Position numbers and translations under genes: made by a program. Source: an uncultured Candidatus Saccharibacteria bacterium (GTDB taxonomy: Bacteria > Patescibacteriota > Minisyncoccia > Minisyncoccales > Staskawiczbacteraceae). Taken from it: a DNA stretch of 64,000 nt. Numbering within the stretch: the stretch's first letter is position 1; each line of letters starts with the position of its first letter. The stretch spans positions 9,708 to 73,707 of the forward strand of contig CAYRHW010000004.1 in the NCBI GenBank assembly GCA_964424305.1, in the 5' to 3' direction. The notes beneath the pieces were generated by a model. That model saw nothing but the letters and a program-made list of their open reading frames with translations. It was not told where the DNA came from and searched no databases. Shown in pieces: positions 1 to 64,000 of the stretch.

Positions 1-1209
1 AGGGTCTGTCATTTTGGTAATCAATACATCCCCCGGTTGGAATTGGGAGAGTTTCGAAACATCGCTTATTACCTTAACCTTCCCTGTGCCAATTTTTTCA
101 CCAACAGCTATGCCAGTTAAAACTGGCTCCTTATCGGTTTTAAGTTGATACTCTTCTAAAAATGTTTCTGCTTGTTTGTTGTGAACCGTTTCTGGACGCG
201 ATTGAACGATGTATAGCTGACCTGTCTTGCCATCTTTCGCCCATTCAATGTCTTGGGGCATCCATTTGCCGAACTTAGCAGAATAGTGATCCTCAATTAT
301 CACCGCCCATTTGGCAAGGGTTAAAATATCTTCGTCATTTAATGAAAACTTCAGTTGATCAGCTACATTCACCTTTTGTTCTTTTATCCCACCGGCCGGA
401 GAATAAACATCTTTGATGCTCTTCCTCCCTAAATTTTTAACAATAATAGACTTATACCCTTCCTTTAGCGTTGGCTTGAAGATGTAAAACTCGTCTGGAG
501 TAATTCTTCCTTTTACGATTAGCTCTCCAAGGCCCCAAATAGAATTGATCAAGACAACATTAGAAAAACCAGTTTCTGTATCCAAGGTAAACATTATTCC
601 AGAAGAAGCTAAATCAGACCTAATCATTTTAAAAACCCCGATAGACAACCCAAACTCCATTTGCCCAATTTTCTTTTCATCCCTATAGGCTATGGCTCGA
701 TCAGTAAAGGTTGAGATAATACTATCTTTTACCGCTTTCAATAAATTGATCTCCCCTATCACATTTAAATAGGTTTCGAATTGACCAGCGAAGGAAGCAT
801 TTGGCATATCCTCTGCAACGCCGGAGGTTCTTACTGAAACATCGGGATTGGGTCCATATTTTTCAGCTAATTTGGTATAGGCGCTGAAAAGTTCCTTTTT
901 TAGATCTTCGGAGAATTGTCCTGTTTCAACTGCTTCCCTACATCTCTTTCCAACTTCTTGTATGCTTTTTACACTTTTAGCATCCATTCCCTTAAATATA
1001 TCCTCGAGGATTTTATCTAGCCCATTAGCTCTTAAAAACGCCCAATAGAAGTTAGTAGTTAAAGCGAAGCCTTCTAAGAGATTTACTCCCTTCGGGACTA
1101 AATTAACATACATCTCTCCCAAAGAACCGTTTTTCCCACCAACCAATGGGACATCCTCAATTCCTATTTCCGAAAGCCATAAAATATGTTTTTGAGATTT
1201 TTCTGTCAT
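1..1209 (-). CDS. ppsA: phosphoenolpyruvate synthase (pyruvate,water dikinase), N-terminal ~400 aa; rest of gene lies beyond window start
   Basis: Own minus-strand translation from ATG at 1209 gives MTEKSQKHILWLSEIGIEDVPLVGGKNGSLGEM...DIEWAKDGKTGQLYIVQSRPETV...GDVLITKMTDP. This is the PpsA ATP-grasp domain running into the phosphohistidine domain. It is absent from the ORF track because it runs off the edge. The ATG overlaps the ackA stop (ATGA). Confidence 0.85.
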   Translation of the reverse strand, partial: MTEKSQKHILWLSEIGIEDVPLVGGKNGSLGEMYVNLVPKGVNLLEGFALTTNFYWAFLRANGLDKILEDIFKGMDAKSVKSIQEVGKRCREAVETGQFSEDLKKELFSAYTKLAEKYGPNPDVSVRTSGVAEDMPNASFAGQFETYLNVIGEINLLKAVKDSIISTFTDRAIAYRDEKKIGQMEFGLSIGVFKMIRSDLASSGIMFTLDTETGFSNVVLINSIWGLGELIVKGRITPDEFYIFKPTLKEGYKSIIVKNLGRKSIKDVYSPAGGIKEQKVNVADQLKFSLNDEDILTLAKWAVIIEDHYSAKFGKWMPQDIEWAKDGKTGQLYIVQSRPETVHNKQAETFLEEYQLKTDKEPVLTGIAVGEKIGTGKVKVISDVSKLSQFQPGDVLITKMTDP

Positions 1210-2225
1210 AATATATTAACTATTTTAGTTGCTATTGCTAATTCCTCATCTGTTTGAATTGCTAAAATCTTTGTTTTATTTAATATCTTCAAGCTCTTAC
1301 AAGCCATACTTCTAATTTTTGCGGAACCTGACCCAATCGAGCCAGTGAACACTAAGACATCGCAGCCACCCATTACAGCAAAATATGCTCCAATATATTT
1401 TTGAATTGAATAAACGAAAATATCTAGCGCTAATTTAGCTTTTTCATCCCCCGCCTTTACGCTTTCCAAAACCTTAAGCATCTCACTCTGTCCGCATACT
1501 CCTTTTACGCCAGATTCCTTATTTAAAATTTCTCTTGTCCTTTCTAAAGAGAACTCTTTTACTAATTCTAGAACAACACCAGCGTCCAAATCTCCGGATC
1601 TAGTCATCATGACCAGTCCCTCTAACGGGGTGAAACCCATTGAGGTATCCACAGCCCTTCCTTTCTTAATAGCGGCAACGCTTGCACCCCCGCCCAGATG
1701 GCAAGTGATAATATTTAATTTAGAAAAAGGCTTTTTAATAATCTTCGCTGCCTCATTCGCTACATATTCATGGGAAGTACCATGGAAGCCATATCTTCTA
1801 AAGCCGAACTTTTTGACTACATCTTCTGGCAGGGCGTAGGTATAGGCAGCCGGCGGAAGGTTTGAAAAAAATTCTGTATCAAAAACAGCAAACTGAGGGA
1901 TACTCTTAAAAACACTTCTACTTACTTTAATTCCTAAAATATTGTAGGGATTATGCAGTGGAGCTAAAGTACTTAATTTTTCCAATTCCACTAAATTCCC
2001 TTCTGTAATTTTTAATGGTTTCACAAAAACACTTCCTCCGTGAACTACCCTATGAGCTATTGTCTTGATCTCGAATGAACTCATTCCTTTAAATTCGTCT
2101 TCTAGCGACGACTGAAAATTATTCCTATCCAAAACAGCCTTATTATTCTCTTTAACAAGCCTTAGCCTATCATCAAAAATCTTCCATTTGATTGACTGGC
2201 TGCCACAATTTAATACTAAAATCAT
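1206..2225 (-). CDS. ackA: acetate (short-chain acyl) kinase, short form
   Basis: N-terminus MILVLNCGSQSIKWKIF matches the AckA VLNCGSSS(L/I)K motif. GFHGTSHEY and ITCHLGGGASV motifs are also present. Confidence 0.85.
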   Translation of the reverse strand: MILVLNCGSQSIKWKIFDDRLRLVKENNKAVLDRNNFQSSLEDEFKGMSSFEIKTIAHRVVHGGSVFVKPLKITEGNLVELEKLSTLAPLHNPYNILGIKVSRSVFKSIPQFAVFDTEFFSNLPPAAYTYALPEDVVKKFGFRRYGFHGTSHEYVANEAAKIIKKPFSKLNIITCHLGGGASVAAIKKGRAVDTSMGFTPLEGLVMMTRSGDLDAGVVLELVKEFSLERTREILNKESGVKGVCGQSEMLKVLESVKAGDEKAKLALDIFVYSIQKYIGAYFAVMGGCDVLVFTGSIGSGSAKIRSMACKSLKILNKTKILAIQTDEELAIATKIVNIL

Positions 2226-2240
2226 TCTTTAAGTTACCGA

Positions 2241-2816
2241 CTATTTTTTAATTATTAAGATGCCCTCGCCAACCCTATTAATACCAGCTGCGTTTGCCTC
2301 GTCGGTGTCTATATGTAAGCAAAGTCTATAGTTATCACCGACTCGTACAACTATGTTGTTGAATATGACTTCCCTGTTGTCCCCTGCCATTACGGAAATA
2401 ACCTGCCCATTTTTCAATTTCAAAGATTTCGCCTCCTTCGTCGAACAGTGGATATGCCTCTGGGCGATGATCGCTCCTTCTTCAAATTTAACCTCTCCCT
2501 TCGGACCGATTAGAACAACCCCGGCAGATCCCTTTAAATCCCCGGATATTCTAATGGGTAATTTAATCCCCAACTCGATGGCATCTGTGATACTAACTTC
2601 TACTTGAGTTTTTGCTCTTATTGGACCGACCACCCTAACATTTTTTAACAGATTATCGGCTTTGATAGTTAAGGTTTCTTGAGCCGCAAAATCACTGGGT
2701 TGAGTTAGATCCTTCACCTTGTTTAATTGATACCCTATCCCAAAAAGGGATTCCAAATCCTTTTGCGCCAAATGGATATGTCTCGCTGAAACCTCAATCA
2801 AAATTTTAGTTTTCAT
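2241..2816 (-). CDS. pduL: PduL-type phosphate acyltransferase (phosphotransacetylase analogue)
   Basis: Duplicated SARHIHL / AQRHIHC motifs are typical of PduL. The gene sits directly upstream of ackA. Confidence 0.75.
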   Translation of the reverse strand: MKTKILIEVSARHIHLAQKDLESLFGIGYQLNKVKDLTQPSDFAAQETLTIKADNLLKNVRVVGPIRAKTQVEVSITDAIELGIKLPIRISGDLKGSAGVVLIGPKGEVKFEEGAIIAQRHIHCSTKEAKSLKLKNGQVISVMAGDNREVIFNNIVVRVGDNYRLCLHIDTDEANAAGINRVGEGILIIKK

Positions 2817-3208
2817 AACTGTTTAGTTATATAAAAAATGATAAATAGGAATAATCCCAGGAGATATAGGAGCCAATAACCTATTGTGCCAGAATAAACT
2901 ATCTTCCTGGTATTTTTCGCGATCATATGCAAGATTCCAGTTTTCTTCCTTTTGTTCCTAAAAGAATAAATTATCTCCAATACAAAATAGAGGGCCGGCG
3001 GAAAAATCGTAAAACCTAAAATTATTAGAGAAATGGTATACAGGATATTAAAAAAACTTTGGAATGCAACGTGTGTCTCACTATCAATTATGATAGTGAT
3101 GTCATAGGCGGTGATCAATACCCAAAAAAAAGTAAGAAGGATAGCAACGGCCACGCAAACCCCTAAAGAATATCCAATTATTTTTGGAACTTTTTTTGTT
3201 TCTGACAT
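2813..3208 (-). CDS. multi-pass membrane protein, unknown function
   Basis: The ORF has about 4 hydrophobic segments and a 4-nt overlap with pduL. Confidence 0.5.
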   Translation of the reverse strand: MSETKKVPKIIGYSLGVCVAVAILLTFFWVLITAYDITIIIDSETHVAFQSFFNILYTISLIILGFTIFPPALYFVLEIIYSFRNKRKKTGILHMIAKNTRKIVYSGTIGYWLLYLLGLFLFIIFYITKQL

Positions 3209-3280
3209 TACCCTATTTTATCACAGTTGTATTTTATTTAAAACAAAAAGGTGGATTGCTCCACCTCCCTTGTTTACATA

Positions 3281-3745
3281 TTAATTAATCTTACTACTCA
3301 CCCAATCCTCCGGGCCACTAACTTTCCAAGCCCCATTTTCTTTTACCACACTTATTAGTCCGACCCCTTCATTATCTTTTGTATATGCAATAATTACCGC
3401 ATCATTCCCGGTAATGCTTTCTGAAATGGTGTCTACGCGGATATCACTGAGCGGAACTACGCGAGCTTTTAAGGCTTCGAACACCTCCTCTCTTTGATCA
3501 GCGGGGATAGATTGCAATTTGAAATTATTCTCCTGGAAAAATTCGTCCGTCAGATACTTCCTATAGACAGCGGCCATGCCAGCAAAGTCTTTTACGTTAG
3601 CCGCCTCCGTCTTTAAGGCTAAGTATACCTCCTTCGGACTCATTATAATTGTGGTTTGTTGTGTGCCAGGAATTCTTACCGAAAAATAACCTAGTGCAAC
3701 AACGATAATTATTAATAAGGCTCCAACTAATAATACTTTCTTCAT
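3281..3745 (-). CDS. membrane-anchored or exported hypothetical protein
   Basis: Has an N-terminal signal anchor (KKVLLVGALLIIIVVALGYF). No recognised domain. Confidence 0.5.
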   Translation of the reverse strand: MKKVLLVGALLIIIVVALGYFSVRIPGTQQTTIIMSPKEVYLALKTEAANVKDFAGMAAVYRKYLTDEFFQENNFKLQSIPADQREEVFEALKARVVPLSDIRVDTISESITGNDAVIIAYTKDNEGVGLISVVKENGAWKVSGPEDWVSSKIN

Positions 3746-3751
3746 ATATTA

Positions 3752-4117
3752 TTATTTTTTATACTTTCCGTCGTGTCCTCCTAGACGAGTGTTTGTATGC
3801 TTCCCCTTTACTTTTCCTATGGGAAACCTTTTTTTATTATCTGCGATCGTCCATTTAACCGCTTCATCGATATCAACGCCCGCTGAATTTGCTAATAGGG
3901 ATAAAAACCAAGAGATGTCACCAATTGCGTCTTTAACTTCGTCTTTATTATCTACTAGTGCCCTATTCGCTTCTTCCCGACTTTTCAACCATTTCACTAT
4001 ATTTCTTAACTCCCCCACCTCTTCGACGATTCCCAACAACAAGTCCTTTGGATCAAAAAATTGGTTCCATTCTCTCTCGTCGCAAAACTTTTTTATTTCT
4101 CCTTGATATTGATTCAT
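3752..4117 (-). CDS. MazG-like nucleotide pyrophosphohydrolase
   Basis: Contains the EEVGELRNIVKW and DEV..AIGD helical EExxE/D pattern of the small MazG family. Confidence 0.6.
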   Translation of the reverse strand: MNQYQGEIKKFCDEREWNQFFDPKDLLLGIVEEVGELRNIVKWLKSREEANRALVDNKDEVKDAIGDISWFLSLLANSAGVDIDEAVKWTIADNKKRFPIGKVKGKHTNTRLGGHDGKYKK

Positions 4118-4125
4118 TGTTCAAA

Positions 4126-5127
4126 CTATATCTCTTTCCCAACAAACTCTGCAAATTCTGCCAATCTACACGAATAGCCCCATTCGTTATCGTACCAGCC
4201 AATCACTTTTATCATATTCCCAATAACCATTGTCATCAACGAGTCCACAACAGCAGAGTGCGAATCTCCAATGAAATCAGAAGAAACCAACGGCTCACTT
4301 ATCACCTGTAAAATTCCTTTTAAGTCTTTCTCGGCTGCCCGGAAAGCTGCATTAACTTCTTCTATGGTGACTGCTTTCTCCACCTCGACAACCAAGTCTA
4401 GATTTGAAACCGTCGGCGTTGGAACCCTTACCGATATACCATCTACTTTTCCTTTTAGATCTGGGATTACCTTCCCCAGCGCCTTAGCTGCTCCAGTTGA
4501 TGTCGGGATGATATTTATTGCCGCTGCCCTTGCGCGCCTTAAATCTTTGTGGGGAAGATCTAAAATCCGTTGATCATTTGTATAACTATGGATAGTCGTC
4601 ATAAACCCTTTAACTATCTTAAAGTTATCATTTAAAACCTTGGCAATGGGTGCTATACAATTTGTAGTGCATGAACCCATATCAACAATTTTATCGCTCT
4701 TTGGGTCGAACTTTTCTGCATTTACACCCAAAACATAGCTTGGTATGTCGCTATCCTTAGCTGGAGCTGAAATGATTACCTGTTTTGCTCCTGCCTTTAA
4801 ATGCTTTCCAGCCCCTTCCCTATCAGTGAATAAACCAGTGCATTCCAAAACAACGTCAACACCTAAATCAGCCCAGGGCAATTTTTCTGGATCTTTCTCT
4901 GAGAAAATTTTTATTTCTTTCTTCCCAACCGTTAAACTGTTCTCCGTAAAATCTACATCCTTCGCGTAACGCCCATAGGTAGAATCATATTTCAAAAGAT
5001 GCGCTAAAGTTTTTGTGTCGGTTAAATCATTAATCGCCACTATGTGCAAGTTTGGATGTTCGTCCAATATTCTACGGAAGGTATTCCGACCTATCCTGCC
5101 AAAACCATTTATAGCGATTTTTATCAT
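4126..5127 (-). CDS. gap: glyceraldehyde-3-phosphate dehydrogenase
   Basis: [10 protein letters not shown] and SCTTNC active-site motifs. Confidence 0.95.
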
Positions 5128-5133
5128 AATGAT

Positions 5134-5373
5134 TTACTCTTTAATTTTTAACAACTCGTTAATTTTACCTTTGTCGAAACCAATGATAAATTGTCCGTCA
5201 ATGTCTACAACTGGCACACTCATTTGCCCGGACTTTTCGATCATCTCATCTAGAAGTTTATCGTTGCTAGAAACATCTATATCTTCAAAAGATACATCGT
5301 GGTTTTTCATATACCCTTTGAGCGTTTGGCAATAAACACAACTTGGCGTTGAGAATATTCTTACCTTTTGCAT
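5134..5373 (-). CDS. glutaredoxin/NrdH-like small redoxin
   Basis: 79 aa with a CVYC redox motif near the N-terminus. Confidence 0.7.
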   Translation of the reverse strand: MQKVRIFSTPSCVYCQTLKGYMKNHDVSFEDIDVSSNDKLLDEMIEKSGQMSVPVVDIDGQFIIGFDKGKINELLKIKE

Positions 5374-5388
5374 ATTAGAAATAGTTAT

Positions 5389-6456
5389 TTATTGAGCTGG
5401 AGCACAATTCGCACCAGTGCCAGTACCTGTTCCAGATCCTGAAGTTCCGTCACCGTAGGTCTTTGAGAAACTAGTTGCTGCAGAATCCTTAGAAAGCTCG
5501 GTTGCGCAGTAGCCTCCTTGAGTTGTTGATCCACAACAGATAATTTGTTTCAAAGCATCTTCTGTCCTACCACCAAAAGAGAATTCGTCTGTCTTGTCTC
5601 CGTTGATAAACAATGTTGGAGACCCAGAAACACCCAATTGGTTCGCTAAATCAAAGTCACTTTGGGCAAATTTTAATCCTCTATTTGGATCTGTCATGCA
5701 GGCAGTAAGCTTTGCCTTATCAACCCCAGCCGATGTTAAACACTCAGTAGTCTTTCCTTCCTGCATATGGCATGAAAGATACGACCAATATTTGGTTGTC
5801 TCTTCCCTTAAACAAATCTGCCTTAGATTCTCCTGAGCTTCTTCATCTCCATGCATTGAAGTAATTTTTCCATTCTCAATGGTACCAAAATACCTTACCG
5901 TTATATTCTCTTTTGTGGCTGGAGCGTCCTTTATTAATTGGCTAAGGACTCTCTGCATTTGCAAGCCATAGGGACACTTACTTACGACGAAGGCCTCGAC
6001 GCTCGCCTTATCAACCTTTTTTACTGCATCGCAGGTTGTAACCGCAGTGGTATCGGTCGGTGTTCCGGTGTCACCCACTTTTGCCTCCATATCTATTGGG
6101 ACTCCTTGCATCTCTGGAAAAATGTATCTTCCTTCTTTGGTCACATAAATTGTATTATCTTGATCTTGCCCGTTATAGTTTACGGTGAATACGACCTTGT
6201 AAAGATCGCTAAATTTTTCTGCACTTTTGAATACTGCCTTAATTCCACTATCATTCACCTCTATGTATGTTTTACTAACGTATTCCACTGCTTTCCTGCC
6301 AACAGCTTCTGCCTGTGGGGTTTTAAATACGAAATAGTAAACAGAGAGACCAACCACACCCAAAACAACGACAATCACAATGATTGCTATAAAAAGATTA
6401 TTTTTGATATCTTTGCAAACCTTCGCACACGAATTTTTTATTGCGTCTAACATCAT
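5389..6456 (-). CDS. membrane-anchored thioredoxin-fold (DsbA-like) protein with Cys-rich region and GT-repeat C-terminus
   Basis: TM anchor, a VVSKCPYG thioredoxin-like site, many Cys residues, and a C-terminal GSGTGTGTG tail. Confidence 0.5.
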   Translation of the reverse strand: MMLDAIKNSCAKVCKDIKNNLFIAIIVIVVVLGVVGLSVYYFVFKTPQAEAVGRKAVEYVSKTYIEVNDSGIKAVFKSAEKFSDLYKVVFTVNYNGQDQDNTIYVTKEGRYIFPEMQGVPIDMEAKVGDTGTPTDTTAVTTCDAVKKVDKASVEAFVVSKCPYGLQMQRVLSQLIKDAPATKENITVRYFGTIENGKITSMHGDEEAQENLRQICLREETTKYWSYLSCHMQEGKTTECLTSAGVDKAKLTACMTDPNRGLKFAQSDFDLANQLGVSGSPTLFINGDKTDEFSFGGRTEDALKQIICCGSTTQGGYCATELSKDSAATSFSKTYGDGTSGSGTGTGTGANCAPAQ

Positions 6457-6547
6457 GCTTTTTTTTCCGCCAATTGGCGAATATTTATTAATTATTAATT
6501 TTTAATATTTATTAGTTTACCACGAAAGTAAATCTACAACAAATTTT

Positions 6548-7225
6548 CTACGAAGTCACCTTATTTTTTACTTTCAACTTATCGTCAAACTCGTATATTT
6601 TTAACCCAGCGTAAGGTATCTCCAGATTAATAATATCTTTGTCTGATATTTTCTCTATACTCTTTACTATCGCCCTTAATGCATTGTGACTTGCCACCAC
6701 CAAAACATTGTCACCCTTCTTTAAGTCCTTTTCTATATATTTCTGATAAAAAGGGATGACCCTTTTTATAACATCTTTAAGACTTTCTCCTCCGGGCGGA
6801 GCCACGGCATAACTTCTCCTCCACAATTGAACCTTATCTTTACCATATTCCTGCATCGCGATATCTTTATTTATCCCCTGTAACTTTCCGTAATGCCTTT
6901 CATTCAGTTTCTCCGAAACGAAAACTTTCACATCATTATCTCCAGAATATTCATATTTTCCTAACGCCTGCATTTTCCCTCCGTCTAAATGGCAAAATGT
7001 CGGATACCCTTTATTATACTCAAACATTCTAGCCACTGTATCCATATTTCGAAATAGAACAGAACAATAAACCTTATTAATTTTATAACGATTAATTGTC
7101 TTATCTGCTAAAACTTTCGCGTCATAAACCTCATCTTCATCCAAGGGATCATCTGTCCAACCAGTAAATCTATTTTCCTTATTCCATTGAGATTTTATAT
7201 GCCGTAATAGAAATAATTTTGCCAT
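6548..7225 (-). CDS. gpmA: histidine-phosphatase family phosphoglycerate mutase (dPGM-like)
   Basis: LLRHIKSQWN (the RHGxSxWN motif) and ASHNALRA (the second catalytic His). The gene lies next to eno. Confidence 0.75.
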   Translation of the reverse strand: MAKLFLLRHIKSQWNKENRFTGWTDDPLDEDEVYDAKVLADKTINRYKINKVYCSVLFRNMDTVARMFEYNKGYPTFCHLDGGKMQALGKYEYSGDNDVKVFVSEKLNERHYGKLQGINKDIAMQEYGKDKVQLWRRSYAVAPPGGESLKDVIKRVIPFYQKYIEKDLKKGDNVLVVASHNALRAIVKSIEKISDKDIINLEIPYAGLKIYEFDDKLKVKNKVTS

Positions 7226-7237
7226 AGCTATAAATAA

Positions 7238-8461
7238 CTACTTCGAAGTTAGCTCTTTTTCTATCTCCAATAATCTATTATACTTTGCCGCACGTTCTTT
7301 TGTAAGGGGGGCACCGGACTTAATAAAGTCCGCCTCAATCCCCACTGCTAAATCGGCAATAAAATCGTCGCAGGTTTCTCCCGACCTATGCGACACAATT
7401 ATTTTCCAGCCAAATTCTTTAGCTAACTTTGCAGCGCCCAAAGCTTCGGTCACCGTACCTATCTGATTTGGTTTTAGGATTAGTCCGTTACAGGCCTTCC
7501 TATTTTGAGCCTCCTGTATTCTTTTAATATTCGTTGTTAGCAGATCATCTCCTACAATTGTGATCCTGTCAGACAACTTTTTTGTGATGTCCTCAAAACC
7601 TTGCCAATCATCTTCGGAGTACGCATCCTCGATGAATATGATTGGGAATCGACTTATTAAATCTTCGTAAAAATCTGACAGACCCGATCGCATCAATTCC
7701 TTGCCATCTATAGTATATTTATCTTCGCTGAAGAGCTGAGAGGCTGCAACGTCTAGGCCTATCTTTGTGTCGGGATGATTGGCAGTTGCATTTTTTAGCA
7801 AAAAGAGGGCTTCCTCGGTTCTATTAATTTTTGGGGCAAAGCCTCCCTCATCTCCAGACTCGATTTTATCCCCCGGATAAGATTTCTCTAGTATCTCTTT
7901 TAAACTGCTAAACAACTCGCTACCAATTTTAAAATTCTCCTGGAACATATCTTTCTGCGGAATAACCATAAATTCTTGGACATCTAAATCATTTCCTGCG
8001 TGCGCGCCTCCTTCAATTATATTAAAACAAGGTTTCGGCATTGGATAAATATTTGTTTTCCCAGAGAAATCAAAAATCTCTCTTATATATTTAAAAAGTG
8101 GTATTTCCTTTTCGGCTGCAAAGGCTCTACAAGCCGCAATGGATACCGGCAGGATTGCGTTAACTCCTAATTTTGATTTATTCTCTGTCCCATCTAGTTT
8201 TATTAGAAGATCGTCTACCTCCCCCTGACTACCGAATTCTTTACCTTTTAACTCCTTATTTATCTTTCTTACATTGGCTTGGGCAATTTTAATTCCTTTT
8301 CCATCGCGGTCTCTTAATTCAATCGCTTCGTGTTTTCCAGTTGAAGCACCCGAAGGAGCTGCTCCCAAAAACACTCCCTTGTCTGTTTCTAACTCAACCT
8401 CAACAGTTGGGTTGCCCCGTGAGTCTAAAATCTGTTTTGTCTTTATATTTTTAATTTTCAT
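7238..8461 (-). CDS. eno: enolase
   Basis: ILDSRGNPTVEVE, SHRSGET and LLLK-type motifs. Confidence 0.95.
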   Translation of the reverse strand: MKIKNIKTKQILDSRGNPTVEVELETDKGVFLGAAPSGASTGKHEAIELRDRDGKGIKIAQANVRKINKELKGKEFGSQGEVDDLLIKLDGTENKSKLGVNAILPVSIAACRAFAAEKEIPLFKYIREIFDFSGKTNIYPMPKPCFNIIEGGAHAGNDLDVQEFMVIPQKDMFQENFKIGSELFSSLKEILEKSYPGDKIESGDEGGFAPKINRTEEALFLLKNATANHPDTKIGLDVAASQLFSEDKYTIDGKELMRSGLSDFYEDLISRFPIIFIEDAYSEDDWQGFEDITKKLSDRITIVGDDLLTTNIKRIQEAQNRKACNGLILKPNQIGTVTEALGAAKLAKEFGWKIIVSHRSGETCDDFIADLAVGIEADFIKSGAPLTKERAAKYNRLLEIEKELTSK

Positions 8462-8486
8462 CTTTTCGACAGTTTGCTTCAGTTAT

Positions 8487-9035
8487 TTATGATGACGCTG
8501 AAATATTAATCTGGCACCAAGTATTACCCGACCCATCGTCGTCGGGATAATCGGAGTAAACGACTGTCCCCCTGCCACATTTTTGATTTACTCCTTCTAA
8601 AAACCACCAGATCCTCCCCGCGTTGCATATCCCAGTCAAAGCAGACCGAGAAGAACAGCGATACACATATCCTCGCCATTTCTCATATTTAAGGTCTATG
8701 ACAAAATTATCAAATGGTAATGAAGAAAAATAGTTTAGAAAAATGGAATGAATAGATATAGATGTTGGGGAACTGTCATCAAAACCACAAGGGCCGCCCG
8801 AAGGATCTCCCAAACAATGAAAAACCGTGTCTCCAGGATCCGGAGCTTCCCCATTGTCGTTGATGGCCATTTGGACAGCAGTTGCATAGCTATTGATATC
8901 TGTATTTCTCTTTGCATTCCTTGCGTTAACTCTTACCCCCATTATGGAAACTACTGTAATCGAAGCCAGTATCCCAATAATTGCGATAGCAACCAGAAGC
9001 TCAATTAATGTAAATCCTTTTTTAAAAGCGTCCAT
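8487..9035 (-). CDS. type IV pilin-like protein (prepilin N-terminal motif, Cys-rich globular domain)
   Basis: [20 protein letters not shown] prepilin cleavage/methylation motif. The likely start is Met12 of the listed ORF (9035). Paralogous to the upstream gene. Confidence 0.8.
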   Translation of the reverse strand: MDAFKKGFTLIELLVAIAIIGILASITVVSIMGVRVNARNAKRNTDINSYATAVQMAINDNGEAPDPGDTVFHCLGDPSGGPCGFDDSSPTSISIHSIFLNYFSSLPFDNFVIDLKYEKWRGYVYRCSSRSALTGICNAGRIWWFLEGVNQKCGRGTVVYSDYPDDDGSGNTWCQINISASS

Positions 9036-9040
9036 ATGTT

Positions 9041-9574
9041 TTACAATGTTGGGAAGAAAAAAGAACAAAAAGAATCTCCAGAAGGATCAGGACCAACATA
9101 CATACCCTTACCACAAGATTTATCCAAACCCTCTAGGCTCCATCCGATCGTAGCAGACTTACATAAGTTCGCCGTTCTGGTCAAACACCTATAAACATAA
9201 CCATTCCAGGTGACAGTACCACCATGGCTTATGGGGTCACCAGTGGGGAAAGAGGTATAGTTCTGCAATGCTGCATTCACCCCTGGCGAAACGGATACAC
9301 CATTATTCGGGCCACAAAATCCGCTAGGGTATGTCCCCAAACAATAAGAGCCGAAAGTATCTCCTGGGTCGGGCCATTCATTGTTTTCATACATAGCCTC
9401 ATAGCTAGCAGTTATGTAGTTATTTACATCTACAGTTCTCTTTATATTCCTCGCCTTTCGCCTAACATCCGACACAGAAACAATCACGATCGAAGCCAAT
9501 ATCCCAATAATTGCAATAACGACCAGGAGTTCGATTAATGTAAATCCTTTTTTATTTCTTTTTAAGATATTCAT
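9041..9574 (-). CDS. type IV pilin-like protein
   Basis: [20 protein letters not shown] motif. Shares PDPGDT, GYVYRC and LEG..CGKG blocks with its neighbour. Confidence 0.8.
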
Positions 9575-10475
9575 ATGCAGCTAAAGCAGCCTTACATCCT
9601 TCCCCGGCTGCTGTTACAATTTGCTTATACTTTCCCACATTTACGTCCCCAACAGCAAATAATCCCGGTGTTTTAGTTTGAAAAGTTTCAAATTCAACTA
9701 CAATTTCATCGCTTTTATTAAAATCAACCAATTCCCTAACAAAGGCGGTCGCCGGTTGATAACCGATGGCTACAAATACCCCACTGACGGCAAGTGTTTT
9801 TATCTCCTTTGTGTTTTGATCTTCATAGACCAATGCATTTACCATTTTTTCTCCTCTTACCTCTTTTACTGCGGCTCTTGTTATTATCTCAATTTTACCA
9901 GATTTCCTTGCTTCCTCTTGATTCTCTAAATCTGCTTTCACTTCGGCCCCATATTCTAAAAGATAAATCTTAGTAGCATAGTTTGTCATAAATAATGCTG
10001 CCTCGAAGCCAGCATTCCCTCCCCCAACAACTGCAACCACCTTATTTTTAAACAATGGCCCATCGCAGGTGACGCAATAACACACTCCCTTTCCAATAAA
10101 TTCTTTTTCTCCAATTGCCTCAAGCGGCCTAGGGTCCGACCCAGTGGCAACGATAACTGACTTACTAGATATTGTTTCTTTATCAGCAGTCGTCACAATA
10201 AAATCATTCCCCTCTTTCTCAACCTTATTCACTACTGCAAATTTCTTTTCAACAAATTCTTGCTTATCTAAATGTTCGACAAACTTTTGTATTAATTCTG
10301 GTCCAGCAATTTTAGGAAATCCAGGGTAGTTGCAAACTTCGGTGGCTTTCTTCGCCATTTGCCCGCCGTATTCCTTTGTAATTAAAAGAGTATTTAATCT
10401 CTGTCGGCTTGCATAAATAGCCGCGGTGATACCCCCGGCTCCCCCACCGATTATAATAAGGTCATAATTTATCAT
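9552..10475 (-). CDS. trxB: thioredoxin-disulfide reductase
   Basis: GGGAGG FAD site, CVTCDG redox site and GGGNAG NADPH site. Confidence 0.9.
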
Positions 10476-10568
10476 ATTTTATTACGTATTTATATATTCT
10501 ACATCACCCAACATTAAATGAAAAGCGATCCCAACATAATGTCAGGACCGCCTATTTTTTACTTAATG

Positions 10569-11666
10569 CTATAACGTCTCAACCAACGGAGGAAGTGGAT
10601 CAAATGGAATATTATCAAATATTACTTCTGTTGTTGGAAAACCAATAACCGCAAAACTTGAACTTCTGGCATCGCCAGGATTAATTACCCAAACGAGCTC
10701 CCCTTCTTCGAGGAAAGCTGTCCGGGTAAATCCGCACAGGATGAAACCAATCTCGGGATATTTTCGCAGAAGATCTTGAGAAAGAGCAGCTAAGCCGACT
10801 TCTGACTGCTCGGCAATTAGTGCCCCAAAATCCAATTGAACCAATAGTTTATGGCCCTCGATATCCACAACTGGGAATTCTAGGGGGATCCGCATCCAAT
10901 TTGACGGTAAAACACCCTTAAAGGCTTGATCCGCCCGCAAATTGAAATGCACCTGGAACTTCTCAAGCTCTGGCCGACCTATGTCAGATAACTTAATGTT
11001 TCCACAATGGATTAGAGTCTTAGCTCCATAGGCATCGAGGGCCGGAGCCAGCTTCTCCCAGAAATCTGGCCTAACTTCTGAAACATTCAAACTGTCGGAG
11101 ATAACTCCAATTCTGAACTGGTCTCTTGAAGTTTTAACCTTGGGAATGCGACTAAAGGTCACGCAGCTCGTTTCGGGGTTAACAATTGCATATTCATAAC
11201 CATCAAGAGAATTCCAAACTGCGCCAGGATTGACAAAACCCACCTGAATCCCTTGATCACAAATCTGGCGATGGGTATGCCCCGCGAACATCCAACTTAC
11301 TCCATCGTTCGTCGCCCTAATTTGGTTTATTTCATTTACCAATGTTTGTTCAGATCCCATTAGGTAAGTAAAAGACCTTTTATGGCCGACGTATATCTTC
11401 ACGCCACAAAAGACTCTGATTCTATCTCCGGGTCGTGTGAACACCCAGTTGGGTGGCGGACAGTTGAAATCCGGATTCCCGGCTTGCTCCTCAGTAAGTG
11501 CGCAAATAACTGGAAGGTTTAAGAATAACTTTGGATCAAGATGATTTCTGGCCTCGATGTCACCAGTGTGGACAATCCCAGTGACTCCAGCGTCCTTAAA
11601 CCGTTTCATAATATACGGGACAGCTGTGGCGTCCGTATGCGTATCTCCTATAATACCCCATAGCAT
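10569..11666 (-). CDS. two-domain metallophosphoesterase (YfcE-like domain plus degenerate repeat)
   Basis: GDTHTD, HTGDI and GHTH motifs occur in the N-terminal half; the C-terminal half repeats the fold with degraded motifs. Local G+C is elevated: I counted 31/60 at 11221-11280. Confidence 0.7.
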   Translation of the reverse strand: MLWGIIGDTHTDATAVPYIMKRFKDAGVTGIVHTGDIEARNHLDPKLFLNLPVICALTEEQAGNPDFNCPPPNWVFTRPGDRIRVFCGVKIYVGHKRSFTYLMGSEQTLVNEINQIRATNDGVSWMFAGHTHRQICDQGIQVGFVNPGAVWNSLDGYEYAIVNPETSCVTFSRIPKVKTSRDQFRIGVISDSLNVSEVRPDFWEKLAPALDAYGAKTLIHCGNIKLSDIGRPELEKFQVHFNLRADQAFKGVLPSNWMRIPLEFPVVDIEGHKLLVQLDFGALIAEQSEVGLAALSQDLLRKYPEIGFILCGFTRTAFLEEGELVWVINPGDARSSSFAVIGFPTTEVIFDNIPFDPLPPLVETL

Positions 11667-11780
11667 TTTGCACCTCCGTTTCTTTGATCGGGATATAAAA
11701 GAACATATAAATACAACAATTTTACACTACTCCTTCCACTTATAAATGCAAACAAAAACTGCCCTAAGGCAGAGTTCCAT

Positions 11781-12218
11781 TTAAATTAGTTTTCTGTATG
11801 CATTTAACAACTTCTGGCTTGGAGGGAATATTGGGTCGGGTAAGTTGTCTAAATCAAACCACTTCCATCCAACAATTTCTTCTGGCTCCATTACGATCGG
11901 ATCCCCAGTAAAATCCTCACACAAATATCCGATGGTAACGAAGTGCTTGTCGGGCACGATCTCATTGCCAATATTTATAATCTTTAACTTCGTTTTATCG
12001 ATTAGAATCCCCGTTTCTTCTTTTACTTCACGAGAGGCCGCGTCTTCCAACTCCTCGCGAAAGTCCAACTTTCCACCCGGCATCGTCCATGTCCCCTCTC
12101 CATGCAATTCACTGCCTGCTTTTTCTGGGTCAGAATGTCTCCTTCCCAATAAAACCCTGCTATCTTTTAATATCATTATTCCAACACCCACCCTTGGTCT
12201 TTTTATTTCTTCGGACAT
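11781..12218 (-). CDS. NUDIX hydrolase
   Basis: Nudix box GGKLDFREELEDAASREVKEETG. Confidence 0.85.
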   Translation of the reverse strand: MSEEIKRPRVGVGIMILKDSRVLLGRRHSDPEKAGSELHGEGTWTMPGGKLDFREELEDAASREVKEETGILIDKTKLKIINIGNEIVPDKHFVTIGYLCEDFTGDPIVMEPEEIVGWKWFDLDNLPDPIFPPSQKLLNAYRKLI

Positions 12219-12221
12219 ATA

Positions 12222-12737
12222 TTAAACTTTTTTATAATTATGCTGATTCAAAAATGACTCTATATCCTTATATTCTTTTCCGGCCAACATCCCTCCGGCC
12301 GTTGTTTCTTCTTGCGTTACGTCTAATAGACAGAAGTCGGGCATTTGAAACTTATTCTTATCCTCAATATTAGTAAATTCAAAATCTACTACAACAAGCC
12401 CCTCCAGCCCATCTAAATACACATCTATTTCTGCGGTTTTTCCCTCAAATGGATAATAGTGTCGTATCTTCCTAAACCTCCTACCCTTTAATGTGGATAA
12501 GGCTTCCCACTCCTCCTTCGATAGAGGAATGGTCTGTTCTTGCATCTCTGAAGAGTCTGTCCCAGATATTATTGTTTTCTTAGTAATGAAATACTTGTCT
12601 CCTGCCTTACGGATTCTCAATACTGCATGAGGAGATGAATCTGGAATATATATATCAATTATCTCCTTTGACTCACTCTCTTCCAAACCCTTTGGTTTAT
12701 ATTTTAATAAAAAGGTTCTTTCTAACTCTATTTCCAT
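12222..12737 (-). CDS. CYTH-domain triphosphatase/CyaB-like protein
   Basis: The N-terminal EIELERTFLL matches the CYTH ExExK signature region. Confidence 0.65.
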   Translation of the reverse strand: MEIELERTFLLKYKPKGLEESESKEIIDIYIPDSSPHAVLRIRKAGDKYFITKKTIISGTDSSEMQEQTIPLSKEEWEALSTLKGRRFRKIRHYYPFEGKTAEIDVYLDGLEGLVVVDFEFTNIEDKNKFQMPDFCLLDVTQEETTAGGMLAGKEYKDIESFLNQHNYKKV

Positions 12738-12757
12738 ATATTATTCTCTCTTTAGCG

Positions 12758-12982
12758 TTAATTATATTTCACATCAAACACCTTTGTTCTACTCGAGAAA
12801 CCAGAGACCAAAGAAATATCTGTCCACCTTATACCCAAATGCCTAATCAGAGCTTTCATAATTGCCATATTAGCTTTCCCATCTTGAGGGGGCTCCTTAA
12901 CCCAAACCTTAAAATGATCCCTGTCTATCATTTCCACCTTCTCTTCTCTAGATTTTGGCTTGGCTTCCACAAAAATTTTCAT
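12758..12982 (-). CDS. DUF167 (YggU-like) small protein
   Basis: The DGKANMAIMKALIRHLG block is typical of DUF167. Confidence 0.6.
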   Translation of the reverse strand: MKIFVEAKPKSREEKVEMIDRDHFKVWVKEPPQDGKANMAIMKALIRHLGIRWTDISLVSGFSSRTKVFDVKYN

Positions 12983-12996
12983 TATCCTAATTAAAC

Positions 12997-13671
12997 TTAA
13001 TCAATAATACTTTTAGGCTTTGTGCTTTTAATATACTTTTTCACCGAATAAATTACCGTTCCAACAATTATCAACACAACCATTATTAGCATCCCCCCAA
13101 ATATGACAAACGGAGTTTTGAAAAACTCGACAATCGGAGTATTGAAGAAATTTAACTTCAGCCAAGGGATTGTGTAGTAAACTTTGAGCGTTTCAATAAG
13201 CGTAAACTTTTCAACTTTACCAACAGCCAAAACATATTTCCCCATATCCTCATTTCCAGAAACCATTATCCTGTAGCTACCCGCTCCTACCTGCTTTTCG
13301 AATTCTGGGCCTTTCAAGTAATAATCCCTGCCAAACTCTTCCCACATTTCTTCCCACTTGATTGAGGCTGCATCAATAAAAGCGATTAACTCTTCGCTAC
13401 CATCCTTCGTTTGGAAAACATTAACAGAATATCTTCCGCTTCGGTTGGCTAACTCCGGCACCAATATATTTAGATAAAGATTAAAATCTTTGTCAGAGTT
13501 GATAATATATTCTGCCGCCTTCCCATTAAGCTCTCCATAAAAAGCTTGCGACGTTTCCGGATCGGAAATAACCGTGCTGTCTTGATTCACTATTCTTGGA
13601 AGATGGGCTGACGCGGTAAGGGGCATCGCAAAAAATATTAATAAACCTAGAAACAATAATATTTTTTTCAT
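12997..13671 (-). CDS. secreted protein with C-terminal TM anchor, unknown function
   Basis: Has a signal peptide (MKKILLFLGLLIFFAMPLTASA) and a C-terminal hydrophobic helix. Confidence 0.5.
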   Translation of the reverse strand: MKKILLFLGLLIFFAMPLTASAHLPRIVNQDSTVISDPETSQAFYGELNGKAAEYIINSDKDFNLYLNILVPELANRSGRYSVNVFQTKDGSEELIAFIDAASIKWEEMWEEFGRDYYLKGPEFEKQVGAGSYRIMVSGNEDMGKYVLAVGKVEKFTLIETLKVYYTIPWLKLNFFNTPIVEFFKTPFVIFGGMLIMVVLIIVGTVIYSVKKYIKSTKPKSIID

Positions 13672-13674
13672 ATA

Positions 13675-13887
13675 TTAATTTTTATCTTTCTCCGTTTGTC
13701 CAAAATTATTTTTCTTTCTAAATTTTCCGATAAGAAAAAACACTAAATCCACCACTCCAATCGCAACCAAGACCCCCGCTGCCAATCTGACAAAAACAGC
13801 GACGAAAGTAACTAGCCATGTCACAATCCATAAACCTATCCCCCCAACAATTAGATATTCCCATGTTGCAAATTTTCTTATTTCCAT
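13675..13887 (-). CDS. small two-TM membrane protein
   Basis: 70-aa hydrophobic ORF packed tightly between its neighbours. Confidence 0.4.
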   Translation of the reverse strand: MEIRKFATWEYLIVGGIGLWIVTWLVTFVAVFVRLAAGVLVAIGVVDLVFFLIGKFRKKNNFGQTEKDKN

Positions 13888-13891
13888 ATGT

Positions 13892-14326
13892 TCAACTGTT
13901 AGTTTTATTAAACCAATCTTCTTCCTCCGAGATTCTTGTTGGAAAAAAATCTAACTGACTTTCCGGAATATTTAATTTGCTTCCATAAATTTTTGCTTCC
14001 ATCCATGTCAACTTATTATTTGGATCCAATGTGAAATAATTATTTTTAAAAACAACGATCAATGTTTTCCCTTCGTCGAAAACATGAAAATAAAAAGGCT
14101 TATCAGAAACCATTGAATATTGAATCTCCGTAATTGCGTCATCAACCGAACCCAAAAGATTAACAATGTGTAATCGCCAATTAATTGGCTCTGGTAAAAA
14201 TTTGGTTCGCAAAATTCTATGTTTGTTTAATATTTCCTTGTTCGCCAAACTTTCTTCTACAATTAATGCATGCATATTATTTTCCTTTTTTACCACTAAC
14301 ATTTTTATGCTCAAGCCTCGCTGCAT
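13892..14326 (-). CDS. hypothetical protein (true start may be an internal Met at 14302 or 14275)
   Basis: ORF only; no recognised motif. Confidence 0.4.
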   Translation of the reverse strand: MQRGLSIKMLVVKKENNMHALIVEESLANKEILNKHRILRTKFLPEPINWRLHIVNLLGSVDDAITEIQYSMVSDKPFYFHVFDEGKTLIVVFKNNYFTLDPNNKLTWMEAKIYGSKLNIPESQLDFFPTRISEEEDWFNKTNS

Positions 14327-14494
14327 TCCCCCAGAACCGATTCACTGTTTTTGGCTTTGGAGCCTTCCAAATATTTTTATTCTTTTTATTTAAATTAGAA
14401 AAGCTATTTTTCATATTTTTGTTTATTATTACCTTAATTCTACGCGATAAATGGCTTCTTGCAAGATTAAATATTTTCTGTGGATAAACTGCCA

Positions 14495-14523
14495 TTGACC
14501 ACTTGTCTTTAAATTACTACAAT
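14495..14523 (+). promoter_or_regulatory. sigma70-like promoter TTGACC-17nt-TACAAT
   Basis: The -35 TTGACC is at 14495-14500, followed by a 17-nt spacer and the -10 TACAAT at 14518-14523. Confidence 0.6.
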
Positions 14524-14529
14524 TGAATC

Positions 14530-14857
14530 AGGATAGAGTTCCTCTTTTCTATCCAACCAATTCAGCAGGGAAGCTCATTAAAATCACAACAAGTTATTTC
14601 TAGATAACTAGTTCACGACTCAATAACACACGCCAAACAAATTGCGATAACGCAATCCTACAAACGGACTCTTACGTCCAGAGGCGAACACGCCAACAAT
14701 ATACGAGACACTGCGAGTAATCGCAACAATAAGCTGCCTAAGCTCGAGAAATAAATAATTAAAAAACCAGCTTAAACACAAGTCGCAAACTCATCAGTCA
14801 TCTAGAAAAAACACACGAGGCCCCAAGGACTTACAACAAGAAGTTCCGGGGCTTTTT
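14530..14857 (+). ncRNA. candidate ~330-nt A/C-rich small RNA (unassigned family)
   Basis: Bounded by the promoter above and the plus-strand terminator at 14820-14857. I found no ATG on the plus strand between about 14530 and 14820. It has repeated CAACAA-type motifs and short hairpins. Confidence 0.5.
14820..14857 (+). terminator. intrinsic terminator of the candidate sRNA
   Basis: GCCCCaaGGA...UCCGGGGC stem followed by UUUUUU. Confidence 0.6.
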
Positions 14858-14863
14858 TCGTAC

Positions 14864-14886
14864 AAAAAAACCCGCGTAACGCGGGT
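14864..14886 (-). terminator. intrinsic terminator downstream of galU
   Basis: Minus strand reads ACCCGCGuuaCGCGGGU followed by UUUUUUU. Confidence 0.75.
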
Positions 14887-14902
14887 CGGAAGCACAATAA
14901 AA

Positions 14903-15781
14903 TTAATAAATTTCCTTTAAATACTTTTTCAGCATTGATCCATAGCGTGGATCCTTCATCGCAAAATACATAAAAGATTTTAACCATTTTTCTTTATCAC
15001 CACACTCCAACCACTCACCCTTAAATTCATAACCATAAAGTACCTTACCATCATCCAACATTGTTCTAAAAACTTCTGCTAAGATTACTTCCCCCTTTTT
15101 AGATGGTTTCGCCTTTTTTATATATTCAAAAACTTCTGGTGTTAAAATATATTTTCCAACAACCACCAAATCAGACAAAGCCTCTTCGATGGTTGGCTTT
15201 TCAATTATGTTTTTTACTTTATATAATCGGTTGGCTATTTTTTCATTCCCAACGACGCCATAGGCTGACAATTTTTCTTTCGGTAATTTTTTAAGTGCCA
15301 TAACGGGAGACCCACAAGTTTTATATATTTCCATTAATTGAGACAAAGCCGGTGTCTCGCTGTCAACAATATCATCGGCAAATAAAACACCGACTGGCTC
15401 GTCCCCAACAAATTTTGCCGCCTGAAGAAGGGCGTGCCCATCCCCCATTGGTTTTTTCTGGACAACGAAATGCACGGTTATATCATTAAAAATTGCTTCG
15501 AAATCTTTAAGTTCTTTTAATAGATTCTCTTTATTTCTTTTCGACAAAATCGTTTCTAGTTTTTCTGACTTTTTGAAATAACTCAAAATCATTTTTTGAG
15601 CTGGACTAATTACAAAAATAACTTCCGTGATTCCGGAATCTTTGGCTTCTTGGATAATATATTGAATAACTGGCTTATCCACTATTGGGAAAAATTCTTT
15701 GGATAGAACCTTAGACAAAGGTAAAAACCTAGTGCCCAATCCCGCCACCGGGATGATAACTTTTTTTATTTCATTACTCAT
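14903..15781 (-). CDS. galU: UTP--glucose-1-phosphate uridylyltransferase
   Basis: KKVIIPVAGLGTRFLPLSK motif. Confidence 0.9.
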   Translation of the reverse strand: MSNEIKKVIIPVAGLGTRFLPLSKVLSKEFFPIVDKPVIQYIIQEAKDSGITEVIFVISPAQKMILSYFKKSEKLETILSKRNKENLLKELKDFEAIFNDITVHFVVQKKPMGDGHALLQAAKFVGDEPVGVLFADDIVDSETPALSQLMEIYKTCGSPVMALKKLPKEKLSAYGVVGNEKIANRLYKVKNIIEKPTIEEALSDLVVVGKYILTPEVFEYIKKAKPSKKGEVILAEVFRTMLDDGKVLYGYEFKGEWLECGDKEKWLKSFMYFAMKDPRYGSMLKKYLKEIY

Positions 15782-15789
15782 TTTTTTAT

Positions 15790-17280
15790 TTATGCTTTAT
15801 ATCTCGTTCTTCTAAGAAATGCTGGAATTTCCCACTCTGCCTCCTGACTTAATTTCTTCCCCTCCTCCGCTTCCTGGACTTTTTTAACTTCCAACGCGCT
15901 CCGCCTAATCATTTCTTTTTTCCCTTCGGGCTTATTGGTCAACATAGAAACTCCGATTGGGACCGAGGTCTTAATAATCGGCATATTGAAGTTCTTCTTA
16001 ACTACTTTTCTTTTTTTCACTATTTTTATTATTTTTTTATCCACCTTCTCCTCTTTCTCCTTAACCTCCGCTACAATTTCCCTAATCTTCACCGGCTGAA
16101 TTTGAGGTTCGGGATCAAACGATGGACCAGTTATTAAAAGTGTTATTTTTATTCTATTATTCGCCTTTGGATTTTTAGAGATTCCAAAGATAATTTTTGC
16201 CTTAGGATTTAAAGCTGAAATGCTTTTACTAATTTTATCTACTTCCACCATACTTAGGTTGTTACTTCCGGCAATGTTGAATAAAATCTTTTCTGCCTTT
16301 ATGTTGTTGTTATATAGCGGGTTATCAAAGATTTTATTAATCACCTCTTCTGCCCTATTCTTGCCAGTGGCTTCCGCGGTATTTAGAAATGCCATCATTC
16401 CCCTCCCCCTCAATATCGCCCGAACATCCGCAAAATCAATATTAATTACTCCTGGATTATGAATCAAATCTATCAAACTCTCTAAAGATCCGATAAGATT
16501 TTTGTTAACCAAAGAAAATGCATCGGTAATGGATGTTTTTTCGTCAACAATTTTGAATATCTTCTCATTGGCGATGGTGATTAAAGCATTTAAAGATTTC
16601 CTCGTCTCCTCCACCGCCTTATTGCTAATTTTAAGCTTCTTCTTGCCCTCAAATTTAAACGGTAGAGTAAAAATCCCAAAAGTGACATTCCCCATTTTCT
16701 GTGACAGCTCAGCAAATACTGACGTGGCGCCAGAGCCCAGTCCCCCACCCAATGAGGAAACTAATATGATAATATCCTGACCTTCTAAAAGTTTGGAAAT
16801 TCTGTCCTTTTCCTTTTCAGCAGCTTCTCTGGCTAGGTCGGGATTCATGCCCGTGCCTAGCCCATGAGTAACCTCTTCTCCGAAATAGAAATACTTTATC
16901 CCAGCCCTCTTCTTTATTGCCCTAAGGTCGGTGTCAGCAATTATAAAACTGGCTTTCTCTAGAGATCTGCCGATTTCGGAAACAATCGATCCCCCACCCC
17001 CCCCTATTCCAATAACCCTAATTTTCGGCCTGAAAATCGAGTTCACGGACAAATCGAAGTTTTGCACTGGCGCACTAATTTTCTTAGCCCTTTTTACCTT
17101 TTTAACTTTGTGAATTTTCCTTACAATTCCTTTCTTCTTTCGTATAGTCTTCTTTTTCCTTTTAACCGCTAAAATCAGAGGCTTTTTGGCAACCTTTTTC
17201 CTTCGAGATGGTTTCGCCCTCACAATTCTCTTTTTGTGAAGCTTGACCTTCTTAGGTCTTTTTTGTATCTTCTTTTTCAT
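15790..17280 (-). CDS. ftsZ: cell division protein FtsZ with ~85-aa Lys/Arg-rich N-terminal extension
   Basis: GIGGGGGSIV and GGGLGSGAT tubulin signatures, plus the C-terminal EIPAFLRR peptide. Confidence 0.9.
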   Translation of the reverse strand: MKKKIQKRPKKVKLHKKRIVRAKPSRRKKVAKKPLILAVKRKKKTIRKKKGIVRKIHKVKKVKRAKKISAPVQNFDLSVNSIFRPKIRVIGIGGGGGSIVSEIGRSLEKASFIIADTDLRAIKKRAGIKYFYFGEEVTHGLGTGMNPDLAREAAEKEKDRISKLLEGQDIIILVSSLGGGLGSGATSVFAELSQKMGNVTFGIFTLPFKFEGKKKLKISNKAVEETRKSLNALITIANEKIFKIVDEKTSITDAFSLVNKNLIGSLESLIDLIHNPGVINIDFADVRAILRGRGMMAFLNTAEATGKNRAEEVINKIFDNPLYNNNIKAEKILFNIAGSNNLSMVEVDKISKSISALNPKAKIIFGISKNPKANNRIKITLLITGPSFDPEPQIQPVKIREIVAEVKEKEEKVDKKIIKIVKKRKVVKKNFNMPIIKTSVPIGVSMLTNKPEGKKEMIRRSALEVKKVQEAEEGKKLSQEAEWEIPAFLRRTRYKA

Positions 17281-17393
17281 TTTCTTAATACTTCAGTCTA
17301 CCTCCATACTAGAAAAAATCAAGGTGGTTTTACTTTTCCCCACATCTGTATTATACTCTTAGGAGCTTCCCACTATATGGAAAGGGCTTGAAA

Positions 17394-18017
17394 ATGGCTG
17401 AACAGAAGAGAAGCTGGTTCTTTCAAAACCTAGCAAATTTTGTTACTGTTCTCGGAATAATCACCTCTCTCTGGTTTTTAATCCTAGGAATAAGTTACCC
17501 CGACATGCTTTGGTTGGTATTGGTTCTTGGCATCGTGACTGGCCTAAGCGATTTTGTCGACGGCAAGCTTGCCCGTTATTTAAACATCCGAACGGCATTC
17601 GGCGTCACGATGGATAGACTGCGAGATAAGATCTTTGTTTGCTCGGCATTTGCCCTACTTTTTTGGCAATACTGGCCTGAGGATCAAAACTTCATCATTA
17701 CTACATTCACTGAAACTCTTGTTATTCTAATGATCCTTCTTGAGGCTTTGATCCTGGTAACTATGATTTATGGACTCTGGAAGAAAATAGATGTCAGCGC
17801 CGGCCAAAACGGAAAGATAAAGATGTTTGGGGAGTTCTTCGCGATAGCGTTTTGGCTAATTTCAATCACCATCGATAAGTACTGCTCTACCACATCAATC
17901 AATTACATAATATATCTTGTGGACGCCATACTCCTAGGCTCTGTCTACTTTGCGATCAAGGGCTTAATAATCTACTGCCAAAAATACACCGAGACTCAAC
18001 AAAATATTAAAAAGTAA
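17394..18017 (+). CDS. CDP-alcohol phosphatidyltransferase
   Basis: DFVDGKLAR...G...D..RD matches the D(x2)DG(x2)AR...G(x3)D(x3)D motif. The ATG at 17394 lies just inside the listed TTG start. Confidence 0.8.
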   Translation: MAEQKRSWFFQNLANFVTVLGIITSLWFLILGISYPDMLWLVLVLGIVTGLSDFVDGKLARYLNIRTAFGVTMDRLRDKIFVCSAFALLFWQYWPEDQNFIITTFTETLVILMILLEALILVTMIYGLWKKIDVSAGQNGKIKMFGEFFAIAFWLISITIDKYCSTTSINYIIYLVDAILLGSVYFAIKGLIIYCQKYTETQQNIKK

Positions 18018-18050
18018 AAAAACGCCGCCGGACGCATCCAGCGGTTTTTT
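18016..18050. terminator. bidirectional hairpin between convergent genes
   Basis: A-tract, then a stem at 18025-18044 with a CGCA loop, then a T-tract. Confidence 0.5.
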
Positions 18051-18065
18051 CTTGTAATAATGTCT

Positions 18066-18791
18066 CTACTTTTTCCCCACAAGCAGAGACCAGTTTGCCT
18101 TTGGCTTAACCCTGACAGACCCTTGTCTGCAAAGATCACACTGATCTTGAGGAACTGACCAGATCTCTTTTTCCACCAAAGCCACGATGCGCATATTCCA
18201 GCAATCAATCGGAAGTTTTGGCGGACGATGGACCAGGGCACCAACAATTGGTAAAAAGCTGACAGGATTTGGATTTGAGGTCTGGATAGCAACGGTTGTT
18301 TCGTTGGTGCTTCCAGTGGTAGTGATAAGCTCTTCAACCCGAAGAACTCTCGTTCCTGCGGGGAACTCTTCTTTCCAAACCATTTTCTTTCCCTTGGGAT
18401 CATTGGGATCTTTCTCGGGAATTCCATGTAACACCGCAAAATATTTAGCCACCTCATAGGAGAGCGTGATTGACGAATAGGGGGATCCGACAACGGCGTC
18501 GAATTTCCCGCTAAAAGAGTCTCCCAAAGCCCTGGCTATTTTCATGCAAAGTTGATGGGCAAGAATCTCAGTAACATTCGGAAGGCACAAAAGTTTACGG
18601 CAGTAAAAGAATCCATTGCTGCAGGCCCCAGAAGACAACTCGGCATGTGCCATTCCGGGATCACCGTTATGTAACCATCCGGCCCCAGCGACAGAAAGCA
18701 TTTCAAGTATCTCTTCTTGTGACAAAACAAAGCGTCTGAAATTAGTCGGATTCATACTCCGAAGGTCATCAAGTGTTTTAAACCTCATCAT
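18066..18791 (-). CDS. phosphoribosyltransferase, PyrE-like (orotate PRTase-related)
   Basis: PRPP-binding motif VLRVEELITTTGST. The start overlaps the pyrF stop (TAATG). C-terminal CxxC. Confidence 0.55.
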   Translation of the reverse strand: MMRFKTLDDLRSMNPTNFRRFVLSQEEILEMLSVAGAGWLHNGDPGMAHAELSSGACSNGFFYCRKLLCLPNVTEILAHQLCMKIARALGDSFSGKFDAVVGSPYSSITLSYEVAKYFAVLHGIPEKDPNDPKGKKMVWKEEFPAGTRVLRVEELITTTGSTNETTVAIQTSNPNPVSFLPIVGALVHRPPKLPIDCWNMRIVALVEKEIWSVPQDQCDLCRQGSVRVKPKANWSLLVGKK

Positions 18792-19555
18792 TATTTCCTC
18801 GCCGATAAAGCGGCTTCAATTTCTTCGGCAATCGACTCAGCCGCATTAACCGGAGAACCGATTTCCGCGGGAGGACTCGTGATTGGCCGACCGATAACCA
18901 AATAGTCAGCGCCTGCTCCAATGGCGCCACCCGGCGTTTCGGTGCGAGCTTGGTCACCCTTCACTGCCCAAGCAGGACGAATTCCAGGGACGACCAATAA
19001 AAGATTCTTGAGCTCTTGGCGTGCCCGAATCAAAGGAACTTCCAAAGGAGAACAAACCAACCCATCAAGTCCCGCCAGCACGGCATTACGCCCAAACTGT
19101 AGCACCGCGGCTCCAGGATGGTTCCCGTAGATAAGCTGAGAAATGTTCTCACCCAACGAAGTCAAAACAGTAACAGCCAAAACCTTGCTGTTCCCTTTCT
19201 TCGAAACTGCATCGATCATTGCATCGATATCAGCCGAGGCATGAAGATTGAACATAACCGGCTCGAGCTTCGCGACCTCAGCTGCAGAACCCTTCATGGT
19301 ATTGGGAATATCATGAAGCTTTCCATCGAAGAACAATTTACCCTTCAAAAGAGAAAAAAGATTCCTTGCGATTCTCAGGTTGCCTTGAGCAACTTGTTCG
19401 TCTGGGCAAGCAACCAATCCAGCAAAGATTGCGTAGATCAGTTGCAGTCCAATTTTGAAAAGCCCGACATGGGGCGCTAATTGCTCAACAACGCTTATTG
19501 CCTTTTCGGGATTGTCATAATCCAAGGCAACAATAATCCTGTCACTTGCCTTCAT
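18791..19555 (-). CDS. pyrF: orotidine-5'-phosphate decarboxylase
   Basis: DRIIVALD...GLFKIG motifs. The likely start is Met18 of the listed ORF (19555), preceded by GGAGA. Confidence 0.8.
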   Translation of the reverse strand: MKASDRIIVALDYDNPEKAISVVEQLAPHVGLFKIGLQLIYAIFAGLVACPDEQVAQGNLRIARNLFSLLKGKLFFDGKLHDIPNTMKGSAAEVAKLEPVMFNLHASADIDAMIDAVSKKGNSKVLAVTVLTSLGENISQLIYGNHPGAAVLQFGRNAVLAGLDGLVCSPLEVPLIRARQELKNLLLVVPGIRPAWAVKGDQARTETPGGAIGAGADYLVIGRPITSPPAEIGSPVNAAESIAEEIEAALSARK

Positions 19556-19574
19556 GCGCTTTCTCCTTCCAGGG

Positions 19575-20483
19575 CTATGCCCTGATCTTTTTCTTCCATT
19601 CCTCAAAAGCTACAAAGCCTTGGCTTTGTAAAAATGCGGCCAATTCGTCGATAATTCTTGGCATCGTTGCCCAATCAGCAAAATTTGCAGTTCCGATCTG
19701 AACTGCGTCAGCTCCGCTTTCGATAAAATCCAGAACATCATCAAGGCAGGATATCCCACCCATCCCAATGATTGGAAGGCCGAGTTTCGCTTTATACAAA
19801 TCCGAAACAAGTCTCAAGGCTTGGGGCATGATGCATGGCCCCGAAAGACCACCCTCTATCCACTGGCCTTTATGTGGACCGCCCCTGATCCTTGCCCGCG
19901 CCTTGAAGGTGTTAACGAGCGAAAAGGCATTTGCTCCCGCCTTCACAAGCGCGGTGGCAATTGGCGTTAAGTTTGTAACATTTGGAGTAAGTTTCACTAT
20001 TAATGGCAATAAGGTTGCTGCTCTAACTGCGGAAACAACCTCAGAAGCCAAATCAGGGTCTTGCCCGAAGGCTACGCCACCACTTTTAACGTTGGGGCAG
20101 GAAATATTTACCTCAAGGGCAGATACTCCCACCACTTCGTTAAACATTTTTGCCATGGCTGCATACTCATCGACGCTGCCCCCAGAAATATTGGCAATAA
20201 CAGGAATCCCGAAGCTCCTAGCAATGGGAATCTTCTTTTCAATAACAGCAGCTGCGCCCGGATTCTGCAGACCAATAAAATTGATTATTCCTGCTCGCAC
20301 CTCCAAAATCCTTGGCAAATCGTTGCCACTTTTTGGATATAGCGTCGTGCCCTTGGTGACAACTGCTCCGAGCTTTGAAACGTCGATAATATCACTGACC
20401 TCATCGCCGAAACCGAAAGTGCCAGAAGCTGGCATAATAGGGTTCGGGAACTTGATGCCAGCGATGGTAATTGAGAGATCCAT
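19575..20483 (-). CDS. pyrD: dihydroorotate dehydrogenase (class 1 catalytic subunit)
   Basis: FPNPIMPASGTFGFG, NISCPN and GGI..G.D motifs. AAGGAG lies upstream of the ATG at 20483. Confidence 0.85.
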   Translation of the reverse strand: MDLSITIAGIKFPNPIMPASGTFGFGDEVSDIIDVSKLGAVVTKGTTLYPKSGNDLPRILEVRAGIINFIGLQNPGAAAVIEKKIPIARSFGIPVIANISGGSVDEYAAMAKMFNEVVGVSALEVNISCPNVKSGGVAFGQDPDLASEVVSAVRAATLLPLIVKLTPNVTNLTPIATALVKAGANAFSLVNTFKARARIRGGPHKGQWIEGGLSGPCIMPQALRLVSDLYKAKLGLPIIGMGGISCLDDVLDFIESGADAVQIGTANFADWATMPRIIDELAAFLQSQGFVAFEEWKKKIRA

Positions 20484-20593
20484 CACGCCCGTCTCCTTTA
20501 TGGTTGGTAGTATGGTGTAAAAGCTTTTCTATCTTCAAATTTCAAGGAACAAAAAACTATAGCAGTTTTATACTATAGTTTTCGAGGTTTTTG

Positions 20594-21124
20594 TCAAATT
20601 TCCGTAGCAATGAGAGACTTTTCGTTGATTTCTGGCTTTTCCTTTTCGGGCACTAAAACCAGCATTAATCTTATCATTAAATCCTTCGGATTATTAATCA
20701 TCTGCCCCTCAAAGTCGAACCAAACGTGTAAAAACTTTTTAATTGGTAAAATCCTTTTTCTTACGTAGATCAAAATCTTTTTGAGGGCTGGATCCATTAA
20801 GATTATATTATTCTTTGTTACATCAACTACAACGGAATAGTGCCCCCAGTCATCAAGGAACCAATTTACGATAACTGGGATATCTTTATCTACATGGTCC
20901 TCCAAATCCTTTATAGTAGCGTATTCCTTTTTAATAACCTTGAAGCCGAAGTGGTTTGCGGCTTTAATCATTCCGGCGATGCTGGTGCCATCTTCTAACG
21001 TAGAACCGGCAATCTCAGCAATTTCGTTTTCGGTAGCAACAACACCGTAATAATCCATCACCATTTTTAGAGAAACCGGGCCACATAGGCTTGGTTTTTG
21101 ATAATATTGTTTAAGTTTTATCAT
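20594..21124 (-). CDS. peptidase C39-like (papain-fold) domain protein
   Basis: QKPSLCGPVSLKMV (catalytic Cys context) and WGHYSVV (His context). Confidence 0.6.
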   Translation of the reverse strand: MIKLKQYYQKPSLCGPVSLKMVMDYYGVVATENEIAEIAGSTLEDGTSIAGMIKAANHFGFKVIKKEYATIKDLEDHVDKDIPVIVNWFLDDWGHYSVVVDVTKNNIILMDPALKKILIYVRKRILPIKKFLHVWFDFEGQMINNPKDLMIRLMLVLVPEKEKPEINEKSLIATEI

Positions 21125-21147
21125 ATTTTTAATATTATTTTAAACCT

Positions 21148-21222
21148 TGGTGGGCGCGGAAGGAATCGAACCTTCGACCTCTATCTTATCAGGATAGCGT
21201 TCTGCCACTGAACTACGCGCCC
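21148..21222 (-). tRNA. tRNA-Ile (anticodon GAU), CCA encoded
   Basis: Hand-folded cloverleaf: acceptor GGGCGCG/CGCGCCC, anticodon loop CUGAUAA, T-arm GAAGG-UUCGAUU-CCUUC. Confidence 0.9.
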
Positions 21223-21234
21223 GCAAACAGAATT

Positions 21235-21263
21235 ATTCTAATATTTTATCGAGATAACGTCAA
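21235..21263 (-). promoter_or_regulatory. promoter TTGACG-17nt-TAGAAT for tRNA-Ile
   Basis: On the minus strand the -35 is at 21263-21258 and the -10 at 21240-21235, 12 nt upstream of the tRNA 5' end. Confidence 0.55.
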
Positions 21264-21343
21264 CCTTGTTGACCGGATCAGCTGTTAAGCTAAATGGGGG
21301 CAGGCCTTTCAAAAGTTTCGCCGCCTAGGTGGTTTAGAAGGCC

Positions 21344-21712
21344 TTACGACAATAATTTTTTTATTTTTACAACCCTTACAACAATTGCGCTAATAATTTT
21401 ATAGCCCTCATTGTCGGGCAAGCCATTGGCATGCTCAAGCCACCTTCCTTCAGTATAATTTTTTGCTTTTCCTATTAATTCAAAACCAACACACGCCCTC
21501 TCCCACTCCTTGTTCCAAACAACCAAGGAAACGTTGGCATTAGATTTTAAATTTTTAATAGATTCTTTTATATGCGTGTTGGATATTATAATTTTATCTT
21601 CAACGACCTTAACGCAAGCTACTGCGATATTGTGTGGTTTTCCATTTTTGCCAACAGTGGCGAACCCTATCACATTAGATTCTATAAATTTTTGGAGTCC
21701 GGAGGAGATCAT
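21344..21712 (-). CDS. pyridoxamine 5'-phosphate oxidase-like FMN-binding protein
   Basis: GFATVGKNGKPHNIAV...IIISNTH pattern of the PNPOx-like split barrel. Confidence 0.6.
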   Translation of the reverse strand: MISSGLQKFIESNVIGFATVGKNGKPHNIAVACVKVVEDKIIISNTHIKESIKNLKSNANVSLVVWNKEWERACVGFELIGKAKNYTEGRWLEHANGLPDNEGYKIISAIVVRVVKIKKLLS

Positions 21713-21806
21713 ACATTTAAAAAATACTTTTAATGCTTATTAATCACCTGGCTATCACATGATGGTTGGGAGTCTGGTATGATATTGGAACCTTTTTAAT
21801 GGAAAG

Positions 21807-22205
21807 TTAGGAAGTTATTTGGGTACAATGCGAACAACGCTTAGCTTCAATTGGAATTTCACTTAAGCATTCGGTACATTTTTTTGTAGTTGGATCTGCT
21901 GGTGGCTCTTTACGAGAACGAGCGATGAGTATATTCATTGGCTTAACCACAAAGAAAAATATGGCACCTGCTACCAATACAAAAGATATTAGAGAATTTA
22001 TAAAATGACCGTACATGAACTTCGAACCATTTATTACAAATGTAAGTGTGCTAAAGTCAGGCAATTTACCAAAAGCCGAAATAATTGGTGTAATAAGATC
22101 ACTTACCAGGGCTGTAACTATGGTACCGAACGCTGCTCCAATAACCACACCAACCGCTAGATCAACCACATTTCCCCTCAATAAAAACTGCTTGAATTCT
22201 TTCAT
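21807..22205 (-). CDS. mscL: large-conductance mechanosensitive channel with C-terminal CxxC...CxxC ribbon
   Basis: FLLRGNVVDLAVGVVIGAAFG motif; C-terminal CTEC...CSHC. Confidence 0.9.
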   Translation of the reverse strand: MKEFKQFLLRGNVVDLAVGVVIGAAFGTIVTALVSDLITPIISAFGKLPDFSTLTFVINGSKFMYGHFINSLISFVLVAGAIFFFVVKPMNILIARSRKEPPADPTTKKCTECLSEIPIEAKRCSHCTQITS

Positions 22206-22243
22206 AAAATTTTATTTAATAATATTGTTTTTTAAAAAAAATA

Positions 22244-22348
22244 TTAAACCTTTGATCCAATAAATAAACCTAAAAAGAATACCGCAACAAAAAGTATAAT
22301 TGCAATTATTTGAGAAAATTTAGTTACTTTTTTCCATTCAATTTTCAT
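22244..22348 (-). CDS. possible 34-aa single-TM peptide
   Basis: An internal Met of the listed ORF gives MKIEWKKVTKFSQIIAIILFVAVFFLGLFIGSKV. The upstream part of the listed ORF is the tRNA-Gln gene. Confidence 0.3.
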   Translation of the reverse strand: MKIEWKKVTKFSQIIAIILFVAVFFLGLFIGSKV

Positions 22349-22369
22349 ATTTATATTATAGCAAACTTG

Positions 22370-22440
22370 TTGCGGGACTTGGACTCGAACCAAGATACCA
22401 TCCTCCAGAGGGATGTGTCCTACCATTAGACGATCCCGCA
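22370..22440 (-). tRNA. tRNA-Gln (anticodon CUG)
   Basis: Hand-folded: acceptor UGCGGGA/UCCCGCA, anticodon loop CUCUGGA, T-arm CUUGG-UUCGAGU-CCAAG. Confidence 0.85.
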
Positions 22441-22462
22441 ATTACCCTACTGATCCCCCAAT

Positions 22463-23374
22463 TTACACTTTTAGATAGCTTTTAACAAGTATGAAGCTGG
22501 CCAAGGCGCCGAAAACAACCCCAAACCCCAATTGGATAAGAAGGATTACTCCGATATTGGCAAAGAAATAATGGATTAGGCTAAATCCCCCAACCAACAT
22601 GGCTACATCGGGCGATGCCAGATAAATTGCTATGCCAGAAACCAATATACAAATTAAAAAAGCAGCTAACCCGCATATCGCCCCCTGTATGATAAAGGGC
22701 CCTCGTATAAACCAATTTGAAGCTCCGACTAATTTCATTGCAACGATCTCCTCCTTTGAGTTATCAATGGCTAATTTTATGGTATTGAATACTACCAATA
22801 TCGCGATCAGAAATAACACGCCGCCCAGGATTAGCCCAAACTTATTAACGCTCGAAGTAATTTTGAAAACTTTTTCGATGGTATCTCTTTTTTGGGAGTA
22901 ATCTACTTTTTCAATATATTTGCTATCTGGCCCAGTTGTTAAAAACCCAGTTACTTTCTCATATTGCAAAGGATCTTCAGTTTTAATATTTAAGGCCGAT
23001 AGAAATGGATTTCCACCCACCTCCTCTAAGGCTTTTATAAAATCTGGATCATCTTTGTGGCGATCGGTAAACTCTTGCAGGGCTTGTTCTTTGGAAATAT
23101 ACTGGACATTCTTAATTTCTGAAGAAAGATTCAAAAGATCATTCTTAACAGCCAGGACTTCTTCTTCTGTTGCCTCTGATTTAAAATATGCGGTAACATC
23201 AATCTTTTCTTCTACCTGAGAAATTACGTGCTTTGAGACTCCCTGGAATAAGAATAATGTTGTGGCTAATAAAATTGGGATGACCAAGATAAAAATTGCC
23301 GCGAAACTATTCCCCTTGCTTCTCGTAAAATCTACCCACGCAAATTTTAAAATTCTTTTAAAATTATTAAACAT
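22463..23374 (-). CDS. ftsX: cell division ABC transporter permease FtsX
   Basis: Four-TM FtsX topology, downstream of ftsE. Confidence 0.8.
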   Translation of the reverse strand: MFNNFKRILKFAWVDFTRSKGNSFAAIFILVIPILLATTLFLFQGVSKHVISQVEEKIDVTAYFKSEATEEEVLAVKNDLLNLSSEIKNVQYISKEQALQEFTDRHKDDPDFIKALEEVGGNPFLSALNIKTEDPLQYEKVTGFLTTGPDSKYIEKVDYSQKRDTIEKVFKITSSVNKFGLILGGVLFLIAILVVFNTIKLAIDNSKEEIVAMKLVGASNWFIRGPFIIQGAICGLAAFLICILVSGIAIYLASPDVAMLVGGFSLIHYFFANIGVILLIQLGFGVVFGALASFILVKSYLKV

Positions 23375-23382
23375 ATTTTTAA

Positions 23383-24063
23383 TTAAAGTATAAATTTACC
23401 CTCTAACTCATCTCTCACTATTTTCCCGTTCTCAAGGGTTATGACCCGTCTGTTAAGCTTATTAATAATCTCTTTATCATGGCTTGCTAAAATGACCGTC
23501 TTACCAGCTTCATTAATTTTTTTAAGCAATGCTACTATTTCATATGAGTTATATGGATCTAAATTCCCCGTAGGTTCGTCAGCAATAACAACGTCAGGCT
23601 TATTAACGATGGCTCGGGCTACCGCAAGCCGCTGTTGTTCGCCACCAGATAATTGATTCGGGAAGTTATTAGTCTTTTCCGACAATCCAATAACCTCGAG
23701 AACAAGTTTTACCTCTTCGGCGATCTTTTCATCCTTCTCCCCCCTTACGGCCATAACATAGGCAATATTTTCGTAAACCGTCTTGTTGGCCAGTAATTTA
23801 TAATCCTGATAAACGACCCCGATTTTCTGCCTCAAATCCTGAAGCTTCTCGTGTCGGGTATGAAGAATGTTTACATCATTAAAAAAGATTTCCCCAGAGG
23901 TGGGCTCTTCTAGGCCCAATAACATACGAATTAAGGTGGTTTTCCCTGCACCAGATTTTCCAACAATTGAAACAAACTCTCCAAGCTTTATCTCAAAAGA
24001 TACATTATCTAAAACAACGGCGCCCGATGGATAGCTTTTTGTTACATTGACGAATTTAATCAT
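23383..24063 (-). CDS. ftsE: cell division ATP-binding protein FtsE
   Basis: Walker A GKSGAGKTT and LSGGEQQR signature. Confidence 0.85.
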   Translation of the reverse strand: MIKFVNVTKSYPSGAVVLDNVSFEIKLGEFVSIVGKSGAGKTTLIRMLLGLEEPTSGEIFFNDVNILHTRHEKLQDLRQKIGVVYQDYKLLANKTVYENIAYVMAVRGEKDEKIAEEVKLVLEVIGLSEKTNNFPNQLSGGEQQRLAVARAIVNKPDVVIADEPTGNLDPYNSYEIVALLKKINEAGKTVILASHDKEIINKLNRRVITLENGKIVRDELEGKFIL

Positions 24064-25166
24064 TATTTTTCAATTTTATTTCCGCCTCAATAAAATCCTC
24101 TAAATCCCCGTCTAATATTTTATCGGGGTCAGAGCTCTCAATGTTCGTCCGTAAATCCTTAACCATTTTATAAGGGTGCAAGACATATGACCTAATTTGA
24201 TTCCCCCAGGAAGCCGACACCCTATCCCCTTTTATCTCTTTCATCTCCTTTTTATTCTCTGATTCCCTGAACTGGGAAATTTTGGCGTATAAAATTTTCA
24301 TCGCATTCTCGCGATTTTGCCCCTGTAACCTTTCTGATTGCGAAGCAACAACGATTCCAGTTGGTAGATGTGTAATTCTGATAGCGCTTTCGCGCTTATT
24401 AACATATTGCCCTCCGGGACCGGACGCATGGAATGTGTCAACCCTTAAATCCTCCGGTTTAATTTCGACCTCTTCCACATCGTCTTCGTTTAACTCTGGC
24501 AAAATATCTATTAGGGCGAAAGACGTGTGGCGCAACTTCTGGGCATTAAATGGCGAAATTCTAACTAACCGATGAACCCCTGTCTCTTTTTTTAAATAAC
24601 CATAGGCATATTGGCCCTTAATTTCTACGGTTGCTGACTTTATTCCAATGCGCCCATCTGGCCCACCCCCCTCCCCAAATGATTGGTGTAAAATTTTTGT
24701 GGAAAACCCTTTAATCGTACAATATCTTTCATACATTCTTAGTAGCATTGTCGCCCAGTCTTGAGCATCCACCCCCCCGGCCCCAGAAAATATTTCCATA
24801 ATTGCGTTGTTCCTGTCGTATTTATCTGATAAAAATGCTTTTATTTCCTCTCTCCTAATCTTCTTTTCTGTTTCTTGATTTCTTTTTATAACATCGCTAA
24901 TTAAACTCTGGTCTTTTTCACTTAGACTGTCTAGCTCCCTAAGGTCGCTTACTTCTTTTTTTAATTCTTCTATTGTTAAAATCCTCTCTTTTATTTCGGA
25001 TATTTTCCTGCTAACTTTTGTTGCGTTGTCGCGATCCGACCAAAAATTTTCTGACTGAGACTTTTTCTCCAAATCAGCTAACTCCTTTTCACTCTTTTTA
25101 ATATCAAAGACGGTCCATCAGTTGATGGACCCTATCCTCAAGACTTTCTATGGTAGATTCTGTCAT
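24056..25166 (-). CDS. prfB: peptide chain release factor 2, programmed +1 frameshift
   Basis: ORF1 from the ATG at 25166 gives MTESTIESLEDRVHQLMDRL and then TGA. A +1 shift at CUU UGA continues DIKKSEKELADLEKKSQSENFW into the listed ORF. SPF and GGQ motifs are present. Confidence 0.9.
25104..25109 (-). promoter_or_regulatory. RF2 autoregulatory +1 frameshift site CUU UGA
   Basis: On the minus strand CTT is at 25109-25107 and TGA at 25106-25104. Confidence 0.85.
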
Positions 25167-25262
25167 ATTGACTCCATCAACAATGGCATTAATTATTTTC
25201 TTTTATTTTACTAAAAAAACACGGCCACGACAAGACCCCAGGAAATTGAGTATTTAATAATT

Positions 25263-25625
25263 TTACTTCTTACTAACTCCTAGCCTAGATAGTTTAATGA
25301 TATGTGCCAACACAGAGATACATACAGCAACAATCGTCGCTGAACCCAGGAAAAAACTAACTTCTGTAAATCCAAGAAAAAGCAAAACATCGCTAATAAT
25401 CGCGACGCAACCCAATACAATTATAAGCCTAGTGGCTGGAGATGGGAAATAATTGGATAGTAGCGGCGTTAAAAAAAGGAGCCCTACAATTAACAGCGCG
25501 AAAGATAATGTAAAATTATTTAAATTATGGATGATTGGCCAATTAAATGATATATAGTCGAAAACACCCAGAATAACCACTGAGATTACTAAAGAAACGA
25601 TATTCAGAGTTAATTTACTGTTCAT
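25263..25625 (-). CDS. four-TM membrane protein, unknown function
   Basis: Hydrophobic ORF. Confidence 0.45.
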   Translation of the reverse strand: MNSKLTLNIVSLVISVVILGVFDYISFNWPIIHNLNNFTLSFALLIVGLLFLTPLLSNYFPSPATRLIIVLGCVAIISDVLLFLGFTEVSFFLGSATIVAVCISVLAHIIKLSRLGVSKK

Positions 25626-25681
25626 ATTTATATGTGATTATTACTATAATTTATTATATAAATTATTGATTATAAAAGCAA

Positions 25682-25753
25682 AGCCGAGAAGAGGAGTCGA
25701 ACCTCCAACCTACGGTTTACGATACCGTTGCTCTGCCATTGAGCTATCTCGGC
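25682..25753 (-). tRNA. tRNA-Thr (anticodon CGU)
   Basis: Hand-folded: acceptor GCCGAGA/UCUCGGC, anticodon loop AUCGUAA. Confidence 0.85.
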
Positions 25754-25804
25754 ACATTGATTAAACTTGTCTCTTAATCAACAATTTAATCTATTTTAAT
25801 TCCA

Positions 25805-25875
25805 AGCGGGTAACGAGAATCGAACTCGTGTCCTATCCTTGGGAAGGATACGTTCTACCATTGAACCATACCCGC
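25805..25875 (-). tRNA. tRNA-Gly (anticodon CCC)
   Basis: Hand-folded: acceptor GCGGGUA/UACCCGC, anticodon loop UUCCCAA, T-arm ACGAG-UUCGAUU-CUCGU. Confidence 0.85.
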
Positions 25876-25880
25876 AAAAT

Positions 25881-26297
25881 CTAGAATTTACTCTTTAACC
25901 AATCCCACCTACTAACTACCCAACTCCACCAATTTTTGGGATGCCAATAATTTACCTGCTCATCTTGTTCTTGATAATCGGGAGGTAAGATAAATCCCGT
26001 TACCTTTTCCCCCTCTTTCTGAAGGTTTAATTCCTCTCTAGCAATTTTTTCAACATACTCCGGATCTCCAACTTTTTCAATCCCCTCTTTTAGTTCAATG
26101 TTTTTCTTCTCAAAGTCATCGATCTCCCTTTTCATGGATGCTATTTGCTCATCTAATCTATCCTTTTTATGGCTTATTTTTATGCTTGATATTGTAAGAT
26201 AAATTATGACGACTAGGATAAGAACGATTGCGACGATACCCAAAAGATTGATGGCAACGAAAACCCCCTTTTTTCTTTTCTCAAACTTTGCTATCAT
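25881..26297 (-). CDS. FtsB/DivIC-like septum formation initiator
   Basis: TM helix, coiled coil, and an IAREELNLQKEGEKV block. Confidence 0.6.
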   Translation of the reverse strand: MIAKFEKRKKGVFVAINLLGIVAIVLILVVIIYLTISSIKISHKKDRLDEQIASMKREIDDFEKKNIELKEGIEKVGDPEYVEKIAREELNLQKEGEKVTGFILPPDYQEQDEQVNYWHPKNWWSWVVSRWDWLKSKF

Positions 26298-26325
26298 TTA
26301 ATAAATAATTAAACTATTATTTTAT

Positions 26326-26424
26326 ATGAAGTCAAAAAAACTTTTTAGGATTGTGTGGATTATCCTGATATCAATGGTGACCCTAAGTATGGTTCTCTGG
26401 CTATTCCCTGCCGCCTGGAGATAG
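26326..26424 (+). CDS. possible 32-aa TM peptide
   Basis: Not in the ORF track. Translates as MKSKKLFRIVWIILISMVTLSMVLWLFPAAWR and is followed by the bidirectional hairpin at 26447-26463. Confidence 0.3.
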   Translation: MKSKKLFRIVWIILISMVTLSMVLWLFPAAWR

Positions 26425-26440
26425 AGGAAGAAAATGGTTA

Positions 26441-26470
26441 AAAAGTACCCCGCATTGCGGGGTCTTTTAT
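26441..26470. terminator. bidirectional intrinsic terminator
   Basis: ACCCCGCauuGCGGGGU flanked by A- and T-tracts. Confidence 0.65.
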
Positions 26471-26474
26471 TATT

Positions 26475-26999
26475 TTAGAATGTCTCTATGTTTCTTATCC
26501 CTTTCTCAAAAATAGCTAAAACTTTCTGTGTGTCGTCTTTAGTTATTTTATAATTTGGATCGTAGGCAACCATGTTTCTTATTTTATGAACCCCTAAAAT
26601 TTCTTCTATATTGGGCAATTGAACTTTTTCTACCTCTCTCACCCTTTCATCGAAAGTTTTCCCGGGGAAACCCTTATCGGCTAAAACTTCGTTAAATAAT
26701 TCCTCTGCCTCCAAAACTGCGAGCTTGTATTCGTATTCCGTGCCAGTTTCAACCCTTTTTTGAATTACTTTCCACCGTCTGGCTATTCTCCTAAGGCCAG
26801 GTGGCTCCATGTTAAAAAAATCCACCACATCCCCTATAAACTCGTACCGTAGGAAACTACTATTGAAAACAAAATACATAATAAGAGTAAAGGAAGCAAG
26901 AGCAAAAAAAATAAAAACCACTTTTGCTGGGAAAAGCTCATTCTGCAACGATTGGGAGGTTATTACAGAAATAAATTCGTTAACTATTGAACCTGTCAT
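26475..26999 (-). CDS. membrane-anchored hypothetical protein
   Basis: ORF with one TM segment; no recognised motif. Confidence 0.45.
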   Translation of the reverse strand: MTGSIVNEFISVITSQSLQNELFPAKVVFIFFALASFTLIMYFVFNSSFLRYEFIGDVVDFFNMEPPGLRRIARRWKVIQKRVETGTEYEYKLAVLEAEELFNEVLADKGFPGKTFDERVREVEKVQLPNIEEILGVHKIRNMVAYDPNYKITKDDTQKVLAIFEKGIRNIETF

Positions 27000-27016
27000 A
27001 TTACTTTATTATCCTA

Positions 27017-28438
27017 CTATGCGACTAACTTTTCAATAACGGACGCAATTTGTAGGATTTTATCCTCCTCAAAGTGTTTTCCAATAATTTGCAGGCCCAC
27101 CGGCAACCCTTGGGACTTACCACAGGGGATAGAAATTGCCGGTAATCCAGCTAAATTAACTGCTATTGTAAAAATATCCGAAAGATACATGGACAGTGGG
27201 TCATTTATTCTCTCTCCAATTTTGAAGGCTGTTACGGGCGAAACTGGAGCTAGAATCAAGTCTATCTTTTCAAATGCTTTCCTAAAATCTTCTTTCACTA
27301 AACCTCTAACTGCCTGGGCCTTTAGATAATAGGCGTCGTAATAGCCAGAGGATAGACTATAGGTACCCAACATGATCCTTCTTTTAACTTCTCTGCCGAA
27401 ACCCTCTCCCCTTGTTTGCAGATATACATCTAACAATTTTTCTTGCTGGTTTTTCGATAATCCATACTTAATACCATCGTACCTGGCAAGGTTAGCACTT
27501 GCTTCTGAGGTGGCGATGATATAATAGGTAGCTAGCGCATATTCTGTATGAGGCAAAGATATTTCTTGTACCTCTATCCCCTGCTCTTCAATCTTCTTAA
27601 CCGCATCTCTCACGGCCTTTTCAACACCAGGCTCCATTCCTTTCACAAAATATTCTTTGGGAATCCCAATTCTTAATTTTTTTTCCTCTATTTTAATTTC
27701 CGGTGATTTGGCTATGTGCGAGGTTGCATCCATACTATCGTGGCCAGAGATTACATTAAAAATAGTCTTTACGTCTTCAACTGTTTTAGCCATGGGACCG
27801 ATTTGATCCAAGGAAGAAGCAAAGGCCATCAGCCCATACCGGGAAACCGATCCATAGGTAGGTTTTAACCCGACTATCCCACAAAAGGAAGCCGGTTGAC
27901 GGATAGACCCACCCGTATCAGATCCCAATGAATAACATGCCTCGTTAGCCGCCACGGCCGCTGCTGAACCCCCAGAACTCCCCCCGGGGACCCTATCTAG
28001 GTCAATCGGATTCCTTGTTATCTTGTATGCCGAATTCTCCGTTGAGCCCCCCATGGCAAACTCGTCTAGGTTTGTTTTTCCCAATATTACCGCCCCTTGT
28101 TCTTTCATCTTCCTTATCACCGTTGCGTCATAGGGAGCGATGTAATTTTCTAATATTCTCGAGCCAGCCGTACACCTTATGCCCTCAACTAAAATGGCGT
28201 CTTTAATGGCACACGGGACACCAGCTAGGGCTGGGATATCTTTTCCGGATGCAATTAATTGATCTACCTTTTCTGCTTGAGCCAATGCAAATTCCGGCGT
28301 AACACTCAAAAAAGCCGAGATGGATTTATCCACTTTCTCTATTTGTCCAAGGTATTCCCTTGTAACCTCAACGGAAGAGAAATCTTTCTTTAGAAGACCC
28401 TGATGGATTTTATTAATTGTTAAACTATTAATATCCAT
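27017..28438 (-). CDS. gatA: Glu/Asp-tRNA amidotransferase subunit A
   Basis: Amidase signature [12 protein letters not shown]. Confidence 0.9.
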
Positions 28439-28722
28439 TAATCTAAAATTGTTTTAACTTTGACATACCTCTCTTTCCTCTCCGGGATTTCTTTGATTAA
28501 TTTTTCTACCGTCTCTGCTGGTTGATTTTTTGACGTATCTATACGCAAAATCTCCTCGGTTAAACTAGTCGAAGTAATTTTTGATTTGCCAGTTACTTTT
28601 TTTAATAGATTGAAATAGTCAAGAATACTAGACAGATCTTTTTGCATTCCTAAAACCTCCTCGTCGGTGAGTTTTAATCTTGCAAGCTTCGCAATTCTTT
28701 CTACTTCTTCTTTTTCTATCAT
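28438..28722 (-). CDS. gatC: Glu/Asp-tRNA amidotransferase subunit C
   Basis: 94 aa, [13 protein letters not shown] motif, overlaps the gatA start. Confidence 0.85.
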
Positions 28723-28733
28723 AGTATTGCTAT

Positions 28734-29819
28734 TTACTCAGGTACATTTTCATCCTCTTCGCCTCTCTTCATAATTTCTGATAGAGTTTGGATATTCTCA
28801 AGAGCGACCCCGGCTCCCCTAACAACGGCGGTTAAAGGATCTTCAACAATCCTTGTAGCAATTTTAGTTTCTCTAGAGATTAAAACATCTAACCCCTTCA
28901 ATAATGCGCCACCACCAGAAAGATAGATGCCATTGGTCATCACATCGGCTAATAATTCTGGCGGAGTTTCTTCAATGGTTGTTTTTACAGCTAAAAGGAT
29001 TTGCTTCACAGATTTTTCCAAGGCCCTCTGGATGTCGTCTGAAAAAACCACCACTTCTTCTGGAAGTCCGGTAACTATATTTCTTCCGCGCATCGGCATC
29101 TCCTTTTTTTCCTTTACTGGTAGTGCCGATCCTATGGCAATTTTTATGGCTTCGGCTGTTCTTTCGCCGATCAAAAGCTTATACTCTTTTTGTGCAAACT
29201 GAATAATATCATCATTAAGTTTGTCCCCAGCGATTCTTAGGCTTTTGAAGGTAACAATTCCGCCAAGGGAGATCACGGCCACTTCTGTTGTGCCACCACC
29301 AAGGTCAACGATAAAATTTCCGGCAGCCTCCTGAATTGGTAGATGAGCTCCAATTGCTGAAGCTAGGGGTTCTTCGATTAAAAAAACTGTTCTGGCTCCT
29401 GCGTTTTTCGCTGCGTCTCTTACGGCCTTTCTTTCAACCTCCGTAACCCCGCATGGAATACCGATAATAACTCTCGGCAAAAAAGCTAACCCAAATTTCT
29501 TTTTGCCTAGAGTCACTCCCTTCTCGATAAAATATCTTAACATCTGTTCGGTAACCTCAAAATCTGAAACAACTCCGTTAACTAATGGCCTTGTGGCAGA
29601 TATATATGACGGGGTACGCCCCACCATCTTCTTCGCCTCTTCTCCAATTGCTAAAATTTGCCCTGTTTTATTATTAATCGCCACCACCGATGGCTCGTTA
29701 ATAACAATCCCTCTGTCTTTGATATACACCAAAGAATTAGCCGTTCCCAAGTCGATGGCCATGTCTATTGATAGGAAGTCAAGAAATCTTTTAAATAAAT
29801 TCATTCCTTTGCGTTTCAT
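28734..29819 (-). CDS. mreB: rod shape-determining protein MreB (paralog 1)
   Basis: DLGTANSLVY, DLGGGTTEVAV and SGGGALL motifs. Confidence 0.9.
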   Translation of the reverse strand: MKRKGMNLFKRFLDFLSIDMAIDLGTANSLVYIKDRGIVINEPSVVAINNKTGQILAIGEEAKKMVGRTPSYISATRPLVNGVVSDFEVTEQMLRYFIEKGVTLGKKKFGLAFLPRVIIGIPCGVTEVERKAVRDAAKNAGARTVFLIEEPLASAIGAHLPIQEAAGNFIVDLGGGTTEVAVISLGGIVTFKSLRIAGDKLNDDIIQFAQKEYKLLIGERTAEAIKIAIGSALPVKEKKEMPMRGRNIVTGLPEEVVVFSDDIQRALEKSVKQILLAVKTTIEETPPELLADVMTNGIYLSGGGALLKGLDVLISRETKIATRIVEDPLTAVVRGAGVALENIQTLSEIMKRGEEDENVPE

Positions 29820-29866
29820 AAAATTTCTAATATCTAATAATTATTCTAATATATTTTAATGCAACC

Positions 29867-30994
29867 TTAAAACCCATTTTTGACAAAATCTATAAGCTTT
29901 GGGATATCAAACCTTACTGTTACAAAAAGTGACAATCCTATTAACACGAAAAAGAAAACTGAGGTGATAGAATTTTCTGTCTTTGGCGAAACTGGTTTTC
30001 CTTTTATCTTCTCTATGGCCATGAACAATAATTTTCCGCCATCTAGAGCAGGGATTGGCAAAAGATTAAAAATCGCCAATAGAACAGAAATCGCTGCGAT
30101 GAAATATAGGAAGAATCCTACGCCCATTTCAGCTGCCCTCGCGATAAAAACCATAAGGCCGACTGGACCCGATAATTCAGCTCCTTTTTGCAATCCTTTT
30201 CCCGAGAAAAGATTCGCCAATAATTGCACCAAACTAACGGTTGCTTTGTAGGTCAAATCTCCACAAAAAATTATTCCTTTATATGGCGCCATATACCACG
30301 CTGTCTTTGGGATAAGATTGGCAGTTCTCTCTAATTGTATGCCCAACGATCCCTGTCCTTCTGGAGGCGATACCCTAGGAATAACATTAATTTCAACGCT
30401 TTTCCCATTTCTTTCAATTCCCATGGTGACGGGTGCGCCATTGCTTCCAGTAATAAAATCCTGGAAACCCTTTACCTTGGTAATCTCCGTAACAGCCCGA
30501 TCTTCGTATGAAGCGCCGGTCGGAGCTAACCACTTAATAACATCCCCCTCTTGGATACCAGCTATTGCAGCGGGAGTATCTGGAAGTACTTTTGTAATTT
30601 GAATTTTAGTCGCAGCATCTGTATCTTCATCCCCAACTGGCACATCCACCCCCAAAGAAAAAACAATAGAGAATAGAATTATCGCCACCACCCAGAAGCT
30701 TATTACACCCCCCAATATGATGGCAACCCTCTTGCGCATTGATAGATTTACAAAGCTCTGATAATCTTCTATTCCCCCATCTTCCCCAGGAACTCTAACA
30801 AAAGCTCCCAAGGGAATCAAATTTATGGAATAAAGAGTTTGTCCAATCTTTTTACCGAACAGCCTTGGTGGGTACCCAATACCAAATTCGTCAACTCTGA
30901 TCCCGCACCTCTTGGCAATAATAAAATGACCGAATTCATGGGCAACCATTAGGGCGATAACACTGAATAATGCGATAACAATGACTAAAATCAT
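29867..30994 (-). CDS. rseP: RIP metalloprotease RseP (M50 site-2 protease with PDZ)
   Basis: HEFGHF zinc motif, multiple TM segments, central PDZ-like region. Confidence 0.85.
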   Translation of the reverse strand: MILVIVIALFSVIALMVAHEFGHFIIAKRCGIRVDEFGIGYPPRLFGKKIGQTLYSINLIPLGAFVRVPGEDGGIEDYQSFVNLSMRKRVAIILGGVISFWVVAIILFSIVFSLGVDVPVGDEDTDAATKIQITKVLPDTPAAIAGIQEGDVIKWLAPTGASYEDRAVTEITKVKGFQDFITGSNGAPVTMGIERNGKSVEINVIPRVSPPEGQGSLGIQLERTANLIPKTAWYMAPYKGIIFCGDLTYKATVSLVQLLANLFSGKGLQKGAELSGPVGLMVFIARAAEMGVGFFLYFIAAISVLLAIFNLLPIPALDGGKLLFMAIEKIKGKPVSPKTENSITSVFFFVLIGLSLFVTVRFDIPKLIDFVKNGF

Positions 30995-30998
30995 AATT

Positions 30999-31559
30999 TT
31001 AAATAATATCTGCCTTTTGTTTTTCTATTAATTCTTTGATTTTCTCCCCATACTGATCGACTACCTTCTGAAGTTCATCTTTGCCTCTGAATTTTTCATC
31101 TTCGGTTACTGTCTTCGCCTTAAATCCTTCTTGTAAATTCTCCCAAGCGGTTTCTCTCCAATGTCGAATAGTTTTACGTGCCTGCTCTGCCTTCTCACTT
31201 AATGCCCTAGCCATTGCCTCGCGATATTCTTCGGTCAATAAGGGCAAATTGAGCCTTATAACATCCTTATCAACAACTGCCGACATACCAAGACCAGACT
31301 GGCTGATAGCCTTTTCTATAGGTTCCATATATGATTTGTCCCAAGGTTGGATCACAATCTGATTAGACTTTGGGCAAGAGATTGCTCCCAATTGTTTAAT
31401 GGGGAAAACGGAACCGAAGCAACTAACCTCAATATCCTCTACTAAGGAAGGCGAGGCATGAGAGGTTCTTGATTTTTGAACTTCTGATTCAAAAAACTTA
31501 TAGGCCTTTTCCAACTCTGGTTTTACGTCTTCTAATATTTTTTTATATAATTGTTGCAT
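30999..31559 (-). CDS. frr: ribosome recycling factor
   Basis: Size and IRLNLPLLTEEYR-type motif. Confidence 0.85.
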   Translation of the reverse strand: MQQLYKKILEDVKPELEKAYKFFESEVQKSRTSHASPSLVEDIEVSCFGSVFPIKQLGAISCPKSNQIVIQPWDKSYMEPIEKAISQSGLGMSAVVDKDVIRLNLPLLTEEYREAMARALSEKAEQARKTIRHWRETAWENLQEGFKAKTVTEDEKFRGKDELQKVVDQYGEKIKELIEKQKADII

Positions 31560-31571
31560 AATTAATAAAAA

Positions 31572-32525
31572 TTAAACTTCTAATAATAATATTTCTAAAG
31601 ATAATTTAGGATTGGCATTGGTCGTTGCTTGCTGAAAATCAATTTTCTCAATTAGCCTTATGGTCTCTTTTATCCTAGCTATGGGCATAGCCTTAAACTT
31701 CTCAATAACTTCGGACATATATTCTTTAGCAACAAATTCTTCTAACCCCAACTTAGATAACATGACGTATCTTAAATATCTTTTTAGGACAGCCAGGATG
31801 TCGCCAAGCTTCCCATCGGGCAAATCTTTAGCATATTTAAATTTTAAAGAAAGATCTTGATCACACACTTTTAAAATATCTGTCAAAAGGCGCTGCTCCT
31901 CTTTAACTTTTCCCTCATCTAGGGAAAACTTAATCGCTCTTCCAATTTTACCCTCTGATATCATTGCTAATTCCTTTGCATTCTTTGCTGTGGAATGATT
32001 TTCTACAAGATAATTTTCTATTTCCCTATGGCCAACCGGCAAAAACTTTACTAATTGACAGCGGGATAAAATAGTAGTCATTAACATTTCTGGCCTTGCT
32101 GAGACTAATATTAAAATAGTATTTCCCCTGGGCTCTTCTAATGTTTTCAAAAAGCAACTTTGTGCCTCTTGATTCATCCTATCCGCATTATCAATGACTA
32201 CTGCCTTAAAATCTCCATAATATGGCTTCAGGCTTAAAAAATTCTGAACTGCCCTTATTTGAGCAATCTGGATTTCCGAATTACCATCCTGACTAACAAT
32301 AAGTGTATCTGGGTTATTGTCCTGGTCTACCATTCTACAACTCTGACACTGTTCCTTCTTATTTACGTTACAGGATTCCCTGCAATTAATTGCTTTAATA
32401 AATTCTTTCGCGAAACTTTTTTTACCAATTTCCTCTGGGCCAACAAATAGATAGGCATGGGATAGTTTTTTAAGACTAAATTTTCTATTTAGAAAATCCC
32501 ATTGTTTTTTGTGGCCTACTATCAT
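31572..32525 (-). CDS. holB: DNA polymerase III delta' subunit
   Basis: SHAYLFVGPEEIGK, C..C zinc module, NADRMN..AQ..FLKTLEEP. Confidence 0.8.
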   Translation of the reverse strand: MIVGHKKQWDFLNRKFSLKKLSHAYLFVGPEEIGKKSFAKEFIKAINCRESCNVNKKEQCQSCRMVDQDNNPDTLIVSQDGNSEIQIAQIRAVQNFLSLKPYYGDFKAVVIDNADRMNQEAQSCFLKTLEEPRGNTILILVSARPEMLMTTILSRCQLVKFLPVGHREIENYLVENHSTAKNAKELAMISEGKIGRAIKFSLDEGKVKEEQRLLTDILKVCDQDLSLKFKYAKDLPDGKLGDILAVLKRYLRYVMLSKLGLEEFVAKEYMSEVIEKFKAMPIARIKETIRLIEKIDFQQATTNANPKLSLEILLLEV

Positions 32526-32529
32526 AAAT

Positions 32530-33537
32530 TTATCTTTTTGACATTATAACCTTTTTATATTCCTCAAGATGCTCTAATACCAACCCCGTTCCTTTAACAA
32601 CACAGAATAACGGCTCGTCAGCGACAAAACACGGAACTCCTGTATTTTGGGCAATTAATTCATTAAACTTCGGCAATAAAGCCCCTCCCCCCGATATAAC
32701 CATACCCTTATTCATAATATCTGCGGAAAGTTCTGGTGGTGTTTCACTTAAAACCTGTTTCACTACTTGGATTATCTCTGTTAACTGATCCGATATTGCT
32801 TCGCAGACTTCATTACTAGAGATTTTAATATTCCTTGGTAATCCCAAAACTAAGTCTCTGCCTTGTATCTCTAAAAATTTCGGTTCCCGTTGTGGAATCG
32901 CCGTTCCAACTTTTGTCTTTATCTCTTCTGCTGTCTGATTCCCAATTGCTAAATTATACTTTTTCTTAATATATTCTGATATCGCTATGTCTATTTTGTC
33001 CCCAGCAACCCTAATGGAATGGGTTGTAACGATACCTCCCAAAGAAATCACTGCAACCTCTGCTGTTCCTCCTCCAATATCGATAATCATGTGTCCGGAA
33101 CAGGAATTAATCGGTATGCCGGCTCCGATGGCTGCAAGAACTGGCTCTTTCGCCACAAAGGCGTGCCTAGCACCAGCCGCCAAGGCGGCTTCTATTACTG
33201 CTCTTCTTTCAGTGCTTGTTATACAGGCTGGCACAGCTAGCACCACTTCTGGCCTTAAAAATCTCAAATATTTTGTAGTCTTTCTGATAAAGTATCTTAT
33301 CATTGCCTGAGTTACTCGATAGTCGGCGATAACACCGTCTTTTAAGGGCCTGTATACCTTTATATCGTCGGGAGTTCTCCCAATCATTTCTTTTGCTTCT
33401 TCCCCCACTGCCAGTATTTTATTGTCTGACAAAGACACAGCCACTACAGATGGCTCATTTAAAATAATTCCCTTGCCCATTACATACACAAGAGAATTAC
33501 AAGTACCAAGATCAATCGCAATTTTTGGTCTAAGCAT
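32530..33537 (-). CDS. mreB: rod shape-determining protein MreB (paralog 2)
   Basis: DLGTCNSLVY, DIGGGTAEVAV and SGGGALL motifs. Confidence 0.9.
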   Translation of the reverse strand: MLRPKIAIDLGTCNSLVYVMGKGIILNEPSVVAVSLSDNKILAVGEEAKEMIGRTPDDIKVYRPLKDGVIADYRVTQAMIRYFIRKTTKYLRFLRPEVVLAVPACITSTERRAVIEAALAAGARHAFVAKEPVLAAIGAGIPINSCSGHMIIDIGGGTAEVAVISLGGIVTTHSIRVAGDKIDIAISEYIKKKYNLAIGNQTAEEIKTKVGTAIPQREPKFLEIQGRDLVLGLPRNIKISSNEVCEAISDQLTEIIQVVKQVLSETPPELSADIMNKGMVISGGGALLPKFNELIAQNTGVPCFVADEPLFCVVKGTGLVLEHLEEYKKVIMSKR

Positions 33538-33545
33538 AATAATTT

Positions 33546-34805
33546 TTATGAAACTCTTTTGATATCTGCTCCCAGCTTCTGTAAGCGCTCTTCTATTTTT
33601 TCATATCCCCTATCAATTTGAAAAATATTTTCAATAGTTGTCTTTCCCTCGGCCATTAACCCGGCGATTATCAGACACGCCCCTGCCCTTATATCCCAAG
33701 ACTCAATGGTCAATCCCTTCAATTCCTTCGGACCGAAAACAAAAGTTCTATGTGGGTCTACTATTTCAATGTCAGCTCCCATCTTCCTCAGCTCCTGTAC
33801 ATAGTTAAACCGATTCTCATATAAAGGGTCGTGGACCAAACTCTTACCCTCTGCTTTAACCAACAGAGGGATCACTACTGGCAAAATATCTGTTGGAAAA
33901 CCGGGGTAAGGAAGTGCCTGTATTTTAGTGGCTTTTAATTTAGGGGACTTAAAAACAGTAACACAATCCTTGCCTTTTTCCAAATTCACCCCCATCTCCT
34001 CCATTTTCTTTAAAAACAAATCTAAATAATCGCAATCAACATTTTTTATCTTAACCCTATCCCCCATGGCAGCCGCTGCAATGATAAAAGTACTCGCTTC
34101 AATTGGATCGGCTATTATGGTGTGCTTAACTCCTTTAAGTTTTTTAACTCCATCTATAATTAATGTGTGCGTTCCGATCCCTTTGATTCTTGCCCCCATA
34201 TTAACCAGCATATTTCCCAAATCCTGTACATGAGGCTCGCAGGCCGCACCCTTAATGGTTGTCCTGCCCTTGGCAAGAACAGCTGCCAACATTAAAGTTT
34301 CGGTTCCCGTGACGCTAAACTCCTCTAAAACGATTTCTTTGCCTTCTAATTTTTGACACTCTACTTTATAGAAATCGTTGGATTTCCAGATTTTAGCACC
34401 CATTTGTTCTAGGGCACTTAAATGCACCGAGATTGGCCGTACCCCTATTCTATCGCCTCCTGGCGGTGGAATTCTGAAACTCTTTGCTCTCGGCAAAAGA
34501 GCGCCGAACAGCAACACCGAAATTCTAGTCTTTTGTACTTTTTCAAAATCCATGTCCTCTACCTTTAGGTTGCTTGCTATTACCTTTATTTTCCTTTCTG
34601 ATACTTTCTCAATCTCTACGCCAATGCTTTTTAAAACATCGATGATATTGAAAATATCTTCGACTAAAGGTAAGTTGTCTATAATACACTCTTCGTTTGT
34701 AAGTAAAGTAGCTGCAAGCACTGGGCCAGCAGCATTTTTACATCCCCTAACCTCTATTTCCCCTCTTAGGCAATTCTGCCCATGAATAATAAATTTATCT
34801 GACAT
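33546..34805 (-). CDS. murA: UDP-N-acetylglucosamine 1-carboxyvinyltransferase
   Basis: KNAAGPVLAATLL and GGDRIGVRPI motifs. Confidence 0.9.
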   Translation of the reverse strand: MSDKFIIHGQNCLRGEIEVRGCKNAAGPVLAATLLTNEECIIDNLPLVEDIFNIIDVLKSIGVEIEKVSERKIKVIASNLKVEDMDFEKVQKTRISVLLFGALLPRAKSFRIPPPGGDRIGVRPISVHLSALEQMGAKIWKSNDFYKVECQKLEGKEIVLEEFSVTGTETLMLAAVLAKGRTTIKGAACEPHVQDLGNMLVNMGARIKGIGTHTLIIDGVKKLKGVKHTIIADPIEASTFIIAAAAMGDRVKIKNVDCDYLDLFLKKMEEMGVNLEKGKDCVTVFKSPKLKATKIQALPYPGFPTDILPVVIPLLVKAEGKSLVHDPLYENRFNYVQELRKMGADIEIVDPHRTFVFGPKELKGLTIESWDIRAGACLIIAGLMAEGKTTIENIFQIDRGYEKIEERLQKLGADIKRVS

Positions 34806-34886
34806 AATTTATTTGAATTATTTCTATCTTAATCTGATTTCCATCATTTGGCAAGTGAGAGATTTTGGGATATCATTAAGAATAAT

Positions 34887-36026
34887 ATGAGTAAAAAAGT
34901 AAGGTTAATTATTTTTATCTCCCTTGTAATAACGTACTTTATCGTTGCCCCAATCCTCATTTATTACGCATTGGGGTACCGCTTTAATTTCGACACCCGA
35001 ACGGTTATAAGCACCGGTGGTTTTGATTTAAAAATTTGGCCACAAGAAACAAATATTTTAATTGACCAAAAAATAGTACGACGAACTAATATTTTTTCGA
35101 ATGACGAACTTATTCAAGGCCTTTTACCTAAAAAATATAACATTGCGGTAGAAAAAGAAGGATATTTTACTTGGGATAAGAATCTTAATATTGAAGCCAA
35201 TAAAGTAACGAAATTAGAGAATGTTACTTTAATAAAAGAAAGCTTAGCGTTTCAAAATGTCAAAGGAAGTTTTGATAACTTTTACATCTCACCGGATGAA
35301 AAATACATCCTTACGGCTAATGAAGCTAGTGCCACTTTTCACACAATCGATTCTTCAACTTTAGATATAGTAAACACATTCACACTTCAAAATCCTAAAG
35401 ACCTAGTGGTTTCTTGGAATACCGGATCTGAAACCGTAAAATTATACAATAAAACAACACCGGAAATTATATATTCAATAAACTACAAAAAAACAGGAAC
35501 TATTATCCCAGAAGAAACACCTGGAATTCCATCCGATGAGATTCTGAGTGTGCAGCCGGTGACCGTCAATGGCATAACTCTGGTAAAGGATGCCGACTAT
35601 ATCTCTTTGCTAAATACAAAAACTGACAAGTTTGAAAAATATTACCAAGCGAAGGATTGGAAGTTTTCGCCTGATAAATCAAAATTCCTATTCTTCAACG
35701 ATCACGAAATACTATTTGCAAAAACAAACGCTCCAACCCAAAAAATATTCTTAATAAGATTCTCTGGGATAATTGACGACTGCTTCTGGCTGAACAATGA
35801 TTATGTGATATATAATGTTGGTGGAAAACTAAAAATATCCGAAATAGACACCAGAGATAAAATTAATACAGTTGATTTGAAAGTGCAGCTTACGACAGAG
35901 AGCGATGCTGTTACAACGCTAATAAATCCCGAAATACACTTTGACACAACTAACAAAATCCTATATATTTTGAACGAAAAAAACCTTTTCGTTTCAGAAC
36001 CACTCACCGATAAGAAGAATAAATAA
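34887..36026 (+). CDS. membrane-anchored hypothetical protein with PEGA-like beta domain
   Basis: The ATG at 34887 (MSKKVRLIIF...) lies inside the listed TTG-start ORF. Has a TM anchor and a YNIAVEKEGYFTWDKNLNI segment. Confidence 0.5.
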   Translation: MSKKVRLIIFISLVITYFIVAPILIYYALGYRFNFDTRTVISTGGFDLKIWPQETNILIDQKIVRRTNIFSNDELIQGLLPKKYNIAVEKEGYFTWDKNLNIEANKVTKLENVTLIKESLAFQNVKGSFDNFYISPDEKYILTANEASATFHTIDSSTLDIVNTFTLQNPKDLVVSWNTGSETVKLYNKTTPEIIYSINYKKTGTIIPEETPGIPSDEILSVQPVTVNGITLVKDADYISLLNTKTDKFEKYYQAKDWKFSPDKSKFLFFNDHEILFAKTNAPTQKIFLIRFSGIIDDCFWLNNDYVIYNVGGKLKISEIDTRDKINTVDLKVQLTTESDAVTTLINPEIHFDTTNKILYILNEKNLFVSEPLTDKKNK

Positions 36027-36034
36027 TACTGAAT

Positions 36035-36062
36035 CAAAAACCACCGAGAGCGGTGGTTTTTG
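36035..36062. terminator. bidirectional intrinsic terminator
   Basis: AACCACCGagagCGGTGGTT flanked by A- and T-tracts. Confidence 0.7.
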
Positions 36063-36063
36063 A

Positions 36064-36759
36064 TTATTCCTCTGTTGGTGGCTGGATCTTGTCTTTTAAC
36101 TGTTGCCAAGTCATTTGCTCATCTTTGGTCAACTTACAAACCACCTTATACTGACAATAATTACATTGCGAAACCGAGGGGTGCCCCTCTATTCTCTCGG
36201 GAATGATATTAGATTCAATCTGCTTCTTCAATACATTAAGATCTGCTATTAATGATTCTGCTACTTTTGGATTATACATCACTAAAAATTCTTTTAATTC
36301 CAACCGATCCTTATCTACATATAGGAGAAGACCCTTGGGAATTTTTAAATAGTGTAGATAAAGTTGAAGCTGCAGAATGTTTTCGTCTTTTGGTTTCTGC
36401 AGGGTCCTAAAAATTATACTATTCATGCTTTTAATATCTAAAACAAACAGCTCTTTGCCATCCGACAAAACAGCATCCGCCCTACCGTGCACGATCTCCT
36501 GCGGAGGTATATCAACCTCAGAGGCAACAACATGAATGTCTCGTGTAGATAATAGTGGCTTCATTATCATTCTATGCATGTGCTCACCGTGATCGAATAA
36601 CCTTAGAAGGGCGGGCTCGAATTCTTTCCTCGGTGCATTCTTGAATTTAAAGAAAATCTGACGTGGACATCTTCCAGCCTCAGATATGTAAAAACTAGTT
36701 TGATTTTTCCTCAATTTCTCACTGTCTAGATAAAACTTGTCGATTATTTCTTTTAACAT
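36064..36759 (-). CDS. Cas4-like PD-(D/E)XK nuclease with 4-Cys cluster
   Basis: N-terminal GRCPRQ Cys, D...LDIKS (D/ExK), QLQLYLHY (QxxxY), C-terminal CNYCQYKVVC. Confidence 0.7.
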   Translation of the reverse strand: MLKEIIDKFYLDSEKLRKNQTSFYISEAGRCPRQIFFKFKNAPRKEFEPALLRLFDHGEHMHRMIMKPLLSTRDIHVVASEVDIPPQEIVHGRADAVLSDGKELFVLDIKSMNSIIFRTLQKPKDENILQLQLYLHYLKIPKGLLLYVDKDRLELKEFLVMYNPKVAESLIADLNVLKKQIESNIIPERIEGHPSVSQCNYCQYKVVCKLTKDEQMTWQQLKDKIQPPTEE

Positions 36760-36796
36760 ATTGCGTATTCTACCATAAGATTAACTTGCGACCAAG

Positions 36797-38116
36797 CTAC
36801 CACGTTAAATGTAATTCGGAAGAAGCAAGAAATTGCTTCTGTCTATTTAATATCTCCCCTCCGGAGATTTTTCTTAATTCTTCACCTGCTTTTACTGAAG
36901 ACTTTTTGAGTTCTTTATCAACAATAGATGCCTTCTCATCCACACAAAATGCCATGTCATTTATGGCTACCAGCTTCAACCCAGCTAAGGAGCTCAACCT
37001 CGATAGGGCAACGTAACCCATTCCTTCAACAAAACACTTAGATAGATCAATTTCAGCATTATCTAAATTCATGCCCTGACTTTTATGTACTGTTATCGCC
37101 CAGGCCAATCTTAGTGGTATTTGATTTATCTTAGCGATAATCTTTCCTTCTTCATCCACCGTCCAACTAGAAGATTTTGCCACAATGCTTTTCCCAGAGA
37201 TAGTTTCTACAATCGGCAAACCGTCATAATCAAAGCCAGTCACCTTCCCCTGGGTTCCATTAACATACCCCACTTCAAAATTGTTCTTTATGAACATCAC
37301 CTTGGCTCCCTCCTTAAGTATTAATCTTTCTGGGGCTAGACAACTTTTCTTTAAAGCCGCAACAACTTTTTGTTTCCCCGAAGAAGTCATGTGGAAAATG
37401 AACTCTTCACTATCAATTTTCATTAATTCTTCGCTATTAACAGAATCTACATCTATATTATGGGTATACAATTTCGTCGGTGCTGCTAAATGATCCTTGA
37501 ACTGTCCCCTATCATTCAACATTCTCTTCGACTCTCCAATGTTGCTATTTCTAATATGATTTAAAAGACTGAATAGATACTTATCCTTATGCCTATGTTG
37601 TTCTTCTAAATAGCAGATTTTCATATCCATACTCTTCCAGGAACCAGACTCAAAAACAAGCTTTGATTTTCCATCCCTGTTTATAGGAGGCAATTGGAAA
37701 AAGTCCCCGGAGCAGATGATCTGCATTCCACCAAACGGTTCAAAACTCTTTTTAAAATACTGACAAGTACGGTCTACCGCATCAAACTGGGCGGCATTAA
37801 GCATTGATATTTCATCAATGATTAGAATATTTGTATTCCTAAAATGCTTTCTTAAATATGGCTTCTTCATTAACCCCCTAATATCTTTATCGGTAAGCCT
37901 TTCTTTAATTCCTAAGCCAGACCAAGAATGGATTGTTACCCCATTCATGTGGGTCGCTGCAATTCCAGTAGAGGCAGTTACTGCTACTGGATGGTGATTC
38001 TCCTTCAAATATTCTATATACTTGTTTAATAAAAAAGTTTTACCGGATCCTGGCGGTCCGGTTAAGAATACATTGTACCCCATTTTCATTATGTCGAGCG
38101 CTTCTTCTTGGGTCAT
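36797..38116 (-). CDS. Pif1/RecD-family SF1 helicase
   Basis: Walker A GPPGSGKTF, IIDEISM (Walker B), VHKSQGM (RecD/Pif1 motif V). Confidence 0.8.
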   Translation of the reverse strand: MTQEEALDIMKMGYNVFLTGPPGSGKTFLLNKYIEYLKENHHPVAVTASTGIAATHMNGVTIHSWSGLGIKERLTDKDIRGLMKKPYLRKHFRNTNILIIDEISMLNAAQFDAVDRTCQYFKKSFEPFGGMQIICSGDFFQLPPINRDGKSKLVFESGSWKSMDMKICYLEEQHRHKDKYLFSLLNHIRNSNIGESKRMLNDRGQFKDHLAAPTKLYTHNIDVDSVNSEELMKIDSEEFIFHMTSSGKQKVVAALKKSCLAPERLILKEGAKVMFIKNNFEVGYVNGTQGKVTGFDYDGLPIVETISGKSIVAKSSSWTVDEEGKIIAKINQIPLRLAWAITVHKSQGMNLDNAEIDLSKCFVEGMGYVALSRLSSLAGLKLVAINDMAFCVDEKASIVDKELKKSSVKAGEELRKISGGEILNRQKQFLASSELHLTW

Positions 38117-38120
38117 ATTT

Positions 38121-38969
38121 CTACCAACTAACTTCGTCTACTTTTGGTCGTTTCCCCTCTACTTTATCTTTTAGCGGACAAACATTGATATAGTCGCACC
38201 ATGGGCACAACTTATTAAGTTGAGGTAAAAGCTTTTCGTCTTCCTTCGCCTTGTTAATGGCAGCAATTATTTCTTTTTCTACCTTCTCTAATTCCTTTTT
38301 CGTCCAATCTTTTGTATAAACCTTTGAATATTTTACATATATCAACCCGGATTTAATTTTTTCTACAAAAGGGAAAAGTTTGGACGCAATCACTGCGTAA
38401 ATGGGAACCTGCAAATCTTCCTGGATGATCTTCTCCATGGTGCCGTGAAACGGCAACTTCCCCGTTTTGTAATCCCAAACAGAAATTGCAGAAGTAGAAT
38501 CCTGATCTATCCTATCTATCCTACCAGCGATTCTGAATTCACCAACCTTACACTCCATCCAATCTTCCAGAGATAGGGGGACAACCGATAAATCAGCGCC
38601 TGAGATATAGTTATTTAATACAGCGATTGATTGAAGCCCAAAGGCCTTCTCCTGCTCAACGGATCCGAACAATTTTGCTCTATCTTTAGCATCCCAGCAC
38701 TCCTTACTCCAGCCACTCTTTGGAATCCTTGCCCATGACTGCCTCAATAGCTGCCCTACATCCTGATTTTTCCTCTCTTCTACCGGAACTTTGGAGATGT
38801 CGAAGAAATCTTGCAAAGCCAGATGCATTACTTTGCCAACAAAGTTTTCAGGAGTATCAACAAACTCTGCTTTAATGTCCGCATCACACTGACACTTAAA
38901 CTTAAACGGACATTGGAGGTACGTGTTTATTGAATTTGGAAATATTTTTTCTGGAAATTTATATGCCAT
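38121..38969 (-). CDS. PD-(D/E)XK nuclease (Cas4/AddB-nuclease-like) with 4-Cys cluster
   Basis: N-terminal LQCPFKFKC, RIDRIDQD...VWDYKTGK, QVPIYA, C-terminal CPWCDYINVC. Confidence 0.7.
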   Translation of the reverse strand: MAYKFPEKIFPNSINTYLQCPFKFKCQCDADIKAEFVDTPENFVGKVMHLALQDFFDISKVPVEERKNQDVGQLLRQSWARIPKSGWSKECWDAKDRAKLFGSVEQEKAFGLQSIAVLNNYISGADLSVVPLSLEDWMECKVGEFRIAGRIDRIDQDSTSAISVWDYKTGKLPFHGTMEKIIQEDLQVPIYAVIASKLFPFVEKIKSGLIYVKYSKVYTKDWTKKELEKVEKEIIAAINKAKEDEKLLPQLNKLCPWCDYINVCPLKDKVEGKRPKVDEVSW

Positions 38970-39134
38970 GGTTTAAATATATGTTTATACTACCATCTTG
39001 GTGAGCCCAGTGTAAATGAAATGACTGTGCCGGGGCCCCTGCTTGCGTTTGCTCGGAATAAAATATACCATAAAAATAGTCGAATATATCATTTTTAAAG
39101 GTCGAAACAATAGAAATATCTAACAATTTTAAAT

Positions 39135-39698
39135 ATGGAAAATCAAGAAACTCAACAGAGTCAACCAAAACCATCGGTACCGTCAAACGATTACTATACT
39201 AAATTTGACGAAAAAACAATTAATACCATTAAAATAAGCGCCATTTGGGGCGGGGTATCTGCCGTAATAATGTCCATTGCCGGAATGCTGGCAGTATATT
39301 ATTTCACCAGAAGCCTATACACCAACATGATGGGACAATATTTGGGCAATTACATGGGACAGCCCATAGCTCCTAGAATATTCAACCTTGGAGTTCTATT
39401 AAACAGCGCCATTTGGGGAATAATTGGAGGAGCTGTCGCGGGGTACATAATAGCCAAATTCTACCCAACTTTTGTCGGATGGCAGAAAAAGTATGTCAGC
39501 AATAAATTAAATACTTTCTTTAAAATATTGTTCTGGCCCTATTTAGTCGGCCTCGCTATCAGCATGGTTATGAGTGGTGCCCTAAACATGATGAACTCTG
39601 GCTTCAACCTGTTCATAATAATAGTAGTCGCTGATCTTATATCCATTTACCTCTACGCCAAAATGATGGATAAGAACGTAGGAAAATATTATCAGTAA
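39135..39698 (+). CDS. multi-TM membrane protein, unknown function
   Basis: Hydrophobic ORF followed by the terminator at 39714-39740. Confidence 0.5.
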   Translation: MENQETQQSQPKPSVPSNDYYTKFDEKTINTIKISAIWGGVSAVIMSIAGMLAVYYFTRSLYTNMMGQYLGNYMGQPIAPRIFNLGVLLNSAIWGIIGGAVAGYIIAKFYPTFVGWQKKYVSNKLNTFFKILFWPYLVGLAISMVMSGALNMMNSGFNLFIIIVVADLISIYLYAKMMDKNVGKYYQ

Positions 39699-39713
39699 AA
39701 AGGGGTATTATCT

Positions 39714-39740
39714 AAAACGCCCCCATGTGGGGGCGTTTTT
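39714..39740. terminator. bidirectional intrinsic terminator
   Basis: CGCCCCCatgtGGGGGCG flanked by A- and T-tracts. Confidence 0.7.
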
Positions 39741-39749
39741 GTTTGTAAC

Positions 39750-40334
39750 CTATATATTTATCTTCTGAGCCACTTGTAAGGCTAACTCTACCATCTGCTT
39801 ACTTGTGACCATACTTAGGGAGTACAAAGCAATGCGATAATATTCATTAGCCCCATTAATTAAATAGATGTCATTGAGCTGCTGGACTTCGTTATAGGTA
39901 ATAAAATGCTCCATTGGAATCTGACTATTAGTTCCCGTCCTCCAACCATTAAAACGCACTCCATCTGCATATTTTTGTCTTTCCAATGATGGATCCTTTT
40001 CATATTTGCCAATACTTAAAACAGCTGCGTAGCTTTTCCCACGAACATAATAACGACAATTAGAATTTTCTGATCCCTCCACAGAAAAAACCTCACTCGA
40101 AACAATATCTAACCCAGTGATAGAAGCAACGTCTTCTTTTGGAAAAACGCTACAAATGTCAGAACCACCCGCGTTAGTATTGCTGCCTACGGTTACTTTA
40201 TCTTCTCCTCCGGGCACGGTCCCGTTTGAGCCAAGGTTATCGTTAGTATTTTTATTAGTACTACTAGAAACAACGACGGCGACGATTATTATGACAGCTA
40301 TAATTGAAACTGATATTAATATATTCTTGCTCAT
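39750..40334 (-). CDS. secreted/anchored hypothetical protein (194 aa, paralog A)
   Basis: Signal anchor. A C..FPKE block is shared with the neighbouring gene. Confidence 0.5.
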   Translation of the reverse strand: MSKNILISVSIIAVIIIVAVVVSSSTNKNTNDNLGSNGTVPGGEDKVTVGSNTNAGGSDICSVFPKEDVASITGLDIVSSEVFSVEGSENSNCRYYVRGKSYAAVLSIGKYEKDPSLERQKYADGVRFNGWRTGTNSQIPMEHFITYNEVQQLNDIYLINGANEYYRIALYSLSMVTSKQMVELALQVAQKINI

Positions 40335-40367
40335 ATCTTTAAATACAATTATTCTACAAAATATTTA

Positions 40368-40952
40368 TTAGTTACCTTGAATTCTTTCTGCGAATTTAAT
40401 CGCAATTTTAAGTAATTCTGGACCCGTAACAGCACTGTGGACAAAATGCATCCTAACATATTTACCCGGCTCTAAAATCAAAATTACCTGCCAGATAGTA
40501 CCACCAAAATCACGCACTACATAATTATCCATAGCAATACTTGCATCTTTTTCATATTTACTTCCAGTTTTTTCATTACTTGCCCTATCTGCTTCTAATT
40601 CGGCCATATCGGTACTATAGGTGACTACAACCGGAGCACCACCTGGTGATTTACCAGTATATGGAGAATAATCATAGTCGTCAGCATAAATCGTATAATA
40701 CAAACAATTCATGGTGCCAGTAAATGATGGCCCCTCCACCTTAAGAACTGGTTTGCCAATCGCTGTTTCTATTAATTCTTTAGGAAAATATGCACACACA
40801 TTTTCTATAGAGTCTGTGCTCTTCCCATTTTCAGTTTTTAATCCCGCTGGCTGTCCATTATCTGAAGTAACACCACCCTTGCCAGAAAAAATGAGCACTG
40901 CGCCGACGACTACAACTAAGGCCGCGATCGCTATAATACTATTTTTATTCAT
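40368..40952 (-). CDS. secreted/anchored hypothetical protein (194 aa, paralog B)
   Basis: Same length and architecture as 39750-40334. Confidence 0.5.
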   Translation of the reverse strand: MNKNSIIAIAALVVVVGAVLIFSGKGGVTSDNGQPAGLKTENGKSTDSIENVCAYFPKELIETAIGKPVLKVEGPSFTGTMNCLYYTIYADDYDYSPYTGKSPGGAPVVVTYSTDMAELEADRASNEKTGSKYEKDASIAMDNYVVRDFGGTIWQVILILEPGKYVRMHFVHSAVTGPELLKIAIKFAERIQGN

Positions 40953-41023
40953 ATTTTTATTTATTAATTACCTGCCCTTCTTCCATGCTACCACCTTTGT
41001 AAGTCTAGTGTAAATATTGATGT

Positions 41024-41061
41024 AAAAAAAAGCGGGTAACAGCCGAGCTTGCCTGTTACCC
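41024..41061 (-). terminator. intrinsic terminator closing the cassette
   Basis: Perfect 9-bp stem GGGTAACAG/CTGTTACCC (41034-41061) followed by U8 on the minus strand. Confidence 0.75.
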
Positions 41062-41166
41062 ACCTGACTGAGAAGAGAGCAGATAGGGTCTGTTTCCCAC
41101 CTTCGTTCATCACGAAAGACTTGGGACCCATATCTGAGTGCTCCTCAATCCTCTGAAGATCGGTTG

Positions 41167-41310
41167 CTACGAGCCACGCTTCCTTTGCAACGGCTCGTTC
41201 GCCCGCATCATCGGGGCAATGACACTTGCTGCCAATGCCACGGCGATGAAGACGCCCAGAAAGGAAAAGAACCCAACATGTTCCGCCACGGTTCCGATGT
41301 GCTTAAGCAT
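41167..41310 (-). CDS. 47-aa single-TM peptide
   Basis: Not in the ORF track. AAGGAG lies 7 nt upstream of the ATG at 41310. Translates as MLKHIGTVAEHVGFFSFLGVFIAVALAASVIAPMMRANEPLQRKRGS. Confidence 0.5.
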   Translation of the reverse strand: MLKHIGTVAEHVGFFSFLGVFIAVALAASVIAPMMRANEPLQRKRGS

Positions 41311-41338
41311 AAGATTCTCCTTAATTTATGCCTAACTA

Positions 41339-41367
41339 TTAATACCATTTTTTACGGCACAAGTCAA
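41339..41367 (-). promoter_or_regulatory. promoter TTGACT-17nt-TATTAA (TGn extended -10)
   Basis: On the minus strand the -35 is at 41367-41362 and the -10 at 41344-41339. Confidence 0.55.
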
Positions 41368-41447
41368 CCCTTACTAATTAATAATAAAACAAGAAAAAAA
41401 CCCTCGAGAATGTCGACGGCCACCGAAATCTAATAAATTAATGTGCT

Positions 41448-41717
41448 TTAGGCTAGGCAACCCGTTTCCCCGAAATAGAGCTCAGCAATTACCATGGGCT
41501 TTACCCCCAACAACTCTGAAGTTCGCAAAACCCAAGTGGGAGGAAAAAGAATCTGGCCGTTTAGATACCTGGACATAGTGCCCTTATCAACACCGAAATG
41601 AGAAGCAAGCCAAGAAAGTTTGATATTAGCTGCCCGTCGCAGTTGTTTAATCTTATTCCCGACGTTTCTTCTTATATCAAACTCCGCACTTTTCCGACAC
41701 TGTGCCGAAAGACTCAT
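41448..41717 (-). CDS. XRE-family helix-turn-helix protein (89 aa)
   Basis: IKQLRRAANIKLSWLASHFGVDKGTMSRYLNGQ is an HTH_3-like segment. The start is chosen at Met35 of the listed ORF because the promoter at 41752-41780 lies inside the longer ORF. Confidence 0.65.
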   Translation of the reverse strand: MSLSAQCRKSAEFDIRRNVGNKIKQLRRAANIKLSWLASHFGVDKGTMSRYLNGQILFPPTWVLRTSELLGVKPMVIAELYFGETGCLA

Positions 41718-41751
41718 TTTTGTCCCTTTCAAAAGACAAGTTCCTATCAAG

Positions 41752-41780
41752 AGAATACCACTTAATGTAATTTTTGTCAA
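41752..41780 (-). promoter_or_regulatory. promoter TTGACA-17nt-TATTCT (TGn)
   Basis: On the minus strand the -35 is at 41780-41775 and the -10 at 41757-41752. Confidence 0.55.
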
Positions 41781-41794
41781 AACTTTTTTGTATA

Positions 41795-41824
41795 AGAAAA
41801 GCCCCGCACGCGATCGCACGGGGC
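41795..41824 (-). terminator. GC-rich hairpin terminator after the 394-aa gene
   Basis: GCCCCG...CGGGGC stem at 41801-41824 followed by UUUUCUU on the minus strand. Confidence 0.6.
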
Positions 41825-41848
41825 CTATTTGTGTACAGCAACTGGGAG

Positions 41849-43033
41849 CTACTCCGCAGGGGCGCCGGCTCCCACCAACTCGCTGGTGGCGACTGCCCTG
41901 GCGTTGGAGGAGGCCGCGGTATCGGGCCGCCTGCGCAGACGCCGGGTCGTCTTGCCGCGGTTGATATGCTCCAACATCAGGATGTGGAGCAGCTCGCGGG
42001 ACTTGCCGGAGGACGAGGCCAACCTCGAGACTTCGGGGTCAGCGACCGGGAACTGAGCGATCTTCCTCAGGAGGTCCGCCTCGATGAAGAGACGACTCCC
42101 CCGCCAGAAGTCCTCATACTGGCTGAGGATGGTGGCGAGGCACCAGAGGAAGGTTTGACGCAAGTACGCCGCACCCTCCTTGAACGCCACGCGCTTGATG
42201 CCCCAGGCCGAGTCCACCAGATCGAAAAACGTCTTGACGTTGTCGCGCATGATGGTCCGGCCGGCGGTCACGAGGATCTTCTGCAGGCCACGGGCCAGAT
42301 CCGTCAACTGGTTGGACCGGCCAGGCCCCATGTGGGAATGCAGGGCTCCGACCGTCTTCATCAGCGTGAGTGCGTTGATCAGGTCCTGACGCCGCATCCT
42401 CTGGGCCCAGCAGATCTTCTCGCACATGACGAACTCCTTGTCGTGCGCGAGGGCGAAGAGCATCTGGACCACGTCGACATCCAGGCGCATATTGCGCAGG
42501 ATGATGTTGGAGCTGACCTTCATCCGCTCCTGGTTGAGGATGCGGAACCGCTCGCGCTCCCAGGGCTCCGTGGTGTTCAAGTGGACCAGGGCGCCGAGAC
42601 GCGGCTGTCCACCCTTGAGGCGAAACTGCTTGGCCGCGGTGATCCGCTGCAGTCCGTCGACGATGAACGTCCGATCCTGCAGGAAGTAGAAGCCGTCCCG
42701 GAAGACCGTCTTGCTGCCGCGCATCCCCAACTCCACGTCGGGCATGCGATCGCCGGCCTCCATGGCTTTCACCAGGGCCGAGATCTTGGCGAGAGGCTCA
42801 ACCTCCCGCTGGTAGGTGTCGGTCTCCAGCTGGTCCAGCGATACCGGGTCAATGATGCCCCGGATCACGATGGAATCGCTGCTACTCGTTCCACCTTCGT
42901 CGAGTGCTCCGTTGATAATTTTGATACTCACGATGAACTCCTTCCTGTCCGTGGCCCTATAAAGATAGAAGCCTTGGACAACGATGCTTCTGATAATGGT
43001 TTGCTTGTCTCGGTATATTCGGACTTGCGCCAC
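41849..43033 (-). CDS. ParB/sulfiredoxin-fold, DGQHR/DUF262-like domain protein (394 aa)
   Basis: FIVDGLQRITAAKQF resembles the DGQHR (DndB) / DGQQR (DUF262) signature and is preceded by a QREV..L.KI..LV.AM segment. The remainder is helical with an Arg-rich tail. Confidence 0.55.
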   Translation of the reverse strand: MAQVRIYRDKQTIIRSIVVQGFYLYRATDRKEFIVSIKIINGALDEGGTSSSDSIVIRGIIDPVSLDQLETDTYQREVEPLAKISALVKAMEAGDRMPDVELGMRGSKTVFRDGFYFLQDRTFIVDGLQRITAAKQFRLKGGQPRLGALVHLNTTEPWERERFRILNQERMKVSSNIILRNMRLDVDVVQMLFALAHDKEFVMCEKICWAQRMRRQDLINALTLMKTVGALHSHMGPGRSNQLTDLARGLQKILVTAGRTIMRDNVKTFFDLVDSAWGIKRVAFKEGAAYLRQTFLWCLATILSQYEDFWRGSRLFIEADLLRKIAQFPVADPEVSRLASSSGKSRELLHILMLEHINRGKTTRRLRRRPDTAASSNARAVATSELVGAGAPAE

Positions 43034-43163
43034 TACCAGAATTAATTCAGCAAGGCAATTTGGTTATGTTGGACCGCTCCAATTCTCCCAGAACACGATT
43101 CCGGGAAGGATTGCGCCAACGCCTACTGAATAGTTGCTGTACAGGTTGTGAATGTGCATTGGT

Positions 43164-43192
43164 ATATTAACACTAACGACAGATTATGTCAA
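43164..43192 (-). promoter_or_regulatory. promoter TTGACA-17nt-TAATAT
   Basis: On the minus strand the -35 is at 43192-43187 and the -10 at 43169-43164. Confidence 0.6.
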
Positions 43193-43219
43193 TATTTTTG
43201 CACATGATATTCCTGTAAA

Positions 43220-43246
43220 GAAAAAACCCAAGTTAGCACCTGGGTC
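43220..43246 (-). terminator. intrinsic terminator after the 393-aa gene
   Basis: ACCCAGGugcuaaCUUGGGU followed by UUUUUU on the minus strand. Confidence 0.65.
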
Positions 43247-43263
43247 CTCATGTTCTAAGGAAC

Positions 43264-44445
43264 TTATTTCTTAAGAAGAACGGTATCAGCTCCCCTGGGG
43301 AGCTCACCTGGCTTGAGCAAATGGTCATTGACGATTGTGGGCCTGGTCCAGACAGTTTTCAGAGCATTGGGATCGTGCCCAAGTCCCTTTGGCCGGCCCC
43401 AGAAGCCACACCTGAAGTGTGGGACCTTCTGCCTGTAACCCGTCCTCATAACCTCATCCGTATGGTCAACAAAGATTTTCCGCTCACCAGATGTAAGCTT
43501 GAATTGTGTTGAAACATGACAGATATGACTTGCGTCGGTCACCCCCTCGTATCTGTCACCAGACAAATTTCGATGGACTGGTGTCCAAAGCGAAACATGA
43601 GGGCTTGCCGGAGGCAAGGATTTGAGATACAGACACATGCCAACAATAATTCGGATTGCTTTATCACCAAATTCTCCATCGGTCCGGTTCATGGCGTCAA
43701 CAACTTCCGTAACCGGCGTACTCTTCATCTTCCCGTTAACATTGAAGGACGATCCGGTGCACCAGGAAAAATCTTCCAGATGCCGATCAATCAAAACCTT
43801 TGCTCGTTTTGCTTTTCCCCTTCCTAAATACTTCTGAATTTCCCGTCGCTGGGTAGCAGTTAGGAATTTAAATCGGTCATTCTCGCCCGTTATAATCCAG
43901 AAAGTAACCCTATTGGGCTCTTGCGTGTTGGTGACAAGCATTGTGTCAAAGGCCACTTCAACGCCCTCTGGCCTCAATATTCCGGAGATTGGCCGAGCCA
44001 AGGAAATGAGAAAACAGTTAAAGGGGAATTTTACATCTTGGAGGGTTATCCCCTCAAGAGAGGTTGCATCTAGAAGAAGCTGTAGGTCCTCGCTGATATG
44101 GAAAACTCTCCGGGAATCCCGAGTCCACAGTGCAGTCACAAGTGGAATCATGTCCAGAAAATTCTCACGATTAATGATTGATCCCTTAGATTGGGGTCGA
44201 ACCGGAAACCTGAAGGGATCCATCGTTTGATAAATTTCCAAATCAGTCATATTCGGACGAATGGTTAAAATCGTTGGTCTTAGGTTCGACCAATTGGCCA
44301 CCGCCAAATCGGAACGGAAGATAACAGGGCGCCTGAGCATTCTATCCACTTGATTGTGTGCGCCCTGCAAAAAAGCAATATCCTCATAAAGCCGAATCGC
44401 CTGCTCCAAACGCAGAGCAGCGTTTCTTTCTTCAACGCGTTCCAT
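43264..44445 (-). CDS. 393-aa protein of unknown function
   Basis: Long ORF in the GC-enriched cassette with its own promoter and terminator. I recognise no domain. Confidence 0.6.
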   Translation of the reverse strand: MERVEERNAALRLEQAIRLYEDIAFLQGAHNQVDRMLRRPVIFRSDLAVANWSNLRPTILTIRPNMTDLEIYQTMDPFRFPVRPQSKGSIINRENFLDMIPLVTALWTRDSRRVFHISEDLQLLLDATSLEGITLQDVKFPFNCFLISLARPISGILRPEGVEVAFDTMLVTNTQEPNRVTFWIITGENDRFKFLTATQRREIQKYLGRGKAKRAKVLIDRHLEDFSWCTGSSFNVNGKMKSTPVTEVVDAMNRTDGEFGDKAIRIIVGMCLYLKSLPPASPHVSLWTPVHRNLSGDRYEGVTDASHICHVSTQFKLTSGERKIFVDHTDEVMRTGYRQKVPHFRCGFWGRPKGLGHDPNALKTVWTRPTIVNDHLLKPGELPRGADTVLLKK

Positions 44446-44482
44446 ATAGACTCCTTCCTATGTCAAACAGCAATTTCGATTG

Positions 44483-44510
44483 ATTATACCATAAGTTTCC
44501 TTTAGGTCAA
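44483..44510 (-). promoter_or_regulatory. promoter TTGACC-16nt-TATAAT (TGn) bracketed by inverted repeat TTTCGATT/AATCGAAA
   Basis: The -35 is at 44510-44505 and the -10 at 44488-44483. The inverted-repeat arms lie at 44474-44481 and 44512-44519. Confidence 0.6.
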
Positions 44511-44522
44511 GAATCGAAACGC

Positions 44523-44551
44523 AAAAAAAGAAGGCACAAGCTTCTGTGCCT
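44523..44551 (-). terminator. intrinsic terminator after the 96-aa gene
   Basis: AGGCACAgaagcuUGUGCCU followed by UCUUUUUUU on the minus strand. Confidence 0.65.
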
Positions 44552-44566
44552 CCATCCAGTGTGGGA

Positions 44567-44857
44567 CTAGAAGTCCCTCGGGCCACCGACACAGAACCTT
44601 ACGGTTCCGGTTCGGCTCTTAGTCTGGTACTCGATGGAGAAACTGCTCTCTCCTTCGGCACCGGGCTCGTAACCCGTGACAAGCCACCAACCTCGCTTGC
44701 CAGGCTTGACGGAAATGCTCCCGATGTACGCCTTCATGCGGTCGCGCTCATCGTCGGGGCGAATCCACCAAAACTCGGCGATCGAGTGCGTCTTCAGCGA
44801 ATGGAAGAGCGCGTCGATGTCAGGGCCGTCTACAACTGGTAAGTCGTGCGTCGCCAT
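44567..44857 (-). CDS. 96-aa protein of unknown function
   Basis: GC-rich ORF. AAGGAG lies 7 nt upstream of the ATG. It has its own promoter and terminator. Confidence 0.55.
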   Translation of the reverse strand: MATHDLPVVDGPDIDALFHSLKTHSIAEFWWIRPDDERDRMKAYIGSISVKPGKRGWWLVTGYEPGAEGESSFSIEYQTKSRTGTVRFCVGGPRDF

Positions 44858-44974
44858 GGTCGTTCTCCTTGCTGAGGGGGTGTGAAGCTACGCGCCTCAC
44901 ATTTGGCAATCATTTTTCATGCCTTCGTACACTCAGAGAGAAAGACCACAACCTAATCAAATAATACTGATCAT

Positions 44975-45003
44975 AATATATCATAATGGGAAAATCTTGT
45001 CAA
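44975..45003 (-). promoter_or_regulatory. promoter TTGACA-17nt-TATATT
   Basis: On the minus strand the -35 is at 45003-44998 and the -10 at 44980-44975. Confidence 0.6.
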
Positions 45004-45013
45004 TGATAGAAAC

Positions 45014-45040
45014 CAAAACAAAAGCCGCCCGAAGGCGGCT
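45014..45040 (-). terminator. intrinsic terminator after rpsI
   Basis: AGCCGCCuucgGGCGGCU followed by a U-rich tract. Confidence 0.7.
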
Positions 45041-45052
45041 TCCTTAAAATCT

Positions 45053-45676
45053 TTACCTCTTTGCCCACTGTGGAGCACGTCTGGCTCTGCGTAGCCCGAA
45101 TTTCTTTCTTTCTCTCATCCTCGGATCTCTTGTTAAAAATCCTGCCTTTCTTAATCTCTTTTTGAAATTTTCATTAAATTCTACTAATACTCTGGCAATG
45201 CCATGCCTTACTGCCTCAGCTTGGGCATGTTCTCCCCCACCCGTTACTCTAGCCACAATTCTGAATCTGTCCAAAGATTTCATTTTCTTCAGAGAAGCAC
45301 TGGCTGATTCCTGAGTCTGTGCATGTAAAAAGTATTTATTGTACGGTTTCCCATTAACAATAAATTCTTTTTCGCCTTTGGTGTGTAATCTTACGCGAGC
45401 TACTGCGGTTTTCCTTCTGCCAATAGCTTCGTAGAATTTATCAATTTTAGAATCTTTTTCTGAAATTATAAAATCAGCGGCGGTGATCCCATCATCCTCC
45501 ACCATGTCTTGGAGTTGAACAGGCTTCCTTAAAATAGGAGCTGGTGCTTCAACTGGTGCTACCATAGGTTCCACCAATTTAGGCTCTGCTACTGGAGCAA
45601 CCTTTTTGGCCGGGACTTTTACAATTTTTTCTTTTTTAATAGTTTTTTCCATTTTTTTACTCTTTTGCTTTCTCAA
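45053..45676 (-). CDS. rpsI: 30S ribosomal protein S9 with ~75-aa Ala/Pro/Val/Lys-rich N-terminal extension
   Basis: GRRKTAVARVRL and a C-terminal ...RRARRAPQWAKR. The start may instead be Met9 (45652). Confidence 0.9.
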   Translation of the reverse strand: MRKQKSKKMEKTIKKEKIVKVPAKKVAPVAEPKLVEPMVAPVEAPAPILRKPVQLQDMVEDDGITAADFIISEKDSKIDKFYEAIGRRKTAVARVRLHTKGEKEFIVNGKPYNKYFLHAQTQESASASLKKMKSLDRFRIVARVTGGGEHAQAEAVRHGIARVLVEFNENFKKRLRKAGFLTRDPRMRERKKFGLRRARRAPQWAKR

Positions 45677-46034
45677 ACTTAATTCTCTTCAAAAATCTTG
45701 CTCGTAGTTTATTCTTTGGCAACATACCAGAAACAGCTATTTTTAATACTTCTCCTGGATCTTCTGGGAATAATTTCTTAAGAGGGGTTGTCTTTAGACC
45801 ACCAAGATATCCAGTGTGATGATAATACATTTTCTGTTCCATCTTTTTCCCAGTGATTTTCATCTTGCTAACATTTTTAATTGTTACAAAATCACCTTCA
45901 TCCTTATTCGGTAAAAATGTTGGCTTAGCCTTTCCTCTTAATAGATCTGCAATCTGGACGGCCAATTTACCTAAAACCTGGCCATCTGCATCAATTACAA
46001 TATTTTCTCTTTTATATGTTGTTTGTCCTTTCAT
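45657..46034 (-). CDS. rplM: 50S ribosomal protein L13
   Basis: IDADGQVLGKLA and HHTGYLGG motifs. Confidence 0.9.
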   Translation of the reverse strand: MKGQTTYKRENIVIDADGQVLGKLAVQIADLLRGKAKPTFLPNKDEGDFVTIKNVSKMKITGKKMEQKMYYHHTGYLGGLKTTPLKKLFPEDPGEVLKIAVSGMLPKNKLRARFLKRIKFEKAKE

Positions 46035-46035
46035 A

Positions 46036-46386
46036 TTATTTAACTAATTCGATAAACACCATTGGCGCTGCATCGGATTTCCTCTGCCCAAGTCTAATAA
46101 TTCTTGTGTATCCGCCGGGTCTTGTTTTAAAGGTAGGAGCGATCTCGTTTATTAGCTTCTTCGCAACCCTAGGTGATAAATCCTTAGCCAATATCCTTGT
46201 ATTTGGTAAACTTACTGTTTTTGCCCGAGTAATCATTTTCTCGACGATTGGTCTTAGCTCTTTACCCTTAGCTTCAGTTGTCTTGATTCTCTGGTGTATG
46301 AAAAGACTACGAGCCAGCGATCTAAACAAAGCTATTCGTTGATCCTTTTCTCTGCCAAATTTTCTTCCTTTGTTTCTCTTGCGCAT
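46036..46386 (-). CDS. rplQ: 50S ribosomal protein L17
   Basis: GRKFGR...RPGGYTRI motifs. Confidence 0.9.
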   Translation of the reverse strand: MRKRNKGRKFGREKDQRIALFRSLARSLFIHQRIKTTEAKGKELRPIVEKMITRAKTVSLPNTRILAKDLSPRVAKKLINEIAPTFKTRPGGYTRIIRLGQRKSDAAPMVFIELVK

Positions 46387-46387
46387 G

Positions 46388-47314
46388 TTATTCTTCTTTT
46401 AATTCAACTCCTAATTTCTTAAGAGCTTTCTTAATTTCTTTAATTCCAACTTCTCCCATTCCTTCTAATTCTGATAATGCCTTCTCAGATTTCTTTACCA
46501 AACCGCCAACAGTCTTAATGCTGTTTTCGGTCAAGGATGCAATCGTTCGTGTAGATAATTTCAAATCTTCTATCTTTGTTTTCAGGGTTTCTTCACCTGC
46601 AGCTTCTTTAGCTACCTTATCTTCACCGTCTTTTGTACCTGATTCTAAGAATAGGGTAAAGTGCTGAATAATGATTCTGCAAGCTTCTAAGAATGCTTCT
46701 TCGGGAAGAATTGTTCCATCAGTCTCTATTTCTAGGCTTACTTTATCAAAATCAGTTCTATCCCCGATTCTCATATTCTCTACCTTGAAGCTTACATTCT
46801 TTATTGGGGTAAATATCGCATCCAAAGCCATGCTTCCAATTTCCGATTTCTTTTTCTTTCGTTGATCCTTTGGCTCGTAACCCATTCCCTTCTCAATTGT
46901 AATATCTATCTCTAAATCTGATTTAGGGGTTGTTAAAGTGGCTATGTGAAGTTCTGGGTTGGCTAATTTAACTTGGGTCGGTACTTCAAAATCCTTACCA
47001 GTCACCTTCTTCTCCCCTTTTACCTTTAAACTAATTACGTGGGTTTCTCCTTCAAATATTTTAAATCTTAAATTCTTTAAATTCTGAATTATCATTATTA
47101 CATCTTCTTGCACTCCTGGAATTGTTGAAAACTCGTGGGAAACTCCTTTTATCTTAACTTCGGTAACTGCGCATCCGGCTAAAGAAGCTAACAAAACTCT
47201 CCTTAGGGCATTGCCAACGGTAACCCCATATCCTGGATAAAGGGCTTCTATTTGAAAAACTGCCTTGTTCTTTCCCTCCTGTAATATTTTTGGCGCTAAA
47301 GGAAGAGTTATCAT
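46388..47314 (-). CDS. rpoA: DNA-directed RNA polymerase alpha subunit
   Basis: GYGVTVGNALRRVLL plus a C-terminal helix-hairpin-helix domain. Confidence 0.9.
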   Translation of the reverse strand: MITLPLAPKILQEGKNKAVFQIEALYPGYGVTVGNALRRVLLASLAGCAVTEVKIKGVSHEFSTIPGVQEDVIMIIQNLKNLRFKIFEGETHVISLKVKGEKKVTGKDFEVPTQVKLANPELHIATLTTPKSDLEIDITIEKGMGYEPKDQRKKKKSEIGSMALDAIFTPIKNVSFKVENMRIGDRTDFDKVSLEIETDGTILPEEAFLEACRIIIQHFTLFLESGTKDGEDKVAKEAAGEETLKTKIEDLKLSTRTIASLTENSIKTVGGLVKKSEKALSELEGMGEVGIKEIKKALKKLGVELKEE

Positions 47315-47377
47315 ACCTCTTTATTACTATTCTGTTCTTAAACCTTTAATCAGCTTAATTGCAGAATAATATGTTAA

Positions 47378-48007
47378 TTACCTTGAATAATATTCGAAAA
47401 TTACTGATACTTCTGCTGGGGGCAATATCTCAGCCAAGGTAGGTTCCCCCTTCATTTTACCAACCAGTGTTTCTTTATTTAATTCAATCCAAGTAGGAAT
47501 TGCTCTAGTCTTAAGCTGTGTAGCGATGTCTTTGAATATACCCTTACCCTTCTTACTCTCTTTAATCGTGATAACGTCGTCTTTCTTAACTGCGAAAGAA
47601 GGGATATCAATGGCCTTTTTGTTAATTAGAAAAAATCCGTGGTTAACAAGTTGTCGGGCAGTTACTCTAGATTTTGCAAACCCCATGTGGAAGATTGTGC
47701 TATCTAACCTTAGTTCTAAACGTTTTATGAGTTCATTGGCAATGTCATCAATCTTTCCTCTTTCAGCTAAAACACCCTTAACATAGGCTTTAAATTGATA
47801 TTCTCGCAATCCATACCAATTCTTTAACTTCTGCTTCTCAATTAAAGCAATCTTGTATCCGGAAGCAGCACTTCTTTTCTTCTTACTTTCTGGTCCAGGT
47901 GGAAAAGCACGCTTTAGTAAAGCACACTTAGGTGAAAAACACCTATCCCCTTTTAAGAATAATTTCTGGCCAACTCTCCTACAAACTCTACATTGTTCTT
48001 TTTGCAT
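47378..48007 (-). CDS. rpsD: 30S ribosomal protein S4
   Basis: N-terminal C..C...C..C module and an S4 domain. Confidence 0.9.
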   Translation of the reverse strand: MQKEQCRVCRRVGQKLFLKGDRCFSPKCALLKRAFPPGPESKKKRSAASGYKIALIEKQKLKNWYGLREYQFKAYVKGVLAERGKIDDIANELIKRLELRLDSTIFHMGFAKSRVTARQLVNHGFFLINKKAIDIPSFAVKKDDVITIKESKKGKGIFKDIATQLKTRAIPTWIELNKETLVGKMKGEPTLAEILPPAEVSVIFEYYSR

Positions 48008-48008
48008 A

Positions 48009-48464
48009 TTATACTCTTCTTATTTTTGGAGGCCTGCACCCATTGTGTGGGATTGGGGTAATATCCTTAATACTAATTACGTTTAGTCCATGGGCAACCA
48101 ATGATCTTACTGCAGAGTCTCTACCAGGACCAATTCCTTTAACAAAAACCTGAAGTTTCTCAATTCCCATTTTTACAGCAATGGCAGCGATTGTCTCTCC
48201 CACCTTGGAAGAAGCAAAGGCTGTTCCTTTTTTTGTCCCTTTAAATCCTACGGAGCCTGCGCTCTTCCAAGCTAAAACATTGCCAACTGCATCAGCTAAG
48301 CTGACGATGGTGTTATTGTATGAAGAAGAAATGAATACCTTTCCTTCGGAAAACCTTTGGGCACTTTCTTTAACCTTTACTTCTTTCTTAGAATCCTTAT
48401 CAATCTTTTCTGCTTCCTTTATTACTTCTTCTTTTGTTTGTTCTACAACGTGTTTTTTTCCCAT
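48009..48464 (-). CDS. rpsK: 30S ribosomal protein S11
   Basis: NNTIVSLAD...PHNGCRPPK..R. Confidence 0.9.
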   Translation of the reverse strand: MGKKHVVEQTKEEVIKEAEKIDKDSKKEVKVKESAQRFSEGKVFISSSYNNTIVSLADAVGNVLAWKSAGSVGFKGTKKGTAFASSKVGETIAAIAVKMGIEKLQVFVKGIGPGRDSAVRSLVAHGLNVISIKDITPIPHNGCRPPKIRRV

Positions 48465-48478
48465 AGTAGTGTTAATTT

Positions 48479-48868
48479 CTAAGTTGGGGAAGCAGCCGCT
48501 CTTCTGCCGGATCCCATTGTTTTTCTAGTATTTCCCCTAACGGTCCTTGTGTTTGTCTTTGTCCTTTGACCCCTTACTGGTAAACCTTTAATATGTCTTA
48601 CCCCACGGTGACAATTTATATCCTTTAATCTTTTAATATTAACCATTATCTGTCTTCTTAAATCTCCCTCAATCTTAAAGTTCTTTTCAATGTATTCTCT
48701 CAACAGGTTTATCTCTGCCTGGGTTAAATCTTTAGCTAACTTCTTTGGATCTAGGTTTGTACCTGCAATGATTTTTTTACTTAAAGCCTTCCCTACTCCG
48801 TAGATGTATGTAATCGCAATGTCTATCTTTTTGTTATCTGGGATATTAACTCCCGCTATTCTTGGCAT
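48479..48868 (-). CDS. rpsM: 30S ribosomal protein S13
   Basis: [10 protein letters not shown]...YIYGVG. Confidence 0.9.
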
Positions 48869-48900
48869 AGTTATTAGATATTTATTTAAAGATAAAAAGA

Positions 48901-49014
48901 TTAGCCCTGTCTTTGCTTATGCTTAGGGTTTGTACAAATTATATATATCTTCCCTCTCCTTTTAACAACCTTGCAGTTGTCGCAGAACCTTTTAACTGAT
49001 GGTCTTACTTTCAT
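48901..49014 (-). CDS. rpmJ: 50S ribosomal protein L36
   Basis: Not in the ORF track. Own translation gives [37 protein letters not shown]. Confidence 0.9.
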
Positions 49015-49112
49015 AATTTATGAGTAAAGCGAATAATATCATGAACCCCGTCCTCTAGGCTATTGATTTTTCATTAGCATAGAGGGCGGGGTAAAACTCG
49101 CTGATGCTCGTT

Positions 49113-49340
49113 TTATTTTAGTCTATATACGATTCTTCCCTTACTATCGTCGTAGGGGGTCATTTCAATTGTAACCTTATCACCAGGCAAGATAGTTATT
49201 CTATTCATTCGCATCTTCCCTGATAAAAAAGCAAGGATTTCTTTGCCGTCGCTTAATTTTACCTTAAAAGATGTATTCGGCAAGGCCTCAAGCACTTGTC
49301 CTTCCTTTCTTATAACTTCTTTAGATGGGATAATGTTCAT
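49113..49340 (-). CDS. infA: translation initiation factor IF-1
   Basis: [24 protein letters not shown]. Confidence 0.9.
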
Positions 49341-49397
49341 TTTTCTTACTGGTTGATAATAACAAATTATTATAAAATGGTCAATGGTTTAGCACAA

Positions 49398-50681
49398 TTA
49401 TTCAAAATTAAGCTCTATTTTTATCTTATTCTGGTTCTTCGGAGCAGTTTTTACCCAGAACGGCCATAGATTAACTTTTATCTGAGATACCTTTTGAGAG
49501 TAGGCGTTGCTAATAGCTTCTGTCATTTGATCCGTTGTTTTCCCCGGAAGGATTAAAGACAAAGTATTTGGATTCACACTAAAATATTGGTTTCCGGATA
49601 AATCAACGTCCATATTTATTTTCCCATTCTTAGTATCCACCGCCGTTGTATTATATTTCACTGCTAAACTTTTCTCTAATAGATTATAGCCGTCGGTTAG
49701 GTTGGATGTGATATAATTTTTGGCGAACTCTTTTATATCGGATTCTTTAAAAACTAGAGCCGTTGTTTTTATCTTCACTTTATAGGTAAAACTATCAACT
49801 TCTGAACCGGATTTTACTGAAGCAGATTCCTCCTCAACCTCTTTTGTAAGAGCATTGTCTAATAATACTAAGCCGTCTGCTTTTGCTTTTGCCTCTAGAG
49901 CTGTTTTTATATCCCCAGAAACTTTGTCCAAAAGAGTGTCTTTGGCGCCTTGGATATCGTCATCGGTAACAACCTTATTGGTTGATTTAAAACCCCCGGT
50001 CATCTTTCCTTTGGATTCTCCGTAAATTGTGTAGTAGGAAGACGTGCCAGCTAATCCCGGAACAGAAAACTTATCAGGGCCAATATTATATTCCTCCCCT
50101 GCTTCCATGGCCACAACTTCGACGTCAACTGATCCTGGAACTAATTTTCCAGAAACCGTTTTCGCTGCCGGAATAGTAATTTTACTGACTGCTTTAAAAT
50201 ATTTCCCAGAAGAGGAAATGAAACGAGTTCCGACTATTAAGGATTTAGATTTTGCTGGACTTACCTTATTGTAAACTGTAATGATCCCCGTTGCTTTCCC
50301 CGACTGTGTTCCAGAACCAGTTGCTGGAAATTCCTGAAAAAGCTCTTTCTCCTCTGTGATAAATTGGGCTGGAATTTGTTTGTTGACAAAATCAACTTCT
50401 GTTAAGCCATCTGCTGCCAGAACCCTATCGTTAAAACTTAGCTCTTCTGTCTTTGGCCAGATAGCAACCGAGACAGATGCTAGACTAAAATACAAATAGA
50501 TGACTACTACTAAAATAACGACTCCAAGCGAAAGCAAAATGCCACGAGATCTGGAATTGGTTTTTGTTTTCCTTTTCTTTTCTTCCTTTTTACCCTTTCT
50601 GTGCTTAGGCTCTATCCCTACCATTTCTTTAATATTAGATACTAAATGTGGCGGAATAATGTCGAATATTTTTTGAGTCAT
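49398..50681 (-). CDS. membrane-anchored beta-rich hypothetical protein
   Basis: Basic N-terminus, a TM anchor and a large extracytoplasmic domain. No confident family assignment. Confidence 0.5.
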   Translation of the reverse strand: MTQKIFDIIPPHLVSNIKEMVGIEPKHRKGKKEEKKRKTKTNSRSRGILLSLGVVILVVVIYLYFSLASVSVAIWPKTEELSFNDRVLAADGLTEVDFVNKQIPAQFITEEKELFQEFPATGSGTQSGKATGIITVYNKVSPAKSKSLIVGTRFISSSGKYFKAVSKITIPAAKTVSGKLVPGSVDVEVVAMEAGEEYNIGPDKFSVPGLAGTSSYYTIYGESKGKMTGGFKSTNKVVTDDDIQGAKDTLLDKVSGDIKTALEAKAKADGLVLLDNALTKEVEEESASVKSGSEVDSFTYKVKIKTTALVFKESDIKEFAKNYITSNLTDGYNLLEKSLAVKYNTTAVDTKNGKINMDVDLSGNQYFSVNPNTLSLILPGKTTDQMTEAISNAYSQKVSQIKVNLWPFWVKTAPKNQNKIKIELNFE

Positions 50682-50701
50682 TATTTTTTATTAATTAATC
50701 A

Positions 50702-52546
50702 CTATTTTAATACTGCTTTTATCCTTCTGACGCCAGAGGAAGAGCTTTCCTCTTTTTGAATTTTAAATATTCCTAAAACCCCTGTCCTTTCTACGTGTGG
50801 CCCACCACAAATTTCCTTGCTTGCATCCCCTACACTATATACTTTAACATTTTCTCCGTATTTTGACTCGAAGACACCCATGGCTCCGGCTTGTTTCGCT
50901 TGCTCCAGGGACATCTCCTGCATTGTTACGGGTAGGTCTTTCTCTATTATACCATTAACGAAAACTTCTACTTGATTGATCTGCTCCGGAGTTAACTTAT
51001 CTGGATGAGAGAAATCAAACCTCAATCGCTCAACCGTGATATTGCTTCCTTTCTGGAAAACATGATCCCCTAAAACCTTCCTTAAACCAGCGAGCATAAG
51101 ATGGGCCGCTGTGTGAAGTTTCGTAGTTTCAAGACTTGCATCGGCTAATCCCCCCTTGAACATTCCGGCTGAAGCAGTACGAGATAGATCCTGATGGGCC
51201 TGTAATTCCTTCATAAATTCTTCAATATCTACCACCAAACCTTTTTCTCTCGCCAACTCTTCTGTTATTTCAATTGGGAAACCATAACTTTGGTAAAGAT
51301 TGAAGGCATCTTTACCTGATATCGTCTCCATCTTTTCAAACTCTTTTAATCCCCTCTCCAATGTTAAACTAAACCTTTCTTCCTCCTTCGATAATTCATT
51401 GGCAACAAAATTAATATTCTTTTTTAATTCTGGATAAACATGCTTATAGTCCTCGGCCACAATCTTGGCAATTTCCTTTGTCCAATCCTTTTCCTTAATT
51501 CCCAAATTACCGCCGAATCGAATTGCGCGCCTTATCAACCTTCTAACAATGTACCCCGGGCCAACATTACTTGGAGTTATTCCCCTATTATCTCCCATTA
51601 TGAAAGTTGCTGCTTTTAAGTGGTCGGCAACCACTTCGAAAGCCTTACTATTTTCTTTGTACTTGATTCCAGATAACCTCTCGATTTGTTTGATGATGTT
51701 TATAAACAAGTCTGTCTCAAAAACATTATCCAATCCCTCGGTCACCGTTGTTATTCTTTCTAACCCTCCGCCAAAATCTACATTGAACTGTTCCAACTTT
51801 TCAAATCCACCTTCCGTACGTTTATACTCAATGAACACGCTGTTCCCAACTTCTAAAAATCTGCCACAATCACAATTTACATGACAGGGTTGATCTGCCC
51901 ATTGAGAGTTTTCATGTTTTTTTAAATCAGCGCCTAGATCGTAGAACACTTCACTATCTGGACCACCAATTTCTCCGACCGGCATTCTGCTTGGTTCGCC
52001 AGATCGAGACCACCAATTTTTCCTTGCCGGATAATAGAATATTCTGCCGTCTTGCATACCATCTCTTTCGGCAAAATCCACATCTTTAGCTTCAATTTTG
52101 TAATCTTTAAAAATCTCTTTCCAAATATTAACCGATTCTGTGTCCTTTGGAACTCCGATTGCCTCATCACCACGGAATACACTGACATAGAATCTCTTTG
52201 GGTCTATTTTTAATTCCTTCAACAACAAATCGGAAATCCAAGGTAATTGTTCTTTTTTGAAATAGTCTCCCAGAGACCAATTTCCAAGCATTTCAAAAAA
52301 AGTTGTATGTCTTCCGTCACCCACCTCCTCAATATCTTCTGCTCTGAATGATTTTTGAGAATTCGTTAGCCTTGTTCCCTCTGGATGCTTCTCTCCCAAC
52401 AGATATGGGACCAATGGCTGCATTCCGGAGCTAATAAACAATGTGGAGGAATCATTTTCTGGAAGTAAAGAAGCGCTTGGGATGATGGCATGCCCCTGCT
52501 TTTTGTAGTAATTCAGATATTTTTCTCTAATCTTCGAAGAAATCAT
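50702..52546 (-). CDS. alaS: alanine--tRNA ligase, short form ending after the editing domain (no C-Ala domain)
   Basis: FFEMLGNWSLGDYFK, HTAAHLM (editing HxxxH), and the protein ends at GVRRIKAVLK. Confidence 0.85.
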   Translation of the reverse strand: MISSKIREKYLNYYKKQGHAIIPSASLLPENDSSTLFISSGMQPLVPYLLGEKHPEGTRLTNSQKSFRAEDIEEVGDGRHTTFFEMLGNWSLGDYFKKEQLPWISDLLLKELKIDPKRFYVSVFRGDEAIGVPKDTESVNIWKEIFKDYKIEAKDVDFAERDGMQDGRIFYYPARKNWWSRSGEPSRMPVGEIGGPDSEVFYDLGADLKKHENSQWADQPCHVNCDCGRFLEVGNSVFIEYKRTEGGFEKLEQFNVDFGGGLERITTVTEGLDNVFETDLFINIIKQIERLSGIKYKENSKAFEVVADHLKAATFIMGDNRGITPSNVGPGYIVRRLIRRAIRFGGNLGIKEKDWTKEIAKIVAEDYKHVYPELKKNINFVANELSKEEERFSLTLERGLKEFEKMETISGKDAFNLYQSYGFPIEITEELAREKGLVVDIEEFMKELQAHQDLSRTASAGMFKGGLADASLETTKLHTAAHLMLAGLRKVLGDHVFQKGSNITVERLRFDFSHPDKLTPEQINQVEVFVNGIIEKDLPVTMQEMSLEQAKQAGAMGVFESKYGENVKVYSVGDASKEICGGPHVERTGVLGIFKIQKEESSSSGVRRIKAVLK

Positions 52547-52583
52547 TTAATAATTTTACATTATAAAATAATTTTATACAAAT

Positions 52584-52620
52584 AAAAAAAGAGACCAGAG
52601 CTATGCGAGCTCACGGTCCC
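52584..52620 (-). terminator. intrinsic terminator immediately upstream of alaS
   Basis: Minus strand reads GGGACCguGAGCU-cgcau-AGCUCuGGUCUC followed by U7. The G-U pair exists only on the minus strand. Confidence 0.65.
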
Positions 52621-52978
52621 TGGTGGGGCTATAGAACCTTAGTGGTTCCAAGCATGGAAAAATAAATGGGGCTGACGGGTGGGTTTAGACGAAATTGGCT
52701 ATCCGCAGGCAGTGGTGCCTGTGATACGGGAGAAAGACCCTGCAGGGATTTCCCGTGGAGGCATATCGCCCCTCTTACAGATGCCAGACTGGCGGTTTTG
52801 TTCCGCCGATAATGTCTTGGGGTTGATTCCCCTACCCAATTAAGCAAAGGTCCTAGGAGCCTTCGCTTTGTAGCGCCCTGGTTTAGAAGGCCTAACGCTT
52901 TGGCGTTCGTTAAGCTTCCAGCACCCCTACGGGTGCTGAGCGACTCCCGTCAGTTGCCCAGTTTTTCAGTTTGTGCTG
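52584..52978 (-). ncRNA. ~390-nt GC-enriched structured RNA (unassigned: alaS leader/attenuator or stand-alone ncRNA)
   Basis: Bounded by the promoter at 52985-53013 and the terminator at 52584-52620. Contains many perfect hairpins (for example 52919-52938) and a long-range pairing of 52672-52679 with 52946-52953. No credible ORF. Confidence 0.5.
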
Positions 52979-52984
52979 ATTATT

Positions 52985-53013
52985 AATTTAACAAAAAAGC
53001 AAATCAGTGTCAA
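52985..53013 (-). promoter_or_regulatory. promoter TTGACA-17nt-TAAATT
   Basis: On the minus strand the -35 is at 53013-53008 and the -10 at 52990-52985, just after the tpiA stop. Confidence 0.6.
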
Positions 53014-53034
53014 GGAGGATAAAATTACTACTAA

Positions 53035-53772
53035 TTATTCTGCTGACCGAACTATTTTAACAAAATCATCTGCCCTTAAAGATGCTCCGCCAACAAGCAA
53101 CCCATTGGCTCCCGCTTCTTTAATATATGCTCCGGAGTTTTCTCCATTCACGCTCCCGCCATAAAGGATTCTGGTTTTATCTGCCGTCTCTCTATTGTAT
53201 AAATTGTTAATCGTTTGTTTTATAAACAACAAAGAAGTTGTTGTTTCTTGGACCGAGCAATTATTTCCTGTCCCAATTGCCCAAATGGGCTCATAGGCGA
53301 TAGAAATATGTTTCATATCATCCTTAGAAATATTTCTCAGGTCGTTCTCTAGTTGAGATTTCAGAATTAAAGTCTTTTTGCTTGCGTCTCTCTCTTCTGC
53401 TGTTTCTCCAATACATAGGATAACATTTAAACCCACCCTAATGGCCAGCTTAATCTTCTTATTTATCAGCTCATCGGTTTCGCTGAAATATTTCCTTCTT
53501 TCGGAGTGACCAATTATTACATAATCTAATCCAGCACTCTTAATCATAGAAGCGGATATTTCTCCAGTAAAAGCACCTTTTTCTTCGGAACAACAATTTT
53601 GAGCACCCAATGCTAAGCCTTTAAATAATGGGGAATAAATAAGTGGGGGGCAAAGAACAACCTCTGCGTTCTTTGCTGATTTAATCCCAGCTTTCACTTT
53701 TTTGAATAATTCCTCTGCCTCTCTTTTTGTTTGTGGGTTTAATTTCCAATTGGCGACAATTAATGATTTCAT
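53035..53772 (-). CDS. tpiA: triose-phosphate isomerase
   Basis: IVANWKLN, IGHSERR and AYEPIWAIGTG motifs. Confidence 0.95.
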   Translation of the reverse strand: MKSLIVANWKLNPQTKREAEELFKKVKAGIKSAKNAEVVLCPPLIYSPLFKGLALGAQNCCSEEKGAFTGEISASMIKSAGLDYVIIGHSERRKYFSETDELINKKIKLAIRVGLNVILCIGETAEERDASKKTLILKSQLENDLRNISKDDMKHISIAYEPIWAIGTGNNCSVQETTTSLLFIKQTINNLYNRETADKTRILYGGSVNGENSGAYIKEAGANGLLVGGASLRADDFVKIVRSAE

Positions 53773-53849
53773 TATTTTAAATTAATTTGTATTCTCTGAT
53801 TTTAACATAAATATCTTTTAAATAAAGATTGGGTGATGTAACTTTTTGT

Positions 53850-53897
53850 AAAAAAAGAAGGGCGACTCGAGTTCCTCCAGAAACTCTCGAATCGCCC
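53850..53897 (-). terminator. strong intrinsic terminator upstream of tpiA
   Basis: 12-bp stem GGGCGAUUCGAG/CUCGAGUCGCCC (the U-G wobble exists only on the minus strand) followed by UUCUUUUUUU. Confidence 0.7.
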
Positions 53898-54433
53898 TAG
53901 GGCAACAAAGTGGTGGCATAATGCTTATCTCCAAGCCTGATTCACCTACACGGGGTAGGGGTTACAAGCAGTGAAGAGGCACTTTCACCTTTACCGCGCC
54001 ATCTCAGGCACGCCTTTGTCGCATGACAATGGGGGTGGTGGGTGGATTCCCAGTTGATGTTTGTGTAGGTCTTCAACCAATACCTAGGATCCAGAGAGCG
54101 CTCCCCGGGTCCACAATGCCGTCAGATGAAGAGCCACTTGTGCGTGACTCCGCCGGATATAGTTCCCTGAACAAGGGTCTGAACACCGACCTAGCATTGC
54201 CAAATTTTTCTGATGGAAACCCACGAGCAAAGAGTCGCGAACCCTCTACTCAACCACCACCACCCAGAAAACTGATAACTAGTCGTATGTGTATAAAGCT
54301 TCTCTGCCATAAGAGGCAGGATTTCATTTCTTCCAATTGAGACAGCTTCTATCCTTCGGTTCTCCCGCGAACGAGATTCCTAATATGCGAAATAATTATC
54401 AATTTTCTAGGTGGTTATTAAATTTTCAATCGT
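53850..54433 (-). ncRNA. ~580-nt GC-enriched structured RNA (unassigned)
   Basis: Bounded by the promoter at 54440-54468 and the terminator at 53850-53897. The GGUGG tract at 54031-54045 is complementary to the CCACC tract at 54254-54265. Several hairpins have wobble pairs that favour the minus strand. No credible ORF. Confidence 0.45.
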
Positions 54434-54439
54434 GCTGGT

Positions 54440-54468
54440 ATGATAGCATATTACCAGAACCCTGTCAA
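54440..54468 (-). promoter_or_regulatory. promoter TTGACA-17nt-TATCAT
   Basis: On the minus strand the -35 is at 54468-54463 and the -10 at 54445-54440. Confidence 0.55.
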
Positions 54469-54516
54469 GGGCTAAACCCATCCAAGGACCCCCGCAGACG
54501 CTACTGTCCAAATAAT

Positions 54517-54541
54517 GAAAAACCTCGCAGTTCATGCGAGG
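54517..54541 (-). terminator. intrinsic terminator after the 129-aa HTH gene
   Basis: CCUCGCAugaacUGCGAGG followed by UUUUU on the minus strand. Confidence 0.65.
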
Positions 54542-54568
54542 CCTATTGGAAACCCTATATTCTAGCCA

Positions 54569-54958
54569 CTACTTAAGCGGCTGCTTCTTCTTGATGATAA
54601 CCGTCTTGCGTCTTTTCCCCTTCTTTGTGAAATATTCCGGATGCATTTCTCTAATCAATCCGTCCATTAAACGAACCCCTTCATTCTTCTTTCTTGCACC
54701 AGATTCGTCTGATCCCAGTGCCTCTCCGAGCAATATGGTGGACGGTATTTGTAGCACACCCGACAATGCGTGGAGATGGACCATTGAAAGCGATCCTTTT
54801 CCCCTCAATATCTTCTTGATGAAATCGACGCTGAGGTCAAGCGAGCCAGCGATGACCCGAAGATCATCCAACTTATATTTGGAAATTACACATCTCAAGA
54901 GAGCTTTCGAGCTCTTCGAACCCATCACAAATATCTTTGCAGCTTTTCTCTTTGCCAT
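54569..54958 (-). CDS. small HTH-type DNA-binding protein with basic termini (129 aa)
   Basis: LRVIAGSLDLSVDFIKKILRGKGSLSMVHLHALSGVLQIP is a helix-turn-helix-like segment. Local G+C is elevated (32/60 at 54721-54780). Confidence 0.5.
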   Translation of the reverse strand: MAKRKAAKIFVMGSKSSKALLRCVISKYKLDDLRVIAGSLDLSVDFIKKILRGKGSLSMVHLHALSGVLQIPSTILLGEALGSDESGARKKNEGVRLMDGLIREMHPEYFTKKGKRRKTVIIKKKQPLK

Positions 54959-55052
54959 GGCCGTTTCCTTTCTCGGTTGGCTAGAGGTGTTTATAAAAGA
55001 TCATCTTAAATACAGCAGATGCAAGATAACACAAAAAGCTGTCTCCGTCAAT

Positions 55053-55796
55053 TTATCCCTCCCCAGCGACCCCTTCACGACCATCCCCTCTTTTGCCGAA
55101 GAATACTTCATCCATTATTTCGGGGGATTTTAACTTCTGAGCATCGGCGTAAAAAACAATTTCACCAGATCGCATCACATAACCTCGGTTGCAAATATCT
55201 AAAACGCTTTTAATATTATGTTCTACTATTAAAATAGTAACGTTAAATTTTTGGTTTAATTCTTTTATCTTCCTAAATATTTCTTTAACTAACTTCGGAG
55301 ACAATCCCAAAGACGGTTCGTCAAGTAGCAATACCTCTGGGTCCTGCATCATAGCCCTTCCCAGGGCCAGCATCTGCTGCTGCCCACCGCTTAAAGTATA
55401 TGCGTACTTATTTTGTTTCTCCCGTAATATTGGGAATTGGCAATATACTTGCTCCAAGTTTTTACTCACCACCTCCCGCCCCTTATTTATTATACTTATT
55501 TCTAAATTCTCTCTCACTGTCATATCGTTGAAATTTATTCTACCCTGGGGGAGATAATAAATACCTATACCGGTAAGTTGATGGGGCTTTAAGCCAACGA
55601 TGTTTTTCCCTTCAAATAAAATCTCACCCGATTTAATTTCGGTTAAGTTAAAGATAGATTTTAATAACGTTGACTTGCCAGCTCCGTTAGGTCCCATCAA
55701 AGCAACAACTTCTCCGGCCATAATTTCCATATTGACGCCCCTTAGCACTGGCAGATCTTCATACCCCGCATTAAGATTTTTAATTTGAAGCATCAT
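55053..55796 (-). CDS. livF: branched-chain amino acid ABC transporter ATP-binding protein (LivF-like)
   Basis: GPNGAGKSTLLK and LSGGQQQML motifs. It has an atypical GC-rich C-terminal tail, KRGDGREGVAGEG. Confidence 0.8.
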   Translation of the reverse strand: MMLQIKNLNAGYEDLPVLRGVNMEIMAGEVVALMGPNGAGKSTLLKSIFNLTEIKSGEILFEGKNIVGLKPHQLTGIGIYYLPQGRINFNDMTVRENLEISIINKGREVVSKNLEQVYCQFPILREKQNKYAYTLSGGQQQMLALGRAMMQDPEVLLLDEPSLGLSPKLVKEIFRKIKELNQKFNVTILIVEHNIKSVLDICNRGYVMRSGEIVFYADAQKLKSPEIMDEVFFGKRGDGREGVAGEG

Positions 55797-55799
55797 ATT

Positions 55800-56537
55800 T
55801 TATTTCCCTAGATAGGCCTCTATAACTTCGGGCCTTTGTCTAATTTCTTCTGGCTTACCTTGCCATAAAAGTTCTCCCCCATCTAAAACTATAATCCAAT
55901 CGGCAATGCTTGTTACAAAATCAATATCATGTTCAATGATTAAAACAGTCTCTCCCTTCTCTTTTAAACCCTCTAATATATTCTTGATTTTTTCTCTGAC
56001 CTGAATACTAACTCCCTCTACTGGTTCATCAAGTAGTAAAAGTTGATGAGGCTTTAATAGGGCGATGGCTAGATCTAATAATTTCCTCTGGCCATAGCTC
56101 AAATCGGAAACAATAGTCTTTAACGATTTACTTAATTCTAATTTATTTAAGATGCCCTCCATTTTCTCTACCTTTTCTCTCCTAACCCTATTTAAACCAA
56201 GTACATTAAAAAGCATCCTGCTATCCTGATCATCTTGAGCCATCAGAAGATGATCTTGAATCGTCATATTTTTAAACAACTCCACCTGCTGAAAAGTTCT
56301 AGAAATACCGGCATCGGATATTTGATAGGGTGGTAAATTAGTGATATCAGCTTCTTTAAATATTATTTTCCCCCTGTCGGATTTAATTAATCCAGAAATA
56401 ATATCAAATAGGGTGGTTTTTCCCGCTCCATTCGGTCCGATTAAAGCGGTAATCTTATTCCCGGGAATCTCAAACGAACAGGATTTTAGGGCATGAGTAC
56501 CCGCAAAACTTTTAGAAATTGACTGAATTTTTAGCAT
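55800..56537 (-). CDS. livG: branched-chain amino acid ABC transporter ATP-binding protein (LivG-like)
   Basis: GPNGAGKTTLFD and LSYGQRKLL motifs. Confidence 0.8.
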   Translation of the reverse strand: MLKIQSISKSFAGTHALKSCSFEIPGNKITALIGPNGAGKTTLFDIISGLIKSDRGKIIFKEADITNLPPYQISDAGISRTFQQVELFKNMTIQDHLLMAQDDQDSRMLFNVLGLNRVRREKVEKMEGILNKLELSKSLKTIVSDLSYGQRKLLDLAIALLKPHQLLLLDEPVEGVSIQVREKIKNILEGLKEKGETVLIIEHDIDFVTSIADWIIVLDGGELLWQGKPEEIRQRPEVIEAYLGK

Positions 56538-56541
56538 AGAA

Positions 56542-57417
56542 TTAGTTTAGGTCCACTTTTCCGAATAATCCTCTCGGACGAAACATTAAGATTAATATCA
56601 AAATTAAAGCATAAATAATCTGGCGCGTAGGACCAAGAATCGATGAGGGCAAGGCCAGAAACCTTAATATTTCGGGAATAAGTAAAATAATTATCGTAGC
56701 AATAATCGAACCCTTTAAAGAAGCCAATCCACCAATTAAAACAATGGTAAGAATTAAGATTATTTCATATAAAGAAAAACTAGATGGGTCAATAAAAGTA
56801 ATATAGTGAGCGTAGAGAGAACCGGCAATCCCAGCGAAAAAAGCTGAGACAGCCAATGCCTGCCACTTAATCTTAAAGGTGTTTTTACCCAAAACCTTAC
56901 AAGCCAGTTCGTTATCCCTAGTTGCCTGAAGCAATGTCCCATAGGGTGATTTTACTAAAAGGTATAAAAATCCTACTGACAGACAGCAAACGATAGCGAC
57001 AAAGGTTAGATATGCAAAATTGGATTGAATTATCAAACCAAAAATAGATGGCCTTGGGATACCTGGAATGCCCAAGGGGCCGCGAGTAAGCGAAGTCCAA
57101 TTCAGAAATAAAGAATAGATGACAAAATTAAATCCCAGAGTTGCCAAGGCCAAATAATCACCCTTTAGCTTGTTGGTGGCCGCCATTAAAATATATCCAA
57201 AAATAGAGGCTAGAAACCCTGCGACTATGAATATTAATAGAAAGGGCAATTTGGTATTTACACTTAAGAGAGCAGAAACATAGGCCCCAATACCAAAAAA
57301 GGCGATGTGGCCAAGATTAAGCAAGCCAGTATAGCCAATAGCTAAATTTAAACTAACGGCCAGGATGATATAGATGCCGATAATTATTAAAAGATGGATG
57401 AGATAGGCTTCAATCAT
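56542..57417 (-). CDS. livM: branched-chain amino acid ABC transporter permease (LivM-like)
   Basis: Polytopic protein with LNLGHIAFFGIGAY motif. Confidence 0.8.
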   Translation of the reverse strand: MIEAYLIHLLIIIGIYIILAVSLNLAIGYTGLLNLGHIAFFGIGAYVSALLSVNTKLPFLLIFIVAGFLASIFGYILMAATNKLKGDYLALATLGFNFVIYSLFLNWTSLTRGPLGIPGIPRPSIFGLIIQSNFAYLTFVAIVCCLSVGFLYLLVKSPYGTLLQATRDNELACKVLGKNTFKIKWQALAVSAFFAGIAGSLYAHYITFIDPSSFSLYEIILILTIVLIGGLASLKGSIIATIIILLIPEILRFLALPSSILGPTRQIIYALILILILMFRPRGLFGKVDLN

Positions 57418-58301
57418 ATTTTCGGTTCTTCGTATTTTCCTTTAGATCCTAAAATTCCGGCAGGTTTAAACAGTAAAAAAATAAACAATAGAGAAAAAGC
57501 AATGGCATCCTTGTAGCCAGATGGCAAAAACCAAATGCCGAAATTCTCAACTAATCCTAATAAATAACTACCAAGAATAGAGCCGGGCACAGAACCAATC
57601 CCACCAATAATGGCCCCTGTAAATCCCTTTATTATTAAGCCAGTCCCCATGCTCGGTTCAATGTTTTGCTCCAAAGCCACCAAAATACCTGCAATCCCAG
57701 CCAAGGCTGTTCCGATAATAAAACTTAGGTAACAGATCTTTTTGGCGTTGATCCCAATAATATTAGCCAGATCTACATTATCAGCCACAGCCCTCATTGT
57801 TTTCCCTAAATGAGACTTTTTCATAAAGATCCATAGTAATAATAACAAGATACCAGTTAATACCACTATCACAATTTGTAAGGGGGTAATCACGCCTCCG
57901 AAAATCTCGATTCCCTTCCTGATTTGAATATACTTTATAGTTTTTATGTCGGCGCCGAAGATTAAAAGCATCAAATTCTCCAACAGAATTAACAACCCAA
58001 CGGAAGCAATTAAGAGAACGGCGTTAGACGCCTTTCTCTTTTTTAGGGGGATATAAACCAACGTATAGACTAGCCAACCCAAAAACCCAGAGACGATAAT
58101 TGCTAATATGGCTGAGATGTAAAAATTGAGACCAAATAAAGTAAAGAATAGATAGAGCAAATAGGCGCCCACCGCAACAAAACCACCGTGAGCCAGATGA
58201 ACAAATCGGTTGGTGCTATAAATTAATGAAAACCCAACTGCCACCAGAGCATAGATTGACCCAGCTATAATACCGTTTATGAATAGTTGCACTACTATCA
58301 T
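57414..58301 (-). CDS. livH: branched-chain amino acid ABC transporter permease (LivH-like)
   Basis: Polytopic protein with VHLAHGGFVAVGAY motif. Confidence 0.8.
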   Translation of the reverse strand: MIVVQLFINGIIAGSIYALVAVGFSLIYSTNRFVHLAHGGFVAVGAYLLYLFFTLFGLNFYISAILAIIVSGFLGWLVYTLVYIPLKKRKASNAVLLIASVGLLILLENLMLLIFGADIKTIKYIQIRKGIEIFGGVITPLQIVIVVLTGILLLLLWIFMKKSHLGKTMRAVADNVDLANIIGINAKKICYLSFIIGTALAGIAGILVALEQNIEPSMGTGLIIKGFTGAIIGGIGSVPGSILGSYLLGLVENFGIWFLPSGYKDAIAFSLLFIFLLFKPAGILGSKGKYEEPKI

Positions 58302-58320
58302 ATCTTTCGTTACTTAGTAG

Positions 58321-59736
58321 TTAAGGCGAGTCGCCACGTTTTGCGTAATAAGACGGGCTAGATGATTCTTTCCCACAAATAAAACAACGGCCAGCCTCAT
58401 TTGAATCAAATTGTGTACCTATAAGTTCCCCGGGAAGTTTTTTATTCAATTCAGAAAGGCAGGCTAGATCACCGCACCAATACATTCTAGCAATCAATCC
58501 TTTTTTCACGCCTTCACATATCTCATTCAGAGATGAGGCAATGTAAATTTTTGAGCTTAATAAAGCATCTGCGTCTTGAAATAATTTCTCCTGGATTTTT
58601 ACGAATGATTTATCAATAACCCCACATAGAGATTCTAAACCCACTTCTTCGATGGGCTCTTCCTCTGTTCTTAAATACATTCTTACCGTTCCATTATCCA
58701 TATTATGCTTGCTGACACCAATCCGTATGGGAATCCCCCCTTGCCTTGCTACTGCAAATTTCTTACTTGAATTCTTGTTTGATACATCTACGGCAACAGA
58801 ATAATTCTCTTTAACAATCCCTTCAATCTTATGTACGTATTCATCTAAACCACCCTTGTCATCATCTCCGTAGACGGGGATGATCATAATCTGCAATGGG
58901 GCAAAATCTGGCAAAATTCTAAGCCCATGTTCATCTCTATGAAGATCGAGCATAGCTGCAATTCCTCTCTCTGAAATACCAAAGGTTACTTGATGCGTGT
59001 TGTCCTTCTGACCATTTTGATTCGAGAAAACAACATCAAATGCTTTTGAATAGATTTGTCCTTGATTGTATAAGACCCCGACGTTAAAACTAGTATTTTT
59101 CGAGGGCAAATAGGTTTCAAAAGAAATCATATCGCCACATACGGGCTTATTACCCTCGATTGGCCTACGAAGAGCTAAAAAAGGTATCCCTATTGTCTTA
59201 TGAATTTCTTTAAATGAATCGATTATTTCCAAAAATTCAGTGTCAGCTTTTTCTTTCGAAGAGAATGCTGAATGCGCCTCAAGAAGATTCGTTGATTCAT
59301 CCCCGTTTAACATGACACTCGGCCTTTTATGCGGCCTGAAAGTGTTGCCGATTTGAAATAGCCTTATGGGAAGGTCTGATTCTTGGCGAATCCATTTTTT
59401 GAACATAGTATAAACGCCACACTCTCCAGTTGGATTAAGAAATAAATCTAGGCTAGTCCCCTCTTTTGTCCTTAGCCAAAATAATCTATCCTCAAAATCA
59501 GCCACTTTTTCTGTTACTTTTCTTATCGCTTGTCCAGGTATTAATCTTGGAAATTGATATCTTTGGTAGCCCTTACCCCCTAATACTTTTTCTATATAGG
59601 AGAAAACCTTTTCTTTTAATTTAAAACCGTATGGGAGCCATACATAACATCCCTTAACGGGATAGCTTCCATCTATTATTCCTGCCCTTGTTAAAATGTT
59701 TACAAAATCTCCGAAATTTTGTTTTTCCGTATCCAT
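58321..59736 (-). CDS. class II aminoacyl-tRNA synthetase, archaeal/eukaryal-type ProRS-like, divergent motif 2
   Basis: The VKGCYVWLPYGF, DLPIRLFQ and FGISERGIAAMLDLHRDEHGLRILPDFAP blocks match ProRS-type enzymes. However NPTGE replaces RPTSE, and FRPH replaces the usual RWE. Confidence 0.6.
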   Translation of the reverse strand: MDTEKQNFGDFVNILTRAGIIDGSYPVKGCYVWLPYGFKLKEKVFSYIEKVLGGKGYQRYQFPRLIPGQAIRKVTEKVADFEDRLFWLRTKEGTSLDLFLNPTGECGVYTMFKKWIRQESDLPIRLFQIGNTFRPHKRPSVMLNGDESTNLLEAHSAFSSKEKADTEFLEIIDSFKEIHKTIGIPFLALRRPIEGNKPVCGDMISFETYLPSKNTSFNVGVLYNQGQIYSKAFDVVFSNQNGQKDNTHQVTFGISERGIAAMLDLHRDEHGLRILPDFAPLQIMIIPVYGDDDKGGLDEYVHKIEGIVKENYSVAVDVSNKNSSKKFAVARQGGIPIRIGVSKHNMDNGTVRMYLRTEEEPIEEVGLESLCGVIDKSFVKIQEKLFQDADALLSSKIYIASSLNEICEGVKKGLIARMYWCGDLACLSELNKKLPGELIGTQFDSNEAGRCFICGKESSSPSYYAKRGDSP

Positions 59737-59796
59737 GCTAGAAAATAGAATTAAGTATTTACAAGACTCTTATCGTATTGTAACTACTTAAAATAA

Positions 59797-60921
59797 TTAA
59801 TTCGAATAAGGTACTAACTTCCCCCCTTTCACAATCATCAACCTTAAGGGTCTGTGTACATCCCCATTTGCATCAACGGTTATGTTCCCAGATACTCCAG
59901 GATAATCCTTTATTTTATAGAGACCATCTTTTATGGTTCCGGAATCTGTTTTCCCCGCCTCCTTCATTATTTTTGTCACAACCTTTACTGCATCATAGGA
60001 AGAGTCGGCAGTTATGCCAGGTTCCTCATTGAATTTTTCTACAAACTTATCCCTGAAGTTGGTCTCTGGGTTATATACAAAGGGTGCTATTATCCCTTCT
60101 AGAAAATCCCCTCCTAACCCTAGGGTTTGAGTGCTCCCCACAAGGCCCCCGTGTGAAAATACAGTTTTATTTATCCCCAGTTCCTTCATCCGTTTCATCG
60201 CTAGGACTAACCCATTAGGATGTGAACCGATATAATACGCCTCCGGATTCTTTTCTTCTGCTTTTAATATTTCAGTTCTATAATCAACACTATTTGGATC
60301 GATCGCTTGGGCAGAGACAATCTCGCCACCTAATTCTTCGAATCTTGTTTTTACTCCATCTTTCTGAGCTACACCCCATGCATTGTTGATATATAATATG
60401 GCAAATTTCTTTATACCCATGCCGTAGGCAGTGTCGGCAACCATGCCGCCCAAATCACTTTCAGAAAACCAAAAACGAAATATATAATCACCGGCATCCG
60501 AGATTGCTGGTGAAGTTGAACCGGGTGTTATTAATACAACTTTATTTGCCTCTGCAATCGGCATTATCGCTCCGGTTACAGAGTCACAAATATCTCCTAT
60601 AATAAAAGCGACTTTATCCACATTGATTAGTTTGTTTATCGCTGTCACACCACTTTGTGCCTGACATTGACTATCTTCAAAAATCGCTTCTACTTTTTTC
60701 CCATTAATACCACCTTGGGCATTGATTTCATCAATGGCGAGAGTAATCGCTTTCTGAGAAGCTTGCCCCTGATCAGGAGTACCCTCTCCGGTTAATGGCA
60801 GGATCGCTCCAATCTTAATTATCCCTTTATCCGATGACTTCTGATTCGCTCCATACCAAATTCCGCCGACGACAATAATGGCTAAAACTATGTAGAAAAT
60901 TGTTTTCGTTGCTTTCGACAT
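59797..60921 (-). CDS. ABC transporter substrate-binding protein (LivK/LivJ-like), copy 1
   Basis: Signal anchor followed by IKIGAILPLTG, the type 1 periplasmic binding fold. Confidence 0.8.
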   Translation of the reverse strand: MSKATKTIFYIVLAIIVVGGIWYGANQKSSDKGIIKIGAILPLTGEGTPDQGQASQKAITLAIDEINAQGGINGKKVEAIFEDSQCQAQSGVTAINKLINVDKVAFIIGDICDSVTGAIMPIAEANKVVLITPGSTSPAISDAGDYIFRFWFSESDLGGMVADTAYGMGIKKFAILYINNAWGVAQKDGVKTRFEELGGEIVSAQAIDPNSVDYRTEILKAEEKNPEAYYIGSHPNGLVLAMKRMKELGINKTVFSHGGLVGSTQTLGLGGDFLEGIIAPFVYNPETNFRDKFVEKFNEEPGITADSSYDAVKVVTKIMKEAGKTDSGTIKDGLYKIKDYPGVSGNITVDANGDVHRPLRLMIVKGGKLVPYSN

Positions 60922-60942
60922 ATATTTTATTAATTTAATTAA

Positions 60943-62073
60943 TTATTTTTTATACGGCACAAACTGACCATTCTCTACGATCTTAATGGACATTGGTTTT
61001 TGCACATCTCCATTTTTTTGAAATGTTATTAAACCACTGGCCCCAGAATAATTCTGACCTAGATTATAAAGATGTGCCTTTATATCGTCTCCACTCCCGT
61101 TACTCCCCGCTATAGCTTTTATGAGGAGAGCCGTAGCGTCATAACCCTCTGCTGATCCATACCCAGGAGCGTCCTCGCCAAATTTAGCATTATAGGAGGC
61201 AAGGAAATCGGAATGCTCTTTATTTGTCGGCGTTTCTGCGTCTGGGAAAATAAAGCCCTCTGCAGCACTTCCGGCAATGGTGATCAGTTCTGGCGTGCCA
61301 GTTTCTGGTCCCGCTCCCATAATTTGGATATTAATTCCAATTTCTTTTGCTTGCCTAACGATGAACGCCGCTTCCTTGGGGAAACCCCCGATTATGATAA
61401 CATCCGAATTAGAATTCTTAATTTTTGTTAATTGCGTCCTGAAATCCACATCATTGGTATGATAAGATTCTTCAGCAACCACCACTCCCCCCAAATTAAC
61501 AAATGCTTCCTTGGCATCCTCCTTTTCCTGGATAAAAGAATCGTTTGCGGCGTCATTAATTAAAGCTAATTTTCTATATCCCTTTTCATAGGCGAAATTT
61601 GCTATTGCAATGCTTTTAGCTGCATCGGATGCCATGGTTCTAAAAAAGAAATTATACCCGGATTGAACTATGGTTTTTGAGGTCGCAGAGGGGCTAACTA
61701 CAACATTTTTTAAGGGATCTGTAATCGGTAATATGGCAAGAGTAGCCGAGGAACACATTGGCCCAATTATTCCGTTAACTTTATCTATGTTTACAAATTT
61801 TTGGGCTATGCTAACATCCCCTGTTTTATCGCAACTCGCGTCATCCTCTATAATCAACTGAATCCTATCCTTAATCCCACTATTATCTACCGCAAGCAAG
61901 GCTGCATTCTTTACTCCTTCTCCATAAATCGCAAGGTCGCCACTTAAAGGAAGAACCAAACCGATTTTGATAGCGCCTTGCATCGCACTGTTTCTAGTTG
62001 TTGTGTACCAAATCCCTCCAACTAAAATGACGACTAAAATTACGTAAAGAATTATTTTTGTTGTTTTTGACAT
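60943..62073 (-). CDS. ABC transporter substrate-binding protein (LivK/LivJ-like), copy 2
   Basis: Paralog of 59797-60921 (IKIGLVLPLSG). Confidence 0.8.
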   Translation of the reverse strand: MSKTTKIILYVILVVILVGGIWYTTTRNSAMQGAIKIGLVLPLSGDLAIYGEGVKNAALLAVDNSGIKDRIQLIIEDDASCDKTGDVSIAQKFVNIDKVNGIIGPMCSSATLAILPITDPLKNVVVSPSATSKTIVQSGYNFFFRTMASDAAKSIAIANFAYEKGYRKLALINDAANDSFIQEKEDAKEAFVNLGGVVVAEESYHTNDVDFRTQLTKIKNSNSDVIIIGGFPKEAAFIVRQAKEIGINIQIMGAGPETGTPELITIAGSAAEGFIFPDAETPTNKEHSDFLASYNAKFGEDAPGYGSAEGYDATALLIKAIAGSNGSGDDIKAHLYNLGQNYSGASGLITFQKNGDVQKPMSIKIVENGQFVPYKK

Positions 62074-62185
62074 AAATTGTTCATTACTTATTAACTTTAT
62101 TGAAATGCATTTATTTGATTTTATACAAACACAGTTATTTTTACAATAACCACTGCTGGTATATAAATTCTGAAAAACAACTATC

Positions 62186-62929
62186 CTATTCAGTTACTAC
62201 CTCACACCCATCTTTAGTAACTACCATCGTATGTTCAAAGTGAGCGGCAATAGAACCATCCCTTGTGGAAATACCATATCCATCCTTAGCTTTCTTCAAA
62301 TGCCAATCACCTGTTGTTAACATTGGCTCAATGCAAATTACCATTCCCTCTTTTAGTTTATCACCCGATCCCCTTGTCCCAAAGTTTGGAATTTGCGGAT
62401 CTTCATGGACATTTTTTCCAATACCATGGCCGCATAAATCTCTTACTAAGCCGAAACCCTGATCTGTAACATAGCGTTCGATTGTGTTCCCGATATCTCC
62501 GGTTGTATTTCCAGACCTTACCTTTTTTATCCCTCTTTTCAATGCTTTCCTTGTCACCCAAATTAGCCGATGGGCTTCCAAAGACACCTTCCCAACCGGA
62601 ACTGTAACCGCCATATCAGTGTGGAGACCTTTGTATTCCACCCCCAAATCTAGACCAATTATATCCCCCTCTCTTAGCACCCTTTCTGAAGGGTAACAAT
62701 GGACTATTTCCTCGTTAACAGACGTACATAAAGCGGCCGGGAACCCCTCATAACCCTTGAAGGATGGCTTAGCCTGATTAGCCAAAATCAAGGCCTCTGC
62801 GGCCTTGTTTAGTTCATTGGTAGTTATCCCTGGTTTTACCATCTTGGAGACCTGTTTTAAAACTTCTGCCAAGATTTTCCCCCCTTCTCTTATTATCTTA
62901 ATTTCCTCTGAGTTCTTAATATATATCAT
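62186..62929 (-). CDS. map: type I methionine aminopeptidase
   Basis: DIIGLDLG, GHGIG and metal-ligand pattern. Confidence 0.9.
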   Translation of the reverse strand: MIYIKNSEEIKIIREGGKILAEVLKQVSKMVKPGITTNELNKAAEALILANQAKPSFKGYEGFPAALCTSVNEEIVHCYPSERVLREGDIIGLDLGVEYKGLHTDMAVTVPVGKVSLEAHRLIWVTRKALKRGIKKVRSGNTTGDIGNTIERYVTDQGFGLVRDLCGHGIGKNVHEDPQIPNFGTRGSGDKLKEGMVICIEPMLTTGDWHLKKAKDGYGISTRDGSIAAHFEHTMVVTKDGCEVVTE

Positions 62930-63639
62930 TAAATATTCTTTAAAATATCATGATACACTTCTGAAACAGTTTGTTTACCGTTGATTTCTACAACCTGAAT
63001 GTTTTCTTTCTTTAAAATATCGATGACTGGGTAGGTTCTTTCTTTAAATTCCTCAATCCTTACTTTAATTGTTTCGGGATCATCTAATCCTTTTCTTCTT
63101 AATAGTTTCGAACCATCTAGGGGACAGTTAGTTAAACCTTCGGTTTCCTTATTCCACAATATGGAGTGTCTGGCTGTTTCACAAATTCTTCGATGAGAAT
63201 TCCTATCAATTGTTTCTTCTGGAGTAACGGTGATGTAAAAAGCTTTAATATTTTCTTGACCATAAAGTTCCTTAAATAGTGGCAACTCTTTTTCTGCTTC
63301 GTAAACTGTTCTTGGAGAACCAGAAAAAACGATGCTTTCCCCATCGTGTCGTAAATCCCTAACCTTTTCCTGTATTAAATGCACTACAAAGGGAGGATCA
63401 CACAATACTCCCTTTAACCAAAGCTCTTTTTCTTTTAGGACATCGAACTTTTCTCCATCTACCTCAATAAACCTTTCGTCAGAATCTGCTGAAAGATCTT
63501 TTACTAATTCAAATTTCTCTTCTAGGAGTTTACTTGTCTCAAAGTGAAACAAGTCTAGCTTTCCTGATAATAGTTCTGCTTGAGTACCCTTGCCAGCACC
63601 TGGGGGGCCGAAGAGTATGATAATTTGTTTTGCTTTCAT
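62929..63639 (-). CDS. adk: adenylate kinase (long lid)
   Basis: GPPGAGKGTQA P-loop. Confidence 0.9.
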   Translation of the reverse strand: MKAKQIIILFGPPGAGKGTQAELLSGKLDLFHFETSKLLEEKFELVKDLSADSDERFIEVDGEKFDVLKEKELWLKGVLCDPPFVVHLIQEKVRDLRHDGESIVFSGSPRTVYEAEKELPLFKELYGQENIKAFYITVTPEETIDRNSHRRICETARHSILWNKETEGLTNCPLDGSKLLRRKGLDDPETIKVRIEEFKERTYPVIDILKKENIQVVEINGKQTVSEVYHDILKNI

Positions 63640-63640
63640 T

Positions 63641-64000
63641 TTAAAATGTATCGTATTCTCTCATTTCCAACTGAGAGTTAACCTGTTTTAAAGTATCCAA
63701 TACAACGCTAACCACGATTAACAAACTTGTTCCTCCAATTAAGAAACCAAATCCCTGCACTCCGGTTCCACCCGCAACGATGGACGGAAGAACAGCAATT
63801 AATCCCAAGAATATCGCTCCGGTGAATAGAACTCTGTTTAAAACTAGTTTTATAAAGGCGGCGGTTGATTCCCCTGGTCGCACACCTGGAATGAATCCAC
63901 CCATCTTTTGCAAATTAGAAGAAATATTCTTAGGGTCGAAAGTAACCATGGTGTAGAAGTAGGTAAAAATGATAACTAAGCCGAAATAGAAGGCTCCGTG
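63641..64000 (-). CDS. secY: preprotein translocase SecY, C-terminal part (gene continues beyond window end)
   Basis: NLQKMGGFIPGVRPGESTA motif. The frame stays open to the window edge. Confidence 0.85.
   Translation of the reverse strand, partial: HGAFYFGLVIIFTYFYTMVTFDPKNISSNLQKMGGFIPGVRPGESTAAFIKLVLNRVLFTGAIFLGLIAVLPSIVAGGTGVQGFGFLIGGTSLLIVVSVVLDTLKQVNSQLEMREYDTF

Follow-up and report, generated by a model that had tools for sequence, protein, structure and literature searches.

The DNA analysed (referred to as the window) is 64 kb in length, and its coding content is biased towards the minus strand, with only 10 of 85 crude open reading frames (ORFs) on the plus strand. This agrees with the scarcity of plus-strand signals remarked on in the first-pass annotation. 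ARAGORN identified four tRNAs and no tmRNA in the window. Adjacent to galU, a promoter-to-terminator element occupies positions 14495-14858 of the plus strand, with a predicted transcript of ~329 nt (14530-14858). The RNA gene is convergent with the ftsZ-galU operon, both in the window and in related Patescibacteria metagenome contigs. The separate terminator of galU is on the minus strand (14866-14890, with a stem at 14887-14869 followed by a T-run); it lies outside the RNA and marks the convergent arrangement. A conserved promoter (TTGCAA-16-TAGAAT, 14464-14437) serves the neighbouring minus-strand operon, and lies downstream of the RNA element on that strand. The neighbouring gene varies among the homologous loci (p45, TspO or a 176-aa gene), while the RNA persists.

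The promoter is of the sigma-70 type (TTGACC-17-TACAAT; 14495-14523, plus strand), matches the consensus at 10 of 12 positions, and is present as it had first been described. A promoter scan of 10 kb returned four sites with 10/12 matches, among which this site was first-listed and the sole one with a 17-nt spacer. Transcription is predicted to start at ~14530, beyond an A/T-rich discriminator. The transcript was described as lacking an ATG, and positions 14530-14857 indeed contain neither ATG nor GTG; the lone TTG meets a stop after two codons. The gene is located inside the longest ATG-free plus-strand stretch of the window (652 nt, compared to 501 nt for the next). The A+C richness of the plus strand was likewise borne out, with a value of 0.64 that ranks 13th of 6368 sliding windows, and the window-wide A+C maximum is at 14551.

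The transcript is predicted to end in an intrinsic terminator (GAGGCCCC...GGGGCUUUUUU then U6; 14817-14858, plus strand), a long G+C-based hairpin of -18 kcal/mol. This is the plus-strand hairpin and U6 tract recognised at first reading, and it was overlooked by the terminator scanner because its loop exceeds 8 nt. The strong terminator would stop the RNA ahead of the convergent galU. The minimum free energy of the window RNA was -81.6 kcal/mol, compared to -47.9 ± 4.2 kcal/mol for dinucleotide shuffles (z = -8.0). In the predicted folds of all eight homologues folded, only 2-11% of the unpaired bases are G, and ~75% are A or C. The minus strand of the element was even more stable in silico than the plus strand, because of promiscuous G-U pairs.

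The family is known from nine distinct sequences of one narrow clade (the window copy, L012, L014, L016, L020, L021, L059, L104 and L223). The homologues are 323-579 nt in length and are present at the same genomic position in related Patescibacteria metagenome contigs, which belong to relatives of Candidatus Staskawiczbacteria. L059 was found only through reading of the gap, L104 on a contig retrieved for its related GalU, and L223 by way of the adjacent small protein. Searches with blastn and nhmmer against the GTDB-representative GalU loci (L004-L011) and ~80 metagenome GalU loci returned no further homologues, and the 116 matches to a motif-pair pattern in IMG/VR were put down to chance, as none was confirmed by nhmmer. 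L053 matched the promoter and GCTCTTT pattern but was rejected as an mRNA leader; L069 was also rejected, as its match was limited to a terminator, nearly identical in sequence but belonging to a small protein gene. The RNA is missing at the post-galU position in the equally close relatives L018 (83% GalU identity), L105 (75%), L023 (73%), L026 and L039.

The overall sequence of the nine homologues has diverged to the limit of alignability, and their aligned 5' regions show a mean column identity of 47%. The features kept in 9/9 are the promoter, in the form TTGA(C/T)N-17/18-TA(C/T/G)AAT, a 5'-terminal hairpin (P1), a single-stranded GCUCUUU-AAAA element, a long-range helix (P2) and the terminator. 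The analysis of the helices was performed on the homologues of this nine-member family by energy cross-pairing and arm-swap tests, which gave p values of ~5 × 10−5 to 3 × 10−3 overall; the arms were taken from predicted folds, which introduces a bias towards pairing that the swap controls correct only partly. P1 (14531-14554, plus strand) is a stem of 8 bp with an 8-nt loop and is present at +1/+2 in 9/9 homologues. Double-sided changes were observed at 7/8 of its stem positions (arm-swap 2/5000; cross-pairing p = 5 × 10−5), and the MAFFT registers for P1 were inconsistent. The terminator is common to all homologues and its arms co-vary (cross-pairing p = 1.5 × 10−4; arm-swap 14/5000). P1 and the terminator may shield the two ends of the RNA.

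P2 pairs a 5' strand at 14593-14620 with a 3' strand at 14781-14812 (duplex of -22.7 kcal/mol) and closes a multi-hairpin domain, the linkers of which consist almost exclusively of A and C. It retains 24 bp in the window, L012 and L223, and in the cross-pairing analysis the best partner of every 5' strand was the 3' strand of the same homologue; these own-arm pairs (the diagonal) gave -21.0 kcal/mol, compared to -10.7 kcal/mol off the diagonal (permutation p = 5 × 10−5). Within the domain, all on the plus strand, H1 (AUUGCG-AUAA-CGCAAU, 14641-14656) is identical in L012 and L223, and an unrelated hairpin takes its position in the more distant relatives. H2 (GGAC-UCUUAC-GUCC, 14666-14679) is located 112-134 nt from the start in seven homologues and 177 nt from it in L059. 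Compensatory changes in H2 (GGAC/GUCC, AGAC/GUCU and GAGUU/AACUC) are double-sided at 4/4 positions (arm-swap 11/5000). H3 (GGCG-AACA-CGCC, 14683-14694) bears the second ACACGCC copy and is variable, being altered in L012 and absent from L223; the equivalent position in L020, L021, L104 and L059 is a purine-rich, Shine-Dalgarno-like AAAGGAGGUG or AAAGAGGU tract. H4 (UGCGA-GUAA-UCGCA, 14712-14725) has a GNRA loop, and its stem is kept in L012 and L223 with different loops. H5 (AAGCUG/CAGCUU, 14731-14773), which in the predicted fold encloses an A-rich loop, shows compensatory changes in L012 (AAACUAC/GUAGUUU) and L223 (AAACUG/CAGUUU). The hairpins at 14641-14656 and 14712-14725 were exactly as the first-pass annotation had drawn them. 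Among the close relatives (window, L012 and L223), the helices and the two single-stranded motifs are invariant, and the linkers, H3 and H5 vary. The co-variation of the helices strongly supports a structured RNA gene on the plus strand, as judged by sequence comparison.

The single-stranded GCUCUUU-AAAA element (GCUCAUUAAAAUCA, 14573-14586, plus strand; family consensus RGCUCUUU-N-AAAAYC) was the sole single-stranded motif found in 9/9 homologues, with a variant in L014 (GCACCUUAAAAA). It is pyrimidine-rich and appears to resemble an anti-Shine-Dalgarno sequence; the window copy reads GCUCAUU and is less anti-Shine-Dalgarno-like than the copies of the relatives. A second motif, the junction 12-mer AAUAACACACGC (14622-14633, plus strand), lies directly 3' of the 5' strand of P2 and is invariant over 11-12 nt in 7/9 homologues despite poorly alignable flanks; in L021 and L059, it is absent or diverged. 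Each motif occurs in one copy per RNA. In four homologues, a purine-rich tract inside the P2 domain is complementary to the GCUCUUU element, a possible pseudoknot; the window, L012, L014 and L223 lack this partner tract or have only a weak one. The RNA shares with trans-acting base-pairing sRNAs a dedicated promoter, a Rho-independent terminator, the lack of an ORF and a single-stranded seed that is conserved. A comparison across relatives identified no specific conserved pairing with the translation start regions of ftsZ or galU. The target search over all start regions in the window gave the leader of a CDP-alcohol phosphatidyltransferase gene as the best match, and this pairing is not conserved in the relatives.

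Upstream of the promoter, a DnaA-box-like 9-mer is present on the minus strand (TTATCCACA; plus-strand reading TGTGGATAA; 14479-14487). It is a perfect match to the consensus, which has only three such sites in the 64 kb, and lies 7 nt upstream of the -35 element. A box (TTATNCACA) with at most one mismatch is located 6-7 nt from the -35 element in 7/8 tabulated homologues, and the ninth homologue, L223, found later, has a perfect box at a 7-nt spacing. The 9-mer is TTATCCACA in L012 and L223, TTATGCACA in L014, TTATACACA in L059 (with a 6-nt spacing), TTATCCACT in L016 and L104, and TTCTCCACA in L020; in L021 it is degenerate. The distance from the box to the -35 element is fixed whatever the divergent neighbouring gene, and the spacer sequence itself is not conserved. 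From its identity to the consensus, the 9-mer is a putative DnaA binding site, through which DnaA may tune transcription of the RNA gene and so tie it to replication status. The 64-kb window contains neither a DnaA gene nor an oriC with which the box could be calibrated. An origin at this locus was discounted, as there is only a single box and no GC-skew turn; a DnaA-box-like cluster at 36.3-36.9 kb sits inside ORFs. A CRP/FNR- or PhoB-type site as the upstream element was also discounted, as a second half-site or repeat is not conserved.

The first-pass annotation had likened the RNA to CsrB, RsmZ and CrcZ, in which case CAACAA and ACACGCCAACAA between the hairpins would titrate a protein, like CrcZ (Hfq/Crc) and CsrB/RsmZ (CsrA). 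The window copy is consistent with such a sponge. Exact CAACAA occurs four times (14587, 14694, 14724 and 14834) against 0.6 expected (p ~0.01), so that four of the reported five or more CAACAA(G/U) motifs stand and the fifth proves to be CAAACAA. The reported duplicated unit is likewise present (ACACGCCAA at 14628 and 14688; ACACGC twice against 0.2 expected, p ~0.01) and includes the repeated ACACGCC. The A/C-rich linkers, with G almost always paired in all homologues folded, and the promoter-to-terminator architecture with a poly-U tail, typical of sponge RNAs, also fit. However, no relative is enriched in CAACAA (0-2 copies, as expected from composition; p 0.09-1.0), and the close relative L223 lacks both the second ACACGCCAACAA unit and the associated hairpin, which are changed in L012. 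Family-wide enrichment above dinucleotide composition was not found for CAACAA, AACAA, GGA, AAnAAnAA, (ARN)n or A/C-only runs, a few isolated nominal values (p = 0.03) being confined to L014 and L104. GGA occurs 1-8 times per RNA, at or below the dinucleotide-shuffle expectation in 8/8 homologues tested (p 0.5-1.0), AAnAAnAA occurs 0-8 times with none significant, and (ARN)3-4 reached a nominal p = 0.03 for (ARN)4 in L014 only. The single-stranded motifs that are conserved are single-copy. A tblastn search with Hfq, CsrA and ProQ queries gave no match in the 64-kb window, which says little on the whole genome. CrcZ, CsrB and RsmZ share with the galU-adjacent RNA a promoter-to-terminator organisation and hairpins spaced by single-stranded A/C-rich segments, but they carry many copies of one motif (AAnAAnAA, or GGA in loops), which this family does not, and they are without the long-range closing helix and the unique conserved motifs that it has. 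As the repeats are enriched in the window copy only and the duplicated unit is not conserved, the analogy was abandoned and a sponge is considered improbable; the ORF-less, structured promoter-to-terminator gene of the first-pass annotation stands without that function, several of its hairpins and helices being kept in relatives and its repeated motifs not. The fast-evolving hairpins and A/C linkers may be scaffold and spacer rather than repeated binding sites. An alternative that is unlikely, although it deserves serious attention, is a ribonucleoprotein scaffold or catalytic core of the OLE, raiA or ROOL sort, in which the 12-mer and GCUCUUU would serve for tertiary contacts, protein binding or catalysis instead of pairing to other RNAs. 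The closed multi-helix domain with its invariant junction sequence, the gain and loss of peripheral hairpins among lineages (329 to 579 nt), the GNRA loops (GUAA in H4, and GAAA/GCAA hairpins ahead of the terminator in L021 and L059) and the possible pseudoknot in four homologues would suit such a core. However, conservation within the domain is poor, two homologues lack the 12-mer, and the four named above have no pseudoknot partner or a weak one. The 45-aa basic neighbour was rejected as an obligate partner: it matches no Pfam family, has degenerated in L104, and occurs in L023, where the RNA is lacking at this site. Like raiA, OLE, ROOL and GOLLD, the galU-adjacent RNA is intergenic, ORF-free and supported by covariation, with variable peripheral helices; unlike them, it gave no Rfam match, is far less sequence-conserved and is so far limited to one narrow clade, and it is smaller than OLE, ROOL and GOLLD.

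The Rfam/Infernal scan proposed in the first-pass annotation was performed and matched no family on either strand. With Rfam 15, the plus strand of the window region gave no match at E ≤ 10, and seven homologous loci gave none at E ≤ 5 overlapping the RNA, with the exception of BTnc231 in L014 (23 bits against a gathering score of 80.4; E = 1.6), which is on the opposite strand and clips the terminator. The sub-threshold OmrA-B (26.6 bits; gathering score 40), rseX and leader matches were rejected, as their source is the minus-strand galU terminator, and scans of five other post-galU gaps were likewise without a relevant match. These results bear on whether the RNA is a housekeeping RNA (6S RNA, tmRNA, RNase P RNA or SRP RNA) so divergent in Patescibacteria that it escapes the standard models. 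The overlapping size range and the strong promoter would allow it, as would a 10-nt AGUCGCAAAC in the RNA, which we take to be identical to the resume-codon region of E. coli tmRNA. There was, however, no Rfam match at the above thresholds and no tmRNA by ARAGORN, and the two ends of the RNA fold separately, into a local hairpin (5') and the terminator (3'), whereas in all four of these RNAs the termini are paired. There is no T-arm, CCA, P4-type conserved region or rod with a central bubble. No tag-like ORF is common to the homologues, and reading of the sequence identified no RNase P or SRP core motif (P4 CR-I to CR-V, SRP helix 8). 6S RNA is similar in being a strong-promoter non-coding RNA gene with conserved single-stranded regions flanked by a long irregular helix; it differs in that the galU-adjacent RNA forms independent hairpins at P1 and the terminator, has four to five hairpins at the junction closed by P2, and gave no RF00013 match at E ≤ 10. 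The patchy presence at this site among close relatives is unexpected for an essential RNA, although relocation within the genome is possible, and a housekeeping identity has little to recommend it, at odds slightly lower than those of a cis-acting element, which we consider very unlikely. The latter would be a minus-strand leader or riboswitch for the small-protein operon, or plus-strand antisense or interference against galU-ftsZ. In its favour, the region separates the galU terminator from the following minus-strand gene, the minus strand is the more stable one in silico, and the plus-strand transcript is aimed at galU. It is opposed by the operon's own promoter (14464-14437), by a promoter, +1 hairpin and U-tailed terminator that are all plus-strand in every homologue, and by the persistence of the RNA as the neighbour gene changes (p45, TspO, 176-aa gene). 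Minus-strand linkers would be G/U-rich, the stability of that strand stems from promiscuous G-U pairs, and the plus-strand terminator is strong, in a G-poor RNA with no antiterminator sequence. A terminator-type riboswitch was likewise rejected, since so G-poor an RNA could not form an antiterminator and no gene in the same orientation follows downstream. ATG codons and Shine-Dalgarno-like tracts in some homologues (for example, AAAGGAGGUGAUG in L020) might indicate a small-protein mRNA or the remnant of a decayed gene, but the window and L012 copies have no ATG or GTG at all, no ORF is common to the homologues, and the compensatory stem changes and indels of any length are not codon-like, which leaves this reading with almost no credibility.

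Against these alternatives, the preferred reading is that of an independent gene encoding a structured non-coding RNA of ~329 nt and representing an undescribed family in a Patescibacteria clade near Candidatus Staskawiczbacteria, to which we assign a probability of roughly 0.55. That a non-coding RNA gene beside galU is real and conserved can, at the level of sequence comparison, be regarded as confirmed. The family is narrowly distributed, and is probably DnaA-controlled and trans-acting via its two conserved single-stranded elements. Their partner may be purine-rich, Shine-Dalgarno-like mRNA tracts or a protein. RNAIII and RsaC of S. aureus, large regulatory RNAs with many hairpins from Gram-positive bacteria, are comparable in having their own promoter and intrinsic terminator, a lineage-variable length of 300-600 nt, long-range helices closing domains of small hairpins, and short conserved single-stranded stretches rich in pyrimidines, with the potential to bind Shine-Dalgarno regions. 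The galU-adjacent RNA differs from them in that it has no sequence or Rfam relationship to either, no embedded ORF (hld) and no repeated C-rich loops, belongs to another phylum, and has a DnaA-box-like site at its promoter. The location of the galU-adjacent RNA beside the ftsZ operon, and the putative site for a cell-cycle or replication regulator (DnaA-box-like) at its promoter, invite comparison with cell-cycle-linked small RNAs such as Caulobacter CcnA or E. coli DicF; in contrast to these, the galU-adjacent RNA is much larger and has no conserved complementarity to the ftsZ start region, and its link to the regulator is a putative one.

Patescibacteria (the Candidate Phyla Radiation) account for much of bacterial diversity, and have genomes of ~1 Mb with few known regulators. 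To our knowledge, essentially no lineage-specific non-coding RNAs have been described in them; our literature searches suggest likewise, and found no description of an RNA such as this one. The galU-adjacent RNA would be a new family for RNA databases. It also illustrates that striking repeats in a single sequence, such as CAACAA, can be lineage noise over a real RNA whose functional elements are elsewhere. With its length of 330-580 nt, strong promoter, conserved fold and likely DnaA input, the RNA may offer a handle on post-transcriptional and cell-cycle regulation in Patescibacteria. A bolder and rather doubtful extension is that it represents a new class of large structured RNAs of the ultra-small Patescibacteria, the synthesis of which is tied to chromosome replication via DnaA and in which the anti-Shine-Dalgarno-like element and, in several lineages, the internal Shine-Dalgarno-like tract act on translation initiation or on the ribosome. 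If true, this would link the cell cycle to translation in organisms with very few protein regulators.

The interval beside the convergent galU gene (14903-15781, minus strand) carries signals that are real and far above chance. The promoter reported in the first-pass annotation, TTGACC-17-TACAAT, is present at 14495-14523 on the plus strand. It matches 10 of 12 positions in a sigma-70-like scan of 10-20 kb, where it is the first-listed of four sites with this score and the only one with a 17-nt spacer. The terminator was likewise located at 14817-14858, as a hairpin (GAGGCCCC...GGGGC) with a U6 tail and a stability of approximately -18 kcal/mol; its loop exceeds the limit of a simple terminator scanner. 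The described absence of ATG holds for GTG as well, and the single TTG between the two signals is followed by a stop two codons on. The RNA region lies inside the longest ATG-free plus-strand stretch of the window (652 nt). It is as A+C-rich as had been claimed (0.64; rank 13 of 6368 windows, with the global maximum at 14551), and its minimum free energy is -81.6 kcal/mol, compared to -47.9 ± 4.2 for shuffled sequences (z = -8.0). Both perfect hairpins lie where they had been placed, as does the duplicated ACACGCCAA unit. The CAACAA repeats are also present and enriched (0.6 copies expected, p ~0.01), with a count of four rather than five.

Homologues were sought on metagenome contigs encoding ever more distant GalU proteins, and one more contig was reached through a neighbouring 45-aa protein. 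Nine distinct versions of 323-579 nt were found, including the window copy (14530-14858): L012 4738-5071, L223 419-741, L014 5932-6294, L016 5954-6288, L020 4078-4408, L104 3397-3736, L021 4799-5250 and L059 1510-2088. All nine directly follow the ftsZ-galU(-carbohydrate kinase) operon and are transcribed towards it. The intergenic region is identical in the ENA and Logan assemblies of the same organism. GalU and the genes around it assign the window to the Patescibacteria; the nearest GTDB species representatives are Candidatus Staskawiczbacteria and 'Saccharibacteria' MAGs with 63-67% GalU identity. At the galU-adjacent site, the RNA is missing from approximately 75 other GalU loci (58-72% identity) and from three closer ones (L018, L023 and L105; 73-83%); the family is thus narrow and patchy, at least at this site.

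As MAFFT could not put the distant sequences in register, the co-evolution of helix arms was tested directly for the 5' hairpin (P1), the long-range closing helix (P2), the internal hairpin H2 and the terminator. The 5' arm of P2 pairs with its own 3' arm at a mean of -21.0 kcal/mol, and with the arms of other RNAs at -10.7 ± 4.6. The arms came from predicted folds, which biases the tests towards pairing, and the meaningful numbers are those of the cross-pairing controls (permutation p = 5e-5 for P2, 5e-5 for P1 and 1.5e-4 for the terminator) and of whole 3'-arm swaps, which matched the observed 100% pairing in 2/5000 (P1), 14/5000 (terminator) and 11/5000 (H2) trials. When pairs were tabulated from the stem base, double-sided changes were seen at 7 of 8 positions in P1, 7 of 7 in the terminator and 4 of 4 in H2. 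RNAalifold on three close relatives recovered P1, a 24-bp P2, H1, H2, H4 and the terminator; nearly all substitutions and indels among the three fall in linkers, H3 and H5. The minus strand is more stable in silico, which is attributed to promiscuous pairing of G/U-rich sequence. The plus strand was assigned on the basis of promoter conservation, the hairpin at +1 and the terminator with its U tail. We put the probability of a real non-coding RNA gene in this gap at about 90%.

P1 begins at +1/+2 in all homologues and has grown into a branched stem in L021 and L059. RGCUCUUU-N-AAAAYC is the sole single-stranded motif found in all nine copies, with the variants GCUCAUU (window and L223) and GCACCUU (L014). 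In several homologues, a local hairpin (P1b) follows this element; it is unconvincing in the window. The 5' strand of P2 lies ~60-90 nt from the start and its partner just before the terminator, enclosing a central domain. Immediately inside P2 is a junction 12-mer, AAUAACACACGC, which is invariant in seven homologues and missing in L021 and L059; the 5' regions of the homologues bearing it otherwise align at 47% mean column identity. H2 (GGAC-loop-GUCC) is retained with compensatory changes 112-134 nt from the start, H1 and H4 are retained among close relatives only, and H3 and H5 are variable. Every homologue ends in a long G+C-based terminator. In the predicted folds of all eight homologues folded, only 2-11% of the unpaired bases are G and about three quarters are A or C.

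The GCUCUUU element (L014: GCACCUU) is rich in pyrimidines and complements the Shine-Dalgarno-like sequences AAAGAG/AAGGAG/AAGGUG. An internal tract of this kind, able to pair with it, is present in four homologues: AAAGGAGGUGA in L020, AAAAGGAGGUG in L021, AAAGAGGU in L104 and two copies of GAAGGUGA in L059. The potential pairing is a hint of self-masking or of a pseudoknot. In the window, L012, L014 and L223, the tract is weak or lacking.

The family promoter has the consensus TTGA(C/T)N-17/18-TA(C/T/G)AAT, followed by an A/T-rich discriminator. A discrete conserved 9-mer, TGTGGATAA on the plus strand, lies 7 nt upstream of the -35 element and reads on the opposite strand as TTATCCACA, the DnaA-box consensus. 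The window, L012 and L223 carry a perfect copy, L014 and L059 one that fits TTATNCACA, and L016, L104 and L020 one with a single mismatch; the L021 copy is degenerate. The adjacent spacer is not conserved. Its distance to the -35 is preserved whichever gene lies on the far side (the 45-aa protein, TspO or a 176-aa gene), and the 9-mer is therefore part of the RNA promoter. Only three perfect DnaA boxes occur in the 64 kb. Window-wide, 33 DnaA-box-like 9-mers with at most one mismatch were counted against 18.5 expected, and none of 100 shuffles reached 33. Five are clustered at 36.3-36.9 kb (36311-36944); this cluster is no obvious oriC, as it lies inside two minus-strand ORFs. The RNA locus was rejected as a replication origin, with one box and no skew turn.

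The Rfam scan suggested in the first-pass annotation gave no family match for the RNA: none in the window region on either strand at E <= 10, and none overlapping it in seven homologous loci at E <= 5, barring a weak BTnc231 match on the opposite strand of L014 that clips the terminator (23 bits against a gathering score of 80.4; E = 1.6). ARAGORN detected no tmRNA, and the architecture of 6S RNA, tmRNA, RNase P RNA and SRP RNA was excluded because the two ends of the RNA do not pair. Within the 3' strand of P2, the stretch 14781-14803 contains AGUCGCAAAC, which exactly matches the surroundings of the resume codon in E. coli tmRNA; after it comes a short frame that ends in a stop (ANSSVI*; in L012, ADSSVI*). 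The likeness was judged coincidental, since a tRNA-like domain is lacking and the other homologues have no such frame. A coding gene was rejected, with no ORF common to the homologues and no ATG or GTG at all in the window and L012. A terminator-type riboswitch was also rejected: the G-poor RNA has no competitor for the GGCCCC/GGGGC terminator stem, and no co-oriented gene lies downstream. Nor is the region a leader of the minus-strand genes, an operon with its own conserved promoter (TTGCAA-16-TAGAAT, 14464-14437) driving the 45-aa protein from a true start at ~14414.

This very basic protein, MKNSFSNLNKKNKNIWKAPKPKTVNRFWGNAARLEHKNVSGKKGK (~14280-14414, minus strand), is divergent from the RNA and has a conserved core, K.V.RFWGNA.R.EH.NVSGKK.K, and no Pfam match. 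Gene callers lengthen it to 72 aa (start 14495), across the RNA promoter. It occurs in L012 (5187-5321), L016 (6422-6556), L021 (5335-5469), L014 (6953-7084), L020 (5010-5144), L023 (4464-4598) and L223 (857-994). Being degenerate in L104 and present in L023 without the RNA at the site, it is no obligate partner. The ftsZ leaders of the window (17281-17330), L012, L014, L016, L020 and L021 share a conserved block, CUUGAUUUUUU ... GGGGUAAACUAAAG, ahead of the start codon; it is a candidate for a conserved regulatory leader of the cell-division operon.

Other GalU-bearing contigs carry different units near galU. In a relative with 65% GalU identity (L072 2930-3551, L071 3380-3844; minus strand of the locus), the site of the RNA is taken by another ORF-free unit, ~400 nt long and likewise convergent with galU. 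A TTGGCA-17-TATAAT promoter and a U-tailed hairpin delimit this unit, whose 5' end is A/C-rich (GCCAAAACCAAAACAACAAACC...) and which has several strong hairpins. Rfam has no match for it, and no similarity to the studied RNA could be detected; it may be an analogous RNA gene or one that has diverged to an extreme degree. In L069 (3500-4040, plus strand), the design of the studied RNA recurs in a small gene of ~80 codons downstream of galU: its promoter is TTGACA-17-TATAAT, a hairpin lies near +1, its leader contains A/C-rich linkers, and its terminator is almost identical to that of the RNA (GGCCCCAAGGAA...UUCCGGGGCUUUUUU). This suggests a general transcript style of the clade. The G+C-rich, structured-looking intergenic stretches downstream of galU in more distant relatives (L093 3380-3610; L103 3392-3638) have no Rfam match at E <= 1.

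The first-pass annotation had likened the RNA to protein-sequestering sponges such as CsrB/RsmZ or CrcZ, whose defining feature is one conserved motif in many copies. CAACAA is enriched in the window copy only; relatives have 0-2 copies, as composition predicts. In the closest relatives, the second ACACGCCAACAA unit and H3 are either altered (L012) or missing (L223), and the eye-catching repeats fall in the fastest-evolving parts of the RNA. No family-wide excess over dinucleotide composition exists for GGA, AAnAAnAA, (ARN)3-4 or A/C-only runs; in a few homologues, (ARN)4 or A/C-only runs reach a nominal p = 0.03. Linkers rich in A and C and free of G characterise the family, recur in similar style in the leader of the unrelated L069 gene, and look like a mispairing-avoiding spacer composition rather than an array of binding sites. 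We consider a sponge improbable.

The comparisons instead establish an independently transcribed, terminated and structured RNA with predicted ends, bearing two conserved single-stranded elements and a conserved DnaA-box-like site in its promoter. DnaA would modulate its synthesis, P1 and the terminator would stabilise its ends, and GCUCUUU-AAAA and the junction 12-mer would act in trans. Base-pairing regulatory RNAs have a few short invariant single-stranded stretches in a fast-evolving, helix-preserving body, and this RNA has the same pattern; its nearest analogues are large members of that kind, such as RNAIII and RsaC. A specifically seed-based, trans-acting mechanism is a tentative proposal, one possibility among others; the few genes comparable across loci yielded no conserved target. 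A protein scaffold or RNP component is a serious rival, although a less probable one. A linker insertion specific to the window copy (14563-14579), CAGCAGGGAAGCUC, is complementary to GGAGCUUCCC (17350-17365) in the 5' leader of a plus-strand CDP-alcohol phosphatidyltransferase gene (17388-18017). The duplex (-22.7 kcal/mol) is the best of 85 start regions (z ~-3), and the pairing is not kept in L012, L014, L016 or L104. The first codons of this gene (MSQWLFKN / MKGWLFKN) contain GGCUCUUUAAAAAU in L016 (~3220-3240) and L104 (~690-710), both minus strand, in the same sense as and near-identical to the conserved GCUCUUUAAAA element of the RNA. This was not seen in the window gene and may be a coincidence.

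Rfam 15 does not contain the family, and full-text literature searches found no such RNA. Among bacterial stand-alone structured non-coding RNA genes, a known kind of object, it forms a new family, and to our knowledge hardly any lineage-specific RNAs are known for the Patescibacteria. Its narrow and patchy distribution limits its interest; the leads that could raise it are the DnaA-box promoter adjoining the ftsZ operon and the Shine-Dalgarno/anti-Shine-Dalgarno-like elements.

Follow-up and report, generated by a model that had tools for sequence, protein, structure and literature searches.

Structured RNAs of more than 400 nt are rare in bacteria, apart from rRNA, RNase P RNA and tmRNA. The RNAIII of S. 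aureus, which carries hld, is about 514 nt long. Type I toxins, Fst and TisB among them, generally have a hydrophobic stretch followed by a polar or acidic tail. The dual-function RNAs are stand-alone transcripts with a tiny peptide ORF in certain lineages and none in others, while the RNA scaffold is kept (see PMC5013986 and PMC8501984).

We analysed a 64,000-nt stretch of DNA (the window), in which the initial annotation had placed a structured, ORF-poor RNA of about 580 nt directly upstream of tpiA. This description is borne out: the minus-strand ORFs within the transcript, hereafter RNA A, are all of 48 aa or less, none of them is hydrophobic and none is credible, and the sense strand is strongly folded (z = -6.03). 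We give about an even chance to the reading that positions 53850-54433 of the minus strand are a structured ncRNA gene of approximately 580 nt, which belongs to a small, undescribed family located upstream of tpiA. The features of the locus are collected in the table below.

Features of the window around tpiA, with positions counted from the first nucleotide of the window
Feature	Position	Strand	Description or basis
RNA B, second structured RNA	52590-52985		between tpiA and alaS; no known family matched
tpiA extended -10 element	53799..53807	-	TGTTAAAAT; read from sequence
RNA A terminator	53849..53898	-	compound intrinsic terminator; outer 10-bp and inner 7-bp stem, then U-run
RNA A 3' domain D3	53902..54022	-	elongated hairpin with nested helices and a side hairpin with UGAGA loop
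RNA A central domain D2	54034..54258	-	225 nt, G+C 0.53, 6-7 hairpins
RNA A 5' domain D1	54259..54415	-	closed by the 23-bp helix P1 (54415-54393 / 54281-54259); MFE helices
Most conserved block of D1	54319..54348	-	AAGCUGUCUCAAUUGGAAGAAAUGAAAUCC; 5' strand of P2 and purine-rich loop
Window-specific hairpin of about 31 nt	54356..54386	-	UUCG-type loop; between P1 and P2
RNA A promoter	54440..54468	-	TTGACA-17-TATCAT, TG ahead of the -10 hexamer; 11/12 consensus positions
Terminator-like hairpin downstream of the 129-aa ORF	54520..54544	-	sequence
129-aa ORF, probable divergent XRE-type helix-turn-helix gene	54569..54958	-	codon score, homologs
Last 13 codons of livF	55053..55091	-	KRGDGREGVAGEG; atypical, G+C-rich

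Like RNAIII/hld, SR1/SR1P of B. subtilis and SgrS/SgrT of E. coli, RNA A is a stand-alone unit that has a promoter and a terminator of its own. Like RNAIII, it is a long molecule of many hairpins, and the scaffold of its family is kept with or without a tiny peptide ORF; it is the architecture alone that is compared here. The RNA A family differs from these RNAs in that it has no homology to them (no Rfam match), comes from another phylum, Patescibacteria, has a hypervariable central domain and is present in a handful of genomes only.

The promoter is as initially described, of near-consensus sigma-70 type, and transcription would start near 54433, judging from its position. A CTGGTA-N11-TACCAG repeat (54457-54435) extends across the -10 element of RNA A. 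The terminator that had been claimed upstream of tpiA is indeed there and is strong, but it is not the simple 12-bp stem that was proposed: it is compound, its outer stem being formed by 53898-53889 and 53868-53859, and the sequence UUCUUUUUUU comes after the hairpin. RNA A and tpiA are separate transcription units, since tpiA has its own -10 element; matching -10 elements (TGGTAAAAT or TGCTAAAAT) are found upstream of tpiA in three related genomes of Ca. Staskawiczbacteria (L084, L108 and L113), each of which has a homolog of RNA A at the same site. The sequence of RNA A is identical across the assemblies of three samples, with a single orientation in all three.

In all four genomes, the unit is immediately followed by tpiA, which shares its strand; in the window, about 75 nt separate the end of the terminator from the start codon of tpiA. 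This arrangement would suit a cis-acting leader that controls tpiA by letting transcription pass the terminator (53898-53859) under certain conditions. We regard this explanation as quite improbable, since the conserved extended -10 element of tpiA lies downstream of the terminator, the close relatives L086, L088 and L114 have tpiA without such a leader, and a leader of 580 nt with three domains would far exceed those that are known. Moreover, there is no match to any riboswitch, T-box or other cis-regulatory family of Rfam, and no alternative antiterminator pairing is conserved.

The minimum free energy of RNA A, taken as 591 nt, is -216.8 kcal/mol, and none of 100 shuffled sequences is equally stable; the same test gives z = -2.04 for the antisense strand. 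The fold contains 31 G.U pairs on the sense strand versus 14 on the antisense strand. Coding controls have z values of about -0.9. The raised G+C content reported in the initial annotation is real (0.52-0.55 over 53900-54200, versus 0.40 in the whole window) and accompanies the structure of RNA A.

The three domains are also significant when they are folded individually. D1 alone, on the sense strand, has z = -4.8; its most conserved block is followed by hairpin P3 (54319-54304), and the window-specific hairpin, whose helix is formed by 54376-54372 and 54367-54363, corresponds to a gap in L084 and L108 in the alignment. For D2, z is -3.6 in the sense and -1.3 in the antisense direction; two long-range helices, GGUGGU/ACCACC and GUGGGUUUCCA/UGGGAAUCCAC, close this domain. 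The complementarity of the GGUGG and CCACC tracts had been noticed from the outset: it amounts to 86% over 14 nt (54031-54044 / 54251-54264), and the tracts are paired in the MFE fold. Both of the GUUCGCG hairpins that had been described are found as well. The alternative pairing of the CCACC tract with 53910-53917 is possible in the window, but it is not kept in L113. Lastly, D3, about 120 nt long, has an apex module of the type UAAnn-CCUrC-loop-GyAGG-UrA at 53964-53942, and its fold is specific to the sense strand (z = -4.05, versus -0.66 on the antisense strand).

No known RNA family accounts for this structure. The Rfam scan of the whole window at the gathering threshold returned nothing relevant, Rfam 15 gave no match over 52400-55200 on either strand even at E <= 10, and the homologous units of L084, L108 and L113 gave no match either. 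The identity that had been named as an example of what would overturn the initial reading, RNase P RNA (RF00010/RF00011), is thus not found, even at E <= 10. ARAGORN detects 4 tRNAs only in the window, and no tmRNA. In the literature on the Candidate Phyla Radiation / Patescibacteria, we found no description of such RNAs.

Another reading is that RNA A is a housekeeping RNA (RNase P RNA, tmRNA, 6S or SRP RNA) so divergent in this lineage that it escapes the Rfam models. In a related member of the Staskawiczbacteria that we used as a positive control (L005), the RNase P RNA, located beside tpiA, scores 104.5 bits for an Rfam threshold of 100, hence barely above it; and RNA A contains the motif GGUAAAGGUGAAAG, which resembles the CR-II region of RNase P RNA. 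RNA A is similar to bacterial type A RNase P RNA, which in L005 adjoins tpiA, in being a structured, G+C-rich RNA of several hundred nucleotides. On the contrary, the conserved regions of RNase P RNA are absent from RNA A or out of order, nothing is matched at E <= 10 in the window region or in the relatives, and RNA A is not universal in close relatives: it is patchy, absent from this site in some of them and peptide-coding in two genomes, which is unlike an essential RNA. We find this explanation hardly credible.

The initial annotation had also placed RNA A in the size range of the large RNAs OLE, ROOL and GOLLD. The size range is right, but membership is not supported, for no covariance model of OLE, ROOL, GOLLD or raiA matches at E <= 10. 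RNA A is comparable to these RNAs in its size class (about 600 nt), its many helices and its nature as a G+C-rich island within an A+T-rich genome; it differs from them by having far fewer invariant nucleotides and a very narrow distribution, by the fact that some members of its family are coding, and by the lack of associated protein genes such as oapA.

A search for homologs in Patescibacteria, combined with an analysis of covariation, identified the units of L084, L108 and L113, with compensatory pairs in P1, D3 and the terminator. The TIM proteins of these organisms are 80%, 79% and 68% identical to that of the window, respectively, and the units have the same type of promoter (5326-5354 in L084, 755-783 in L108, 2065-2093 in L113). 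With the covariance model R1, D1 of the window scores 164 bits, and the homologs score 161 bits (L084), 176 bits (L108) and 43 bits (L113). In P1, 7 of the 23 pairs are changed on both sides and 96.7% of the cells are paired across the four sequences, a covariation score reached by none of 500 shuffles; it is important to note that the alignment of P1 was fitted to the model, and that these covariation statistics are weak, because only four independent family members stand behind them. The most conserved block of D1, 30 nt long, is identical in L084 (30/30) and nearly so in L108 (27/30). L113 has no such block, and has just 31 nt inside its P1; directly after P1 comes a domain in the position of D2, closed by ACAGUUGGUGGG/CUCACCAACUGU.

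The rest of the molecule is less evenly conserved. D2 cannot be aligned between family members, the central domain being hypervariable. The nested helices of D3, its UGAGA side loop and its apex motif are common to the window, L113 and L084, and the apex motif is confined to RNA A homologs within 1.5 Mb of loci. L108 is without D3, and no long-range closure is predicted for the region equivalent to D2. The GGGCG...CGCCC stem of the terminator and its U-run are homologous in L084 and L113. The register of the MAFFT alignment of D3 was too poor for a second covariance model, and for that reason we aligned D3 by hand; in this hand alignment of three sequences, 11 of the 29 pair positions in D3 and the terminator are compensatory. 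The compensatory substitutions in homologs that mark a structured ncRNA are therefore present, in four sequences only. The homolog in L113 is without ORF, as in the window, and strongly structured (z = -6.4), and in all 10 related units the better fold is that of the strand which the promoter defines.

These data also bear on the possibility that the segment is a DNA-level element (an acquired G+C-rich island, a MITE or an invertible segment), in which case the helices would be terminal or recombination repeats. The G+C content above the genome average, the atypical end of livF, the patchy distribution, the long-range helices, which amount to inverted repeats of 12-18 bp, and the recurrence of ACAGUUGGUrGG-like repeats in several neighbouring units of L113, L109 and L086 all go in that direction. 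However, D2 and D3 have significant folds on the sense strand only, the excess of G.U pairs and the better folding of all related units point to the transcribed strand, and many short internal helices covary, beyond what would be terminal repeats. The copies differ from MITEs in being internally dissimilar. D1 occurs only once in the 64-kb window, the neighbourhood is free of recombinase and transposase genes, and the three assemblies have the segment in one orientation. An element of this kind is very unlikely in our view.

The family appears confined to a sub-clade of Ca. Staskawiczbacteria (Patescibacteria), and within it the distribution is very narrow and patchy. RNA A is missing from this site in relatives whose TIM is 78%, 76%, 71%, 69% and 68% identical. 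With nhmmer, both intergenic regions gave no match within 10 kb on either side of tpiA in 80 GTDB species. In the nearest GTDB relatives, whose TIM is 55-60% identical, there are no similar G+C-rich gaps, except for the RNase P RNA in L005, which adjoins tpiA on the opposite strand. A scan of metagenomes with the 20-mer TCAATTGGAAGAAATGAAAT returned 18 matches, all of them chance matches in coding regions, and scans of viral contigs gave chance matches only. Such a patchy distribution is as compatible with an accessory or selfish element as with a regulator.

The initial annotation saw RNA A as a large non-coding RNA. This stands for the copy of the window, which is without credible ORF, but not for the family as a whole: in L084 and L108, the homologous transcripts contain ORFs for hydrophobic peptides of 33 and 41 aa, respectively, each preceded by an AAGGAG Shine-Dalgarno site. 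The two peptides are homologous (52% identity), have the motif APLxAE..P.G.V in common, and consist of a transmembrane stretch, predicted at the N-terminus, with a tail that is polar or acidic. The ORF of L084 is located in the domain equivalent to D2. Both transcripts are highly structured (z = -4.4), with the start codon or the Shine-Dalgarno site in a local hairpin. Inside D1, L084 and L108 have a conserved antisense promoter-like site, TTGAGA-17-[G/A]ATAAT, which is without terminator; in the window, this site is split by the insertion of the 31-nt hairpin. Neither Pfam nor NCBIfam has a family that the peptides match, and a profile search with them found the L085 copy alone. The peptide ORF is absent from RNA A of the window and from the unit of L113.

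We also considered whether D2 of the window might be a frameshifted remnant of the peptide ORF, and rejected it: the best tblastn match has 16.9 bits, which is noise level. In nucleotide Smith-Waterman comparisons outside D1, the terminator alone exceeds the range of the shuffles. At the same site, L109 and L113 carry other small membrane-peptide genes.

Since two relatives encode a peptide in the transcript, the family is reminiscent of dual-function RNAs or of the mRNAs of type I toxins. As in hok/sok, fst RNAI/RNAII, tisB/istR and aapA/isoA, the peptides of the relatives (33-41 aa) combine a single hydrophobic helix with a polar tail, the transcripts have long structured leaders and long-range pairing, the start region lies in a hairpin, a candidate antisense promoter is found in the leaders of L084 and L108, and the occurrence is patchy. 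In contrast to these systems, a toxin ORF is missing from the window copy, the length of the transcript is 2-3 times that of typical toxin mRNAs, D3 is conserved independently of the ORF, and the peptides match no toxin family of Pfam or NCBIfam.

It may be that the window copy is merely the functionless relic of a type I toxin-like mRNA, whose ancestor produced a hydrophobic peptide behind a long structured leader under the control of an antisense RNA, and which has lost both the ORF and the antisense promoter. The shape of the peptides and the AAGGAG sites before them, the structure of the mRNAs that encode them, the antisense promoter in D1 of L084 and L108 that the insertion splits in the window, the patchy distribution and the other small membrane-peptide genes at the site in L109 and L113 are all consistent with this scenario. 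We nevertheless think that it is unlikely, since the promoter, still almost perfect, the terminator and the compensated helices have survived while the window, L084 and L113 diverged, the window copy is strongly folded (z = -6.0), and the most distant member, that of L113, is likewise without ORF and yet fully structured. In addition, Smith-Waterman and tblastn comparisons reveal no trace of an ORF left in the window, and the antitoxin transcript, the antisense terminator and the toxicity are all hypothetical.

We favor instead the idea that selection acts on the RNA scaffold, and that the peptide would be an optional cargo. In its behaviour, the family would be comparable to dual-function RNAs or to transcripts of the type I toxin kind, and the window copy would work purely as an RNA. 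By analogy with such systems, a regulatory role of RNA A appears most likely, and RNA A may be a trans-acting or protein-binding regulatory RNA, which would act through its conserved unpaired segments.

RNA A may not stand alone, for RNA B is found on the other side of tpiA. The comparison of RNA A and RNA B units by BLAST gave no significant similarity beyond the U-runs of the terminators, so that their relationship is based on a shared architecture and a short junction motif. We tentatively suggest that RNA A, RNA B and at least three more units of L113 form a superfamily of large modular RNAs specific to Patescibacteria, a proposal in which we have little confidence. Its architecture could, although this is doubtful, consist of a strong promoter, a 5' hairpin and, after it, at least one G+C-rich domain of 120-330 nt. 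That these domains are bracketed by a helix of 12-18 bp with a recurring ACAGUUGGUrGG-like strand is a similarly speculative generalization; this helix could be a putative site of processing (of the RNase III type) or of protein binding. The small membrane peptide as the cargo of some units is, at the level of the superfamily, an equally uncertain idea.

If this is true, it defines a new class of large structured RNAs which take up kilobases of a genome of roughly 1 Mb. The genomes of Patescibacteria are very small and have little room for non-essential sequence; here about 1 kb around tpiA is given to two strongly promoted, strongly folded RNAs of no known family, and in L113 nearly 3 kb is given to such RNAs. 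One scaffold is seen in three states (RNA only, RNA with a peptide, and mostly peptide), which could serve to study how dual-function RNAs or the mRNAs of toxins acquire or lose coding capacity. For the present, the practical value is limited, and the distribution is very narrow.

Regarding the sequence between RNA A and livF, the helix-turn-helix-like gene of the initial annotation is real, and the terminator attributed to it corresponds to a terminator-like hairpin. The codon score of the 129-aa ORF (0.09) is inside the range of real small genes; the G+C contents at codon positions 1, 2 and 3 are 0.46, 0.36 and 0.53, versus 0.47, 0.36 and 0.37 for the genes of the genome, which means that the high G+C content of this ORF resides in the third positions. 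The region is unstructured (fold z from -0.09 to about 0.1). The ORF itself matches no Pfam or NCBIfam family, and a word-index search with it returned only the self-match; a full HMMER search was needed to find the homologs P0123 (42% identity, E = 1e-17) and P0124-P0126 (E = 3e-5 to 4e-4), with which it aligns across the helix-turn-helix region. P0124, P0125 and P0126 score 28, 48.8 and 45.5 bits with Pfam HTH_3, above the cut-off of 23. The AlphaFold model is a bundle of 5-6 helices, of low confidence (mean pLDDT 61). The possibility that the ORF is spurious was discarded on the basis of its codon score, the G+C content of its codon positions, its lack of structure and its homologs.

The gene and the RNA do not always occur together: L084, L108 and L113 have the RNA without this gene beside it, and the segment of 1.2 kb therefore consists of two separate units rather than one insertion. 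The XRE-like gene is independent of RNA A and was probably acquired. Of the insertion boundary initially proposed at the end of livF, the atypical tail is confirmed and the single insertion is not. LivF normally ends near an FFG motif. The last 13 codons of livF have a codon score of -0.72, versus -0.02 to 0.33 for real genes, as would be the case for read-through into foreign sequence, and this tail is probably the result of read-through into acquired sequence.

The window is part of a Patescibacteria genome. A 141.5-kb ENA contig and two further samples contain its sequence again (100% identity over the 2.5 kb that were examined), and its TIM (the tpiA product) is 55–60% identical to those of the nearest named genomes, Ca. 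Staskawiczbacteria. The local genes, all on the minus strand, are part of the ribosomal-protein, secY, adk and map region, in the order map, two binding-protein genes, proS, livHMGF, a 129-aa ORF, RNA A, tpiA, a second ORF-free stretch and alaS. As the initial annotation proposed, RNA A (about 580 nt) has a separate promoter, which matches the consensus at 11 of 12 positions and is preceded by a TG, and along its length, minus-strand ORFs do not exceed 48 aa. The predicted terminator is indeed present upstream of tpiA, not as a single 12-bp stem but as a compound hairpin, with an outer stem of 10 bp and an inner one of 7 bp, ahead of a U-run. As had been noticed, the GGUGG tract is complementary to the CCACC tract; in the MFE fold, the two pair.

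The 591-nt RNA A folds with -216.8 kcal/mol (z = -6.03, vs -2.04 for the antisense strand). Each domain was also compared alone with 200 dinucleotide shuffles: z is -4.8 for the 5' domain D1, which is closed by helix P1, -3.6 for the central domain D2 (antisense, -1.3) and -4.05 for the 3' hairpin domain D3 (antisense, -0.66). The control values are about -0.9 for the tpiA and livF coding sequences and about 0.1 for the 129-aa ORF. The fold contains 31 G.U pairs in the sense strand vs 14 in the antisense strand. RNA A is therefore a real feature, whose structure is far past chance. The end of livF is atypical, as initially described: its G+C-rich extension could have arisen if the original stop codon was lost where the gene meets acquired DNA. 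Set beside the strand asymmetry of the fold, the reading of RNA A as a DNA-level repeat or island seems to us very improbable.

With Rfam 15 at the gathering threshold, the whole window gives four tRNAs and nothing else; at E <= 10, the region 52400-55200 gives no relevant match, and ARAGORN finds no tmRNA. The RNase P RNA of a related genome, L005, is detected as a positive control, with 104.5 bits. RNA A is therefore outside the known families: RNase P RNA, which the initial annotation had proposed to check by an Rfam scan, tmRNA, OLE, ROOL, GOLLD, T-box and known riboswitches are ruled out. Since the cut-off of the RNase P model is 100 bits, such RNAs are close to the limit of detection in this lineage; that RNA A is a divergent housekeeping RNA is nevertheless, in our opinion, extremely improbable. 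L005 (Ca. Staskawiczbacteria RIFOXYB1_FULL_38_37) encodes its RNase P RNA directly after tpiA, in the opposite orientation.

A nhmmer search of 10 kb on either side of tpiA in 80 GTDB species gave no match. Homologs were reached by using closer TIM proteins from metagenome assemblies as anchors. Three independent homologs, L084, L108 and L113 (TIM 80%, 79% and 68% identical to that of the window), occupy the same site, directly upstream of tpiA on the same strand, and all three repeat the promoter type of RNA A. This position would fit a leader of tpiA, an interpretation which we find improbable. The unit is missing at the tpiA site in relatives whose TIM is 78%, 76%, 71%, 69% and 68% identical, and L109 and L113 hold other genes there, which shows that RNA A is an accessory element. 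These genes code for small membrane proteins, and some have a promoter and a terminator of their own. They comprise a 49-aa ORF in L109, and in L113 a 64-aa ORF and a 109-aa ORF (a transmembrane segment plus a zinc ribbon). This suggests that the map-tpiA intergenic site is a hot spot for small accessory genes.

With a covariance model of the 5' domain, the window reaches 164 bits, L084 161, L108 176 and L113 43 (E = 6e-9); neither the remaining window nor Patescibacteria loci totalling about 0.5 Mb give a further match. Helix P1 (23 bp) is 96.7% paired over the four sequences, with changes on both sides in 7 pairs; its covariation score is reached by none of 500 shuffles, and sliding the partners by one to three columns gives scores about five-fold lower. 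Inside P1, the window, L084 and L108 have in common a 30-nt block, AAGCUGUCUCAAUUGGAAGAAAUGAAAUCC, and a hairpin, P3, with one compensatory pair; 31 A+U-rich nucleotides replace both in L113. The D1 of L084 and L108 also contains a conserved antisense promoter-like site, whose hexamers coincide with the two blocks of the 5' domain that are best conserved. An extra 31-nt hairpin, inserted inside P1, parts these hexamers in the window.

Towards the 3' end, three features are common to the window, L113 and L084: the elongated D3 hairpin with an identical order of nested helices, its apex module UAAnn-CCUrC-loop-GyAGG-UrA, and the terminator GGGCG...CGCCC. The apex motif is restricted to RNA A homologs in 1.5 Mb of loci (both strands), and in a hand alignment of D3 and the terminator, 11 of the 29 pair positions show a compensatory change. 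A side hairpin with a UGAGA loop is found in the window and L113 only, on wholly different stems. In these two, the long-range helix closing the variable D2 starts directly after P1 (GGUGG/CCACC in the window, ACAGUUGGUGGG/CUCACCAACUGU in L113), and the helix closing the equivalent domain of L084 begins a few nucleotides past P1. The L113 homolog is ORF-less, about 420 nt long, with z = -6.4. Outside D1, the window and L084 are significantly similar at the terminator only. The plan (P1 domain, D2, D3, terminator) is conserved, despite mostly unalignable sequences.

The D2-equivalent domain of L084 contains AAGGAG, 7 nt, ATG and a 33-aa ORF, MQFIIGLVAFLIALGLVFAPLMAEELPTGFVRK, an ORF that a gene caller predicted on L085. 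In L108, a homologous 41-aa ORF follows the same 5' domain, and then comes a simple terminator, without D3. These peptides have no Pfam or NCBIfam family and no further homolog. The window has no remnant of the ORF (the best tblastn matches are at noise level). There are thus three forms of the family: RNA alone (window, L113), RNA plus peptide (L084), and 5' domain plus peptide (L108). This optional ORF recalls dual-function RNAs such as RNAIII, and also type I toxin transcripts. It may be that RNA A is the relic of a toxin mRNA, which we consider unlikely. The window copy is the RNA-only form. The RNA scaffold is probably under selection, since promoter, terminator and compensated helices persist in lineages that can otherwise no longer be aligned, and the fold is strand-specific. 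We give about an even chance to RNA A being a functional, non-coding regulatory or scaffold RNA, whose target and mechanism we infer.

Positions of the features in the window and in the compared loci
Feature	Sequence	Position	Strand	Remarks
RNA A promoter, TTGACA-17-TATCAT	window	54468-54440	-
RNA A	window	about 54433 to 53850	-
Inverted repeat CTGGTA-N11-TACCAG	window	54435-54457	-	across the -10 element of RNA A
Hairpin insertion in D1	window	54356-54386
Antisense promoter-like site, TTGAGA-17-[G/A]ATAAT	L084	5415-5387		antisense to 5' domain
Antisense promoter-like site, TTGAGA-17-[G/A]ATAAT	L108	852-824		antisense to 5' domain
Small membrane-protein gene	L109	344-629		map-tpiA site
Small membrane-protein genes	L113	1845-2039, 2597-2926		map-tpiA site
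livF C-terminal extension	window	55053-55091	-	13 codons, KRGDGREGVAGEG, codon score -0.72
RNA B	window	52590-52985	-	tpiA-alaS; G+C 0.54
RNA B promoter, TTGACA-17-TAAATT with TG	window	53013-52985
RNA B terminator	window	52612-52598
RNA B positional homolog	L084	6745-7372
RNA B positional homolog	L086	3043-3452
RNA B positional homolog	L109	1368-1828
Further ORF-free units, at least three	L113	3750-5490, 2100-2520		terminator-bounded; the first range is in the 1.8-kb tpiA-alaS gap
RNase P RNA	L005	10770-11165	-
G+C-rich island	window	41000-45050		57-71% vs window mean 40%
1.2-kb segment of the island	window	41751-42975		71% G+C
AcrVA2-like gene	window	43264-44445	-	in the island
96-aa ORF	window	about 44565-44855	-	in the island

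The 129-aa ORF has no Pfam match and no word-index homolog. The codon score of this ORF, 0.09, is within the range of small real genes (-0.10 to 0.24) and above the off-frame maximum (0.04), and its G+C content at codon positions 1/2/3 is 0.46/0.36/0.53 vs 0.47/0.36/0.37 in the genome, a coding signature with foreign third positions. Together with the unstructured character of the region, this shows that the ORF is a real gene. A full HMMER search retrieves, besides P0123 (42% identity, E = 1e-17), three more distant homologs; as the latter pass Pfam HTH_3 and the alignment covers the helix-turn-helix region, the gene probably codes for a divergent XRE-type protein, in agreement with the HTH-like product initially suggested. 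The idea that this gene and the RNA always co-occur did not hold up: the gene is missing beside RNA A in L084, L108 and L113, so the two are no fixed pair. The 511-nt contig L111, which carries the P0123 gene, ends in CTTGACAGG, 24 nt past the P0123 terminator, and this end, CTTGACAGGTCTT, resembles the -35 region of the RNA A promoter, CTTGACAGGGTTCT; this is a weak hint that an HTH gene may be next to an RNA A-like unit in a second genome. We also note a perfect 6-bp inverted repeat over the RNA A -10 element, present only in the window copy, the one copy that is preceded by an XRE-like gene; this repeat may be an operator or may have arisen by chance. In the contexts of P0124 and P0126 (L116-L119), a 72-77-aa ORF directly precedes the HTH homolog, overlapping it in L119, an arrangement like that of toxin-antitoxin pairs. 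Upstream of this pair, L116 and L118 have a branched-chain amino-acid permease gene (BPD_transp_2), which recalls the liv operon preceding the 129-aa ORF.

The second ORF-free stretch, RNA B, is bounded by a promoter and a terminator (MFE -156.4 kcal/mol, z = -5.95), has no Rfam match and is not found as a tmRNA by ARAGORN. Its positional homologs have the promoter and the 3' part in common. The further units of L113, two of which have predicted promoters, contain 120-330-nt domains, each closed by a helix of 12-18 bp with an ACAGUUGGUrGG-like 5' strand. In most units, a 5' hairpin is directly followed by such a domain-closing helix; the same junction occurs in RNA A of L113 and L108 and in RNA B of L109 and L086. 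All 10 units fold better on the sense strand. RNA A, RNA B and the L113 units may form a superfamily of modular RNAs, which is only a hypothesis, since, apart from the shared plan, the units of RNA A and those of RNA B are not similar in BLAST.

Last, the window contains a G+C-rich island, in which no meaningful Rfam match is found. It includes a 1.2-kb segment with long ORFs on either strand, an AcrVA2-like gene and a 96-aa ORF that is G+C-rich and has a Shine-Dalgarno site.
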